DNA of 64,000 bases from an uncultured delta proteobacterium (lineage in GTDB: Bacteria > Desulfobacterota > BSN033 > UBA1163). The translations under genes and the position numbers were made by a program. Where the stretch lies: contig CAVPSJ010000011.1 of NCBI GenBank assembly GCA_963708295.1, positions 64,001-128,000 of the forward strand, in the 5' to 3' direction. Below the pieces are notes generated by a model, which was not told the DNA's origin, did no database searches, and worked only from the letters and a program-made list of their open reading frames with translations. Shown here piece after piece: positions 1 through 64,000 of this stretch (its first letter is position 1; each line of letters opens with the position of its first letter).

Positions 1-33
1 CTCGGGAACAGGGAAGAAGCCAAGAAGAAGTAA
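1..33 (+). CDS. 3' end of an upstream gene (possibly NrdR, from synteny with ribD)
   Basis: Frame 1 reads LGNREEAKKK*. nrdR commonly precedes ribD, but the identity cannot be verified from 10 codons. Confidence 0.3.
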   Translation, partial: LGNREEAKKK

Positions 34-90
34 TCTGGGTATGCGAAGCCCAAATTCCTTCCCACCGCAGACAAACACCACCAAGGGTTT

Positions 91-350
91 GAAGTCCAAA
101 TGTCAAAAACTCCCGCTAACCCGGGACCAAATGGATGTCAAAGTCCTAAATCCAAACCGTTTTTGATCGGAACGTGCCTCGTCCCGCCAAAGCGGGATAG
201 GTGGGGCCAAGGGGCACCCTATGAACGAAATTTACTTTGCTCGCATCCGGCTCGTCATTGCGTGCCCGGGAAGCTCTGCCCTATGGGCGGGGAGCTTCAC
301 ATTTCAGCCTTGGATTTAATTTGACATTAGAGCTTCGGCATTCGACATTT
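91..350. repeat. Imperfect intergenic inverted-repeat element with embedded CCCGC-N4-GCGGG hairpins
   Basis: Left arm aagtccaaatgtcaaa...atgtcaaagtcctaaatccaaa; right arm ttggatttaatttgacatt...ttcgacattt. A homologous copy lies at about 26104-26234. Confidence 0.55.
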
Positions 351-380
351 AGGTAATCGCTCTTCTTTAAAACTTGCCTT

Positions 381-1496
381 ATGAACGATGAACAGTGGAT
401 GAAGCGAGCTCTCCGGCTTGCTGAGGCGGGGAGAGGGAAGACTTCTCCTAATCCTATGGTAGGAGCGGTTCTGGTCAAAAGAGGCAAACCGGTCGGAGAA
501 GGGTACCATGCAAGGGCAGGAGAGGCTCATGCAGAGATTGTTGCGCTTCGGCAGGCAGGGAAGAAAGCCCGTGGAGCAGTGCTTTACGTTAACCTTGAAC
601 CCTGCACGCATTACGGCAGGACTCCTCCCTGTGTTCCCGAGGTCATTAAAGCGGGCGTGAAGGGAGTCGTCATCGGCATGGAGGATCCTAACCCGGTCGT
701 CAATGGGAAAGGGATTGAAGCCCTAAGGAAATTCGGTCTTGAGGTTGATGTTGGGGTTTTGGAAAAGGAGTGCCGCAGGCTCAATGAGGCCTTTTGTAAA
801 TATATCCTGCAAAGAGAACCTTTTGTTATACTGAAGGTCGCTGCGACTCTGGACGGTAAGATAGCCACACGAGATGGCGATTCCAAATGGATTTCAGGGG
901 AAACCTCACGACGTTTTGTACATAAGATGAGAGGCCAGGTCGATGGAGTACTCGTTGGCATCGGAACGATATTACAGGATGACCCGTTGCTTACGGCCCG
1001 GAGGAAGCTAGGAAGGGAGCCTTATCGAATTGTTCTGGACAGCCGATTGAAGATTCCGGAGAAAGCTAGGGTGTTTGAACATTCTCCCTCGGAAGTTATC
1101 CTTGCGACCACCCAAACAGCTTCCCGTGAAAAAATCGAGAGACTGGAGAAGAGAGGGGTTCGGGTGCTCATCCTCGATTCCAAAGAGGGGCGAGTGGATT
1201 TACGGTCATGTCTCACCAAGCTGGGGGAAATCGGGGTGATGAACCTTTTGGTGGAAGGAGGGAGCCAAATCAATGGCTCGTTTCTCGACGAAGGTTTAAT
1301 CGACAAATTCCTCCTCTTTCTCTCTCCGAGATTGATGGGTGATCCACAGGCTATTGGGATCTTTAGTGGGAGAGGGGTATCCAACCTCAAGGAGGCAGTT
1401 GCCGTAAAAGAAATCAACATCAAGAGAACAGGGGAGGATATATTTGTAGAAGGCTATTTGGAGTGGGGAGCGAGGTCATGTTTACCGGAATCATAG
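381..1496 (+). CDS. ribD: Bifunctional diaminohydroxyphosphoribosylaminopyrimidine deaminase/reductase
   Basis: PNPMVGAV, HAE and LEPCTHYGRTPPC deaminase motifs; SKWISG and LLVEGG reductase motifs. Confidence 0.97.
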   Translation: MNDEQWMKRALRLAEAGRGKTSPNPMVGAVLVKRGKPVGEGYHARAGEAHAEIVALRQAGKKARGAVLYVNLEPCTHYGRTPPCVPEVIKAGVKGVVIGMEDPNPVVNGKGIEALRKFGLEVDVGVLEKECRRLNEAFCKYILQREPFVILKVAATLDGKIATRDGDSKWISGETSRRFVHKMRGQVDGVLVGIGTILQDDPLLTARRKLGREPYRIVLDSRLKIPEKARVFEHSPSEVILATTQTASREKIERLEKRGVRVLILDSKEGRVDLRSCLTKLGEIGVMNLLVEGGSQINGSFLDEGLIDKFLLFLSPRLMGDPQAIGIFSGRGVSNLKEAVAVKEINIKRTGEDIFVEGYLEWGARSCLPES

Positions 1497-2131
1497 AAGA
1501 TACAGGGAGAGTTTCGAGGATAGAGCACAGAGGACAAGGAATGAGGTTAATCCTTGAATTGCCACCTCATTTGACAGAAGTGCAACTTGGTGATAGTATT
1601 AATGTAAATGGTGTTTGTCTCACAGTTGTCCGGGAAAAAGGACAAGAAATTGAACTTGATCTGTCTCTGGAGACTCTTCAAAAAACTGCGTTGAGGGAAC
1701 TGAAGGAACGAGACCAGGTTAATTTGGAAAGAGCCTTAAGGTTGACGGATCGACTGGGGGGACATATCGTTACGGGCCATGTGGATGGAATCGGGGATAT
1801 TGTAGAGAGGAATGAGGAAAGAGATTTTCTTCGGTTGACCATAAGAATTCCCGAATCCGTGTCAAGATATGTTGTGCAAAAAGGATCCATCACTATCGAT
1901 GGAATCAGCCTAACGGTAAATGAATATCGGGGAGGGGAAATCGAGGTAACCCTGATTCCTTATACGATCGAAAAGACCACTCTCAGGCAAAAAAGGGCCG
2001 GAGACCGGGTCAATTTGGAAGGCGATATTTTGGGGAAATATGTAGAAAAATTCATGGACCGTGGAGATCGAAGACCCGAACAAGTCGACCTGACTTTTCT
2101 AAAGGAACACGGTTTCATCAAGAGGGATTGA
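1478..2131 (+). CDS. ribE: Riboflavin synthase (alpha chain)
   Basis: MFTGII start at ATG 1478; GDSINVNGVCLT; RLGGHIVTGHVDG. Confidence 0.97.
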   Translation: MFTGIIEDTGRVSRIEHRGQGMRLILELPPHLTEVQLGDSINVNGVCLTVVREKGQEIELDLSLETLQKTALRELKERDQVNLERALRLTDRLGGHIVTGHVDGIGDIVERNEERDFLRLTIRIPESVSRYVVQKGSITIDGISLTVNEYRGGEIEVTLIPYTIEKTTLRQKRAGDRVNLEGDILGKYVEKFMDRGDRRPEQVDLTFLKEHGFIKRD

Positions 2132-2140
2132 GAGGTTCAA

Positions 2141-3352
2141 ATGATTCATAGAATCGAAGCAGCTCTGGAAGACATCCGGCAAGGGAAAATGGTCATCCTG
2201 GTTGATGACGAAGATCGAGAAAATGAAGGCGATCTTACCATGGCCGCCGAGAAGGTGACGCCCGAAGCCATCAATTTTATGGCAAAATACGGACGCGGAC
2301 TTATTTGTCTTTCATTGACGGACGAGAGACTCGACCAGCTCCGCCTCCCCATGATGGTCTCTGAGAATACGTCACGATTTCAGACCGCTTTCACCGTTTC
2401 CATCGATGCCCGAAAGGGGGTGAGCACTGGTATTTCAGCCATTGACCGGGCAACCACAATTTTGACTGCCGTGAATGAAAACAGCCAACCCGAAGACTTG
2501 GTCTCTCCCGGACATATATTTCCGCTAAGAGCGAAGCCGGGGGGAGTGTTGGTCCGAACGGGTCAGACAGAAGGATCGGTCGATCTGGCTAGGTTAGCGG
2601 GGCTGAGGCCGGCCGGAGTAATCTGCGAAATCATGAAGGATGATGGGACGATGGCAAGGATGCCTGATCTCCAGATCTTTGCAGAGGAATTTGGGCTAAA
2701 GATTGTGACCATTGCCGATTTGATCAAGTATCGCCTCAATAAAGAGTCCTTAGTCCGAAGGATTGCGACGGCTACCCTTCCGACGAAATACGGCGGTGTA
2801 TTTACGGCCATCGCTTATGAGAATGATGTGGATCCTTATCACCATATCGCCCTGGTTAAAGGAGAGATCGGGCCAGAAGACACCGTCTTGGTAAGGGTTC
2901 ATTCTCAATGTTTGACCGGCGATGTATTTGGATCGAGGCGATGCGACTGTCAGGAACAGCTTCATACAGCGATGGCGATGGCAGAAAAGGAAGGAAAGGG
3001 TGTCATCGTCTATATGAGGCAGGAAGGAAGGGGAATCGGATTGGTCAATAAACTGAGAGCCTATTGTCTTCAAGATGCGGGGAAGGATACTGTGGAGGCG
3101 AATGAGGCATTGGGGTTTAAAGCCGACATGAGGGATTATGGAATCGGGGCCCAGATTCTGGCGGATCTTGGTCTTCATAGAATTCGCCTGATGACCAACA
3201 ATCCTCGAAAGATCATCGGTCTGGAGGGATATGGAATTAAGGTGGTCGAGAGGGTTTCTATCGAGACAAAGCCCCTTCAAGAGAATATTGAATATCTCAA
3301 GGCCAAGGTAAAAAAGATGGGGCACCTGCTCTCCATCAAATCGGGAGAATAA
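2141..3352 (+). CDS. ribBA: Bifunctional DHBP synthase / GTP cyclohydrolase II
   Basis: [10 protein letters not shown]; [19 protein letters not shown]; QEGRGIGL; MTNNP. Confidence 0.97.
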
Positions 3353-3436
3353 TAGGATCGTGTTAGTAAATCGCCCCGATAAATCGTGAGTCATAAGACA
3401 TGAACCCCGGGACACGAGCAAGGAAAGGAGAATAAG

Positions 3437-3916
3437 ATGGTGAAGACCTTCGAAGGCAAACTGATGGCCAAGGGACTCAAGTTCGGCATTGTGTTGAGCC
3501 GGTTCAATGACTTTATCGGCGAGCGACTTCTGGAAGGGGCGATGGATGCGCTTCGGCGAAGTGGCGTGGAGGAGGAGGATTGTGCGGTGGCCCGGGTTCC
3601 AGGGGCCTTTGAAATCCCTCTTGCTACCAAAAAGATGGCTAAGAGCGGCCGATACGACGCCGTCATTTGCTTAGGCGCTGTGATTCGGGGAGCCACTCCT
3701 CATTTTGTCTATGTTGCGAATGAAGTCACCAAGGGAATTGCCAGCCTCACCTTGGAAAGTGAGATTCCCATTTCCTTTGGGGTACTGATTACCGATACGA
3801 TCGAACAGGCGATTGAAAGGGCCGGGACGAAAGTTGGGAATAAAGGTTTTGACGCGGCGATGTCAGCCATTGAAATGGCCAATCTCATGAAAGAGATAGG
3901 AAAGGGCAAAGGATAA
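3437..3916 (+). CDS. ribH: 6,7-dimethyl-8-ribityllumazine synthase
   Basis: [23 protein letters not shown] motifs; AAGGAG SD upstream. Confidence 0.97.
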
Positions 3917-3917
3917 T

Positions 3918-4358
3918 TTGGGGAGGAGAAGAAAATCGAGGGAGTCTGCCCTCCAAGTTCTTTATCAATTGAATATTACAAAGCAAGATGCCACGACTGC
4001 CCTCACACGATTCCAGGAGAATTTTTTATCTCAGGGAGAACCTGATGATTTCTTAAAGCGTCTCGTTCTGGGCGTTTTAGAACACTTTCCACAATTGGAC
4101 CGGATGATCGAACAATACTCGGAAAACTGGCGTTTAGATCGTATCAACCTGATCGACCGGAATATCCTCCGCATCGCTCTCTTTGAACTTCTCTACTGTG
4201 AAGAGATTCCTCCGAAAGTGACTATCAACGAAGCAATCGACCTCGGAAAGCGATTCGGATCAGAGGACTCTGGAAGTTTCATCAATGGGATTTTGGACCG
4301 AATCCAGAATGAAGCCGTCAAGAAGCCCATCCAACCAAAGTACTCCGGAGGAGGATAG
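3918..4358 (+). CDS. nusB: Transcription antitermination factor NusB
   Basis: RRKSRE N-terminus, IDRNILR, INEAIDLGKRFG, FINGILD; TTG start; follows ribH. Confidence 0.95.
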   Translation: MGRRRKSRESALQVLYQLNITKQDATTALTRFQENFLSQGEPDDFLKRLVLGVLEHFPQLDRMIEQYSENWRLDRINLIDRNILRIALFELLYCEEIPPKVTINEAIDLGKRFGSEDSGSFINGILDRIQNEAVKKPIQPKYSGGG

Positions 4359-4362
4359 GGGG

Positions 4363-4534
4363 CAACGACCCAGTTTCAAGAACCGATGACCGAATAATGG
4401 CCAAAATCACAATGACCAAGATTAGGTCCGCTTACGTCTTCTCTCGCTCCCAGGGATAGGGTAGACGGGGGTGGTTATTGGGCGTTCGGCACTTGGAGTT
4501 TATTCGGGATTCAGAATATTGAATGTTGGAATTT
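4363..4534. repeat. Degenerate intergenic inverted-repeat element
   Basis: A/C-rich left arm (caagaaccgatgaccgaataatggccaaaatcacaatgaccaa) and G/T-rich right arm (ggttattgggcgttcggcacttggagtttattcgggattcagaatattgaatgttggaattt). Confidence 0.4.
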
Positions 4535-4540
4535 ATTAAA

Positions 4541-5149
4541 ATGGATATCATTCTTTCCAAAGAGCGGGTTGATGCTCAAGAATGCGATCTCCTTGTGGTG
4601 GGCTTTTTTAGGGACGAGAGGCCTCTTAAGGGATCCAGTGGTTGGATCGATTGGAGGTTTAATGGAATGTTGTCTCAACTCTTGGTTGAGAATAAGTTGA
4701 CCGGTGACTGGAAGGAAGCGACCCTCATCCCTTCACAAGAGAGAATCCTTCCCAGAATGATTCTTCTTCTCGGCTTAGGTGAAGTAAAAACATACGGGGC
4801 CCTTCGTCTGCGTCAACTCTTTCCCTATCTCCTTGACACTCTCAGGAAACTGCGTTGGCCAAATATCTGCCTTTCATTTCCTTACGGAGAGAGTTACCAA
4901 GTGGATAGTAGAAAAATCGCGGAGAGTCTCATCGAGGGGATGGCAAACGATCTAGGCCGTCAAGAAAGCCATCTGGAAGAGGAATGGGCCAGGAGACTCC
5001 GACTTTTTTTTGCTGAAGGAGAAGAGGTTTTTCCGGAAATCCTATCAGGAGTTCAAACTGCCAAGTCCATCTTCGGAGACCGGATTCAAATAAGGATTTC
5101 CGCCCCCTCAGACGGTAATTTCCCTCATAATACTGAGAGCAGAACCTAG
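4541..5149 (+). CDS. Stand-alone peptidase M17 (leucyl aminopeptidase) N-terminal-like domain protein
   Basis: DLLVVGFFRDERPLKG..DWRFNG..LTG..LLLGLG pattern; no catalytic M17 domain follows. Confidence 0.7.
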   Translation: MDIILSKERVDAQECDLLVVGFFRDERPLKGSSGWIDWRFNGMLSQLLVENKLTGDWKEATLIPSQERILPRMILLLGLGEVKTYGALRLRQLFPYLLDTLRKLRWPNICLSFPYGESYQVDSRKIAESLIEGMANDLGRQESHLEEEWARRLRLFFAEGEEVFPEILSGVQTAKSIFGDRIQIRISAPSDGNFPHNTESRT

Positions 5150-5666
5150 CGCCCTCTTTCCGTTTTCACTCTTCGTAACCGCGTAGCCATCGCGACTGAG
5201 CAAAGCGTTGTACCGGGGGCACAACGCACAGTTTTTTGTACAGGAGGTGAATGTTTTTGACAGGGGGTCTGGGATAAGCTAAGAAAAATGATACCAAAAC
5301 CATTCCTCTCACGTCGATTCTCCCTGGGATCACGTCAAATTCTATGATCCACATCGCTAAGGCAAAAAAAGGAGGAACGATTTATCCGTGATGAACCCTA
5401 GGGCGCCCGAGAAGCCTTTTTTAGACGGAAAGCCGAAGAGCTAAGCACCCTTCGCGAAACGAGCGATTCGCATCATTGTTGATACGAGACGGAGTTCGTG
5501 ACAAAAGCACCTCAGGCGGCTTTTTTTCGATACCGTGAAAAGCCAAAACTCAGAATAGACGGGTGGCTGGAGGATCTCTGAGAAACAACTTTCGGAATCC
5601 GGGATGCGGATTTTCAATTTTACAGGGTTTGTTCCGCATTTCTTCAATTTTCGATTCGTGACCAAG

Positions 5667-6170
5667 ATGCACATCATCATTGATGGCTACAATTTGCTTC
5701 ATGCGGACCGTTCGCTGACCAACGTCAATTCTATTGACCTTCAACGGGAACGAGAGCGTCTTATTGACCGACTTTCCACTTATCAAAAAATGAGGGCCTG
5801 CGGTTTGACGGTCGTTTTCGATGGGTGGCAGGAGGGCTGGGGCACGGAAACCAGGGAAAGGAAAAAGGGGATTGAAGTCGTCTTCTCCAAGTTAGGTGAA
5901 AAGGCGGATGAAGTCATTAAACGACTCGCCAAAGAAAGGGGCTCCGGCACTGTCGTGATCACTTCAGATCGAGAGGTCGCAAGGTTTGTCCAGAGGATGG
6001 ATGTTGCCGTTATTCCCTCTGAGCAATTTCGAGAGAGGCTGGAGAAAACATCTTCTCGCTCGATTGAAGAGAGCCTTGAAGAAGAAGAGAGTGGAACAAA
6101 GAAAAAGGGGCCAGCAAGAAGACTTTCAAAGAAAGAGAAAAGGGCCAGAGCAGCCTCGAAAAAGCTTTAG
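5667..6170 (+). CDS. NYN-domain (YacP/Rae1-like) ribonuclease
   Basis: IIIDGYNL, VVFDG, ADEVI and VITSDRE motifs; start placed at ATG 5667. Confidence 0.88.
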   Translation: MHIIIDGYNLLHADRSLTNVNSIDLQRERERLIDRLSTYQKMRACGLTVVFDGWQEGWGTETRERKKGIEVVFSKLGEKADEVIKRLAKERGSGTVVITSDREVARFVQRMDVAVIPSEQFRERLEKTSSRSIEESLEEEESGTKKKGPARRLSKKEKRARAASKKL

Positions 6171-6202
6171 TCCACCTGTGCTCAAGAAGCTAATTTTATC
6201 GT

Positions 6203-6838
6203 TCACTCTGGAATCCGAAACTCATTTGGCTTTCCCCATTTACTCTCTGTTCCCTGCAGAAGTCTGGAGATATTGGATTGGTGCCGGTAGAGGATGACGG
6301 CGGCAATAATCACGCTCGCGATGAAATAGGCCTGAGATTCGTCTCTAAAAAAGGCGATCAAAATGGGGATTGTTATTGCACAAGCGACGGATGCGAGTGA
6401 AATGTACCGCCATTTCCATACGATCGCCGCAAAGACCAACAATTCGACGAGGACGGGGATCGTCGATATCGGAAGGTAAAAACCCAAGGAAGTGGCAACC
6501 CCCTTTCCGCCTTTAAACCCGAGAAAAATTGAGAAGACGTGGCCGAGAAACGAACTCAACCCTGCAAAGGCTATCCAGACGTGTCGCGAAAGGCCCCATT
6601 CATCCGCAGGAACCAGATACATTGCGAGTATGGTGGGGATCGCCCCCTTTAACATATCTCCGACCAAGGTCAATATGCCCAATGTCTTTCCTGCCGTCCG
6701 AAAGATATTGGTTGCGCCGATATTTTTGCTTCCCGTTTTTCTTGGGTCGACTCTGGAAAAGAGTTTAGCAAGAATCACTCCGGTCGGGATCGAACCCAAA
6801 AGATAACCAAAGAGGGCAATAAAAATTCCGATGGGCAT
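6203..6838 (-). CDS. plsY: Glycerol-3-phosphate acyltransferase PlsY
   Basis: YLLGSIP, GSKNIGATN, FKGGKGVAT, RHQSNISRL. Confidence 0.96.
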   Translation of the reverse strand: MPIGIFIALFGYLLGSIPTGVILAKLFSRVDPRKTGSKNIGATNIFRTAGKTLGILTLVGDMLKGAIPTILAMYLVPADEWGLSRHVWIAFAGLSSFLGHVFSIFLGFKGGKGVATSLGFYLPISTIPVLVELLVFAAIVWKWRYISLASVACAITIPILIAFFRDESQAYFIASVIIAAVILYRHQSNISRLLQGTESKWGKPNEFRIPE

Positions 6839-6847
6839 GGAAAAACC

Positions 6848-7033
6848 TCACGTCAATAAGACTGCTCTTCTTCTCCAGTTTACCAGGAAAATTCCCGCGG
6901 AAACCAGAAACGCAAAGACCGGTGATACGCCTTGATACGAAATCTTGATGGCAGGATGCTTAAAACCCCAAAGCGAAGTCACGATGATCAGGATAACAAC
7001 GGCTTTAATGTCTAAATAATCCTTGGTGTCCAT
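6848..7033 (-). pseudogene. Internally deleted EamA/DMT transporter remnant
   Basis: N-terminal DMT helix (SLWGFKHPAIKIS..GVSP) joined directly to a C-terminal-like LVSAGIFLVN; only 61 aa. Confidence 0.6.
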
Positions 7034-7235
7034 TCCTGATGCTTTTTACCCTAAAATGATCGTTTTTGCAATATCTTTCGACTCTCCTATTTGACCTCAA
7101 GACGATCGTCCTTCGAAAGTTCGCCTTTTGTCCGAGAAATCGCCACGGGAAGGAACATCGGCTTCTGAAGGGAAGGAAGAGGTGTCCTACAGAATAAGGC
7201 AAAGGATAAAGAATCGTGTGACTTATTGAAATCAT

Positions 7236-7312
7236 TGGTCGGGGAGAGGAGATTTGAACTCCCGACTTCTTGGTCCCGAACCAAGCGCGCTACCAGGCTG
7301 CGCTACTCCCCG
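7236..7312 (-). tRNA. tRNA-Pro(CGG)
   Basis: Reverse complement CGGGGAGTAGCGCAGCCTGGTAGCGCGCTTGGTT-CGG-GACCAAGAAGTCGGGAGTTCAAATCTCCTCTCCCCGACCA: cloverleaf, 77 nt, encoded CCA. Confidence 0.97.
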
Positions 7313-7657
7313 AATCTCTTCAAAAATCATCTGCCGCCGGGCCGGCCTACCGCGGACATTCATCATCCGCGAATCATGCCGTTGAAGTATCAAACGGCAA
7401 AACCTACCCCTACTAAAATACAAGATTCTTGTGAAATTGTCCAGCCTTTTTGCCTCGCTACGGGAATCTTGTCTTAGTGGATGGATCATGTTAAAATTAA
7501 TTTGTCGTTTTTTTGATCAGAAAAAAAACATTTTTTTAACGCGATCATCCTGGAAATGCTTTCGAGGTGAAATTTCATGGGTGAGAGGGAAGCCTTCCGG
7601 TAAGAGTGAACTCCGGAGTTCGTCAATGAGAGAGTCTTATTGAGAAATGGGAAAGGA

Positions 7658-9001
7658 ATGGCAGGCGTGGGAAAGAACGGATATCAAAAGCAAGCGATGG
7701 GAATTTACCGATTCATCAGTGAGCATCTTTACTTCAACCGTCCAGACATGGTCATTAAAGGCGAACGCTTTAATTCAGCGATTCTCCTGAGCCTTCTTAC
7801 CGGGTTGAAGAAAGGAAAGGAATTGATCATCGGAGAACCAGGGCTGGGGAAAACGACCTCTGCGGAATATGTTTGTTCGCTCATCTACCAATTTCCATTA
7901 GGCGTCATCTGGGGAAGTGAGGTCTCAGGACATCCTGAACAAACGGAAGAAAAAATTATCGGCAGGCCGGATCTGGGCAAATTGAACCGAGGCGAGGAGG
8001 ATGTGGTGTGGACCAACTTTTCGCAGATTCCAGTGAAAATCGTCGATGAGATCAACCGCCTCCCAGAAACCAAGCAGAGCATGATCCTGGACGGCGTGGA
8101 TCGAGGAAATTGGGAATACCTCAACGAAATGATTATTAACGAAGAATACTGTCTCTTTGCTACTGCCAATTATCAGGATGGAGGGACCAATACCATCATT
8201 GCGCCCCTCGTGGATCGATTCGACGTCATGGTAGAGTCGAGGCACCCCGGGGCGAACCTCTCGTTTCTCGTTGGGAAAGATAAGCGAAAGGATCATATCT
8301 TGCGACATCCCAGGTATGAAAAAGACCTTTACCATGTTTTGAAATCCAAGGTCGCTTATGAAAAGAAGACGCCTAAAATTGAAGAAATTTGCAATGCCTA
8401 TGGGGAATATCTTGATGAGGCAATCGGGTTCAAGTCCTTCAAAAGAGAAGACCGTGATCAAATTCGTACAGAAATGGAGAATTTGGAGTTGGACCTCGAT
8501 GCCAGCGCCTTTACTCGAATGCTTCTAGCTGAGCTGTCTTTCTGCGACTGGTATGGGCAGAAGCGGACTGTTGAAAACTGTGAAGAGGGATGTCACTATA
8601 CGGGATATCTGTGCCGGCAGGTCAAAAACTGTGCTTCCAACCGCCTCCCTTTCTCCATTAAACAATATGCACAAGGATTGGCATGGCTGCTTGAAGACTC
8701 CGAGATCGATATCGAACATATCTCTGCGGTCCTTCCCTACACCCTAGCCCATCGGGTCCAGTGGAAAGATGAGTTCCTTTCCCAGAAGGAGAGATCGAAA
8801 AGGGATGACCCTTTTCCAATTTTTATGGCAAAAGAGGCGGTGAAAGCCGTTTCGCAGAGATATCGAGAACAGAGCGAACATCTGAAAGATGCTCTCTCAG
8901 CCGGATCGAAGATATTTCAAGGAGGAGATTTGGAGCCGCTGGAGGGGGATCATCCCATTTATATGGAAGTCAAAAAAGACATCGATGTTCGAAGAAGCTA
9001 G
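7658..9001 (+). CDS. MoxR-like AAA+ ATPase with a Cys-rich insert
   Basis: Walker A GEPGLGKT, Walker B IVDEINR, sensor ATAN, LVDRF. Start is probably ATG 7658 after AAAGGA. Confidence 0.85.
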   Translation: MAGVGKNGYQKQAMGIYRFISEHLYFNRPDMVIKGERFNSAILLSLLTGLKKGKELIIGEPGLGKTTSAEYVCSLIYQFPLGVIWGSEVSGHPEQTEEKIIGRPDLGKLNRGEEDVVWTNFSQIPVKIVDEINRLPETKQSMILDGVDRGNWEYLNEMIINEEYCLFATANYQDGGTNTIIAPLVDRFDVMVESRHPGANLSFLVGKDKRKDHILRHPRYEKDLYHVLKSKVAYEKKTPKIEEICNAYGEYLDEAIGFKSFKREDRDQIRTEMENLELDLDASAFTRMLLAELSFCDWYGQKRTVENCEEGCHYTGYLCRQVKNCASNRLPFSIKQYAQGLAWLLEDSEIDIEHISAVLPYTLAHRVQWKDEFLSQKERSKRDDPFPIFMAKEAVKAVSQRYREQSEHLKDALSAGSKIFQGGDLEPLEGDHPIYMEVKKDIDVRRS

Positions 9002-9048
9002 AGCAAAGACACTTTTTCCGGTCTGTTATTGAGGGGTTCAATCCGAAG

Positions 9049-9813
9049 ATGAAATCCTCCACTCCGCCTCACAAGAACCCCGACTTCCCGCCGAACAAAG
9101 AAAACTGGACAATCAGGAATCCTTTTGAAGAATTCAAGACATTTACTGCCTCCGCTTCTACCCTCCCCATGGACCAAATTGTTCAATCCACTGAGGCAGT
9201 TATGGATCGGATCCGCTGGGGGTACGAGAGACTTTTGGAAGAAGAGGCAAAAGAACTCGTCTGGATGGTACAATACAATACAATCATCAAGGCTTATGAA
9301 GTGGCAGAAAAGTATGTGAAGGAAATAAGTTATACGGCCGAAGACATTGAGGATTTCTGTTTTGCCTTGGAGAATACCCAAAAGATTCCGTACCTCATCC
9401 CCGGTCCAGCCGGCATCTACATCTCTGCGTTATGTAACTATGCAAACGAAGAAGAGATCATTCTCAAGCTTTCCGAACTGAAGACGGAAATCAATCTTGT
9501 CGGATTTCGACTCCCGAAGGGGAAGCGATTGATGATCGAGGGAGATACGGGTGATTTCACCGGTATTGGCCTCGAGGGTGGAGAATTGGTCATTGATGGG
9601 AATTCCAAGAACTGGACGGGAGCGGGGATGAGGGGAGGAAAGATTCTGATCAAGAAGAACATTGGCCTACATACAGGTGAGTGGATGATGGGTGGAGAAA
9701 TCTATGTGGGAGGAAGAGTAAGGGGCCTGGGAAATATTGTCGAGGGGAAGGTTTACGAGAGGGAAAAACTACTTTTTCCGGGGAAGGTGCGGTATCCCAA
9801 TGCATACTATTAA
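9049..9813 (+). CDS. GXGXG-repeat (FwdC/FmdC / GltB C-terminal-like beta-helix) domain protein
   Basis: IEGDTGDFTGIGLEGGEL, IDGNSKNWTGAGMRGGKI, KNIGLHTGEWMMGGEI repeats; unknown helical N-terminal half. Confidence 0.75.
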   Translation: MKSSTPPHKNPDFPPNKENWTIRNPFEEFKTFTASASTLPMDQIVQSTEAVMDRIRWGYERLLEEEAKELVWMVQYNTIIKAYEVAEKYVKEISYTAEDIEDFCFALENTQKIPYLIPGPAGIYISALCNYANEEEIILKLSELKTEINLVGFRLPKGKRLMIEGDTGDFTGIGLEGGELVIDGNSKNWTGAGMRGGKILIKKNIGLHTGEWMMGGEIYVGGRVRGLGNIVEGKVYEREKLLFPGKVRYPNAYY

Positions 9814-9852
9814 TGACCTGAGATAGGTCTCGATGGATTATAGCGATTAAAC

Positions 9853-11490
9853 ATGGAAAAACAGAATTTGCAGGCGATCATTGAAGAGATTTGGCCAAAG
9901 GTGAAGAAAAAACACCTCTATCCTGAGATTCCAATGCCCAAGGTTAAGGAGCCTTCTGCAAAAAAAGAAGAACGGACTTCAGAGGACGAAGACGTTGGAT
10001 TGGAGATGAAGCAGAAACAACTGACCATCAATGGTGCTTTTGTCCTGCAAATGAGGGACAAGATGCCAGAAAAAAGGGTTATCGAGGCTCTTCTTGATCA
10101 TGGGGTTACCCACTACACTTTCTGTCCATGGGATTTTCACACGCACCTCAGACTCTACGCGGCGGCGAAGAAAGTGGTCGGTGATAAAGAATTATCCAAA
10201 CAAGTGGCTAATCACTTCATCGATGTCATTGCAGATACTCATTGCGTGAGAAAAAGGTCTACGGAGATCCCAGAATTGCACCGAAACTTGAAAAAAGGGG
10301 CCGTCGACGAAGTCATTGCGTCCCTATATCAAAGGATTTGGGGAATGGATTTGGGAATCCACCCCTCCAGAGGGGGCGTAAAAGGACACAGAGATATCGT
10401 CCGACGGCTGGCACGAATCCCCTATTTGGATCGATCACGCTGGGGAGAGAGCATTCAGAAGTTTGCGCGGACGATCAAACCCCTGCTTATTGAAGAACAA
10501 GAGGAGCAAGGAGATCGAGGAGGGAAAGGGGAGCGCAATCCTCAAGGGGAACACGATTTAAACCACTATTCGTCCGAAGAGATCGATCAGGGTTTAAGGG
10601 ATTACGCAAGACAGACCATGACTTTGTCCGAATTTAAGGATGTCGTGGAGGACTTTTCGGATGAACTAAGAGGGACAGGTTATGGTATGGAAGGGGGGAT
10701 GGGAAGGGGGAACGGGGAGCCCGTCGATGCAGATGTGCTTTTTTACATGAAATTGGCAGAGAATTATTCCATCCCCTTAAAGAAAATGCCCCTGGAAGAG
10801 AAAGGTGCTCTCCATCCTTATTCTCATTGTCCATGGGAGATCGGAGCGCCCTTTCAAGATGTGGATATATGGACCAGTTTTGGGAAGCTCATGCCTGGGA
10901 TTACCCAAGTTTGGACAAAGCGGGAGGGCAAGGGAAGAGGAAAAATGGAAGGCACTCCAGATTGCTTAATCGTTATTGACTCCTCAGGAAGCATGATCAA
11001 TCCTCGGAAGAGTCTCTCTTATGCTGTCCTGGGAGCCGCTTGCGCCGCCAATGCTTACCTTCACAATAATTCAAAGGTGGGCGTCTATAATTTTAGTGAC
11101 GCTCCTATGGGAGGAAAAGAGATTTTGAATTACATAGACCGGCGGGAGGATATTTACCGGGCCCTTTGTAAGTATTTCGGCGGAGGAACAGCATTGGAGT
11201 TGGAGGATTTAACGCCTTTAATCCGAGGCAAGAAAAAGTTGGACCTCTTCATCATTACCGATATGAAGATCACCAACCTGGAGGCGCTGATCGGATTTTT
11301 CGGACAGATCCAGAACCGGGTGACGGCCGTTCACATCGGCGAGAATCCGTATGCGGCTCGATTTGAAAAGGCGTTTGAGAAAAGAAAGAACATCAATATC
11401 TATACCGTGAAGCGGACGGAAGATATTCCCCACATTGTCCTTGGAAAGATCCGAGAATATTTTAGTTCATCAGCTTCAAAAAAATCGTGA
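9853..11490 (+). CDS. VWA-domain protein with an N-terminal degenerate HExxH-like region
   Basis: MIDAS motif IVIDSSGSM plus GGGT and IITD; N-terminal LDHGVTHY..CPWD; acidic/Gly-rich linker. Confidence 0.8.
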   Translation: MEKQNLQAIIEEIWPKVKKKHLYPEIPMPKVKEPSAKKEERTSEDEDVGLEMKQKQLTINGAFVLQMRDKMPEKRVIEALLDHGVTHYTFCPWDFHTHLRLYAAAKKVVGDKELSKQVANHFIDVIADTHCVRKRSTEIPELHRNLKKGAVDEVIASLYQRIWGMDLGIHPSRGGVKGHRDIVRRLARIPYLDRSRWGESIQKFARTIKPLLIEEQEEQGDRGGKGERNPQGEHDLNHYSSEEIDQGLRDYARQTMTLSEFKDVVEDFSDELRGTGYGMEGGMGRGNGEPVDADVLFYMKLAENYSIPLKKMPLEEKGALHPYSHCPWEIGAPFQDVDIWTSFGKLMPGITQVWTKREGKGRGKMEGTPDCLIVIDSSGSMINPRKSLSYAVLGAACAANAYLHNNSKVGVYNFSDAPMGGKEILNYIDRREDIYRALCKYFGGGTALELEDLTPLIRGKKKLDLFIITDMKITNLEALIGFFGQIQNRVTAVHIGENPYAARFEKAFEKRKNINIYTVKRTEDIPHIVLGKIREYFSSSASKKS

Positions 11491-11798
11491 CTCTTTTCCG
11501 TCAACCTGTAAGCTATTTCAAGACTTTATCTCATCCTTGAAGAATAGGAGAGGTTAGGGAAACACTCTCGCGCGGAGACCAAGGGTGTGATGGCGGACCC
11601 AATTCTTAGAAACGAATTGGAGTTAGAGTGCTAGTCGCTAAGTTTGCATTTCGTTTTAGATACGCACCTGAATTGGGTACGGCAGCGAAAGAGACTGGAT
11701 TGAGCTAATAGCCTTTAAGAACTATTGTCGTATTGCTAAGGATCGCGTCCCAGAAAAGTGTCCAGCAAAAACCCAAGTAATTAATATTGTTATATAAA

Positions 11799-11894
11799 TT
11801 TAAAAGGGATCAGTTAGAGGAGGGCTATAACTGATCCCTGCCGGTACATCAACCGGGGGTAAAACAAGGAGGTGATACGGTTTGATGCACCAGC
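11799..11894 (-). ncRNA. Candidate two-hairpin sRNA with anti-SD loops
   Basis: 16-bp stem whose G-U pairs exist only on the minus strand, loop contains UCACCUCCUU; perfect 12-bp terminator stem with CCCUCCUC loop followed by Us; TTGATT-17-TATTTT upstream. Confidence 0.65.
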
Positions 11895-11945
11895 TACATA
11901 TAAAATAATATATTATGTGGAGAAAATCAATAATGGAAGGGTTTC

Positions 11946-11961
11946 TGGCACGGGATTTGCT
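11946..11961 (+). promoter_or_regulatory. Sigma54 (-24/-12) promoter
   Basis: TGGCAC-GGGAT-TTGCT, an exact consensus match 40 nt upstream of the CDS at 12001. Confidence 0.8.
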
Positions 11962-12000
11962 GTTATATTAACAGATCGATAACAAATCGAAAGGACAACT

Positions 12001-12543
12001 ATGAAAAAGATTCTATCTATTATCTCAGTGCCTTTTCTTCTGGTTTTCCTCACCTCTCAACCCTCTTTTTCGCAGGTTTATAAGTGGGTCGATGAAAAAG
12101 GAGTGGCACACTTTACGGATGATATCACTCAAGTTCCGGGAGAATTCCAAGCTAAGGCTGAGAGAATCGAAGCCCAGCAGGAAAGGGAAGACACAAAATT
12201 TGAGGGGGAATTAGCACCTACGAAGAGAGAAGGCTCCTACAAGGACCAATTGGGAAGGGGGGAAGACTATTGGAAGGGGCGCGTCGAGGAGTGGAGAAAA
12301 AAACTAAGAGAACAACAGGATAAGTTGGAGCTCTTGAGGACCAATTATAACGGGTTAACAGAAAAGTATAACGATTCAAGAAGCCTGGTAGAAAGGACAA
12401 GTATTCGCAGAGAAAGAGAAAAGATCAAGACGGAAATGGGCGAGTGCAATGCTCAAATTGATGAAGCAAGGGGGATGATGGATAAAAAGATTCCAGAAGA
12501 GGCTGAACTTTATAAAGCGAAGCCAGAATGGATAAAACAATAA
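12001..12543 (+). CDS. DUF4124-domain exported protein
   Basis: Signal peptide, then VYKWVDEKGVAHFTD motif, then coiled-coil C-terminus. Confidence 0.85.
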   Translation: MKKILSIISVPFLLVFLTSQPSFSQVYKWVDEKGVAHFTDDITQVPGEFQAKAERIEAQQEREDTKFEGELAPTKREGSYKDQLGRGEDYWKGRVEEWRKKLREQQDKLELLRTNYNGLTEKYNDSRSLVERTSIRREREKIKTEMGECNAQIDEARGMMDKKIPEEAELYKAKPEWIKQ

Positions 12544-12842
12544 AAATATTTCATATGCTCTGAAAAAAGTAGCCAGTGAATAGCAATTGATTCAATGACC
12601 GCTAAGTTCATATGATAGCAGGGATATTCACTCCGTTGAATTATCACTGTTTTTATTTAAGAAGCATAATCGGACATTTTGTGAAAGTTTGTAAATCCGA
12701 GTCGTATCAGCATAATTATTGGCTAGGTGCGGTAAGAAAGTGGCCACAACTCGGAAAGTAAAGGGGGTTCTCAAAACAGGGAAGGGAGAGATGGCCTTAG
12801 AAAAGCCCATTTATTTCATCGATGTAAAAGAGGCTAAAAGAA

Positions 12843-13244
12843 ATGGACAAGGCAAACCGGGATAATCAACCAACTTCGCAGATCAGAATGGGTGTCCTTT
12901 CCATCGAAAAGAGGAAATACCCAAGATTCAGCGTGGAGCTTCCGCTGAATTATTCTCGTACTGAAGGTAAAGAAATTCTTGGGGGGATGGTCGCGAATGC
13001 AAGTGAGGGGGGACTCCTCGTCTACCTGCCCGAAAGAATGGCGATGGGGGCATTTTTGAAAATTGAAATTTTCTATGTCAAAGGTCTAGAATTGGACACA
13101 ATTAAGGCGGTCGCAAAAGTCGTTTGGTGCGATTTGGCTGCAAGAGAAAGTTGGGGCGAACACCGGTATGGATTGCAATTTCAGTATATTGATGAAAAAG
13201 ACCTTAGTCGGTTAACCACTTTATTGAGAGAGGTGGGAAACTAG
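12843..13244 (+). CDS. PilZ-domain protein (putative c-di-GMP receptor)
   Basis: EKRKYPR (RxxxR), NASEGG (D/NxSxxG), GLQF. Confidence 0.85.
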   Translation: MDKANRDNQPTSQIRMGVLSIEKRKYPRFSVELPLNYSRTEGKEILGGMVANASEGGLLVYLPERMAMGAFLKIEIFYVKGLELDTIKAVAKVVWCDLAARESWGEHRYGLQFQYIDEKDLSRLTTLLREVGN

Positions 13245-13432
13245 GGAAATGGTAGAGTTGGGAAATACTTTTCTTCGGGGATATTGAACCTGATAAAAAA
13301 TATCTTGAACTATTTCGAAAAATTAATTACAAATGTGAGGAGAAAAAGATGAGTGCGTCCTATCCGGCTGTCTCCGGGGGAAAACCCTAGATTCTTCACA
13401 CTCTAAAAGGATGACTAAGGATCTCTCCCGGC

Positions 13433-15421
13433 GTGGTTTCAGGAAAGCAGGCCCAGCACAAAAGGGATGTCATGGCTAGTTCAGGTCAACCACAAGGGAG
13501 ATATCGAGTCCTCCTCATCGGCATCGGAAATAACACGGAGGCAGAAAAGGATTCTTTTTGTAATACCATTTCAAAGAACTACAGTGTCCCCTTTCCTCAG
13601 CTTAGAAGAATTGTTGAACGCTGTCCCGTTATCCTCAAGAAAGATCTCTCCTTAAAGAAGGCCGAGTTGCTCGCAAGAACCTTCAAGTCTTTCGGGGCGC
13701 TGGTATCTGTCGAGGAGAAAAGAGAGATCCCGCCCATCGACCTTGAATTTCAGGAATTGGTCCCTCATCGGTTGGCGTTGGAGTCATGTTTTCTCCAGCA
13801 GTCGCACAGAGGAACCTGGAGCGTTACAGGACGAGCAAGGAATGTATCGGATGAAACTCTGAGTGATATCTGGGTCCTGGTTCAGGTTTTTGAAGATTTT
13901 GAAGAATTCGTCGCCTTTGAGGAAACTCCACTCCCTATCAACCCTCTCCCCTCAGGACAAGCTTCCCCCTTTAAGGTGATCTTTGAAGGGGCTTTTTCAT
14001 TTAAGAAAATCTCAGTTGGCTTTAAGAATGCCTCAGGACAACCTGTCCCAGCGGGGGATAAAAGGAAAAAGAGGGAATGGATGAAGGCTGATTTGGGAGA
14101 GGAACGCCCTCATTCCTCTCCTGGGATGCCGACCGAATTGGAAGGGAGGTCCGGGGGGGCTGATCCCGCCGGACCTTTAGAGAAAATGCTCGTTAAAAAG
14201 GAAGGTGAAATTCCAGGAGACATCCTTCCATCTCCGGAGCGAGAAGTAGCAGCACCTGTTGAATACGGAATAGGCGAGAATTACGGAGATCCAGAGAGAG
14301 TCCCCGGAGGATCCCTTTTGCTACCTTTTGAACCTTTAGAAAAAACCATGGAGTCGCTTTCGATTTCGGTAAATGAGGAGGAGTCTCTGAGAAGACCGGA
14401 ATCAGAGAAAGCTCCCGGACAAGGAACCTCTGAGGGTTGTATTGTACCTGGGGCGGAAAAATTGGCAGAAGGGATCGATATAGCTTTGCGTAGCACAGAG
14501 TCTGCTTCTGAGGAAGAGAAGCGGGCGGAAGAATCGCGCCTGGATTCTTCTGTATTCCAAGAAGCTACCCGGTTGCTTAAGGATATTTCAGAAAAGACCA
14601 ACGCAGGGGAGGGAGAAGAAAAGACGGCCCCTTCTTTGCCTTGGCTAGAGTATTTTAGAGATGCAGTGAAGACTTTTTATCAGACCTTACGTGGTATTTT
14701 TCCGATCTGGTTTGAGGAATGCCGAAAGAAAGGTGAATTGAAGGATTCGCTCCATGGCCTTCTAACGATACTCTTACATTGCAGGTTCGATCAGGGGAGT
14801 CAATCTTCCAACCCATTGGAGAACACCCAAAAATTATTCCGCCTCATCATTCAACCGAATCTTCTCCCCGAAGAAATACCAATCCTTGAAGGGACTTCCT
14901 TTGCATCGGGTGAAGTCTGGAGAGACCTCTTTCAACGGGCGCTCCCGAAGATTAAGCAGATCGGAAACGCTATTTTACAGAAAAATAGGTGGAATGTTTT
15001 AGACCTAGAACGATTGATTCAAGTGATTCCACATATGGGGGCTCAAAATAGCCGGATGGCCATCCAATGGATCGACGAATTGCTCCCGGATGTCGCAGAA
15101 ATTGATTTTTCGAATACTCCGATCGCTATTGGAGAAGGCCTTTACAGAGTTGCCGCTCGTTTAGGTATTGTGGACCCCCACCTGGACTATTATCATGGCA
15201 GGAATTCGATGGGAGATACCAAAATTCAGTCTTTTGCGATAGAGGCTTTCCCTCACAATCCTGTACGGATAGAGAAACCAATGATGTGGATAGGAGGTGG
15301 AGAAGAGCAAGGAGGGCACTGCTTCCGTATCCAACCTTGGTGTAACGGGTGCCTCTTCAAAACCTTCTGCCCAAGACTCTATCTTGACTTTGACCCATCT
15401 GAAATAGGGATGAGGGATTGA
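13433..15421 (+). CDS. Multidomain protein: L7/L12-like + FxLYD-like + low-complexity linker + EndoIII/HhH-like domain with FES motif
   Basis: KKDLSLKKAELLARTFKSFGALV; VTGRARN..LPSGQASPFKV; C-terminal RVAARLG and CFRIQPWCNGCLFKTFC. Start is uncertain (GTG 13433 or ATG 13472). Confidence 0.65.
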   Translation: MVSGKQAQHKRDVMASSGQPQGRYRVLLIGIGNNTEAEKDSFCNTISKNYSVPFPQLRRIVERCPVILKKDLSLKKAELLARTFKSFGALVSVEEKREIPPIDLEFQELVPHRLALESCFLQQSHRGTWSVTGRARNVSDETLSDIWVLVQVFEDFEEFVAFEETPLPINPLPSGQASPFKVIFEGAFSFKKISVGFKNASGQPVPAGDKRKKREWMKADLGEERPHSSPGMPTELEGRSGGADPAGPLEKMLVKKEGEIPGDILPSPEREVAAPVEYGIGENYGDPERVPGGSLLLPFEPLEKTMESLSISVNEEESLRRPESEKAPGQGTSEGCIVPGAEKLAEGIDIALRSTESASEEEKRAEESRLDSSVFQEATRLLKDISEKTNAGEGEEKTAPSLPWLEYFRDAVKTFYQTLRGIFPIWFEECRKKGELKDSLHGLLTILLHCRFDQGSQSSNPLENTQKLFRLIIQPNLLPEEIPILEGTSFASGEVWRDLFQRALPKIKQIGNAILQKNRWNVLDLERLIQVIPHMGAQNSRMAIQWIDELLPDVAEIDFSNTPIAIGEGLYRVAARLGIVDPHLDYYHGRNSMGDTKIQSFAIEAFPHNPVRIEKPMMWIGGGEEQGGHCFRIQPWCNGCLFKTFCPRLYLDFDPSEIGMRD

Positions 15422-15603
15422 TTGACATCACCCTTCATAGTATCAGCAAGATGGTCCTTGCTTTATCTTTCCCTGCAGATAAAAATCGCCAGAAATGATA
15501 TAATAGTATTTTACCCAGGGTTTTTGTTAAGATACAATTGCAGTATGGGCAGAGGTGAGTTCAGTTCATGAGGCGCCTTATATCTCATTAAAGGAGTAAG
15601 AAA

Positions 15604-15792
15604 ATGAGCGGGAAAAGTAGTTTTCCTTATCGTAAATACGATCGAAAGCCCCATCCTCACATCGTCAAGCAAATTCTAGACGATAGCGAATTGATTGAGA
15701 TGATGAAGGAAGTCCTTATTCAGGAAGGAAGGGCCTGTCCTTTTTGTCATCGAAAATTGAAGGGAGAATCCAAGGCAAAGGAAATTTGGTAA
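15604..15792 (+). CDS. Small hypothetical protein with a CPFC motif
   Basis: Strong AAGGAG SD and ATG; 62 aa; RACPFCHRK. Confidence 0.55.
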   Translation: MSGKSSFPYRKYDRKPHPHIVKQILDDSELIEMMKEVLIQEGRACPFCHRKLKGESKAKEIW

Positions 15793-15918
15793 GAAGAAGA
15801 GACAAGAAAGAGATGATTCAAAACGTACGAGAACCATCTCTCTTTTTTGGCCCGCAGCCAGACCGGCCGGCCCAAAATAAAAGAGAGTTTCGATGGTCGG
15901 CCAGTGGGTTGGTGTATA

Positions 15919-16260
15919 TCAAATATTCTCATCCGGGAATTCCCGGACAAAGGAGAATTTTAGGGGACTGAGCATGAACATTCTGGCTGAGTCACCTACC
16001 GCGTGCGCTGGGGTACCCGAGATCATCGAGACAATATCGACCGCCCCGGTAAAGGGAAGTGCAACAACAAAGACGCCCGTACCCACAACTGCAGCTGCAA
16101 ATCCGAGGGGCCTTGCGACAATTAAATCCACGGCACCCCATCCCTGGGCCACAGGATCATCCTTCCCGAAGTACTCATCCGCCCATCCTGTCGAATAAAA
16201 ACTGCACATGATCAACGAAAAAACAAAGGATAACAGAAGTATCTTTTTAAATCCTTTCAT
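15919..16260 (-). CDS. Hypothetical exported/membrane protein
   Basis: GAAGGAGG SD, signal peptide, DLIVARPLG..ALPF motif; TTGACA-17-TAAGTT promoter upstream. Confidence 0.75.
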   Translation of the reverse strand: MKGFKKILLLSFVFSLIMCSFYSTGWADEYFGKDDPVAQGWGAVDLIVARPLGFAAAVVGTGVFVVALPFTGAVDIVSMISGTPAHAVGDSARMFMLSPLKFSFVREFPDENI

Positions 16261-16403
16261 GACAAGATCCTCCTTCATGTCTTCTTATTTAAAACTTATC
16301 AAAATTATCTAGAATTGTCAAACTTTTTAAGAAAAGAAAGCTTTGTTTTTCAAGCTAATTAATTAAATAGTTTCAGCGTTAAGAGAGAAAATTCTTTTGG
16401 TAA

Positions 16404-16518
16404 CAAAAACTTTATGATCAACAAAGTCCATACGAGGCACGAATTGGCCATCCCCGTTTCTATTGTCAACTTTGTCATCAGGGCAGCCTTGGAGGAAATC
16501 GAGTTTCCCCGTTGCCTC
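16404..16518 (-). ncRNA. Candidate sigma54-dependent sRNA
   Basis: GAGGCA...UGCCUC closing stem begins at the predicted TSS; internal stems with G-U pairs; unpaired UUUCCUCC; terminal hairpin plus U-tract. Confidence 0.5.
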
Positions 16519-16527
16519 TGTATTGAA

Positions 16528-16543
16528 TGCAATTTTTCTGCCA
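16528..16543 (-). promoter_or_regulatory. Sigma54 promoter
   Basis: Reverse complement TGGCAG-AAAAA-TTGCA. Confidence 0.7.
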
Positions 16544-17013
16544 AATTATAGATTTAGATAAGGATAGTGTAACATATTGAAAGTTATATGTGAAATACTT
16601 TTTCTGCTAGCAAAAGAATATTTGCAAAGTAGCCTATCGAGGGACAAACACTGCCACCTGGATAAAAATTGACCTTTCAGAATAAGACTTTCCATTCAAA
16701 TCACATTCCGCAAAGGGTAGGTCGAGGAAGCCGCTTAGGGCCCCGGATAGCAAGACCTCCAAAACAATATCCTTGGACCAAATGAAGGATATATACGAAT
16801 GGCTTGGGATATGGACGGATAGTTACTTGGAACTTCTGATACAAAGCCGGGGGGTTGTTTTTTGTCTGAGTATGCAGCATGGCCAAGTCGGCCGACGGGA
16901 AGGAAGATCTTTTTCCGGGGGGATAATCGATACGCTCCGACCTGTAAAGCCATAGGCAAATTTGCTTGCCGCGCATATTGACATGATCTTTTCTTTGTGA
17001 TTATTCTTAAGCA

Positions 17014-18066
17014 ATGCTATCTCGTCAAGGTTTGATCCAAATTGACGGATCCTATGGGGAAGGTGGAGGACAGATCTTAAGGACGGCTCTGGGCCTTTCG
17101 GCTTTGCTGGGAAAACCGCTCGTCCTCCGCCACATCAGATCCAATAGAAGGAATCCTGGTCTGCAGGCCCAGCATTTAGCAGCGGTAGAAGCATTGGCAC
17201 GGATCACGGAAGCTCAAGCGGAAGGAGTGAAATTGGGATCACAAGAAATTATCTTCATTCCCCGAACAATTCGTTCGGGAGAATACCAGTTCGAGGTAAA
17301 AACAGCAGGGTCTGTCACCCTTCTCCTCCAGGCGGTTCTACTTCCTCTTTGCTTCTCAAAGGGGATTTCTATGATAACCTTGGTCGGAGGTACTCATGTT
17401 GAGTGGAGTCCTTCGTTTCATTATCTTTCTGAGGTTTTCTTGCCCACCCTAGAAAGGCTCGGAGTTTCTGTTGCGGCCTTTATTGAGAAGTGGGGATTCT
17501 ATCCCAAAGGAGGCGGCAGGATCCGATTGAAGATCAACCCTGTCCAAGAATTAAAACCAATCTCGTTGATGGATCGGGGTTCACTAGAGATGATTCGAGG
17601 GATTTCCGCCATCTCGGGTCTTCCCAAACACGTGGCAAAAAGACAGAAAGAGCAAATTCTGAAGAGACTTCAAGGAGAGCTGCACATCGGCGGAGAGATG
17701 GCCATTTTGGAAAATGTTCCTTCGAACGGACCGGGGGCATTTGTGTTTTTGTTAGCCGAGTATCAAGGGGTTCTTGCGGGTTTTTCATCTTTAGGCGTTA
17801 GAGGAAAGCCATCTGAGAAAGTGGCTGATGAGGCCGTAGATTGCTTGAAAGATTATCTGGAATCGGATGGTTGTGTCGACCCCCACTTAGCGGACCAGCT
17901 TGCGCCTTTCATGGCTTTGGCAAATGGCCATTCTTCCATCACCACAACGCGAATCACAGAACATCTTGTCACCAATCTATGGGTCATACAACATTTCTTG
18001 GATGTCACCATTTCGAGAGAGGGAGAAGTAGGGGCGGAAGGGAGAATTGAATTTCTCAATGAATAG
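17014..18066 (+). CDS. rtcA: RNA 3'-terminal phosphate cyclase
   Basis: IDGSYGEGGGQILR, GFYPKGGG, DPHLADQL, TEHLVTN. Confidence 0.95.
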   Translation: MLSRQGLIQIDGSYGEGGGQILRTALGLSALLGKPLVLRHIRSNRRNPGLQAQHLAAVEALARITEAQAEGVKLGSQEIIFIPRTIRSGEYQFEVKTAGSVTLLLQAVLLPLCFSKGISMITLVGGTHVEWSPSFHYLSEVFLPTLERLGVSVAAFIEKWGFYPKGGGRIRLKINPVQELKPISLMDRGSLEMIRGISAISGLPKHVAKRQKEQILKRLQGELHIGGEMAILENVPSNGPGAFVFLLAEYQGVLAGFSSLGVRGKPSEKVADEAVDCLKDYLESDGCVDPHLADQLAPFMALANGHSSITTTRITEHLVTNLWVIQHFLDVTISREGEVGAEGRIEFLNE

Positions 18067-18072
18067 AAAGAC

Positions 18073-18101
18073 TTGACTTCACTTTCTTGGCATATTAGAA
18101 T
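18073..18101 (+). promoter_or_regulatory. Sigma70-type promoter of hflX
   Basis: TTGACT-17 nt-TAGAAT, followed by AGGAGG at 18111. Confidence 0.65.
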
Positions 18102-18121
18102 CAATACAATAGGAGGCATAA

Positions 18122-19843
18122 ATTAACAGAGTCCACGGTAATATCTTCGGTCTAAAACCGAACCAAATCAAGAGAATCGAGCATATCTATCGAAGGAAAA
18201 TCCCTCCTCAGAAGGTGGTGACGCCTGAAATCGTTCACCTTCTCACTGAACTCTCAAACGAAATTAGACGCCAAGTCGGTATCCTCGTGGGCCGCAGAGG
18301 GTCCATCGAATTTGTTATCGTGGGAGACCAGAAAGGGATTACAATCCCAGATCTATCGCGTTTCAGATCTGGGATCCTAAGGCTGAGAGGTCTTCGCCTC
18401 ATTCATACTCACCTGCAAGGAGAGCCGTTGACAGGAGAAGATTTGACAGATCTTACACTTCTCAGACTGGATATGATCGTCGCCCTTATCGCCGACGGGA
18501 AGGGTTCTCCGGGACGTATCCATTCCGCCCACCTACTCCCCGATAACCCGGCCAAAAAGGTTTGGGAAGTTGAGCCCCCGTCATCTATGGGAGATTTGGA
18601 CTTCGATTTTTTGAAATGGATCCAATCCCTCGAAGATGAATTTCAGAGGGGGCAAAGATCGGTTCCTCTCAAAGGTGCCAAAGAGAAGGCCATCCTCATC
18701 AGTGTCAGCAGGGAAAGCCGTGAGAAACTAGAATACTCCATGGAGGAGTTAAAAGAACTGGCAGAGTCCAGTCGGGTATGTGTCGTAGATTCGATTATCC
18801 AGCGGCCTCAAAATATTTCTCCAACCACCCTGGTTGGAGAGGGGAAGCTAAAAGAATTGTTGGTCAAATGTATGCAATTGGGGGTTGACTTAATTATCTT
18901 TGACCAAAACCTATCTCCAGGGCAGATGGCGACCATTTCTGATTTGACCGAACTGAGAGTCCTTGATCGTACGCAACTTATTTTAGACATTTTTGCACAG
19001 CGCGCGCATACTTTGGAAGGGAAGATTCAAGTTGAACTGGCCCAATTGAAATATCTCCTTCCTCGGCTGGCAAGGAAGACATTAGCCCTTTCCCGCTTAA
19101 CGGGAGGAATCGGAGGCCGCGGGCCTGGAGAAACGAAACTGGAGATCGATCGGCGTCGAGTCGGGAAACGAATCCATTTCCTGGAGACGGAAATAGAGAA
19201 ATTGAGAAGGAGAAGGGAGCAGAGAAGATCCAGAAGAGCGAGGGCGGGAATCCCTATTCTTTCGATCATTGGATATACCAATGCCGGAAAATCTACCCTT
19301 TTCAACCTTATTACCAAAAGTCAGTTTCTTGTCGAGGATAAACTTTTTTCCACTCTTGATACGGCAACGCGGAGGCTAAGATTTCCCAAGATTCAAGAAA
19401 TGGTGATCACAGATACCGTTGGGTTGATCAAAGATTTGCCGAAGGATCTGCTGGGAGCCTTTCGACCGACTCTTGATGAGTTGAGAGAATCAACTCTATT
19501 AATCCATCTGATTGACATCAGCTCCCCTCGTTTTCCAGAACATATCGAGTCTGTTGAAAAGATTTTGTTTGAGTTAAGATTGGATCATATCCCGAGATTG
19601 CGGGTTTTTAATAAAGAAGATAAGGCGAGTTTCGAAGAAAGAGAAGCGATTTGCCAGAAGTATGCTGGCATCTCTATTTCCGCCCTTCGGCCGGAGAGTC
19701 TTGAGAAATTTTTTTGTGAGATCGATAAGAAATTGTGGGAAGTCGGGCTGACACTAACCCGAGAGAATCAAGCGACAAGTGGGATGGATAACGTGAGGTT
19801 GACAAATAAGGATTCCTTTGATATATCAAATCAAATTGGATAA
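18122..19843 (+). CDS. hflX: GTPase HflX, long form with N-terminal extension; probable ATT start
   Basis: GYTNAGKST, FSTLD, DTVG, NKED, RGPGETKLE. The open frame extends 31 codons upstream of GTG 18215 to ATT 18122, which follows AGGAGG. Confidence 0.93.
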   Translation: MNRVHGNIFGLKPNQIKRIEHIYRRKIPPQKVVTPEIVHLLTELSNEIRRQVGILVGRRGSIEFVIVGDQKGITIPDLSRFRSGILRLRGLRLIHTHLQGEPLTGEDLTDLTLLRLDMIVALIADGKGSPGRIHSAHLLPDNPAKKVWEVEPPSSMGDLDFDFLKWIQSLEDEFQRGQRSVPLKGAKEKAILISVSRESREKLEYSMEELKELAESSRVCVVDSIIQRPQNISPTTLVGEGKLKELLVKCMQLGVDLIIFDQNLSPGQMATISDLTELRVLDRTQLILDIFAQRAHTLEGKIQVELAQLKYLLPRLARKTLALSRLTGGIGGRGPGETKLEIDRRRVGKRIHFLETEIEKLRRRREQRRSRRARAGIPILSIIGYTNAGKSTLFNLITKSQFLVEDKLFSTLDTATRRLRFPKIQEMVITDTVGLIKDLPKDLLGAFRPTLDELRESTLLIHLIDISSPRFPEHIESVEKILFELRLDHIPRLRVFNKEDKASFEEREAICQKYAGISISALRPESLEKFFCEIDKKLWEVGLTLTRENQATSGMDNVRLTNKDSFDISNQIG

Positions 19844-21331
<1,488 letters not shown>

Positions 21332-21358
21332 CCCGGCGCTCACGAGAATCATTGTCTG

Positions 21359-23273
21359 ATGAAAAAAGCCATTTTTATCTTAATCATACTAATCCTGTCC
21401 CTTCTCTACTACCTGGGTGTACTGACGAACAGGGAAACCCTCCCATTTTCTAAGGAATTTTTTTCTGTCGAGAGCCCAGCTTCCTCCGATCGTCCTTGGA
21501 ATCTCGAAAGGGGTACTTCTCTTAACCAGAAAGAATTGAATCAACTCTACCAAGTGAAATTGGATAAAGGGTTTCAAAACGTACCGGTCCTCTCTTTCTT
21601 ATTGATAAGAGCATCCGAACAAGCCAGGAAGAAGGGAGACAATGACCAAGCCATTCAAATGGCGCATTCCTCCATAAAATTCTCGCCCGACCTGGCTCAG
21701 CCCCATTATGAACTGGGTCGAGACCTCTGGAATCAAAACCCTTTCCAACTCCACAAAATCCTCTCTGAGGTGTTTAAGGGGATAGCCGTAGAGTTCCAAT
21801 ATTACCCCAATTCCGTTAGACTTTTCTTTAATACATTCTATATTCTCTCTAATGCCATCCTCATGACGTTTATTGTCTTTGGCATCGTTGTCATGATCAA
21901 ATATCTCCCTCTCTATACCTACGATATTCGTAAGAATATGACCCAGGAGATTTTCAGACTGGTGATCAACAGCCTCAAAGTTCTTATCCTCTTCATCCCT
22001 TTCTTCTTGCGCCTGGATATCCTTTGGTCTATTTTCTTCTGGTTAGTTTTATTGTGGGGTTACGTATCCAAAGGAGAGAAACAGTTCATTCTTATCTTTC
22101 TCATCGTCTTGGTTTACCTTCCATTTTTCGTCCGCGACTCTTTTTCATTTCTCGGCGGGGCATCTTCGGATATTATTTTAGAACTGAATCAAACAAATCA
22201 TGAAAACTGGGGAAAGGAAACGGAAGGGAAATTGCGGACCTGGTTGGCAACCCACCCCCATGATCCTGAAGTTCTTTTTTCCCTGGGCCTGGCAGAAAAG
22301 AGACAGGGCCGTTATTCGGAAGCGGGTGAATTTTATAAAAGGGCAATTGAACAAGACCCCAAATTCAGCGAGGCATTCTCTAATCTGGGTAATGTTTTTT
22401 TGGCCCAAAAACAAACCACGCTCGCCATCGCTTCTTATCAACAAGCCATCGGCATCCATCCAGATCGAGGAGCTTACTATTACAATCTCTGGCGAGCCTA
22501 CTCACAGGAATCGTACCTATCCGGGAAGATCGATCAAGCGCTGCAAAGAGCGCAACAGCTCGATCCAGAACTCACCAGCTACTACTCAGTCATCGATTCT
22601 CCTAACTTAAACCGGCTGGTGATAGACGAAACCCTGACTTCTCAAAGATTCTGGAAGAGGTCTCTTGACCAACTCGTCGGAAGGGAAGGATTCTTATTCC
22701 CCCTGTTTAAGGCTTGGTTCGAAAAAACTCCATCGCGGGTTCCCTTTTTGACTCCTGTCTTGTTTCTCGGGTTTCTCATAGCGATGGCGAGGTATTGTCG
22801 GGCGAAGCGCTTTTTGACCCGATGCCCCATGTGTGGCAGTCCGACGTATCGGCTCTATTTAGGGACTTCTGACCAGGAGTTTATCTGTTTCAATTGCTAT
22901 CGCATGTTCATTCAAAAAGAAAAACTTCACACGAAGATCGTAGAAAAGAAATCTTTCCAAATCCAACAGTTCCAGAGGCAGAATGATCTGATTAGTAGGC
23001 TTCTATCCTTTTTTGTTGTCGGGTTCGGCTACCTCTGGAGGGAGCAGATCCTCAAAGGGCTTCTTGTCCTGTTGATCTTTTTTATCTTTATTTTAAGGTT
23101 TATCTATTGGGGTGGAGCGATCCCTTCCTCGTCCCCGCGATTGTCATTAAGCGGTATGGAGATGGATCTTGTGGGGAGGGCTTTTCTTTATTTTCTATAT
23201 CGTTCTCGCCCGACAGATCTATCGCCTCAAAGCAAGGTTTAAATCAGAAAAGGATCGATCAGCAAACCGATAG
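21359..23273 (+). CDS. Membrane TPR protein with a Zn-ribbon (CPMCG..CFNC); probable frameshift near 23150
   Basis: TM helices and TPR repeats. The ORF stops at 23242, but the shifted frame gives a TM helix WRWILWGGLFFIFYIVLA ending at 23273. Confidence 0.75.
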
Positions 23274-23360
23274 AATATTTTTTTCTTTCATGAGAGTCTG
23301 CCGCGACCATTGCAGTAGTATTTTTGTCTTGTTCGGCAATGAGAACGAAAGAGGAAGACC

Positions 23361-24473
23361 ATGGCCCTCCAGGGAACGCTAAAAGACTTCAGCATTACTG
23401 AGATCATTCAACTTATCGGCCAGCAGCTCAAAACAGGCGTTTTAAGAATCCGTCGAGGGAAGGACCTCGTGGAGATTCATTTCGTCGATGGAATGATCGT
23501 CCATGTCTATTCGAACTATCGCGGGAAGAAAGACCTCATCGGTGAGATACTGGTGAAGGCCGAGTTAATCACCCAGGAGCAACTGGACCGCGTCTTAAAA
23601 ATTCAAAAAGAGTCCCTCAAGTACCTGGGTGAGATCCTCGTGGAACTTCAACTCCTGACGAAGGACGACGTGCTTAAGGTGATTTCAACTCAGATCTATG
23701 AGACCATTTATGAACTGTTTTGGTGGGATGACGGTCAGTTTAACTTTGATTTGAAATTGGTGGAGAGTTACAAGAAGATCCCCTTTGCCTTGAGCACGGA
23801 GCAGGTGCTACTGAACATCCTGCGTATGGTAGATGAGTGGTCCGAGATTGAAAAAAAGATTTATTCCCCCCACTTGGTATTTAAAAGGGCTCTCAAGGTT
23901 GAGGAGAAATCAGGCGATGGACTCCCTTCTCAAAGCTATTTGAAGGAGAAGCTGACCTCTGAACAGGAATTGATTTACAACCTGGTGGAGGGGACCCGGA
24001 CGGTTCAGGACATTATTGATCGGAGTCTTTTAGGAAAATTTAACGCGAGCGAAATTTTGGTCGACCTCTCCGGCATGGGTCTGATCGAAATGGGCGAGAT
24101 CCGAACTCCTGGGATCATCAAGAAAGTCAGGATGGTCAATTTCAGGAGGGTTTTAACGTTTACGTATTATGGCGTTTTTTTGCTTTTTATATTCCTCGTT
24201 CTTTTCTATTTTAGGCCCAGTTTCTTGCGTCACCTCTGGGATTCAAAGATCGATCGAGCGGATATAGACGTCCCCGTGCAGTTGGTCCATAAGACGCAAC
24301 TGGATCGAATCAAGAATGCACTGGAAATCTACTTCTTGGAGAAGGGACAATATCCTTCTCGTCTTGAAGAATTGATTGCAGCAAGACTTCTGCAAAAAAG
24401 CGACCTTTTTTATCGCAAAGGGGCATCCTATCAATATGAATTAAAGGACGGAAAATATTTGTTGAAGCATTGA
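23361..24473 (+). CDS. DUF4388 (PATAN-like) + MshEN-like + TM + GspG/pilin-like domain protein
   Basis: [24 protein letters not shown]; [22 protein letters not shown]; C-terminal [13 protein letters not shown]. Confidence 0.8.
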
Positions 24474-24534
24474 GAGCAGATTAGTCCTATTTATCCTCCT
24501 TTCCATCCTTTTCTCGACCTGGATACAAAGAAAA

Positions 24535-26094
24535 ATGAAGAAGCGAGTTCATTTCGACAATATTCTCATTCTCGATTTCGGTTCCCAGTATACTCAACTC
24601 ATTGCCAGAAGGGTTAGGGAATGTGGGGTTTATAGTGAAATTCACCCCTACAACACTCCTCCTGAAAAAATAGAATCCTTCTCTCCGAAGGGGATTATAC
24701 TATCGGGAGGACCGGCAAGCGTGTACGAGAAGAAAGCTCCCCTCTGCGATCCTTCTATTTTGAGGATGAATATCCCCATCTTGGGCATCTGCTACGGCAT
24801 GCAATTGATCGCCCAATTATTCGGGGGGGAAGTTGCCCGTTCGGACAAAAGGGAATATGGGAAAGCCAGACTCACTCTAAACCGGGAGGGAGGATTATTT
24901 CGGGGGCTGGGGACAAAAGGAAGCCGACTGGTCGTGTGGATGAGCCATGGGGACTCCGTCAAGGCATTGCCTCCGGGATTTCATGCCATCGCTCATTCGA
25001 GAAATACGCCCTATGCAGCGATTGAAGAACCCCAGCGAAGAATCTATGGACTCCAATTCCACCCCGAGGTGGTTCATACTCAAAGGGGGCTCGACCTCAT
25101 CAAGAATTTTCTTTTTGAGATATGCGATTGTTCCAACCTCTGGACAATGGAGTCTTTCCTGGAGCAAACCAGCCGTAGCCTTAGAAAGAAGATTGAAAGA
25201 GGCAAAGTCATCTGTGCCTTGAGTGGTGGGGTTGATTCCACCGTTGTGGCCCTTCTGCTCCATCAGGCCATCGGGGACCGTCTACAATGCATCTTTGTGA
25301 ACAACGGTCTTTTGAGAAAAAATGAGGCGGTTCAGGTAGTGAATTTATTTCGCTATCATTTTAAAATACCGTTGATCTCTGTCAATGCTGGAAGGGCCTT
25401 CCTGAAAAGGCTGGAAGGGGTAGTCGACCCAGAAGAGAAAAGAAAGAAGATCGGAAAACAATTTATTGCCACCTTTGAAAGAGAAGCCAGGAAGATTGGG
25501 GGTGTCGAATACCTCGCTCAGGGAACCCTTTATCCTGATGTGATCGAAAGCATCTCCGCAAAAGGCCCCTCGGCGACGATCAAGAGCCATCACAACGTCG
25601 GAGGATTACCCGAGAGGATGAAGTTAACGTTGGTGGAACCCCTTCGCGAGTTATTTAAAGACGAAGTGAGACAACTCGGCAAGGTATTAGGCCTGCCTGA
25701 TGAAATCATAAACCGCCAACCGTTCCCAGGGCCGGGCCTCGCGATCCGGATTATCGGGGAGGTGAATGAACAGAGGTTGGAAATGTTGAGAGATGCCGAT
25801 GAGATTGTCATGAGCGAGATGGAGAGAAGTCGGGTGATGAATCGGGTTTGGCAGTCGTTCGCAGTATTACTTCCCGTGAAGACGGTAGGTGTCATGGGAG
25901 ATGAAAGGACGTATGAGAATGTGGTTGCCCTGAGGGTGGTAGGAAGCCAGGATGGCATGACTGCAGATTGGATCAGACTGCCCTATAAAATCTTGGAACG
26001 CGTCTCCAATCGGATTATCAACGAAGTAAAAGGGGTCAACCGGGTGGTCTATGACATTAGCTCCAAACCTCCCAGCACCATCGAATGGGAATAA
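24535..26094 (+). CDS. guaA: GMP synthase (glutamine-hydrolyzing)
   Basis: [42 protein letters not shown]. Confidence 0.98.
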
Positions 26095-26103
26095 AGGGGG
26101 AGG

Positions 26104-26234
26104 AAATCCACACATTTCAACATCTCCCGCTAAAGCGGGATCAAAGGAATGTCAATATTCAAAGTTAAGACTCTAACTCTTGAGGTTTTGATCTGATTTG
26201 ATATTTGTCATTTGAGTTTTGACATTGGGATTCT
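26104..26234. repeat. Second copy of the intergenic inverted-repeat element
   Basis: aaatcc...tcccgctaaagcggga-tcaaaggaatgtcaa...tttgatatttgtcatttgagttttgacattgggatt; aligns with 91-158 and 296-350. Confidence 0.55.
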
Positions 26235-26238
26235 TGCT

Positions 26239-29200
26239 ATGGAACATTCTGATTTTGTCCACCTCCATGTTCACAGTCAGTATAGTTTATTGGACGGAGC
26301 CATTCGCTTTGAAGAGGCCTTCAATTTAGCTAAGAAATATCGGATGAACGCCCTCGCACTTACCGATCACGGAAATATGTTCGGGGCAGCCGAATTTTAT
26401 CAGCTGGCGATCAAGCACGGCATTAAGCCCATCGTAGGATGTGAGATGTATGTTTCTTCCGGAAGTCGACTTGAGAAAAAAACTGGAGGTGGAGAAGGAA
26501 ACTATCATCTCACTCTTTTGGTCAAAAATGAGACGGGTTATTACAATCTTCTGAAATTGGTCAGTCTTGCCCATCTTGAAGGGTTTTATTATAAGCCGAG
26601 GATCGATAAAGCGCTCCTCAGTCAGTATAACGAGGGGCTGATTGCGCTGAGCGGATGCCTGAAGGGAGAGGTTGCTTCCCATGCCAGTCGGGGAGAGATG
26701 AAGAAAGCTCTTCAATCGGCAGAAGATTATGGAAAGATTTTTGCCGACCGTCGGTTCTTTATCGAGATTCAGAAGAATGGAGTCGAAAAACAGTCGCAGG
26801 TGAATGAGCGTCTCCTGGAAATCGGCCATCAACTGTCTCTTCCGGCGGTCGCCACAAACGACTGTCATTACCTACACCGAAAGGATGCCAAGGCCCACGA
26901 GGTCCTTCTCTGCATTCAGACAGGGAAGACGCTCCAGGATAACGATCGAATGAGATTTCCCTCCGATGAGTTCTATTTCAAATCACCTGAGGAAATGGCT
27001 GGTCTTTTTCGGAACGTTCCTGGAGCAATCGCCCATACGGGTGAGATCGCAGAACAATGCAATCTTGAAATGCGTTTCGATGAGAAACATATTCCAAGAA
27101 TCGCTGTCCCGACCGGAGATACGGCTGAAAGTTACCTGGAAAAGCTGGCCAGGGAAGGGTTGGAGCGTCGCCTTTCCCGCTACCAGGGCGAGGGGGATTT
27201 CAAAGATCGCTTGGCGCGTTATAGGGCTCGCCTCGAGGAAGAGCTCAAGATCATCAAGTCGATGGGCTATCCGGGTTACTTTCTTATCGTTTATGATTTT
27301 ATCCACTATGCCAAAAGCCATCAGATTCCCGTGGGCCCTGGAAGGGGATCGGCAGCTGGAAGTTTGGTGGCTTACGCCTTGAACATCACCGACTTGGATC
27401 CGATAGAATATGATTTGATCTTTGAACGCTTCTTGAATCCTGGTCGGAAAAACAGCATGCCCGATGTGGATGTGGATTTTTGCATGGAAGGAAGAGACGA
27501 AGTTATCCGATACGTGTCGGAGAAGTATGGGAAAGAGAATGTGGCCCAGATCATCACCTTCGGAAAAATGCAGGCGAAAGCAGTTGTTCGGGATGTGGGC
27601 CGCGTTCTTGGGATTCCCTACGCAGAAGTTGATCGAATTGCAAAACTCATTCCGAACAAGATCGATATTACCCTTGCCCTCGCGTTGCAGCAAGAAGCAG
27701 GGCTTAGAGAGGCGATTGCGAAAGATACTCGAATCGCTTCCCTCTTCGAAATTGCGGAGTCCTTAGAGGGTCTGGCCCGTCATGCCTCCACTCACGCCGC
27801 GGGGGTCGTGATCGCGAATAAACCATTAATGGAATATCTTCCACTCCAGCGAGGCCAGAACAGCGAGGTCGTCACCCAATATGCGATGAAACAGGTAGAG
27901 GCCATCGGGTTGGTTAAATTCGATTTTTTGGGGCTGAAAACCCTGACCGTTGTGGACCAGACGATTCATCAGATTGAAAAAAACCGGGGGATCAAGGTTG
28001 AGCTCGTCGAGATTCCATTGGATGATTCAGAAGTTTATGCCGTTCTTGGAGCCGGGTCGAATCTAGGGATCTTCCAGCTGGAAAGCTCAGGGATGCGAGA
28101 TCTGCTGATTAAGCTCAAGCCACAGAGTTTTAAAGATATTATCGCCCTGGTAGCGCTTTATCGGCCAGGCCCTCTGGATAGCGGAATGGTGGGCGAATTT
28201 ATAAAACGGAAACATGGTCAAGAGTCGATACGCTATGAACTACCGGCCTTGGAAGAGATCCTGAGGGAGACCTACGGCGTTATTGTCTATCAGGAGCAAG
28301 TGATGCGCATTGCCAGTGCCTTGGCACATTTTAGCCTCGAAGATGCGGATAACCTTCGAAGAGCGATGGCCAAAAAAGACGCCCTTGAGATGGAGAGGCA
28401 GAAAGAGAAGTTCCTCGAAGGAACCAAAAAGAATAGGATCCCCTCCAAGAAGGCGGAGAAGATTTTTGAGCAGATGGAGACTTTCGGTCGGTATGGGTTT
28501 AACAAATCCCATAGCACGGCCTATGCTCTTCTCGCTTACCAGACCGCCTATCTGAAAACTCATTATCCGATCGAATTTATGGCGGCGCTGCTTACGAGTG
28601 AAGCACAGAATGCGGATAAGATTGTCAGATATATTTCTGAATGTCGTGAGATGAGAATTGAGATTTTGCCCCCTGATGTCAATGAGAGCTTTAAACATTT
28701 TGCAGTGATTGGAAATCAGATTCGATTTGGTTTGACGGCGGTGAAGAATGTCGGGGATGCGGCCATTGACATCATTTTGGCGGAGCGAGAGGGCAATGGC
28801 AAGTTTCAATCCCTGTACGATTTCTGTCAACGCGTCGACCTGAGAAAAGTCAACCGACGCGTGATTGAAAGTCTGATTAAATGCGGAGCTTTTGATTTTT
28901 CGAAAGCTCATCGATCGCAAATGCTGACGGTCATGGGAGAACTCCTTGAGCAGTCCCAGCGGACCCAGAAGAAGAAGGGCGAACCTCAGCTGAGCATGCT
29001 CGTCGATCACTCGAGGGCCTTCGAGGAAGATTACCCGGACATTGATGAATTTCCAGAGAATCAACTGGTCGCTTTTGAGAAGGAAACAATCGGATTCTAT
29101 CTTTCCCGACATCCCCTATCACACTATGAGGACGAAATTAGAAAGCATACGGATCTGGACACTTCTACTCTTCCAAAACTTCAAAATGGAGCCGAGGTCA

Positions 29201-29688
29201 AGATCTGCGGGCTCATCAACGGGTTGAAAGAGATCGTTACCAAGAAAGGGGATCGGATGGGATTCTTAACCCTGGAGGACATGAAGGGATTTGTGGAGGT
29301 GATTCTTTTCCCCGAGGTCTTTAAGGCGGCTTTGCCCTGCTTGCGAAGTGGAGAACCTCTTCTCGTCAGGGGAATCCTTGATCTATCCGAAGACCACGTT
29401 AAGATAAGGGGGATAGGCGTTCATTCTCTTCCGGAGTTGCCCTCATTGCCTAACAAGCCCCTCCATGTGAAAATACCCATCTCTTCATTAGCTGCCTCTC
29501 AACTCACGGATTTGAGAGACATTATTGTCGCAAACCGGGGACCCTCCAGAGTCCTTCTTCACTTTGTGGGCGGAAACCACCGGGAAGTCGTTGTCGCCCT
29601 GTCCGATCAATATACGGTCGACCCATCCCAGGATTTTAGGAACCATGTTCAGAATGTTTTTAAGTCTGCACTCATTTCCTTAGAATAA
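26239..29688 (+). CDS. dnaE: DNA polymerase III alpha subunit
   Basis: FVHLHVHSQYSLLDG, GPGRGSAAGS, PDVDVDF, YGFNKSH; C-terminal OB fold. Confidence 0.98.
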   Translation: MEHSDFVHLHVHSQYSLLDGAIRFEEAFNLAKKYRMNALALTDHGNMFGAAEFYQLAIKHGIKPIVGCEMYVSSGSRLEKKTGGGEGNYHLTLLVKNETGYYNLLKLVSLAHLEGFYYKPRIDKALLSQYNEGLIALSGCLKGEVASHASRGEMKKALQSAEDYGKIFADRRFFIEIQKNGVEKQSQVNERLLEIGHQLSLPAVATNDCHYLHRKDAKAHEVLLCIQTGKTLQDNDRMRFPSDEFYFKSPEEMAGLFRNVPGAIAHTGEIAEQCNLEMRFDEKHIPRIAVPTGDTAESYLEKLAREGLERRLSRYQGEGDFKDRLARYRARLEEELKIIKSMGYPGYFLIVYDFIHYAKSHQIPVGPGRGSAAGSLVAYALNITDLDPIEYDLIFERFLNPGRKNSMPDVDVDFCMEGRDEVIRYVSEKYGKENVAQIITFGKMQAKAVVRDVGRVLGIPYAEVDRIAKLIPNKIDITLALALQQEAGLREAIAKDTRIASLFEIAESLEGLARHASTHAAGVVIANKPLMEYLPLQRGQNSEVVTQYAMKQVEAIGLVKFDFLGLKTLTVVDQTIHQIEKNRGIKVELVEIPLDDSEVYAVLGAGSNLGIFQLESSGMRDLLIKLKPQSFKDIIALVALYRPGPLDSGMVGEFIKRKHGQESIRYELPALEEILRETYGVIVYQEQVMRIASALAHFSLEDADNLRRAMAKKDALEMERQKEKFLEGTKKNRIPSKKAEKIFEQMETFGRYGFNKSHSTAYALLAYQTAYLKTHYPIEFMAALLTSEAQNADKIVRYISECREMRIEILPPDVNESFKHFAVIGNQIRFGLTAVKNVGDAAIDIILAEREGNGKFQSLYDFCQRVDLRKVNRRVIESLIKCGAFDFSKAHRSQMLTVMGELLEQSQRTQKKKGEPQLSMLVDHSRAFEEDYPDIDEFPENQLVAFEKETIGFYLSRHPLSHYEDEIRKHTDLDTSTLPKLQNGAEVKICGLINGLKEIVTKKGDRMGFLTLEDMKGFVEVILFPEVFKAALPCLRSGEPLLVRGILDLSEDHVKIRGIGVHSLPELPSLPNKPLHVKIPISSLAASQLTDLRDIIVANRGPSRVLLHFVGGNHREVVVALSDQYTVDPSQDFRNHVQNVFKSALISLE

Positions 29689-29700
29689 GCGGGGAGCCAG

Positions 29701-30672
29701 ATGGTCAAGCATTATTTGGAGTTTGAAAAGCCTCTCATTGAACTTGAAAGAGAGATCGAAAATCTGAAGAGGTTCTCTAGAGGAAGGCCGACTCACTTTG
29801 ACGAGCAATTGAAGGGGTTGGAAGAAAAACTCTATCGCCTGCAGCAGGAAATATTCTCTAACTTAACGGGTTGGCAAATTACCCAGTTAGCAAGACATAT
29901 TGATCGACCCAATGCATCCCATTATGTCCAATGGATGTTCGAGAACTTTGTTGAGCTACACGGAGATCGAAACTATCGGGACGACCCGGCGATCATTGGC
30001 GGAATGGCCAGGTTTAATGGCAGGTCGGTAGCCATCATCGCCCATCAAAGGGGAGCAGATGCAAAAGAGATGGCTCATCGGAATTTCGGGATGCCTCATC
30101 CTGAGGGATATCGGAAGGCCCTGAGGTTAATGAAACTGGCGGAGGTATTCAAAAAGCCTATTATTACCATGATAGATACAAAGGGCGCATATCCCGGAAT
30201 AGGTGCCGAAGAGAGGGGACAGGCTGGGGCCATCGCCAGGAATTTAGAAACGATGGCAATTCTCCAAACACCTATTATCGTTATTATCATTGGGGAAGGA
30301 GGGAGTGGAGGTGCCCTGGCTATAGGAGTGGGAGATCGGATTCTGATGCTAGAGTATTCAATTTACTCCGTTATATCGCCCGAGGGATGCGCAGCGATTC
30401 TCTGGAGAGACGGGGAAAAGGGAAAGGTAGAGGCCGCAGAATCTTTGAAATTGACTGCTCCAGACTTATCCAGACTAGGCGTGATCGATGAGATTGTCAA
30501 AGAGCCTCTAGGAGGAGCCCATCGAGACCCGCCCGGAATGGCAAAGCACTTAAAAGAAGTCATCGAGCGACACCTGAAAGAATTGGAAAAAATAGATGGA
30601 GAAGAATTGTTAAACCTCCGATATCAGAAGTTCAGACGGATGGGGACCTTCATTGATGGCGGGATAGGGTAG
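29701..30672 (+). CDS. accA: Acetyl-CoA carboxylase carboxyltransferase alpha subunit
   Basis: LEFEKPL, NFGMPHPEGYRKA, GEGGSGGAL, SPEGCAAIL. Confidence 0.97.
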   Translation: MVKHYLEFEKPLIELEREIENLKRFSRGRPTHFDEQLKGLEEKLYRLQQEIFSNLTGWQITQLARHIDRPNASHYVQWMFENFVELHGDRNYRDDPAIIGGMARFNGRSVAIIAHQRGADAKEMAHRNFGMPHPEGYRKALRLMKLAEVFKKPIITMIDTKGAYPGIGAEERGQAGAIARNLETMAILQTPIIVIIIGEGGSGGALAIGVGDRILMLEYSIYSVISPEGCAAILWRDGEKGKVEAAESLKLTAPDLSRLGVIDEIVKEPLGGAHRDPPGMAKHLKEVIERHLKELEKIDGEELLNLRYQKFRRMGTFIDGGIG

Positions 30673-30686
30673 ATCGAAAAGGGACG

Positions 30687-32432
30687 ATGCCAAGGAAAAT
30701 TCAAGTTTTGCCAGAATCCATTTCACAGGTCATCGCGGCAGGGGAGGTCATTGAGAGACCGGGTTCCGTAGTCAAGGAGTTGATGGAAAACGCGGTAGAT
30801 GCCGGAAGTTCGGAGATCATTGTCGAGTTAAAGTCCGGAGGCCTCCAACTCATTCGTGTGGCGGACAGTGGCGAGGGGATGGATCAGGAGGATGTTCCAT
30901 TCGCCTTTCAAAGATACGCCACCAGCAAAATAGAGAGAGCTGAGGATCTTTACGCCATCCGTACGTTAGGGTTCAGAGGGGAGGCTCTTCCCAGTATTTG
31001 TCAGGTTTCAAGAATGACCCTCCTGACCAGGACGCCCCATTCTATGAGTGGAACGAAGGTGATCTGCGAAGGGGGCGAAATAACGAATATTTCAGAAATA
31101 GGCTGTCCGATCGGAACGGAGGTAGAAGTTCAGCAACTCTTCTATAATATTCCCGTTAAAAGAAAATTTTTGAAGTCGATCCGTTCAGAACTTCGCTCTG
31201 TTCTAAATCATTTTCTCCGTTTGAGTCTTTCTCACCCAGAAATTTCATTTAGATTGATCCATGACGGGCGGACTCTTCATGAATACCCCAAAACGGAAAT
31301 TCCTTTGGTCCGAATCGAAGCCATTCTTGGAAAGGAAACCTATTCTCAGCTCCTGCCCGTAGGATTCGAAGACGGAGGAGTCCGAATATCGGGATTTGCC
31401 AGCCTCCCATCCCTCACAAGAAGAAATGCGGAGTCCATTTTCTTCTATGTCAACCAGCGATTTATCAAAGACCGGGTAATCTATAAAGCCATCATGGACG
31501 CCTATCGCCGTATTCTCCCCAACCACCAATTTCCTGTAGTCATCCTCTACATCTCTCTCCCGCCCTCCGCCGTTGATGTAAATGTCCACCCGACCAAAGC
31601 TGAGGTAAAATTTCAGAATCCGGATAGGGTGTTCCAGGCTGTTCTCACAGCCGTTCGAATCGCGCTCGAGGAAGGGCCCCTCCGGCTTGAAAAAATCGCT
31701 CCTGAAAGAAACGAGGCGGACCGGTTTCTTCAGAAGAACCTCCTCGAAATTGGGCGTGAAAGTCTTATACCGTCTTCCTATTTTGCGGACGGAAAGGAGG
31801 GGGCGGCTCTTATCGCTCGTGAGAGAGAAGGACTTCCTTGGAAAAGAGGGGAGAAATGGCCCTATACCGTCCTCGGGCAGATTCAAGGGACCTATATTCT
31901 CTGCGAGGGAGGAGGGAATTTAATCTTTATCGATCAGCATGCCGCCCATGAGAGGATTCTTTTTGAAAAATTTAAGAGCGAATACGAAGACAGGTCGATC
32001 ATTTCTGAAAAATTACTCCTTCCTATCCTCCTTGAGTTGTCTGCGGAAGAGTCATATATCCTCGAATCATCCCAGGAGGTATTGAAGGAGATTGGATTTG
32101 AAATCGAGGCTGTTGGCGAAAAGCTCTTTGCCATTCGATCCCTCCCGTCCTTTATTGATCAACGGGACCCAAAAGAATTCGTCAGAGAGGTATTGGATGA
32201 ACTTTCTTTTTTAGAGAAAGGGGGCAAGGGCGACGAGGCACTCCATAGGCTTTTGGTCACGTTGGCTTGCCATTCTGCCGTGCGAGCGAATTTTCTATTG
32301 AAAAGGGAGGAGATCGATCGGTTGGTGGAAGATCTCATTCCCTTCCCTCCTTCAACCACCTGTCCTCATGGACGGCCTGTGTTCTTCATTCTCCCCGTTG
32401 ATGAATTAGGAAAACAGTTCAAAAGAAAGTGA
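30687..32432 (+). CDS. mutL: DNA mismatch repair protein MutL
   Basis: IAAGEVIERP, GFRGEAL, DVNVHPTK, DQHAAHER, CPHGRP. Confidence 0.97.
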   Translation: MPRKIQVLPESISQVIAAGEVIERPGSVVKELMENAVDAGSSEIIVELKSGGLQLIRVADSGEGMDQEDVPFAFQRYATSKIERAEDLYAIRTLGFRGEALPSICQVSRMTLLTRTPHSMSGTKVICEGGEITNISEIGCPIGTEVEVQQLFYNIPVKRKFLKSIRSELRSVLNHFLRLSLSHPEISFRLIHDGRTLHEYPKTEIPLVRIEAILGKETYSQLLPVGFEDGGVRISGFASLPSLTRRNAESIFFYVNQRFIKDRVIYKAIMDAYRRILPNHQFPVVILYISLPPSAVDVNVHPTKAEVKFQNPDRVFQAVLTAVRIALEEGPLRLEKIAPERNEADRFLQKNLLEIGRESLIPSSYFADGKEGAALIAREREGLPWKRGEKWPYTVLGQIQGTYILCEGGGNLIFIDQHAAHERILFEKFKSEYEDRSIISEKLLLPILLELSAEESYILESSQEVLKEIGFEIEAVGEKLFAIRSLPSFIDQRDPKEFVREVLDELSFLEKGGKGDEALHRLLVTLACHSAVRANFLLKREEIDRLVEDLIPFPPSTTCPHGRPVFFILPVDELGKQFKRK

Positions 32433-32484
32433 CCAGGACCTAATCGGGATCTTGAATTTAGGGAACAATTGCGCCCGCTGGCAT

Positions 32485-33885
32485 TCAGGCTAGATCCGAA
32501 TCCGATCCGTGATTCAATCCGTATTTTTCCAAACGATAACGCATGGATCGGAAATTGATATGCAAAAGCTCTGCTGCCTTCTTTTTTATCCCCTTGGTTC
32601 TATCCAACGCTTTCAGAAGGAGCGTCCTTTCAAGGTCCTCCACCATCCTTTCCAGATCAATTCCCTCGCTCGGGATTTCGATGTCAATCGCTCCTTTCTT
32701 TTGAAGAGGTTGCTCACTTAAGTACGAACTCAGGTTGTGTGCGGTGAGATCTGAACTACTCTCTAGAGCGACCGCCCTTTCAATTATATTTTGGAGCTCT
32801 CTCACGTTCCCTGGATATTCGTAATTCATCAGGATTTGGATTGCCTCCGGAGAGATCTTCGAAATGTTCTTGCTCAACTCCTGAGAATACTTTTTCAAGA
32901 AATGGTTAGCCAGAGTCTGAATATCTTCTCTTCGGTCTCTGAGGGGTGGGAGTTTGATCTGAATGACATTGAGGCGGTAAAATAAATCCTCACGAAAGTG
33001 CTTTTCCTTTACGGCCTCTTCGAGTTCTTTATTCGTGGCCGCGATGATTCGAACATCCACCCGGATGTCTTCCGTGCCTCCCACTCTTTTGAATTCTTTA
33101 TCTTGCAGCACCCTTAATAATTTCACCTGCATGAGGAGGGGAAGTTCGCTGATTTCGTCTAAAAAAATCGTTCCCTCATCCGCCACTTCAAACAATCCCT
33201 TCTTGGTGGCGATGGCATCGGTAAACGCCCCTTTCATGTGACCAAAGAGTTCACTTTCAATCAGGGATTCGGGAATGGCGCCACAATTCAATGTGACGAA
33301 GGGTTTGTCCTTACGGGGACTATTATAATGGATTGCCTTTGCTACGAGTTCTTTACCCGTTCCGCTTTCTCCGGTTATCAAAATATTTGTCTTGGTGGGA
33401 GAGACTTTTTCCAAGAGGTCGTACAGCGTCACCATTTTTGGGCTTTGCCCGATGATATTTCCAAAATGGAAACGGTCTCTGACCGCCTGCTTCAAAAGTG
33501 TGTTCTCTTTTTGAAGATTCTTCTTTTCCAGCGCGTTTTTGATAATCAACTTGATCTCTTCTACTTTGAAGGGCTTCGTGATATAGTCATAGGCCCCTTC
33601 CTTCATGGCTTTGATGGCCGTATCCGCAGAAGCATAAGCCGTGATCATGATAACGATGGTTTCTGGAGCGTTCACCTTAATTTTTTTTAATGAGGAGATA
33701 CCATCCAGCTTGGGCATGCGGATATCGAGAAGAACCAGGTCAAAAACATCACTTTCAACCAGTTTGACAACTTCTTCTCCGTTCGACGCGAGTGAAACCT
33801 TATACCCCTCTTTTTTCAGCATGATGTCTAGAAATTCCCTCATGCTTTGCTCGTCATCAGCCACCAAGATTTTGTCTTTGATCAT
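32485..33885 (-). CDS. pilR: Sigma54-dependent response regulator (PilR-like)
   Basis: REC domain, GESGTGKE, GAFTDA, FIS-type HTH; downstream of pilS. Confidence 0.85.
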   Translation of the reverse strand: MIKDKILVADDEQSMREFLDIMLKKEGYKVSLASNGEEVVKLVESDVFDLVLLDIRMPKLDGISSLKKIKVNAPETIVIMITAYASADTAIKAMKEGAYDYITKPFKVEEIKLIIKNALEKKNLQKENTLLKQAVRDRFHFGNIIGQSPKMVTLYDLLEKVSPTKTNILITGESGTGKELVAKAIHYNSPRKDKPFVTLNCGAIPESLIESELFGHMKGAFTDAIATKKGLFEVADEGTIFLDEISELPLLMQVKLLRVLQDKEFKRVGGTEDIRVDVRIIAATNKELEEAVKEKHFREDLFYRLNVIQIKLPPLRDRREDIQTLANHFLKKYSQELSKNISKISPEAIQILMNYEYPGNVRELQNIIERAVALESSSDLTAHNLSSYLSEQPLQKKGAIDIEIPSEGIDLERMVEDLERTLLLKALDRTKGIKKKAAELLHINFRSMRYRLEKYGLNHGSDSDLA

Positions 33886-33899
33886 TCCGGTTTCCTTTT

Positions 33900-35600
33900 C
33901 TATTCAGCTGGAAGATAGATGATAAAGCTGGACCCTTTGCCCAACTCGCTTTCCACCCTGATCAAGCCGTTGTGATTTTCGATGATTCTGTGGACGATTG
34001 AAAGGCCCAATCCGGTTCCATTTTCTTTCGTCGTAAAAAAGGGTTCAAAAATCTTCTCCTTGTCTTCTTGAGCCATGCCGTGTCCAGAATCGATGATTGA
34101 AATTCTTGTCCATTCCTTCCCCCCCAACGGATAGGAGAGAGGAAGGCTGGTGACGCCCCCTTTCCCCAGCTGAACTTGAATTTCTCCCGGATCGGACATC
34201 GACTGGGCCGCGTTAAGCAAAAGGTTCCAGAACACTTGCTTCATTTGATCGGGGTCTACCGAGGCGTATACATCTTCCCCGTTGCTTGGCAGGCGAATAT
34301 GAATCCCCTCGTGATAGGAAGGAGAATGGACGAACAGATCCAGAGTGTCTTCGAGAATGCCCCTCATGGGGCACTTCATCTTGCGCGTTTGAGGAGGTTG
34401 CGCGAAAAGTAGAAAGTCTGTGATTAAGGCATTGAGCCTCTCTGATTCCCTCAGGGTGATTTGCATGAGACGTTCTTGGTGGTTATCTAAGGTGAGATCG
34501 CTTTTTAACATTTGAATCGACCCGCTGAGGGAAGCCAGCGGGTTTCTGATCTCATGGGCCATCCCGGCAGCTAAGACTCCGACGGCCGCCATCTTGTCCA
34601 CTCGCTTCATTTCTTCTTCCATCTCTTTAAATCTTGTGATGTCTTGAAAAATAAGCGTATGGCCGATTAATGATCCCTCCGGATCGGTCAGTGGAGAGAT
34701 CGAAAACCCGAGATAAATTCTTCCCCCGTCTTGATTGAACAAAAGAGTTTCATAACGTTGATAGTCGGAGGAGGGCGCCGAAATCTTTTCTCTTGCTTCC
34801 TCGATCGTCTGATTGATATTTGGAAACAGGGGATAGATAGAAGTATTTTTCAGGCTTTCTTCAGTCCGGTTTAGTATTTTCTCGCCTGTTCGATTTAGAA
34901 ATTTAACGTTTCCACAAAGGTCAAGCGTCAGTAAGCCGCTGTCCAAACTCTGAATGATATTCCGATTGAATATCTCTAATTGGTTGTAATCTACCTGTTT
35001 CTGGATCAGTTCTTTTCCTTTTTTCCTCAACTCTTCTGATATCGCGCTGCTGAGAAAGGCGACAATGTAAAAAGTAGCCATATAAATAATCAACGTATGA
35101 AAGACTTGGCTGGCGTCATAAAGAGCAGGTTCGCCCAGGGGATTGATCCAGTGATAAAGTTGGAACAACAAAAGGAGGCCAAAGAGCAGCGATGAGAGGG
35201 ATGCCGAAAAGAGCGCCCCCCGCCTATAAAAAATCATGCTGCTTGCTATAATCGAAAAGATATAGGCGATAGGGAAAAAGCTTTCTTTTCCGCCAGTAAA
35301 AAAAATCAAACCGGTGATAAAAAGCAGATCGATGATAATTTGGGAAAATGTGAATCGGTAGAGGTTTTTGATCTTCCGCAAAAAAAACGCATAAACGATC
35401 GTTACCAGGTAAAAAAAGCCGATAAAATAGTAGAATTTGTTAGTCAAAGGGATGAAAAAGTATTTCTTCTCAGAAAGTTGGAAAAACAAGGTAATGGTAA
35501 GGAGAAGGGTAAGGATGATGACACGACCCAACATCAACCCCTTGACATTTCTTGACATCTTTGAGGGTGTATCAAGTGAAAGGGTTAAATTTGTGTCCAT
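33900..35600 (-). CDS. pilS: Sensor histidine kinase (PilS-like)
   Basis: About 6 TM helices, PAS domain, AHEIRNPL, FFTTKENGTGLGL; lies in the pil operon. Confidence 0.85.
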   Translation of the reverse strand: MDTNLTLSLDTPSKMSRNVKGLMLGRVIILTLLLTITLFFQLSEKKYFFIPLTNKFYYFIGFFYLVTIVYAFFLRKIKNLYRFTFSQIIIDLLFITGLIFFTGGKESFFPIAYIFSIIASSMIFYRRGALFSASLSSLLFGLLLLFQLYHWINPLGEPALYDASQVFHTLIIYMATFYIVAFLSSAISEELRKKGKELIQKQVDYNQLEIFNRNIIQSLDSGLLTLDLCGNVKFLNRTGEKILNRTEESLKNTSIYPLFPNINQTIEEAREKISAPSSDYQRYETLLFNQDGGRIYLGFSISPLTDPEGSLIGHTLIFQDITRFKEMEEEMKRVDKMAAVGVLAAGMAHEIRNPLASLSGSIQMLKSDLTLDNHQERLMQITLRESERLNALITDFLLFAQPPQTRKMKCPMRGILEDTLDLFVHSPSYHEGIHIRLPSNGEDVYASVDPDQMKQVFWNLLLNAAQSMSDPGEIQVQLGKGGVTSLPLSYPLGGKEWTRISIIDSGHGMAQEDKEKIFEPFFTTKENGTGLGLSIVHRIIENHNGLIRVESELGKGSSFIIYLPAE

Positions 35601-35640
35601 TCCATCCCACTATTTAACAGGATATCGAACAAGAAGAACG

Positions 35641-36846
35641 CTAACCCACTGCAGAGGCCATGTTGAAAATGGGAAGATACATGGCAATCACGACGCCTCC
35701 GATGACGATTCCCAGGAAGATCATGAGAAGCGGTTCGAGCAGGGCGGTCAAATTGGACACCGCCACATCCACTTCATCCTCATAAAATTCTGCAATTTTC
35801 GACAACATGGAGTCCAAGGCTCCTGTAGATTCTCCGACTGCGATCATCTGGATAACCATGGGCGGAAAAAGAGAACTTCGGCCCAAGGGCTCTGCAATGG
35901 TTTCACCTTCCCGAATGCTGGCTCTCGCATTCATAATGGCCGTTTCGATCGCTCTGTTTCCTGAAGTTCGAGAAACAATACTCAATCCGTCTAAGATGGG
36001 AACCCCGCTGCTGACAAGGGTTCCTAATGTCCGTGAGAACCGCGCCACAGCAATCTTTCTAAATAACGGTCCAAAAACGGGCAACCTTAAAAGGAGGCGG
36101 TCAACGACCGCCCTTCCGCTGTCTGTCTTGTAATATCTCTTAAACAGAATAACCAAGAGAATGAGGGCAGGGATGATGAAAATGATATATTTCTTAACCA
36201 TTCTACTCATTCCAAGAACGATCACCGTCGGGAGAGGTAACGATTGGCCCGCCCCTGAAAACATCGTTTCAAAGACAGGGATCACGAAGATCATCAAGAT
36301 AATGACCACAGCGACAGCCACGGTCACAATCGTCGCCGGGTAGATGAGTGCTGATTTAACCTTCTTTTTCAGAGCCTCTGCCTTTTCTATGTAGGTTGCC
36401 AGGCGGCCTAAAATCGTGTCTAAAATTCCTCCCTCCTCACCTGCGACGACCAGGTTCGTATACAATTCATTGAAGGTTACGGGATGTTTTTTAAGGGCTC
36501 CCGCAAAGGTGGAGCCTCCCTCCACATCTTCTCTGATTTCTCTAATAATATTCTTAAAAAGTGTGGTTTCTTGTTGTTGAGACAGAACTTCCAGGGATTG
36601 GACTAAGGGTAATCCGGCATCGATCATTGTAGCCAGCTGTCGGGTAAAAACAGCGACCGCTCGTTGCTGTACTTTCTTCTTATACAGCAACGGAATGGTG
36701 ATCTCTTTTGCCTTGGAACTAATACCGGTCGGGATGATATTCTGTTGTCGAAGATGAATTCGGATCGCCGCCTCACTGGGAGCTTCCATCTCTCCCTTTT
36801 TAACAACTCCTTTTGCTGTCTTCCCTTCCCATTTATAAATTGGCAT
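35641..36846 (-). CDS. pilC: Type IV pilus inner membrane platform protein
   Basis: T2SSF domains: FTRQLATMIDAGLPL, AGEEGG, GESTGALD. Confidence 0.95.
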   Translation of the reverse strand: MPIYKWEGKTAKGVVKKGEMEAPSEAAIRIHLRQQNIIPTGISSKAKEITIPLLYKKKVQQRAVAVFTRQLATMIDAGLPLVQSLEVLSQQQETTLFKNIIREIREDVEGGSTFAGALKKHPVTFNELYTNLVVAGEEGGILDTILGRLATYIEKAEALKKKVKSALIYPATIVTVAVAVVIILMIFVIPVFETMFSGAGQSLPLPTVIVLGMSRMVKKYIIFIIPALILLVILFKRYYKTDSGRAVVDRLLLRLPVFGPLFRKIAVARFSRTLGTLVSSGVPILDGLSIVSRTSGNRAIETAIMNARASIREGETIAEPLGRSSLFPPMVIQMIAVGESTGALDSMLSKIAEFYEDEVDVAVSNLTALLEPLLMIFLGIVIGGVVIAMYLPIFNMASAVG

Positions 36847-36869
36847 ATTCTATTCCTTTCCTGATCAGC

Positions 36870-37976
36870 TTATGCGGTTCGCATCGGTCTTTCCTTCTTT
36901 GCCATCCCGGAGCCAGAAGTGGAAAGCATCTGTCGAAATTCATCCAGATTATGACTTCGTTCCATGGCATCCTCTAAAGAGATTAGATGACGTTCTACGA
37001 GTGAAAGAAGAGCCTGGTTCATCGTTTGCATTCCGAATTTTGCCTGCCCAACCTGCATCTGAGAGTAGATTTGTTGAATTTTATCCTCCCGAATAAGGTT
37101 TCGAATTGCCGGGTTTGGAAACATCACCTCCATGGCTAAAGCACGCCCTTTTCCTCCTACTCTTGGAATGAGCTGTTGGGCTAGCACTCCTTCCAAGACA
37201 AAGGAAAGCTGCGTCCGAATTTGGGTTTGCTGATGGGAAGGAAAGACATCGATGATCCGATTGATCGTTTCCACGCAGGAATTCGTGTGTAAGGTGGCAA
37301 ATGTCAAATGGCCTGTTTCTGCGCAAATAAGGGCTGCCTCAATCGTTTCCAGATCCCTCATCTCTCCGATGAGAATGATGTCCGGGTCCTGACGGAGGAT
37401 GTGGCGAAGGGCTGCCGTGAAACTTTTTGTGTCTTGGTTCACCTCTCTTTGATTAACGATACAGCTTTTGTGGCGGTGAAGATATTCGATCGGATCTTCC
37501 ACGGTCACGATATGAGCGCTTTTTTCAGTATTGATCTTGTCAATCATGGCAGCTAAGGTCGTGGATTTCCCGGTTCCCGTCGGTCCTGTTACGAGTACGA
37601 GACCCTTGGGCTTCTTGAGCAAATCAGTGGCCGCAGGAGGAACTCCCAATTCAGAAAAATTAAGGATCTCGAAGGGAATGGCTCGGAAGGCCCCTGCAAC
37701 GGCACCCCGTTGCATAAACATATTCCCTCTGAATCGGCTTAATCCTTTAATTCCAAAGGAGAAATCAAATTCCCAATCTTCCTCAAACTTGTGCCGCTGA
37801 GCATCGGTCAATACGCTGTAACAGAGTCTTTTTGTATCGGTTGCTGACAAGACGGTATCATCTAAGCCGACCAGCTTTCCGTCAATCCGAAATTGAGGAG
37901 TTGCCCCAGTGGTAATGTGTAAATCGGAGGCTTTTTTCTCAATAACGATCTCAAGTAATTTCTGCAGTTCTAACAT
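36870..37976 (-). CDS. pilT: Type IV pilus retraction ATPase
   Basis: GPTGTGKSTT, EDPIEY, LRQDPD, AETGH, AIRNLIRE. Confidence 0.96.
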   Translation of the reverse strand: MLELQKLLEIVIEKKASDLHITTGATPQFRIDGKLVGLDDTVLSATDTKRLCYSVLTDAQRHKFEEDWEFDFSFGIKGLSRFRGNMFMQRGAVAGAFRAIPFEILNFSELGVPPAATDLLKKPKGLVLVTGPTGTGKSTTLAAMIDKINTEKSAHIVTVEDPIEYLHRHKSCIVNQREVNQDTKSFTAALRHILRQDPDIILIGEMRDLETIEAALICAETGHLTFATLHTNSCVETINRIIDVFPSHQQTQIRTQLSFVLEGVLAQQLIPRVGGKGRALAMEVMFPNPAIRNLIREDKIQQIYSQMQVGQAKFGMQTMNQALLSLVERHLISLEDAMERSHNLDEFRQMLSTSGSGMAKKERPMRTA

Positions 37977-38008
37977 ATTTCCATTCCTCCCATTATTCCT
38001 TTAGTAAA

Positions 38009-39808
38009 TCATCGATCTTCCATGGTTGACCGAAGGACCTCCTCAATGGTCGTCATCCCTTCCTTAATCTTGGAGATTCCACTTTGTCGCAATGTTTTCA
38101 TTCCTAAACGGATAGCTTCTTTCTTAACTTCAGAGGTGGAGGCCCGGGACAAGACAAGCTCTTTAACCTCTTCTTTCATGGGCATGACTTCATACAGCCC
38201 GACCCTGCCCTTGTATCCGGTATTGTTGCAAAGGGAGCATCCCTTCCCCTTGTAAACCTGGAAGGACTTGACTTCGTCGGGTGGAATTCCCAAATCGATT
38301 AGAAGTTGAGGATGGACTTTGATGGGCTCCTTGCATTCCGGGCAAACCTTACGGATTAACCTTTGGGCAAGTATTAAGACGATGGCTGAGGAGATTAAGA
38401 AGGGCTCGATTCCCATGTCAATGAGTCTTGAAATCGTCCCAGGCGCGTCGTTGGTGTGAACGGTGCTGAGGACAAGGTGTCCGGTAAGAGCCGCCTGGAC
38501 CGCGATCTGAGCTGTTTCAAAATCACGAATCTCACCGACCATGATGATGTCAGGGTCCTGCCGAAGGAAGGACCGGAGAGCAGAAGCAAAAGTTAGCCCA
38601 ATCTCTTCGTGCATTTGGACCTGATTGATCCCCATAAAGTTATATTCAATCGGGTCTTCAGCCGTAATAATATTCTCAGATTCTTTATTCAGCTCGGATA
38701 AAGCAGAATAGAGAGTGGTCGTCTTTCCACTTCCGGTGGGACCGGTCACCAGAATCATCCCAACAGGCTTGTGAATGGCCGCCTTGAGATCAGCCAGGGA
38801 AGATTCTTCAAATCCCAGCTTTGTCATATCCAGTTGTAGGGCAGATTTATCCAATAGGCGAAGGACAACTTTCTCACCATAAAGGACAGGGATGCTAGAG
38901 ACCCGAAAGTCCATTTCCCGTCCTTTTCCCATTCGTAACTTGATTCTTCCATCCTGGGGAAGTCGCTTTTCAGCAATATCGAGTTTCGCCATAATCTTTA
39001 GGCGTGAAGTCATTGCATTTTTGATCTGAATAGGGAGTGCCATATCCCGCTTCAACACGCCGTCAAGTCGGTATCTGACCCGAAAAGTCCTTTCGTAAGG
39101 TTCAAAATGAATATCGCTTGCTCCCAATTTTATCGCCTTGATCAGGATTCCGTTGACGATCTTGATGATCGGACCCTGCATATCGATCGTCTCATCTGAA
39201 TTTTGCTCAGCTTCGACGACTTCCACATTATCCACGGCCCCGTGGACCAGCTTGTCAAAATCATCCACATCGACGATATCGTCGTCAAGCATGATGCCAT
39301 CTCCGGAGGCGTTGTTTTTTCCATCCTCCAAGTCAAAATCACTGGACTGAAAGGAGATCGTTCCCAATCCGGCAACGCTTCCGCCCCCGCCGTAATATTT
39401 TTTGACTGCATCAATAATCTCCGTTTCTGAAGCCACTACGGGTTCTACATTGAAGCCGGTCATGAATTTGATTTCATCGATCACGACAATATTACTGGGG
39501 TCAACCATCGCCACCGTCAATTTAGGACCCGTCCGGTTGATGGGGATGATAAAATACTTCTTCGAAATGCTGGGTGGAACCAATTTGATCACACTGGGAT
39601 TGATCTCCATCTTCGAAATCTTTACGGATGGAACCCTATATTGCGCACTGAGAAAGGACAGTAATTCGTCCTCCTTGATATATCCTAGCCTGACCAGATT
39701 TGATTCTAAACGCCCTCCCTTTAACTTTTGTTCGTCTATGGCCTTCTTGAGTTGCTCCGGAGTGATGAAATTTCTTTTTATGAGAAGTTCACCTAATCGT
39801 TCTGCCAA
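38009..39808 (-). CDS. pilB: Type IV pilus assembly ATPase with N-terminal MshEN domain
   Basis: RLGELL..ITPEQL; ASDIHFEP; GPTGSGKTT; CPEC/CSLC Zn motif; TTG start. Confidence 0.96.
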   Translation of the reverse strand: MAERLGELLIKRNFITPEQLKKAIDEQKLKGGRLESNLVRLGYIKEDELLSFLSAQYRVPSVKISKMEINPSVIKLVPPSISKKYFIIPINRTGPKLTVAMVDPSNIVVIDEIKFMTGFNVEPVVASETEIIDAVKKYYGGGGSVAGLGTISFQSSDFDLEDGKNNASGDGIMLDDDIVDVDDFDKLVHGAVDNVEVVEAEQNSDETIDMQGPIIKIVNGILIKAIKLGASDIHFEPYERTFRVRYRLDGVLKRDMALPIQIKNAMTSRLKIMAKLDIAEKRLPQDGRIKLRMGKGREMDFRVSSIPVLYGEKVVLRLLDKSALQLDMTKLGFEESSLADLKAAIHKPVGMILVTGPTGSGKTTTLYSALSELNKESENIITAEDPIEYNFMGINQVQMHEEIGLTFASALRSFLRQDPDIIMVGEIRDFETAQIAVQAALTGHLVLSTVHTNDAPGTISRLIDMGIEPFLISSAIVLILAQRLIRKVCPECKEPIKVHPQLLIDLGIPPDEVKSFQVYKGKGCSLCNNTGYKGRVGLYEVMPMKEEVKELVLSRASTSEVKKEAIRLGMKTLRQSGISKIKEGMTTIEEVLRSTMEDR

Positions 39809-39887
39809 ATCTTGCTCCCTCCTAACTTTTCGGAATAACTTAGAATATTAAAGCAGATAATTTCTTGTCAAGAGTAAAATAGTGTGT

Positions 39888-39903
39888 AGCAAAATGAGTG
39901 CCA
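39888..39903 (-). promoter_or_regulatory. Sigma54 promoter of the pilB operon
   Basis: Reverse complement TGGCAC-TCATT-TTGCT. Confidence 0.8.
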
Positions 39904-40023
39904 ATTTTTGCCTACGTTCAATTCATTGAATTTTATAAGATTTAATTTTACCCAGGATGTCTGACTTACAAAATAGTGCATAAAAAAGGCGAAGGTGGGT
40001 AATAATTAGCCAATTTCAAGTCA

Positions 40024-41472
40024 TCACTCAGTGGGAAGAGAGGGCAATCTAACGATGAAAGAACTTCCTTTTCCTAATTCGCTTTCCACTTTAAGCTCAC
40101 CTTGGTGAGCTTCGACAATCCAATGACAGATACTGAGGCCGAGGCCGCTCCCGCCTTGCTCCCGTGAACGGGCTTTATCTACTCGGAAGAATCGGTTAAA
40201 AACTTTTTCCTGGTCCTCTTTGGAAATTCCAATTCCTGTATCGGTTACAAGGATTTTCACGAATCTTTCCCTCTCTTTGTCCATTGTCACCGGAGTTGAA
40301 AATTCCTTTTGTACGCTGATATGGATAGAACCTCCCTCTTCAGTATATTTAATCCCATTCTCGATCAAATTTATAAATAGCTCTCGAATTCGCAAAGCAT
40401 CTCCGAAAACGTGGACCTCCTCATGATGATTCGACATTGAAAGGTCGAGTCTCTTGGACCTCGCTAACATATCCATTTGAGCGACAACCTCCGTGAGTAT
40501 CTCGGTCAAATTAATATCTCCCTTATTTAACTTTATCTGCCCTGTATCGGCTCTTGAAAGAAGTAAGAGATCTTCAACGATTTGTGACATGCGGTTAATT
40601 TCTTCCAAGTTGCTTTTCAGAGTTTGTTGATATTCTTGCCGGGTCCGCTCCTTTCGGAGCATGACTTCTACCTCTCCTTTCAGAATGGTTAAGGGAGTTT
40701 TCAATTCATGGGAAGCATCCGAACTGAATTGCTTAATCTGCCGGAAAGATTGATCAAGCCGGGAAATCATCCCATTGAAGGTTTCGATCAGCCGTGATAT
40801 CTCATCTTTTACTTTGGGAGGGACAATCCTTTGGTTCAAATTTTGGGAGGTGATCATCCTTGCCGTGTGAGTAATGTCATCAACAGGTTTTAATGCTTTA
40901 TGTGCAAGAAATTGTCCTCCCAGACTAGCCACCATCAAAGCTAAGGGAACGGTGATGATTAAAATGATGAACAAGGTGTTGAGGGCATCCTCGACCTCTT
41001 CCAAGGACGAGGCAATTTGAATAATTCTTGTAGCATGATTATTTTCGACAACCGGGAAGGTGATGATTCTTAGGGGCGTATTTCCAATAGAACGATTCGT
41101 TTCAAAGGTAATCAACCCTTTAGAGGCATTTTTCAATGCGTTTAAACTGATCGGCAGCTGAACATTCTTCAAGTTCTCAGATTTCCGGCCGATGTTACCC
41201 GATTCGTCCAAGACCTGGATGAATTTCCCTATGGGCTTCAGATTCATGGAGGTTTCAAGAGTCTGGTCAATATTTCCGAAGCCAAATTTGGATAAGGGAG
41301 ACGAAGATTCTGATGAGACGAGCTCGGCGAGAGACCGTAACTTATTGTCCACATCTCGATGAAGGCTGTTTGAGAGTGTAAAATACAAAAAGGTGCTGAA
41401 GGAGATTAATAAGACTCCGAGTATTAAAACATACCACAGGGTGAGTTTAAATCGGAGGCTTCTGAAATTCAT
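40024..41472 (-). CDS. Heavy-metal-sensor-type histidine kinase (CusS/CzcS-like)
   Basis: 2 TM helices, HAMP, ASHELKTPL, RFFRVDKARSR..GSGLGL. Confidence 0.9.
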   Translation of the reverse strand: MNFRSLRFKLTLWYVLILGVLLISFSTFLYFTLSNSLHRDVDNKLRSLAELVSSESSSPLSKFGFGNIDQTLETSMNLKPIGKFIQVLDESGNIGRKSENLKNVQLPISLNALKNASKGLITFETNRSIGNTPLRIITFPVVENNHATRIIQIASSLEEVEDALNTLFIILIITVPLALMVASLGGQFLAHKALKPVDDITHTARMITSQNLNQRIVPPKVKDEISRLIETFNGMISRLDQSFRQIKQFSSDASHELKTPLTILKGEVEVMLRKERTRQEYQQTLKSNLEEINRMSQIVEDLLLLSRADTGQIKLNKGDINLTEILTEVVAQMDMLARSKRLDLSMSNHHEEVHVFGDALRIRELFINLIENGIKYTEEGGSIHISVQKEFSTPVTMDKERERFVKILVTDTGIGISKEDQEKVFNRFFRVDKARSREQGGSGLGLSICHWIVEAHQGELKVESELGKGSSFIVRLPSLPTE

Positions 41473-42165
41473 TCAAGCCCTTTTCATCTCCTGCCGGGTG
41501 GCAGACAAGAGATACCCGACCCCTCGAATCGTATGGATCAGTTTGAGTTCAAACCCTTTATCAATTTTCTTACGAAGATAATTTACGTAGACATCGACCA
41601 AATTGGTCATCGAGTCAAAATGGTAATCCCAGACATGTTCGGAAATCATCGTCCGGGTCAGGATCTTATCCGGATTTCTCATGAAATATTCTAACAGTGA
41701 GTATTCCTTGGCTGTGAGCTCAATTTCTTTCCCTCCTCGCATCACTTTATGGGTGACCAAAGATAAAGTCAAATCGTTAATCCCTAGAATGGGCTCTTTG
41801 TCTACTTTCTCCCTACGCAGAAGAGCACGGACTCTGGCTAAGAATACCAAGAATTCAAATGGTTTCGTCAAATAATCATCACAACCGGCATCTAAACCCC
41901 TCACGATATCCTCGACGCTGTCCTTGGCGGTCAGCACCAGTATCGGAACATTGTTTCGATTTCCCCTCACTCTTCTCAGGACCTCTAATCCGTCAATTTT
42001 GGGGATCATCAGATCGAGAACAATCAGGTCGTATTCATTCACTTCTGCCATATAAAGACCTGATTCTCCGTCATAAGCATTGTCCACCGCATAATGCTCT
42101 TCTTCCAGCCCCTTCTTGATGAAATTAGCGACTTTTTTCTCGTCCTCGACAACTAAGATTCTCAT
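41473..42165 (-). CDS. OmpR-family response regulator (CusR/CzcR-like)
   Basis: MRILVVEDE, DDYLTKPF, VDVYVNYLRKKID, TIRGVGY. Confidence 0.92.
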   Translation of the reverse strand: MRILVVEDEKKVANFIKKGLEEEHYAVDNAYDGESGLYMAEVNEYDLIVLDLMIPKIDGLEVLRRVRGNRNNVPILVLTAKDSVEDIVRGLDAGCDDYLTKPFEFLVFLARVRALLRREKVDKEPILGINDLTLSLVTHKVMRGGKEIELTAKEYSLLEYFMRNPDKILTRTMISEHVWDYHFDSMTNLVDVYVNYLRKKIDKGFELKLIHTIRGVGYLLSATRQEMKRA

Positions 42166-42291
42166 CCCTGTCCTTCGTCAGGCTGGAATGGGTAGACTGA
42201 TGAGAGAGCCCACCCAATACTCCAACCTTTTCTAATATGTTATCATTATAAGGACAATCAAAAAAAATTCAATAGCAAATACAATGACATC

Positions 42292-42320
42292 TTGACACTT
42301 CATCTTTAGTCTGTTAGCAT
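42292..42320 (+). promoter_or_regulatory. Sigma70-type promoter
   Basis: TTGACA-17 nt-TAGCAT upstream of the CDS at 42358. Confidence 0.55.
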
Positions 42321-42357
42321 TTTCGAAATTTTCAGTACCCATAGGAGAAGTCAAACA

Positions 42358-43200
42358 TTGATCAAATTGGCTGGTATTCAAGTGTCCTGTTCTGAAGAGA
42401 AAGAACGAAATATTGAGAAGGCAGTGAGATTTGCGAAAATCGCAATAGAGAAGGGCGCTCAAATTATCTGTTTCCAGGAGTTGTTCACGACCCATTGGTT
42501 TCCAAGGGAAATGAACAAGCGCTATTTCTCCCTTGCAGAAAAAGTCGATGGCTATACCATTAGGACGATGCAGGGGTTGGCAGAAGAATATGGAGTTGTT
42601 TTCATCTGCCCTATTTTTGAAGTCGAAGGAGATTCCTTTTATAATTCAGCGATCGTCATCGATGCAGGTGGAGAGATTTTGGGAAGTTATAGAAAGATTC
42701 ATGTCCCTCAAATTCCTCTCTGGGAGGAGAAATATTACTTTTCTTCCGGAGACCATGGATTTCCTGTTTTTGAGACCAAATTTGCGCCGATTGGTATTCA
42801 GATCTGTTGGGACAACTTCTTCCCGGAGGGATCAAGGATATTGGCATTGAAAGGAGCCAAGATTCTTTTTTCGCCCACCGCAGCTGCGTTTGCTTCACAA
42901 AGAAAGTGGGAAACAGTGATCTCAAGCAATGCGATTGCCAATGGAGTTTTCACTTTTAGAGTCAATCGAGTCGGAAGCGAAGAGAAACAGGATTTTTACG
43001 GAAAGTCTTTTTGTATCTCTCCAGAAGGAGAATTGCTGGATAGACCCACAGGAATGAAAGATAGCATTGCCCTAATCGAAATTGATTTAGGAAATATTGA
43101 TAAGACGAGGAAGGAATGGCCTTTTCTCAAGGACAGAAGGCCCGATAGCTATCGAGAGATACTCCATCGTTGGGAATGTGGCGCGGACCGCATTGAGTGA
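42358..43200 (+). CDS. Carbon-nitrogen hydrolase (nitrilase family; N-carbamoylputrescine amidase-like)
   Basis: E-K-C triad: FQELF, YRKIHVP, ICWD. Confidence 0.9.
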   Translation: MIKLAGIQVSCSEEKERNIEKAVRFAKIAIEKGAQIICFQELFTTHWFPREMNKRYFSLAEKVDGYTIRTMQGLAEEYGVVFICPIFEVEGDSFYNSAIVIDAGGEILGSYRKIHVPQIPLWEEKYYFSSGDHGFPVFETKFAPIGIQICWDNFFPEGSRILALKGAKILFSPTAAAFASQRKWETVISSNAIANGVFTFRVNRVGSEEKQDFYGKSFCISPEGELLDRPTGMKDSIALIEIDLGNIDKTRKEWPFLKDRRPDSYREILHRWECGADRIE

Positions 43201-43320
43201 AGGATTTGAAGGATGGAATCCTTCATGGCAAGTTATTTGCTTTCGAGCCATGAAAACAGCCCATTCTGCCTACCCGAGCTACGGGGAACAGCCGCTTTGC
43301 CTTGAAAGAAAGAGGAAATC

Positions 43321-43941
43321 ATGGGGAAGAACAAGTTCTTTAAAGATTACGTAGAACCCATTATCATCGCTGTACTGATCGCCCTCTTCATTCGGGCTGT
43401 TATTGTCCAAGCCTTTAAAATTCCGTCGAGTTCAATGGAAGATACGTTACAGGTAGGGGATTACATTCTTGTCAATAAATTCATTTATGGAGTTAGAATT
43501 CCTTATTCAGATAAAATCTTTGGCGAAAGCAAAAAGTTTTTTGAATGGAAGAAACCACAGCGAGGGGATGTGATCGTGTTTATATTTCCAAAGGACAGAA
43601 CGAAGGATTTTATCAAAAGAGTGATCGGGACGGAAGGAGAAAAAATTCAAATCATCCACAACAAAATTTACATCAGTGACAAGATGGTCGATGACCCATG
43701 GGGCCAGTTTAAGATGCCAAGGTCCTCAATCGAAGATTACGGTCCGATCAAAGTCCCTGAAGGTTCTTTATTTGTCATGGGAGACAACCGTGACAATAGT
43801 CAGGATAGCCGTTTTTGGGGGTTTGTCAAGATCAACGAAGTCAAGGGCAAGGCTTTTATTATTTACTTTTCTTGGGATGGGTTTGCTCAGAATCTCTTGA
43901 ATAAGATCAGGTGGTCCCGGTTGGGGAAGTTGATTCGTTAA
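43321..43941 (+). CDS. lepB: Signal peptidase I
   Basis: IPSSSMEDTL, DFIKRVIG, GDNRDNSQDSR. Confidence 0.96.
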   Translation: MGKNKFFKDYVEPIIIAVLIALFIRAVIVQAFKIPSSSMEDTLQVGDYILVNKFIYGVRIPYSDKIFGESKKFFEWKKPQRGDVIVFIFPKDRTKDFIKRVIGTEGEKIQIIHNKIYISDKMVDDPWGQFKMPRSSIEDYGPIKVPEGSLFVMGDNRDNSQDSRFWGFVKINEVKGKAFIIYFSWDGFAQNLLNKIRWSRLGKLIR

Positions 43942-44900
43942 TTAGGATGGCATCCATTCTCGAAATACATTTTCTTGTGCCCACTGAATATCTTTTTTAA
44001 TCTGTTCGATGAGCAGAGAGGAAGTTTCAAACCGGACCTCATCCCGGATTCTTCTTTTAAAATTGACTTGTATTTCCTCGCCATAGATGTTCCGGTTAAA
44101 ATTCAAGATATGGACTTCTAAAGAGACCGGCTTGCCTTTCTCCTCCTGTTCAGAGTGGAAAGTGGGATTCGATCCCACATTAGCAACACCATAAAGACGC
44201 TGTCCGCCGCCATTCTACTTCCACAGCATAGACCCCCGGTTTTGGGTAAAGTTCATCCGAGATTTCTAAATTCGCCGTCGGAAAACCTAGAGTGTTTCCT
44301 CTTTTTGCCCCTTCTACCACTTTGCCGACAATAGGATAATCCCTTCCTAATAGTCTTGAGGCCCGTTCAACCTCTCCTTTTTGGATGAGATCTCTGATTT
44401 TTGAACTGCTGACGACAGTTTGTCCAATTCTGAATGGTTCCACAACCTCGACTTCGAAACCGAAAACCTCCCCTGCCTCTTTGAGGGTTTGGACATCACC
44501 TTTTTGCCCTTTACCAAAGCGATAATTATATCCAATGATGACCTTCTTCACGTTAATTTTTTCCACCAATATACTTTTAATAAATTTAGAGGGAGAGATC
44601 TGTGAAAATTCTGAGGAAAACTCAATGCAGAGCACAGTTTTAATTCCCGATTTCTCAATCAACATCATTTTTTTTCTAAAGGGAGTAAGCAGAGGCAAAA
44701 ACTTTTCAGGGGAAAGCACTTTGAGTGGATGTGGCTCGAAGGTAATGACTACCCCCTCTCCACGAATCTTCGATGCTTCTTCCTTTACCCTATTGAAGAT
44801 ATCTTGGTGTCCTAAATGGACCCCATCAAAATTCCCTAATGTCACAACAGGATTCCGGAAAGATCTATTTAAGCTCGTCAATTCCCTTGATGATTTCCAC
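43942..44900 (-). CDS. ribF: Bifunctional riboflavin kinase/FAD synthetase; frameshifted near 44866 and 44200, probably sequencing errors
   Basis: GNFDGVHLGH, VSSSKIR, GFPTANL; second fragment NPTF..LEVHILNF..IYGE. Confidence 0.92.
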
Positions 44901-44976
44901 AATAGATTCTAACCTTGACTTTTTACAGGAAAATATAAAATAATAAGGTATTATTTTCAATCGATTTAAAGAAAAT

Positions 44977-45063
44977 GCCGAAGTGGCGGAATTGGTAGAC
45001 GCGCTAGATTCAGGGTCTAGTGGGGTCACACCTGTAGGGGTTCGAGTCCCCTCTTCGGCACCA
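44977..45063 (+). tRNA. tRNA-Leu(CAG)
   Basis: GCCGAAGTGGCGGAATTGGTAGACGCGCTAGATT-CAG-GGTCTAG...GGTTCGAGTCCCCTCTTCGGCACCA: 87 nt with a long variable arm. Confidence 0.97.
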
Positions 45064-45147
45064 AATCCCTTCAGGCGAGGATCTAAATTCTTTCCTATCC
45101 ATACCCTGCTTTTGTAGTGCCTTCTGTTAGCGATCGTTAACAGGGAT

Positions 45148-47205
45148 TTACTTCGGTTTTGTCGAAAGATCGAAATCCGACTTGAAGAAATCTGTTGAGG
45201 TCTTGAGCGAAGAAGGCGAGATTTGCGTAGGTTCTGTTCCCTCCTTAAAGCATTCGAGGATACCTTCCTTTCCCAAACTAACCTGACCGGTCTTGGGATC
45301 TATTCTTATAAATTCTATTCCTTCCTCTGGGATGGGAAAGTCTTTTGTAGGCTTGTCTTTCAAAATCTTTGACATGAAGGTAACCCAAATGGGGGAGGCT
45401 GCCCGTGCTCCTGTTTCATTTTCGCCAAGAGACCTCTCCTCATCAAAACCTACCCATACCCCGGTGATCAATTCCGGGGTATAACCAATAAACCAGGCAT
45501 CCATGAACTGATCCGTTGTTCCTGTTTTGGCGGCGACAGGTCTACCCAGAGACCTGGCTCTCCAGCCCGTTCCATGTTGGACAACACCTTCTAATAAGAT
45601 AGGTCATCAAAAAGGCGGTCTGCGGGGTAATGATTTGTTCTTGCTTGGGGGATTCTTCAAAATAGAGAAGAGGAAGGTTTTCTTCCAGAAGGTTTCCATT
45701 CCTGTCCAAGATCTTTTTGATAAAAATAGGTTTGAAGAGATTCCCTGATTGGCAAATACGGAATAAGCCTTTGTTAATTCATAAAGGGATATACTGGAAG
45801 AGCCAAGAGCCATGGAAAGGGTGTTATGAAGAGGGGAGGAAATTCCCAGCTTTTGAGCATAATCCCTGATGTAATTAACGCCGACCTCTTGTGCAATCTT
45901 GACTGTCACAATATTGACGGAGTGTGCAAGGGCATTCCTGAGGGTGGTGGGTCCAGAGAATTTCCCTTCATAATTCTTGGGCTTCCACTTGTTGTCACCC
46001 CATTCAAAGACGACTGGGGAATCCACAATGATGGACGCAGGGGTAAAACCTTTGTCAAGGGCAGAGGCATAAACGATGGGCTTAAAAGCGGATCCGGTTT
46101 GCCTCCTGGCTTGGGTGACCCGATTGAATTGACTTTTTCTAAAATCCCGTCCTCCTACCATCGCCTTGACATATCCCGTTTCCAAATCAAAGCAAATGAG
46201 CGCGCCTTCTGGAATCAAAGGCATGTCACCGGGTCGATATTTCTCTCGTTTTTCTATCTCCTTTAATCCAGCCTCCACTGCCTCTTGAGCCGTTTCCTGA
46301 TAATGAAGATCGACGGCAGAAAAGACCTGAAGCCCATCTTTGTAAAGCGCATCTTTCCCATATTTTTCTTCAACATAACGTCTCATATATTCTACGAAAT
46401 GAAGTGCCCTTTCTAACGAAGGTTTTTCTTTAGTTCGGATGGTATAGGGGGTTTGAGCAGCCTTCGACGCATCACTCGGTGGAATAAAACCTTCTTCGAC
46501 CATTCGATTAAGAATATAGATCTGTCTCTTTTTTGCCTGTTGGGGATGCTGATAAGGAGAGTATTTACTAGGCGCTTGGGGAAGCCCGGCCAGAACGGCA
46601 GATTCTGCCAGGCTTAAGTCCTCAATGGCCTTCGCAAAATAACTCTCTGCCGCTGCCGCTACCCCGTATGCTCCGTGGCCCAAGTAGATTTGGTTTAAAT
46701 ATAAGAAAAGAATTTCCTCTTTGGTGAGATGTTTTTCGATCCGATAGGCTAATATGGCCTCTCGGATCTTTCTTGCAAAGCTCCTTTCGGGAGAGAGCAA
46801 AAGGGACTTTACCACCTGCTGGGTAATGGTGCTCCCTCCTTGAACGATCTCCCCAGAAAAAGTATTTCTGACAAAAGCCCTAAAGATGGCGACATAATCT
46901 AAGCCCTTGTGCTGGAAGAATCGCGCATCCTCTCCTGCGACGAAGGCTTGAATTAAATGATTAGGAATTCTGTCCAGAGAGACCACCTCTCTTTTTTCAT
47001 AGAAAAACTCTCCGATGATTTCCCCCTCTTCAGAGAATATTCTTGTAACAGTGGAAGGCTTGTAATTCCTTAAAGTTTCGATACTCGGGAGATCATGGGT
47101 GAAATAGAAATAAGAAACCACTCCAAATACCGTAAGAATGGTAATGAGGATCATAATAACCGCAATAGAAATCTTTGTTACTTTTTCAAATGACTTCAAT
47201 TTCAT
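45148..47205 (-). CDS. mrcA: Penicillin-binding protein 1A; frameshift near 45740
   Basis: EDARF, GGSTITQQ, RKIRE transglycosylase motifs; SAFK, SVN, and (in the shifted frame) KTGT..DAWFIGY. Confidence 0.9.
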
Positions 47206-47543
47206 CCTTCACCAAGAAAAATGGTCCATCGGCTAGGGTTAGGAAGCCGGTCTCGTGCAGGAATGGCGGGGGTGAGCCGAAGAATTTAGACCCAGAGACA
47301 TCACCGATCAACAAAACCACCTTCTTACCTTTCCATGAAAACCTTACTATCTATCTCTAAATAATAACCTGTGCCCGGAATTAGTCTTGAAGGAAGAAAA
47401 TTCAAGTAGTTATGGATACCCGGCACCGACACTGTCACGTTTTTTGCATCTGAATCCTTGACTTCTCTTTTGCAAGGATATAATAATAAGGCAAATTTTT
47501 CAACAAACGCAATAATTAAATAGTAAAGAGAGGGGCAATATCT

Positions 47544-48500
47544 ATGAGAGGTAAGTCAGAAGAAACCGTTTCGGTTCTCATTCCTGTCTATAATGAAGAG
47601 GGAAATCTCTCTCTATTGTATGATAAGCTTAATTCAGCATTGAAAAAAACGGGAAGGGCTTATGAAATAATCTTTGTCGATGATGGAAGCTCTGACGGAT
47701 CACTGGAAATATTGCTCGATCTCAGAGAAAAAAATCCCAACATAAAGATCATCAGTTTTTCACGGAATTTCGGGCAAACGGCCGCATTGAGTGCAGGGAT
47801 TGACTCTTCTAAGGGAGATATTATTATCCCAATGGACGGTGACCTTCAAAATGACCCGGAAGACATTCTTTCTCTTCTTCAGAAGATTGAAGAAGGAAAT
47901 GACGTGGTCAGCGGATGGAGAAAAGGTCGTAAAGATCCCCTTCTAACCCGTCGATTACCCTCTATCATCGCCAACAGACTCATCTCATGGATTGGAGGCG
48001 TTCACCTTCACGACTACGGATGCACACTTAAGGCCTACCGTAGAGACATCTTGAAAAATATTCGACTTTACGGGGAAATGCATCGGTTCATCCCGATCTA
48101 TGCCCAGTGGATTGGAGCCCGCGTGTCAGAAATTCCCGTTCGCCATTTCCCGAGGGGATCCGGAAAATCGAAGTATGGGATGAACAGAGTCTTTAAAGTT
48201 ATTTTGGATCTAATGGTAGTGAAATTTCTTGTTTCTTATTCTCAAAAACCCATTTATGTTTTTGGGGGCATGGGGCTTTTAATGATCTTAGGAGCATTTC
48301 TAGCTGGGTTTAGCGCCATCTATCTGAAATATTTTGAGGGGACTTCGTTCATTTTGACTCCGCTCCCGTTGCTGTGCGTCTTTCTCCTGCTGTCGGGATT
48401 TTTGTCAATTCTCATGGGCTTTTTGGCTGAAATCCTAACTCGAACCTATTATGAATCGCAGGGGAAACCTACCTATCAAATCAAGGAGACGATCCCTTAG
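47544..48500 (+). CDS. GT2 glycosyltransferase (ArnC/polyprenol-phosphate glycosyltransferase-like)
   Basis: PVYNEE, DDGSSD, RNFGQ, DGDLQNDP, two C-terminal TM helices. Confidence 0.9.
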   Translation: MRGKSEETVSVLIPVYNEEGNLSLLYDKLNSALKKTGRAYEIIFVDDGSSDGSLEILLDLREKNPNIKIISFSRNFGQTAALSAGIDSSKGDIIIPMDGDLQNDPEDILSLLQKIEEGNDVVSGWRKGRKDPLLTRRLPSIIANRLISWIGGVHLHDYGCTLKAYRRDILKNIRLYGEMHRFIPIYAQWIGARVSEIPVRHFPRGSGKSKYGMNRVFKVILDLMVVKFLVSYSQKPIYVFGGMGLLMILGAFLAGFSAIYLKYFEGTSFILTPLPLLCVFLLLSGFLSILMGFLAEILTRTYYESQGKPTYQIKETIP

Positions 48501-48506
48501 CCTTCT

Positions 48507-50420
48507 ATGTGCGGCATTGTTGGTTTCCTCACCCCAAAAGCCTCTGGTATTCCGGAACGTGAAGTCCTACGAAGGATGCGGGACGTTCTCATTCATCGAG
48601 GGCCTGACGACATGGGAGAGTTCATTCGTCCCATGGATGAAAAAGGCCCTTTTGTCTTCTTGGGACATCGTCGACTAAGCATTATCGATCTGGGGACGGG
48701 ACACCAGCCTCTGTCTAATGAGGACGAAAAGGTATGGGTCGTTTTTAATGGTGAAATTTACAATTTTAGAGAGTTAAGAGAAGAATTAAGGAAGAGGGGG
48801 CATCAGTTCCGTACTGAGTCAGATACAGAGGTCATCGCTCATGCGTATGAGGAGTACAAGGAAAATTGTTTTAGGCACTTCAATGGCATGTTCGCTATTG
48901 GAATCTGGGATGAAAAAGAAAATCGATTGATTCTTGCAAGAGATCGTTTAGGCAAGAAACCACTCTATTACAGTCTCATCAATGAAACCTTTGTTTTTGC
49001 TTCTGAGTTAAAGGCGATCATGGCTTATCCTTCCTTTTCCAGGAGGGTTGATCCTGTTTCTTTCATGAAGTATCTCTTTTTTGAATTTATCCCCTGTCCT
49101 CATACTATTTTTAACGACGCCAAGAAAATTCCAGCCGCCTCCTATCTTATCTGGGATAAAAAAGGGAGTGAGGTCAAACAGTACTGGTCGCCTTTTGATT
49201 CCAAGAGAAGTGAAGAGAATCTTTCGGAAGCCGAAGCAGAACTGAGAATAATGGAACTTCTCAAAGAGTCCGTGAAGCGACGCCTTATCAGTGATGTCCC
49301 GTTGGGAGTGTTTCTGAGCGGCGGAATCGACTCAAGTACCGTCGCAGCCCTGGCCCAAAAAGAAGTACCGGGGAAGATAAAAACATTTTCTATTGGCTTC
49401 GAGGACCCTTCTTTTGATGAATCAAAATACGCCTCAATGGCATCCAAATATATCGGCACCGAGCATCATGAACAAACGATGACACCCGCTGATTTACTCA
49501 ATATCGTCCCCAGCCTCCCTGAGATTTTAGATGAACCGATGGCAGATGCATCTATTTTGCCAACTTACCTACTTTCAAAATTCACTCGCGGTCATGTAAC
49601 CGTTGCTCTGGGTGGGGATGGGGGCGATGAGTTATTTGCAGGGTACCCTACCTATCTCGCTCATAAATTTGCGACGCAGTATGAGCGATACTTAGGGCTT
49701 TTGCACCCGGCAATCCATTTTTTTGGAAATTTACTGCCTGTATCAGACGATAATATTAGCTTTGATTTTAAACTGAAGAAATTTCTTTCCGGGATCGGTT
49801 ATCCCGCTGGTATAAGGAATTCGGTTTGGCTGGGGTCTTTTCCATTTTTCGAAAATCAAAAGGTATTATCACCGGAGGTAACCTCGCAATTCAGCCAAGA
49901 CCGATTATCTGAGGACATTTATTTTCATGAAAGAGAATATCCTTACGACGATCAGATAACAAAGCTCCAGTATCTCGACCTGAAGCTGTATTTCCAAGAA
50001 TCCATTCTGGTTAAAGTGGATCGAGCCAGTATGGCGTGTTCGCTTGAAGTCAGGGCTCCCTTCCTTGACCACGAGCTGGTAGAATTTGTAATGGGACTTC
50101 CCTCAAAATGGAAGTTAAGAAGATGTACTTCGAAATACATCCTAAAAAAAGCAGTGGGAAATTGGCTCCCTGAAGAGGTGATTAAGAGGCCGAAAAAAGG
50201 GTTTGGCGTTCCTATCGCTAAATGGGTGAAGGGTCCATTAAACCCATTGTTCAAAGAGTTACTAGAATTTGATCGCATACGGAGAGAAGGATTTCTCAAC
50301 CCGAAATATGTTGCCCAACTTTTGCAGGACCACCTTCTCAACAAGAGCGATAACAGAAAGCAATTATGGACCCTTCTCGTATGGGAACTCTGGATGAACC
50401 ATTATCATCCTTCACTTTAA
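48507..50420 (+). CDS. asnB: Asparagine synthase (glutamine-hydrolyzing)-family amidotransferase
   Basis: MCGI, HRGPD, NGEIYN, LSGGIDSS, KVDRASMA, KKGF. Confidence 0.93.
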   Translation: MCGIVGFLTPKASGIPEREVLRRMRDVLIHRGPDDMGEFIRPMDEKGPFVFLGHRRLSIIDLGTGHQPLSNEDEKVWVVFNGEIYNFRELREELRKRGHQFRTESDTEVIAHAYEEYKENCFRHFNGMFAIGIWDEKENRLILARDRLGKKPLYYSLINETFVFASELKAIMAYPSFSRRVDPVSFMKYLFFEFIPCPHTIFNDAKKIPAASYLIWDKKGSEVKQYWSPFDSKRSEENLSEAEAELRIMELLKESVKRRLISDVPLGVFLSGGIDSSTVAALAQKEVPGKIKTFSIGFEDPSFDESKYASMASKYIGTEHHEQTMTPADLLNIVPSLPEILDEPMADASILPTYLLSKFTRGHVTVALGGDGGDELFAGYPTYLAHKFATQYERYLGLLHPAIHFFGNLLPVSDDNISFDFKLKKFLSGIGYPAGIRNSVWLGSFPFFENQKVLSPEVTSQFSQDRLSEDIYFHEREYPYDDQITKLQYLDLKLYFQESILVKVDRASMACSLEVRAPFLDHELVEFVMGLPSKWKLRRCTSKYILKKAVGNWLPEEVIKRPKKGFGVPIAKWVKGPLNPLFKELLEFDRIRREGFLNPKYVAQLLQDHLLNKSDNRKQLWTLLVWELWMNHYHPSL

Positions 50421-50475
50421 GTCGTCACTTTTTTCGGAGCACCGCCTGTTCTAAATAATCTCAACCAGGAAAGCC

Positions 50476-52510
50476 TTGGCCAAATCGATGAGTCTTCTAT
50501 TGGAATTCGCTTGTATCCTTGGTTTCGGAGCAGCCTGCTGGGCTGGAGGAGATCTTTTACGTAAGCTCTTTTTCAGCGAACCGTTGCCAATCATAGCCCG
50601 ACATGCTCTTGCCTTCACCGCAGGGAATGTAGCCTTTTCCTATTTTCTCACAGCTTTAGGATTCTTAGGGTTATATATGCCGTGGGTGCTCAAGACGGTG
50701 TTTTTTGCCGGAATCGGTCTAGCTTTTTGGAATATTTTCATGGCACAAAGGGCATTTTTTCCGAAATTGGCGAAGAGGTTGTTGCCTCACCGAAAAGGAG
50801 TTTTGGCCTCGACCGACATTCAGATAGTAGAGAACGATCCTGAAAGAAGAATCTGCTTATCATATGAGAATGAAGTCCCACGAGATAAAAGGGATGGGGC
50901 GATAGCCTTTTTTGTTATGGCTGCCATGGTCATGCTTTTTCTCATTCCTGCGATTCTTCAAGCAGGAGCTCCACCGTATGTCCGGGACTCTCTGGTCTAT
51001 CACCTGCTATGCCCAAAAGAATATTTGAAAGCAGAGCGCCTCGTGCATATCCAGGGAAACATTTTCTCGGCATTTCCCAAAGGACACGAAGTCCTGATGA
51101 CCCTTCTTTTATCCAATGCAGGCGACCGTGCGGCTCAAGGGTTCTCGGTCCTCCAACAGGTTGCTGCGATTGGTGAATCTTTACAGCTTGACTTATCTGA
51201 TCGCTGGACCCTGGCCGGCCGCACTGTGCACGCTTGGATACGCTACCGTTCCCCCTGTCATGTACTTCACTGGGTGCGGTTATGTCGAGCCAGCGCTTCT
51301 CATGACCCTTGGAGGCTGCCTATTGGTCCTCGTCCTTTCCACTCGATCCGGAAGGGAAACGAACATGGCTGGAAGCATGAGATTCGGACCTATTTCGTTG
51401 ATTGGGTTCCTGGCGGGTTGGATGGCTGCGCTCAAATATAGTGGATTGATTTACCTCGGGTTGATCGGACTGATCCTCTTATGGAGCCAGAGAAAGAGCA
51501 CTTCTAATGAAAGCACTAAGCATGATCGGAGTGTTCAGCCTTTCAGCAGTGCCTGGTCTTTGCTGGATGGGATGGAACTGGATCATCTTGGGCAATCCAG
51601 TGTATCCCATGGCTTGGTTTCTCTTTGGTGGAAAAGGTTGGGATGAAACCAGGTCAGCTCGCAATGTCCCAGTATTTTGATATTTATGGAATGGGAAGGA
51701 ATCTGCTGGACTATCTTTTGCTGCCGTGGAGGCTGGCCTTCTCGGGAAGATTTGACACGATCCGTTTCGACGGCGCCATAGGACCATTCCTAATTCTTGC
51801 TGTCATTCTGGCCATGGTTTCGGCCATACTTATGGTTCGTCGCCGATTGACGGGGAGTATGCTGAAGGGAATAGGATTGATGTTTATAGTCTCCGCTGCA
51901 TTTTTTCTGTTTCGGAACCCAGCAGGTCAGGTTTTGGTTACCTTCTCAAATGCTGGCTTGTGCTTTTGCCGCTCCTTCGGTAGGGCTTCTCGTAAACTGG
52001 GCAGGAAGGAAACATGCCGTAAAGATGGTACTTTTCCTGGTTCTCATTGGCTCCCTTACTTGGAACATATGGTTCCTTGGTCAGCAGTTTCTTAAGATTG
52101 GATTCTACAGGCCGGTCCTGGGCATGGAGCAGGAGAAGGATTTTCTGATTCGAAAAGTTCCGGGTTACCCAGCCCTGGAGTTTATCAATCAAAACCTACC
52201 CCCACGTTCTTACTTGCTTTGCGTGTGGACAGGAGCATATGGGTATTACTTAAACCGCAAGTACTATTCCGATACTTTCATAGAAGACATCACTCTAAAG
52301 GAATTCATTCACGCATCGGTCAACGGAGAAGAACTGTCCAAAAGGTTGACCCAAGCTGGATTTACTCACCTTTTCTTGAATCTCTCCATATTGGAAAAAA
52401 ACATGGAGCAAAGCGAACGAGTTATCTTTGGTTACTTTTTGAAGAAAGAAACCCGTGAGCTTTTTCGGGACCAGAATTATCGGGTGCTCGAGATCCGTCG
52501 GCAATATAAC
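50476..52510 (+). CDS. GT-C-like (ArnT/PMT-type) multi-TM protein, split by about three frameshifts
   Basis: Consecutive overlapping ORFs with DSLVYHL, FSAFP, KYSG and GNPVYP motifs and many TM helices; 3' end approximate. Confidence 0.65.
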
Positions 52511-52543
52511 CGATTACAGGTCTTTTCGTCTTATCTTCGGAAT

Positions 52544-54152
52544 TCATTTCCATCTCTGGCCTTTTGTCAAACAAAGATCCCTCATCCGTTCAACTTCATT
52601 AATCGGCATGTCAATTCCCTTCTCATCCGGGGGATTGAGGATCCCAAAGAAAAAGATACATGGAAGCATCTGTCGGAAATTTGTTGAAATTAAGAAAACT
52701 TCCATCGAAGTATCCCTTCAAAACACATGGAGAATTCCCTTTGATCTTGCTTCGCGGTTCTTTTCCCTCCAATAATCCATAACGGCCTCCGTCAGCAAGA
52801 TACTGAGTGCAACAGGTTTTGGAATAATAGATCGTATATCGTTTTATTCTTATAAACAAAAGATTTCCTGAATTCAATCTCATTTTCTGAAACCTTATAA
52901 TAAGGAATCTCATAGTGCCGTTTCTCCGGATAAACCCCAAAATAATGAAGTATGCCTGGGGTATAGGCCATGTCGCTATCGAAAAGTTTGTCTCCTTCTC
53001 GGAGTTGGCCTTTTAAATAATTGACTAAGCCTCTGAAATCTTCCTTCTCAGCGCGGTAATAAAGTGGAAGGATCACGAGATTAGATGCGATAAAAAGGAT
53101 GACAAAGAGGAGTCTCAATCGTACGAATCTTCTTTAATTTTTCAAATCTATTTTCAATGGCACTAAGTGACAGGTACAGAGTAATAAAAAAAAGAGGTAA
53201 GAAACTAATAAAATACCTGGAGGTGATGAAATGAGAAATATTAAATAACCTACAATACAGGTATAGTCCACCAATCGGTAGGATGAAAACGCTCAGGAGA
53301 ATAAGGGCATTCGTCCGAGATTTTGAAAAGAAAAACAAAAAAATTAAAAGGATCACCGAAACAATCGTGAGAGGTGCATAAGGTGCCCAATCATTTAAAA
53401 TACCAGATAAAATATCCCAAAAGGAGAGACAAGACTTTGAGTTCATAAGGATGCGGCATAGTGGCTGGCCACGGTAGTTTAGTGCCAGAAAAAGTATCCA
53501 GGGAAGACAGAGGAAAAAGAAGGATACCATTTAAGATTAAGAAGGAATAAAGACTCGGTCTTTTATTATCCTCATTTACTCGATAGAACCATAAGATCTG
53601 GGATAGGGCAATAAATGGGATGGAGCTGTAACTCGTGTAAAATAACGTCGCAAACGAAAAGGAGGTCAATACCAAATATCGCTTTTCTGAATGTCTTCAG
53701 GTACTTCATAAAAAAATAAAGACTCAACATTCCTAAAAACATCAGTGAGTGAATAGGCTCGTCCATCCTGAGAGAGGCTGATGTGGTAGGCCATGAAGGT
53801 TAAAGAGAAAGTGCAAGGGAGGGCAATGCGCGGAGAAAATTGTCTCGCAAGAAGATAGATCATGGGGATGGAAAGGGTTCCAAAGATCAAGGGAATGATA
53901 CGGAGGTCTCTTTCCGGCTTTGTAAAATGGATAGAACTGGTGGGTGAGGATGAAGAAAAGAGGAGGGTGAAGGTATGAGGGATTCTCCTTGTAAAAATTT
54001 AATTGACCTCTGATATCATCCCTCGAATCATTGAAGGTATGGATTTCATCTATCCAGAGGGATTTTCGATCAAAGGTGTAGAATCGTAGGGCAAAGCCTA
54101 TGAGAAGACAAAAAATGACGACAAGAATTTCTTTTCGTTTTACATAGCTCAT
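52544..54152 (-). CDS. GT-C/PMT-like (family 39-like) glycosyltransferase, copy 1; multiply frameshifted
   Basis: KSLWIDE, HPPLFF, SQDGRAYSL, YYRAEKEDFRG, FPTDASMYLFLWDP. Confidence 0.7.
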
Positions 54153-54179
54153 AACAGAAAATCTCAATTGTTATATCTT

Positions 54180-54248
54180 TCTACTCAATCCTGGTGTTAG
54201 CACTTAGTCCTTATTACCCAGTACTCAGTCCCTTTCACTCAATCCTCC
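54180..54248. repeat. Short degenerate direct repeats (ACTCA[A/G]TCC-like)
   Basis: actcaatcc, acttagtcc, actcagtcc, actcaatcc between GT copies 2 and 1. Confidence 0.45.
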
Positions 54249-55848
54249 TTAATCAATCGGCATGTCAATCCCCTTTTCTCCGGGCGATTGGGGATCCCAG
54301 AGAAAAAGGTACATGGAGGCATCGCTTGGAAATCGTCTGAAGTTGGCAAAACTTCCATCAAAATACCCCTTCAAAACACAGGGGAAATTGTTCTTGATCT
54401 CCTTCGCGGCCTCTTTCCCGGTAAGGATCCATAAGTCGGTTTCCATCTGCAACATATTGGGCGTAGGGGATATTGGAATGGATATATCGTAAAGACTCTG
54501 TCCTTGGGAAATCAGAGATACTCTAAATTCAAACTCCTTTCCAGGAGTTCTTCCATGACAAAGGGGATTTCGTAATGGCGGTTTTGTGGATACACTCTAA
54601 AATAATGAAGTATTCCCGGAATATACGTTAAGGTATTGACAAAAATCTTATCCCCATCTCTGAGTTGGCTATTTAGATAATTCACCAAACCTCTGAAGTC
54701 TTGTTTCTCGGAGCGATAGTAGAGGGGTAACATCACCAGATTGGATGCGATAAAAAGAATTACGAAGAGGAGGTTTAGATCGGATAAGTTTTCTTAATTT
54801 TCCAAACCTCGCTTCAATAGCATCGAGTGATAAGAATAAAGCAATAAAGAAAAGAGGGAAGAAAATTGATAAAATACCTCGATGTGATGAACTGGGTAAC
54901 ATTTAATAATTTACAATATAAATAAAGTCCACCAATCGGAAGAACGAAAACGCCCAAAAGAATGATAGCATTGCTTCTATTTTTTGAAAAAAAAGGAAAA
55001 AGGATTAGGAAGATGATAGAAATGACCATCAAAGGTAAATGCGGCACCCAGTCATTTAAGATTCCATATACCATTGCGGAAAAGGAACCAAGGTCTTGGA
55101 GACGCGAAGGGATCCATGACAGGTTGACCGTGGTAATTCAAACCAAGAAAAAGAAGCCAGGGAAGACAGAGGAAGAGAATGATGCCGTTGAAGATTAGAA
55201 AGGAGGAGAAAGCGTGGTTTCCTATTATCTTCCCTCAATCGGTAGAACCAGAGAATCTGGGATAGGACAATAAATAGAATAGAGCTGTAACTCGTATAAA
55301 ATAAAGTGGCGAAAAAGAATGCAGCAGGAATCAGGTATCGTCTTTCTGAAGTTTGCAGATGCCTCATAAAAAAATAGAGACCTGCCATTCCAATGAACAT
55401 GATCAATGAATAAGGACGGCCATTCTGGGAAAGATAGATATGATAGGTCATGAAAGTCAAAGAAACGGTACAAGGGATTGCGATATTCGGGGAGAACTGC
55501 CTTGAAAGTAGATAAATCATCGGTATTGACAGATATTCCGAAAATTAAAGGGATGATACGAAGATCTCGTTCTGGTTTTGTAAACGGATAGAATGAATGG
55601 GTGAGAACAAAAAAAAGAGGAGGGTGAAGGTAGGTTGGGTTTTCTTTGTAATACTTTAGCTGGTTTTGGATGCCATCTCTCGAATCATTGAAAGTATGGA
55701 TTTCATCAATCCAGAGGGATTTTTGATCGAAGGTGTAAAATCTTAAGGCGAAAGCTATGAGAACGCAAAGACAAAGAATAAGAATTTCCTTCTTTTTGAT
55801 CTTATCCAAAGATTGAAGTTTGATTTCCATAATGGAAGAGATCTCCAC
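54249..55848 (-). CDS. GT-C/PMT-like glycosyltransferase, copy 2; multiply frameshifted
   Basis: Paralog of copy 1: KSLWIDE, HPPLFF, SQNGRPYSL, FPSDASMYLFLWDP. Confidence 0.7.
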
Positions 55849-55973
55849 TCCGAATACTTAATCGCCCTTTTTGAAGGGGGTTTGCGCAACTATGGTCGAT
55901 TTCCCATCGACTTTTATTCAATAGCACGTGTCCTGTTCTCACAGTATTGCAGGGGTTTGCCACCTCCTAAATG

Positions 55974-56490
55974 TCACTCAATCGGGCATACCAATTCCAT
56001 TTTCCCCTGCCGATTGGGGATCCCAAAGAAAAAGCTATATAGAAGCATCAGTTGGAAACCGGTTAAAATTGAGGAAGGCTTCCATCAAAATATCCTTGAG
56101 GGTCAAGGAAAGGGTACATGGCAGAGCGATACGACGAGAAAGTAATCTTGAAAGAAAATAAATCATGCGTATTGAGAGGATACCAAAGATCATAGGAAGG
56201 ATGCGGAGGTCCCTTTCTGGTTTTGTAAATGGAAAGAGGAAATGGGGAAGAGCAAACAATAGAGGAGGATGGAGATGATAGGGTTTTTCTTCATAAAATG
56301 TTAATTGTTCTTTGAGCCCATACTTTGCTTCATTAAGCGTATAGATTTCGTCCAGCCGAAGGGATTTTTCCTCGAAGGTGTAGCAGCGAAGAGCAAAGCC
56401 CATGAGTAAACAAAGGATGAGGATAATTATTTCCTTTCGGCTTGCCCTATTTTCAACGGAATGACTGAAATCCATTGGGTCCAATCTCAT
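55974..56490 (-). pseudogene. GT-C/PMT-like copy 3 with a large internal deletion
   Basis: The N-terminus up to IALPCTLSLT is fused at about 56102 to the C-terminal FLNFNRFPTDASI; premature TAG; about 0.5 kb versus about 1.6 kb for the paralogs. Confidence 0.75.
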
Positions 56491-57281
56491 TTCTTAGCAA
56501 GACAGTAAATAGATACGCCAAAAGGGAATGAAAAATATTTAAGTAAATAAGGTTCGAGTGAAAAAATTGTTTTTAGAAACAAATTGATTAAAGGAAAATT
56601 TATCTTATTTTCTGACTCAATTTTCGATCCGAGGAGTTGAATCAGGCGTCTGGCAAGCAAGATAGGGAAGAAGAGAAAGAAATTGAAATAGGAGGACTTC
56701 ATTATCTTAAACCCTTCCTGCCGCAATTTGTTCACAATTTCTGGCCTTGAATATCTTCTCTTATGAGCGGTAACTTCATCCTGAATTCCCCAGAGAAACT
56801 TGAAGGCCGGGACAGTTAAGATGAGCATTCCTCCTTTACTTAGTATCCGATAAAGTTCACTAATGCCCTTTGCGTCGTCATCCAAATGCTCAAGAATATC
56901 CATTGCAATAATAAGACCAATCGAGTTTGACTGTATGGGTAATTTATTTAAATCACCATTTAATAGAGGGACGTTAAATTTTTTCGAGATCAGGGATAGA
57001 ACGTAGATTGATCGATCTAATCCAATGGCATTTATTTCCGCTGAAAGCAATAATTTTAGATTTGAACCAGCTCCACAACCTATGTCGAGTGTCAAGGAAT
57101 TTATGGGAACATTTATAGATGATAAGATAGATTTTAGTAATCCCCTCCTTCCAACAAACCACCAGTGGAAGCTTTCCACCTCACTTTCGACATCATAAGG
57201 GGTTAGATTTGTTCCTATTTTGGATTTATTCATTAGATGGGTTTTTAGCATAAGTGATCGACAATGGTCAAATAGTACCAT
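56487..57281 (-). CDS. Class I SAM-dependent methyltransferase
   Basis: HWWFVGRR, LDIGCGAG, DILEHL, HKRRY; the true start may be downstream (MNKSKIG). Confidence 0.88.
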   Translation of the reverse strand: MVLFDHCRSLMLKTHLMNKSKIGTNLTPYDVESEVESFHWWFVGRRGLLKSILSSINVPINSLTLDIGCGAGSNLKLLLSAEINAIGLDRSIYVLSLISKKFNVPLLNGDLNKLPIQSNSIGLIIAMDILEHLDDDAKGISELYRILSKGGMLILTVPAFKFLWGIQDEVTAHKRRYSRPEIVNKLRQEGFKIMKSSYFNFFLFFPILLARRLIQLLGSKIESENKINFPLINLFLKTIFSLEPYLLKYFSFPFGVSIYCLAKK

Positions 57282-57722
57282 GGTTTCTCCTCTTTCAACT
57301 CAAAGAATCTGGCGCGCGCGAGGATTTCTAGCGGAGAGGAGGTACGAATACACAATTCCCTCATGGGAGGGGAGAGGAAAATATAATTTAAGGGAATGAA
57401 AAATTATAACATAATGATATTAAAGACTTAAGAATAGGAGGGCAATGCCAGTCGGAGTTGAATACTGTAGAAGGATCGATCTATAAAGGGCTTTGGAGGG
57501 CAACGGTTTAGGTATTGTGACAGCGAAAGGGATCATGGCTCGGTCTAAGATCTGAATAGCAAGAATTGTCATCCTGACAGACAAAAAGTGTAAATTTATG
57601 TTGACGTTTTATTCGGTACCAAGGAAATGAGCTTAATCGATCAGATTCTAAAGAAATATTAATATGCAATAATATCAGACTAGTTAGACCGTTCAATAGA
57701 TTTTCCGAATGACTTTAAGAAT

Positions 57723-57738
57723 TGGCACAAATTATGCT
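57723..57738 (+). promoter_or_regulatory. Sigma54 promoter of the major pilin gene
   Basis: TGGCAC-AAATT-ATGCT; pilA genes are typically RpoN/PilR dependent. Confidence 0.8.
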
Positions 57739-57874
57739 ATTTAAGAATTTCAAAATTACAATAAAGAAAAAGGAGGTGAAAGCTAAAAGGCAAATGTCCT
57801 GAACCGTTTTTGAGAGAATTCGATAATCTAAGCAGGCTTAGATTAGCCTAATAAACAAAAAGGAGGTTTAAATT

Positions 57875-58308
57875 ATGTTACGGAGAGAAAAAGGTTTTAC
57901 ATTGATTGAGTTGTTAATCGTTATCGCCATCATCGGTATTCTGGCAGCCATTGCCATTCCGATGTATAAGACACAAACGATCAAAGCGAAGACTGACCGA
58001 AGTCACAAATGGCATGAGTAATGTTGCAAGTGCTGTAGCAGCATACATGCAGGAAACAGGTGGTTGGCCTACTGCCACGGACTAAAGCATTAATTCAAAG
58101 CAGTTTGGGCGTTTCAACAGGTGCCCTTGGTAGAGTTTCTCTTATGGGTGTGAACAATGGAGTAATCACTGCGACAGTAACAGCCATTGATGCTACTGTT
58201 GATAACAAAGATTTAGTAATGCAGCCAACTTCAAATACGGATGGATCTATCACTTGGAATTGGACTACCAGCAACGGTATGCCACCGGCGTATATCCCCA
58301 AACGATAA
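57875..58308 (+). CDS. pilA: Type IV major pilin (frameshifted)
   Basis: [29 protein letters not shown]; AGGAGG SD; C-terminus [14 protein letters not shown]. Confidence 0.85.
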
Positions 58309-58323
58309 TCTAAGATCTCTGAT

Positions 58324-58380
58324 AATAATGTTGGTGCCTGAGGAATTGTTTAAGCGATATCTTTGGGCACCAACATTATT
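58324..58380 (+). terminator. Long stem-loop after pilA (terminator or mRNA stabiliser)
   Basis: Perfect 15-bp inverted repeat aataatgttggtgcc / ggcaccaacattatt. Confidence 0.7.
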
Positions 58381-58428
58381 TGATTTTGGAAGACAGAACC
58401 CTTTGTTTTGAGAAAGTAAGGGTTTTAA

Positions 58429-58871
58429 ATGAAAAAGAATAAATCAGGTTTCACACTGATCGAGATGTTGGTAGTGATCGCAATCATCGGCATTTTGGCT
58501 GCGGTTGCCCTTCCTCTTTATAAGGGTTATACAATAATGTCTAAATTATCTGAAGTGGAGAACGCGATGTCCACTGTTGCAAGTGGCGTTACAGGATATT
58601 ACGAAACTCAAAACTCTTGGCCTGATTGTCCTACGATACCTGCGGTTGGAAACAGCTTAGGAGTGGCATTGGGAGCTATCGGAAGGATTAATACACTATC
58701 GGTTTCAGGTGCAGATGGCAGATCACTGCGCAGGTACAAAATATTCATCCAATGGTGGATGGCAAGACATTGACATTGACACCCAGTACGGATACTGATA
58801 GTTCAATGACATGGACTTGGGGATGGTCCCCGGATTTTCCTCCCCAGTTTAGGCCTAAGGATGGTAGATGA
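58429..58871 (+). CDS. Second PilA-like type IV pilin (frameshifted)
   Basis: [24 protein letters not shown]; similar to pilA along its length (KLSEV..MSTVAS, SLGV..GAIGRI, TWTW). Confidence 0.8.
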
Positions 58872-59282
58872 AAATGTTTCCGATGAAATCCAATAGAGGA
58901 TTTACACTTATTGAATTATTGATCGTGGTAGCAATTATAGGAATACTTGCGGCAATTGCAATCCCCATGTATACAAATTACATGGTAAGGGCACGACGGG
59001 CCGATGCCAAAACGGCCTTGGAACAATTAAGAGCTGCTCAGGAGATGTGAAGGGCGGAGCAGGGAGTTATTCGACTAGTTTAGCACAACTTCAAACCACA
59101 TATGGGGTTCCAATTGTAGCTGGCCCCCCTGGGAGTACGGATTATGCTATCTTGTTGAACTCTGCGACTGCAAAGCTTTTTGGCGCAAGCGAATCCCACA
59201 TCATCAAGGCAGATTAGTGATGGAAGTTTATTTATTGACCAATAATGGTGTCAAAACCCCAGCCGTAAATGGGCCAAAGTAG
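58868..59282 (+). CDS. PilE-like minor pilin (frameshifted)
   Basis: [39 protein letters not shown]; ATGA overlap with the previous gene. Confidence 0.8.
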
Positions 59283-59414
59283 ATTTCAGATGATCGGAAA
59301 CTGTATAAAGCATAAGCGTCAAGTGAAAGAGAAAGCAAGATAATTCTATTTATCTTGCTTTTTTTGTTTAATCATTATAGTAAAGCTGCGAAAGGAGTTT
59401 TTACGGCTTTAAAA

Positions 59415-60358
59415 ATGGACCTTTCAATTGTTATTCCAATGTTTAATGAGGCTGAGAATGCAGAATCTACCCTGAACCGGGTTGAGGAGGCATTGGCTTC
59501 TTTCCATGGGACATATGAGATTATCGCAGTCAATGACGGAAGTCTCGATAATACCCTTGACATTTTGAATAGATTAGCGGAACAAGATGGGAAATTGAAA
59601 GTTGTTTCTTACTCGAAGAATGTCGGCCGTGGAATGGCATTAAAGAAAGGTTTTAAGGAATCGAGCGGAGAGATCATCGTTTCCATCGATGCTGATCTGA
59701 GTTACCATCCTCAATTACATAATCGATTTTGTTGAAACATTAAGAACAGAACAAGATATCGATTTTGTTCTTGCGTCTCCCTACATGCCAGGGGGAGGTG
59801 TCGAAAATGTACCATTTCTTCGCCTATGGATCAGCAAATTCGGGAACAAGATACTTCAGATTTGCCATGCCCAACCGGATTTATACTTCTACTGGAATCT
59901 TCCGCGCCTACCGGAAAAAGGTTCTTGATTCTCTTGAGCTTGAATCTGATGGGAAAGAGATCCATCTTGAAATTCTTTCTAAGGCATTAGCCCTTGGATA
60001 TCGTGTTAAAGAGAGCCCTGCGATATCTAACCAGTCGGAAAGAGAGGTAAATCCAAATTCAAATTTAGGAAAACGGCTATCTCCCATCTGGTTTTTTCTG
60101 TTTTTGAAAAACCCGATGATCATATTTGGTTTTATTGGTCTCTTAACTCTCGCGATTGGCTTCTTGATTGGCATATATATTGCCTATTTAAGATTTTCAG
60201 GAGACTTAACTCCTGGAAGACCATTAATCACATTTGCCATCTTATTGATTTTAGGAGGAATTCAGATACTTTCATTTGGATTTATTGCGATACAAATTGT
60301 TTCACTTCGTAGAGAGATTCTCCGTATTCAAAAGGAAAATCTGGAATTAAGAAAATGA
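59415..60358 (+). CDS. GT2 glycosyltransferase with C-terminal TM helices (frameshifted)
   Basis: IPMFNEA, NDGSLD, DADLSY, GIFRAYR, two TM helices. Confidence 0.85.
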
Positions 60359-60363
60359 TCTCC

Positions 60364-60781
60364 TAAGGAAGCCATGAAGGCAGGAAAGGTTTAGAACATA
60401 AGACTTGACCGATAAAATAATTGGTTGTGCTATTGAGGTTCACAAGAAATTGGGACCTGGTTTCTTGGAATCGATTTACGAAAATGCGTTTATTCTCGAA
60501 CTGAGAAGCACAAAAGTTACAAGTTGCAAGCGGCAACAAGAAGTCATCGTCAAATATGATGGTATTGAAGTCGGAAGGCACAGACTCGATCTCATTGTAA
60601 ACGATACTATCGTCGTTGAGTTGAAGGCAGTCAAAAATATTGAAGATGTCATTTCGCGATTGTGAAGTCTTATCTTAAAGCCCTGGGAAAGGAACATGGT
60701 TTAATCATAAATTTCTCCAAACCTGTTTTGGAGGTAAAAAGGGTTATTCATAAATAAATTCCTGTATTCCTGGCTTCCTTA
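60364..60781. mobile_element. Inverted-repeat-bounded cassette carrying a GxxExxY gene
   Basis: taaggaagccatgaaggcaggaa (60364-60386) versus ttcctgtattcctggcttcctta (60759-60781): 20 of 23 positions complementary. Mobility is inferred, not shown. Confidence 0.5.
60374..60757 (+). CDS. GxxExxY protein (PD-(D/E)xK-like; frameshifted)
   Basis: IIGCAIEVHKKLGPGFLESIYE, RLDLIV, VELKAV, SYLKA..GLIINF. Confidence 0.88.
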
Positions 60782-60901
60782 TTATAAGGAATGCAGGAAG
60801 GCATGAAAAAAGCATATTATTCCCGTAATTCTGGCCTTTATTTAAGTCCATGAAGCAAAATGACTTCGTTGTTCTGAATTCTCCTGTATTCATGACTTCT
60901 T

Positions 60902-62066
60902 ATGAGATTTTATTCCTTACTAATGCTTATCCTGATTTTGAATCCTCCTATCGGGGCATTTTTATAAAAAAAATGGCTTCGAACTGCTACGAGATGAGGA
61001 TATGAAATCTCTGTTGTTACTCCAAAGATTTATAAAGAGAGCCATTATTTTGAAGAACAGAATGGGATAAAGGTCTATCGTTTCCCCTTTTTTGCAAGAA
61101 ACAAACTCTTAATTGAATATAAAAAGATTCCATATTTGAGAATGATTCTTTATTACACTACTGGATTCTTCTTAACAATTTATGCAGTGCTCAAAAACAG
61201 ATGCAATCTGATTCATATTCATTGGGCAATTCCAACAGGACTTATCGGTGTTTGGGTTGGCACCCTTCTAAGAAAACCTCTTGTTGTTACGATTCACGGG
61301 TCTGATCTCAGGATGGCTCTTGAAAGATCCAGATTTGTTAGAAGGCTTTTTATTTATGTTTGCAAGAAGGCAGACCATCTCAATTGTGTTTCAGAGGTGC
61401 AGAAAAAAGAATTAGAACGATTGGGTGTCCCAAGTGAAAAAATCTCGACAATTCCAATGGGTATTGATGCAGCATTTTTAGACACCGGGAAGAATAGGGG
61501 AGTGGAATCGAGGAACAGACCTATCACAATTCTCAGCAATCGAAACCTTCTTCCGATCTATAATGTTTCTTTGTTGATTCGGGCCATTCCAATTGTCCTG
61601 AAAGAAGAGCCAGAAACAAAGTTTCTGATCGCTGGGGATGGAACTGAGAGAAAAGCTTTGGAAAGAGAAGTAGAGAGTTTGAATATCAATTCATCCGTAA
61701 AATTCTTGGGGCGGGTGCCCCACGAGGAGATGCCAAACCTTTTATCTCAAGCAGATATTTATGTATCGACCTCTCTCCACGATGGGACATCAGTTTCATT
61801 GCTTGAGGCAATGGGATCAGGAGCTTTTCCGGTGGTTACAGATATTCCAGCCAACAGGGAGTGGATTACTAATGGAGAAAACGGATTTCTTAGTTCCTGC
61901 AGATGAAGCAGAATCCTTAGCAAGTAAGATTATCGATGCTATTCGTAACCGTGAATTGTTAGAGAAAAGCCGAGAAAGAAATCGCTTAATTGTCGAGCAA
62001 AAGGCTCTCTGGCCCGAGTATATCAAAAGAGTTAAGAATATCTATGCAAATATTTTGAATTCATAA
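60902..62066 (+). CDS. GT4 glycosyltransferase (frameshifted)
   Basis: LTNAYP..GIFI, HIHWAIP, TIHGSD, DGTSVSLLEAM. Confidence 0.85.
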
Positions 62067-62075
62067 AGTTGGAAG

Positions 62076-62091
62076 TGGTATAGAAATTGCT
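62076..62091 (+). promoter_or_regulatory. Possible sigma54 promoter
   Basis: TGGTAT-AGAAA-TTGCT. Confidence 0.5.
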
Positions 62092-62438
62092 TATTTCTTT
62101 TCAATAATTACCAATTCAAACCTCGTGAGGAATCAATGTTTGGAGATTTTTTTTAATAATTTCAGATGCTTAAGATAATTATTATATTTTTTTCATTTTT
62201 GTGTTCAAGCGATGAACGGATTACAAAAATAGTCCTTTGATTTACAAAAGTTGCCAAACATATAGGTCAAGAGTCGATAGGTCAGGGTAAGGATGCCGGT
62301 TTGGTTAAAGGGCTATGTTGTTGGGCTTTAAGACCTTTTACATAACCATTTAACTATAGACCAAACTGGCTTCGTAGCCTTTACCCAAAACCATTTCCCG
62401 GTTCAATGGTTAAGAAGACTTAACGATCAGTCGCCAAA

Positions 62439-63067
62439 ATGGAAAAACAGGTAGAAAGCCCAAACATATTTAAACCATCGGACAGATGAGGGATCTCCGA
62501 CTTCTTGAAGAGTTGGAGAAAAATCCTATCGTTTCCCAACGCGAGCTGAGTCACAAATTCGGCATCGCTTTAGGGGTAACGAATGCCTGCCTCAAAAGGA
62601 TGGCTCGGAAGGGGTTGATTCGAATCCGAGGTTTGAACCATCGGAAAATCGGATACTATTTAACTCCAAAAGGTTTTGCAGAGAAGGCGAAACTTACTCT
62701 TCATCTCATTTCTTATATCGTTCAACATTATTCAGAATTGAAGAAAATCATTAGTCAGAGACTCTTAGAGATGCAAGGCGATGGGTTGCAGCGGATTGTT
62801 TTTTACGGGGTGAGCGATGAGATGGAGGTTGCCTACGTTACTCTTCAGGGAGTGAATCTGAAGTTAGTTGGAATTGTTGAAGATGATGAGAAAATGACAC
62901 CTCAAATTATCTTTGGCTATGAAATAGAACCTGTGAGCCGTGTTCAGGAACTCAAACCCGACGGCATATTGATCACTTCTTTAACGGAGAACGAACAGAA
63001 AAGAGAGAGACTCAAAGGTATCTTCAAGCAAAATTCGATTTGTATAAAAGATATTTGCGTTCCATAA
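62439..63067 (+). CDS. MarR-type winged-helix regulator (EPS-locus-associated) with a C-terminal Rossmann-like domain
   Basis: SQRELS..GIALG.TN..LKRM..KG, YYLTPKG..EK; IVFYG..E. Start is at 62439 (with a frameshift) or 62486. Confidence 0.8.
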
Positions 63068-63193
63068 GGAAGCCAGGAAATGATGAATGGAAAGTTTTGA
63101 TTAAGGAGATTATCTTTCACGATGGATGTCTTACCTAAGTAGATTTTGGACACGAGACACAGACACGGTCACGTTATTTTCCGGATTGATGAA

Positions 63194-64000
63194 ATGAAGG
63201 TCATGACAGCCATGTATACGATTAGAAGAGGGGGGGCTTACGACAGGTTCATTATGATGCTTGAGGCCTTTCTGGATAGAAATTGTGAAACGCATTGTCT
63301 CTCGCTTACGCCTATCCCGATCACCAATTCTTATTTTCATAATCATGTCATGTATCTTCCACTTAAATCGGTACATGGATTAATTGCTAAATTGGCTGTA
63401 GTATTTGTATTCCCTCTATGGTCTTTCTGGGTCGCCTGGAGAGAGAAGATTGATCTTATTATCGCCTTCGGATCTCTCTATGCCTTTCTGCAAGGTTTTT
63501 CTAAGTGGATATTGAAAAAACCAATGGTGACATTGATCAGGGGAAGCTCCTACTTTGGCTTAACAACTCAAAGCTCACCCCGATACCTTCTTCATCTCAT
63601 TAAGATAGTTGAATATTTCGGGCTTCTACTTTCTGACCGGATCATCACTAATAATATGGCCACAAGAAATGAGATGTTAAAGAGGTTAGGCAAGAGGAAG
63701 AACATCGACGTCCAGATCTTGTATAACAATATCCCTCCAATGAACATTCGTGAACCAGAAGATATTTCCAATACGAGAGACAAATATGGCATTCCTGGAG
63801 ATGCAAAGGTTCTAGTGACCGCTGGCATTCTAAACCGGGGTAAGAACATTGAAACTCTTATAGAAAGTCCCTTTCGAAGATTCGAAATGAAAAACGTTTA
63901 TCTCATAATCGTTGGAGATGGCTCAACAGAGGCCGATTTAGGCTATAAAGATTCGCTGCAAGGATTCGCGAAGACAATTAGGGGTTGATAAAAAGGTTAT
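63194..64000 (+). CDS. GT4 glycosyltransferase, partial; probably continues past the window
   Basis: RGGAYDR, TAGILNRGKN, IIVGDG; the stop at 63988 is probably frameshift-derived. Confidence 0.75.

Follow-up and report, generated by a model that had tools for sequence, protein, structure and literature searches.

Several small regulatory RNAs of Gram-positive bacteria, including RsaE/RoxS, 6C, LhrC and IsrR, carry C-rich or CU-rich single-stranded motifs that pair with the G-rich ribosome-binding sites of many mRNAs, and LhrC is reportedly a multicopy RNA placed under the control of the LisRK two-component system. In 6C, C-rich motifs located in loops bind the mRNA targets (PMC6486639). The streptococcal csRNAs (PMC3091779) occur as related copies within a genome, measure approximately 50-200 nt and fold into two stem-loops, the second of which is the terminator; an unpaired stretch is complementary to the Shine-Dalgarno (SD) sequence and places CAU opposite the start codon, and their promoters are controlled by a response regulator via direct repeats that replace the -35 element (CiaR repeat TTTAAG-N5-TTTAAG). 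The cuckoo RNAs of Alphaproteobacteria (CcsR/RSs0680, SmelC397) are described (PMC4615179) as adjacent hairpins, found in several copies per genome, whose stems change compensatorily and whose loops carry an anti-SD-like CCUCC, the defining loop motif being CCUCCUCCC.

The window analysed here, a 64,000-nucleotide stretch of a 4.95 Mb genome assembled in 20 contigs (91% complete), contains a two-hairpin locus that is best read as a trans-acting small RNA of a new family, often present in multiple copies. The best explanation of its distribution is a family confined to one uncultured class of Thermodesulfobacteriota, a group related to sulfate reducers, which is not known to have a regulatory RNA on record; Rfam 15 has no match, and full-text searches, one of them covering Desulfobacterota, yielded no paper describing such an RNA. 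By design the RNA is closest to the streptococcal csRNAs and also resembles the alphaproteobacterial cuckoo RNAs, and it is a member of none of the described families, with no covariance-model match to cuckoo, RsaE, 6C, csRNA or any other Rfam family. Indeed, a search of the whole window against Rfam 15 at gathering scores returned nothing except two tRNAs, and at E-values up to 10 the interval 11450-12050 gave no minus-strand match overlapping the sRNA. An earlier sequence-only reading, which proposed an undescribed sRNA here, had named a match to a known Rfam family as what would speak against it, and Rfam 15 holds none.

With the csRNAs (PMC3091779) the RNA shares sibling copies, a length in the same range, two stem-loops with the terminator second, an unpaired sequence complementary to both SD and start codon (CCAUAUCACCUCCUU in most syntenic copies) and repeat-bearing promoters, here TAAY-N7-TAAT-N7-TAAT in 13 of 62 copies, a likeness of design and not of homology. 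However, in place of the CiaR repeat the paralogs have TAAT with an 11-nt period, the syntenic copy has an ordinary -35 element and no repeats, and the anti-SD sequence lies within a hairpin loop rather than between hairpins; the csRNAs also belong to another phylum and resemble the RNA neither in sequence nor by model (no Rfam match). Adjacent hairpins, anti-SD-type loops, a covarying stem and multiple copies are features in common with the cuckoo RNAs (PMC4615179). Unlike them, the RNA has no CCUCCUCCC in either loop, its loops being UAUCACCUCCUUGUUUUACCCC and UAGCCCUCCUC with motifs that differ from each other (CACCUCCUU...CCCCC and CCCUCCUC), its second hairpin is invariant in sequence, and it comes from a different phylum with no Rfam match. 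C-rich or CU-rich single-stranded motifs likewise recall RsaE/RoxS, 6C, LhrC and IsrR, with which there is no homology; an 11-nt copy of the 16S tail stands here against their short UCCC or CCCC, and the host belongs to a Gram-negative Thermodesulfobacteriota lineage that encodes Hfq, the gene for which is present in the window genome at C15:155623-155808.

Sibling sRNAs with anti-SD loops are a recurring design, which is extended here to a new phylum, with some copies probably under two-component control. The unusually exact copy of the 16S tail raises the question of whether such an RNA is selective for certain mRNAs or affects the initiation of translation globally, and the family, being defined by a model, an alignment and a distribution, is ready for curation and for tracking in metatranscriptomes.

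Overall architecture of the locus

Read on the minus strand from 11930 to 11802, the locus consists of TTGATT, a 17-nt spacer, TATTTT, approximately 7 nt, hairpin 1, hairpin 2 and UUUU (Table 1). The sequence-only reading had reported the minus-strand sequence, two G-U pairs and a TTGATT-17-TATTTT promoter that sets +1 at the base of the stem, and all of these were recovered: the sequence is present letter for letter in the window, the promoter places +1 at about 11895/11894 at the base of hairpin 1, and both G.U pairs are found in hairpin 1, whose stem arms are GCUGGUGCAUCAAACCG and CGGUUGAUGUACCGGC and whose loop is UAUCACCUCCUUGUUUUACCCC. A single base separates the two hairpins in the window copy. 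In some other copies an insert of 4-7 nt (UUCUUG) sets them apart. The minus strand of a 101-nt stretch folds with an energy of -42.3 kcal/mol (z = -9.6), which none of 200 shuffled sequences equals, and the plus strand of the same length with -36.8 kcal/mol (z = -4.4).

Table 1. Coordinates of the sRNA gene, its parts and its neighbours in the window.
Feature	Position	Strand	Description
sRNA gene	11802..11895	-	~93-94 nt, from predicted +1 (A11895 or G11894) to end of U tail; from sequence and fold
-35 hexamer TTGATT	11925..11930	-	TTGAT(T/A) in syntenic copies
-10 hexamer TATTTT	11902..11907	-	17-nt spacer; ~7 nt ahead of the stem
Hairpin 1	11840..11894	-	17/16-nt stem with one bulged A, 22-nt loop; covarying stem
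Loop-1 motif AUCACCUCCUU	11866..11876	-	11-nt identity to the 16S 3' tail of the window genome (anti-SD)
Second C-rich loop-1 motif CCCCC (within UUUUACCCCC)	11855..11859	-	last C doubles as first base of the 3' arm
Hairpin 2 (terminator hairpin)	11806..11838	-	GGGAUCAGUUA, 11-nt loop UAGCCCUCCUC, UAACUGAUCCC; 11-bp stem; from fold
Loop-2 motif CCCUCCUC	11817..11824	-	invariant in 62/62 aligned copies, part of them collected by a pattern that includes it; CCCUCCU in sister family
U tail, intrinsic terminator	11802..11805	-	UUUU directly 3' of hairpin 2
Convergent ORF	9853-11490	+	545 aa, no Pfam match
Sigma54-type promoter TGGCAC-GGGAT-TTGCT	11946..11961	+	adjacent to and divergent from the sRNA promoter; directed towards DUF4124
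DUF4124 gene	12001..12543	+	180 aa; Pfam PF13511, E = 1.5e-08; divergent neighbour

The gene is intergenic, flanked by plus-strand ORFs (9853-11490 and 12001-12543) that leave a gap of 510 nt, and possesses its own promoter and intrinsic terminator, as do trans-encoded base-pairing sRNAs. The protein encoded by the divergent neighbour has an N-terminal hydrophobic stretch that is read as a putative signal peptide. The surroundings of the main copy are syntenic across the family, with the 3' end of the convergent 545-aa gene downstream and the sigma54 motif, the DUF4124 gene and a PilZ gene upstream; in the sister family the sRNA is also divergent from a DUF4124 gene, there with no sigma54 motif in the nearest 200 nt. 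The ATG of DUF4124 stands, in most relatives, only 12-17 nt after TTGCT, the sigma54 -12 element, which would give the gene an almost leaderless transcript; the gap found in the window and in L003, the locus of the closest relative, amounts to 39-44 nt and contains an AAAGGA SD sequence.

No same-strand gene is found downstream of the sRNA, which is therefore not a leader. Small-ORF, type I toxin, riboswitch or leader, and mobile-repeat readings were rejected, as the peptide is unconserved, no same-strand gene follows and synteny is conserved.

In relatives, a 223-aa SAM-methyltransferase gene (Methyltransf_25, E = 5e-20) is located between the 545-aa gene and the sRNA, at 676-1347 in L010 and at 685-1356 in L003, where it is split into three frames. 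The window has unique ORF-free DNA in its place (11491-11798). The L010 methyltransferase protein gave no credible match to window 11400-11900, nothing in window 11549-11779 aligned with the L003 locus, and window 11500-11800 has neither another copy in the genome nor a credible Rfam match.

The convergent layout of the locus could also be that of a cis antisense RNA, which would pair with read-through from the plus-strand operon (the 545-aa ORF and, in relatives, the methyltransferase gene) and trigger its processing or termination. Between the end of the upstream plus-strand genes and the sRNA lie 310 nt in the window and up to approximately 950 nt in relatives, with no plus-strand terminator among them; a weak site at 11440-11455 falls within the 545-aa ORF, whose end is at 11490. 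Read-through RNA would therefore be fully complementary to the sRNA. However, paralog copies found in unrelated contexts have the same loops and the same hairpin 2, and the sRNA is unchanged where the methyltransferase gene is broken, as in one relative, or missing, as in the window. Nor does such pairing account for conserved loops on a variable stem, and we consider this reading quite improbable.

Distribution of the family

A BLAST search with a 136-nt query detected the element in 32 of 36 same-family genomes, with 79-90% identity and one to five matches in many of them, and in none of the 24 genomes from other families. The window genome itself has a second copy on another contig. A covariance model, R1, was built from 62 non-redundant copies; its E-values are rough, and it scores 109.1 bits at G000:C11:75799-75898, which corresponds to window 11799-11898. 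R1 matches 49 of 54 other same-family genomes and 5 of 8 sister-family genomes, and has no match in 5 genomes representing a third family of this class or in 146 genomes from other families of the phylum, counts in which all genomes are metagenome-assembled (MAGs), related genomes are non-independent and absence from an incomplete MAG is uninformative.

An exact-pattern scan of 185,579 species genomes returned 59 loci, all labelled as MAGs titled Thermodesulfobacteriota, Deltaproteobacteria, Syntrophaceae or Syntrophorhabdus except for one 'uncultured bacterium'. A second pattern retrieved 18 metagenome contigs, and R1 scores all 18 of them at 75-105 bits. In some genomes a pair of sRNA copies is found approximately 2.5 kb apart on one contig (L085/L084 on DATIGG010000651.1, G033:C651).

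Covariation and transcribed strand

The 62-copy alignment shows both-sided changes at 13 of the 15 pairs of helix 1. Paired cells make up 88.9% in helix 1 and 93.7% in the whole structure, compared with 28-42% when the partners are slid, and the observed covariation score is reached by 0 of 500 shuffles. The sequence-only reading had proposed a homologue search with covariation analysis as a check, and such a search found homologues in 49 of 54 family genomes and covarying pairs in helix 1. The RNA thus has the covariation-backed conserved secondary structure of a trans-encoded base-pairing sRNA. The element is a conserved gene and no chance fold, and we regard the locus, with high confidence, as a genuine structured RNA gene.

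Helix 2 is far more static: 9 of its 11 pairs never vary in the 62-copy alignment, part of which was gathered by a pattern that fixes hairpin 2, and 8 of 11 never vary in the metagenome set; copies found by BLAST show helix 2 to be equally invariant. Changes appear in 17 paralogs and sister-family copies, where UA is replaced by CG at two pairs and U.A by U.G eight times at another pair. Across the family the hairpin-2 stem is sequence-invariant, with GATC in each arm, and hairpin 1 drifts freely in comparison.

A stem that does not drift within the family is also what would be expected if the inverted repeats acted as DNA, forming enhancer-binding-protein sites (an upstream activating sequence) for the divergent sigma54 promoter. 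The window genome encodes rpoN, and 41 of 62 copies have TGGCAY-N5-TTGCW on the opposite strand, separated from hairpin 2 by a fixed distance of approximately 107 nt. It is at this conserved distance from the sigma54 -24 element that the invariant palindrome GGGATCAGTTA-N11-TAACTGATCCC begins, and such a spacing is a usual one for upstream activating sequences of sigma54 promoters. However, all 19 paralog loci keep hairpin 2 although a sigma54 motif lies within 500 nt of none of them, so the palindrome is not explained as an activator site of that promoter. In addition, the sister family, with no sigma54 motif within 200 nt, changes the stem by the compensatory UA to CG replacement, U.G wobbles occur (eight times at one pair), hairpin 1 covaries in an RNA-like manner, and a DNA site accounts for neither the conserved promoter nor the U tail nor the loops. 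On this evidence a DNA site is highly improbable.

The transcribed strand is identified as the minus strand by an excess of G.U cells over A.C cells (92 versus 37, or 74 versus 22 minus the two end pairs), by the R1 score (109 bits on the minus strand versus 20 bits on the plus strand) and by the conserved promoter and U tail, which exist for the minus strand only. The orientation originally assigned to the RNA is therefore upheld by G.U pairs, promoter and U tail alike.

Transcribed from the plus strand, the locus would produce GGA-rich loops, GAGGAGGG and AAGGAGGUGA, that could belong to a CsrA sponge of the CsrB/RsmZ type or to a leader with a small ORF. This strand also folds well (z = -4.4), AGGA motifs are present in its loops, and a 36-aa ORF (11872-11982) begins within loop 1. 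A CsrA gene (PF02599), which a CsrB/RsmZ-type sponge calls for, was however not found in the 91%-complete genome, and the cell counts, model scores, promoter and U tail all point to the opposite strand. As for the 36-aa ORF, its GTG overlaps its own SD sequence, its frame crosses the sigma54 promoter and the conservation of its product is only that of the promoter DNA. We judge a functional plus-strand RNA to be extremely improbable. DNA-site, plus-strand, cis-antisense and small-ORF readings all fare worse than a trans-acting sRNA made from the minus strand.

The loops and the 16S tail

The 16S gene of this genome ends in GGAUCACCUCCUUUCU, and AUCACCUCCUU in loop 1 is therefore a copy of 11 nt of the anti-SD tail, which makes precise the match to the canonical 16S 3' end noticed in the sequence-only reading. 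Of the 62 non-redundant copies, 38 have the exact 11-mer and 43 have CACCUCC; sister-family copies retain UCACCUCC, GUUUCACCUCCC and CCCUCCU, and other paralogs retain CUCCUU and/or a C run. Two columns of the CCCCC motif are invariant and the rest nearly so (alignment A2), and the run is retained in paralogs that lack the anti-SD motif. The loop-2 motif CCCUCCUC is retained in BLAST-found copies as well. Overall, the loops are the most conserved columns of the alignment, and the possibility raised at the outset that they might not be conserved in relatives did not materialise.

Syntenic copies have AAACCAUAUCACCUCCUUGUUUCACCCCCAUUU as loop 1 and CCCUCCUC as loop 2, and within the family loop 1 is nearly invariant along all of its approximately 33 nt. 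In most syntenic copies CAU precedes the anti-SD motif (CCAUAUCACCUCCUU), which makes the loop complementary to an idealised start region, AAGGAGGUGAUAUG. The window copy has CGU at this position (CCGUAUCACCUCCUU).

The invariance of loop 1 and of the hairpin-2 stem exceeds what SD pairing needs, which is compatible with a true mimic of the 16S tail or with the involvement of another partner, perhaps a protein or the ribosome itself. As a free-standing mimic of the 16S 3' tail, the RNA would be an abundant decoy that competes for all strong SD sites, or would draw off a tail-recognising factor, such as a maturation or decay RNase, a hibernation factor or a toxin. Were this the case, translation would shift globally to weak-SD or leaderless mRNAs, maybe including that of the divergent DUF4124 gene. 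Consistent with a mimic, the 11-nt identity extends to AUCA, outside the core CCUCC, the exact 11-mer recurs in those 38 of 62 copies, loop 1 is conserved over approximately 33 nt, and a search of the genome revealed no long complementarity that would single out a target. However, paralogs and sister-family copies retain CACCUCC, CUCCUU or C runs only and no full tail, which fits with plain pairing to G-rich sites, and no candidate partner protein gene adjoins the sRNA. In addition, known sRNAs with anti-SD loops target specific mRNAs (PMC3091779, PMC6486639). We consider a 16S mimic unlikely.

Promoters and terminators

At the position equivalent to TATTTT, relatives often have TATAAT or TATTAT as the -10 hexamer. 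Among 62 non-redundant copies with sufficient upstream sequence, 39 have TTGAnn, 16-18 nt and TAnnnT correctly placed. The sRNA promoter of the window is absent from the list of a generic promoter scan because its 8 matches at 12 positions fall under the threshold of 9. Hairpin 2 is followed by TTTT in 53 of 62 copies and by TTT in 58 of 62, and in paralogs by 7-9 T.

The second copy and the paralogs elsewhere retain the C-rich loops and have different promoters. One class of paralog promoters, which includes that of the second copy in this genome, is devoid of a -35 element and has instead three to four direct (C/T)TAAT repeats that follow an 11-nt period, end at the expected -35 place and are succeeded by TATA(C/T)T; the copies fitting TAAY-N7-TAAT-N7-TAAT are the 13 of 62 mentioned above. 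Direct repeats laid out in this manner ahead of a -10 element are typical of OmpR/PhoB-type response regulators, and the TAAT repeats of the paralogs look like a response-regulator box. No response-regulator gene was found in the 12 kb surrounding the second copy. TAAT repeats were observed in L002 (approximately 1425-1480; G000:C4, upstream of the second copy), L019, L032, L041 and L044, and also in L067-L069, L074, L081, L085, L086 and L090.

Proposed mechanism and candidate targets

We favour, with moderate confidence, a mechanism in which the sRNA (~93 nt, its own transcript) acts in trans through its C/U-rich loops on SD regions and represses translation. Transcription would start at the near-consensus sigma70 promoter and end at hairpin 2 and the U tail, giving an RNA predicted to display three single-stranded C/U-rich motifs, of which loop 1 contributes AUCACCUCCUU and CCCCC and loop 2 contributes CCCUCCUC. 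All three would pair with GGAGG-type SD regions of several mRNAs, possibly helped by Hfq, and the pairing would bar the 30S subunit and lower translation; a response regulator may switch the paralogs on. Transcription, mRNA pairing, repression and the target set are inferred here from sequence, fold and conservation. We count as support that Hfq is encoded in the genome, that the second copy and the paralogs retain the C-rich loops under different promoters, and that csRNAs, cuckoo RNAs and 6C work by such pairing (PMC3091779, PMC4615179, PMC6486639).

Sites able to pair with the loops are numerous in the genome, where AAGGAGGTGA occurs 69 times, AAGGAGGTGAT 23 times and AAGGAGGTG at 137 sites, 42 of them followed 3-13 nt further on by an ORF of at least 50 aa. 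These counts agree with the original remark that any strong SD would also match the loop. Genes that follow AAGGAGGTGA or a longer match include those for a cold-shock protein, an HU-type protein, dodecin, a GYD protein and RuvX, identities that come from five of nine ORFs chosen for Pfam, a second cold-shock-like ORF being left out. Complements of loop 1 of at least 11 nt are found at 67 sites, one of which is the locus itself; genome-wide, no extended target emerged, the longest complement outside the locus being 14 nt, about what chance would give (approximately 0.8 expected by our own estimate). Duplex-energy target prediction over 5212 crude ORF starts was dropped because it could not tell candidates apart: values between -30 and -40 kcal/mol were common and correlated with 16S-tail pairing (r = 0.57). 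DUF4124 was likewise discarded as a target of the sRNA, its leader offering only AAAGGA in the window and being almost absent in most relatives.

Among public runs, a single RNA run matched, with 0.08 of words, and X1, X3, X2 and X5 gave 7, 0, 0 and 2 contigs, respectively, which are without end or strand information. Just one RNA-library contig, 209 nt long, touches the locus; it overlaps 11862-11915 only and runs on into unlike sequence, the promoter DNA of a relative.

The sequence-only reading had pointed to a perfect 10-nt match in the leader of pilA. The motif, AAGGAGGTGA, is indeed present at 57770-57779, and pilin as a target is unsupported: the site is 96 nt upstream of the pilin start codon and, the pilin ORF starting at 57875, is not its ribosome-binding site. 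The first pilin gene (57875-58308) is read in three overlapping frames (48, 44 and 82 aa) and thus has two frameshifts, which make it either a pseudogene or the product of assembly indel errors, and a second pilin ORF is found at 58429-58773. The pilin region also contains a sigma54-like TGGCAC-N5-ATGCT at 57723-57738.
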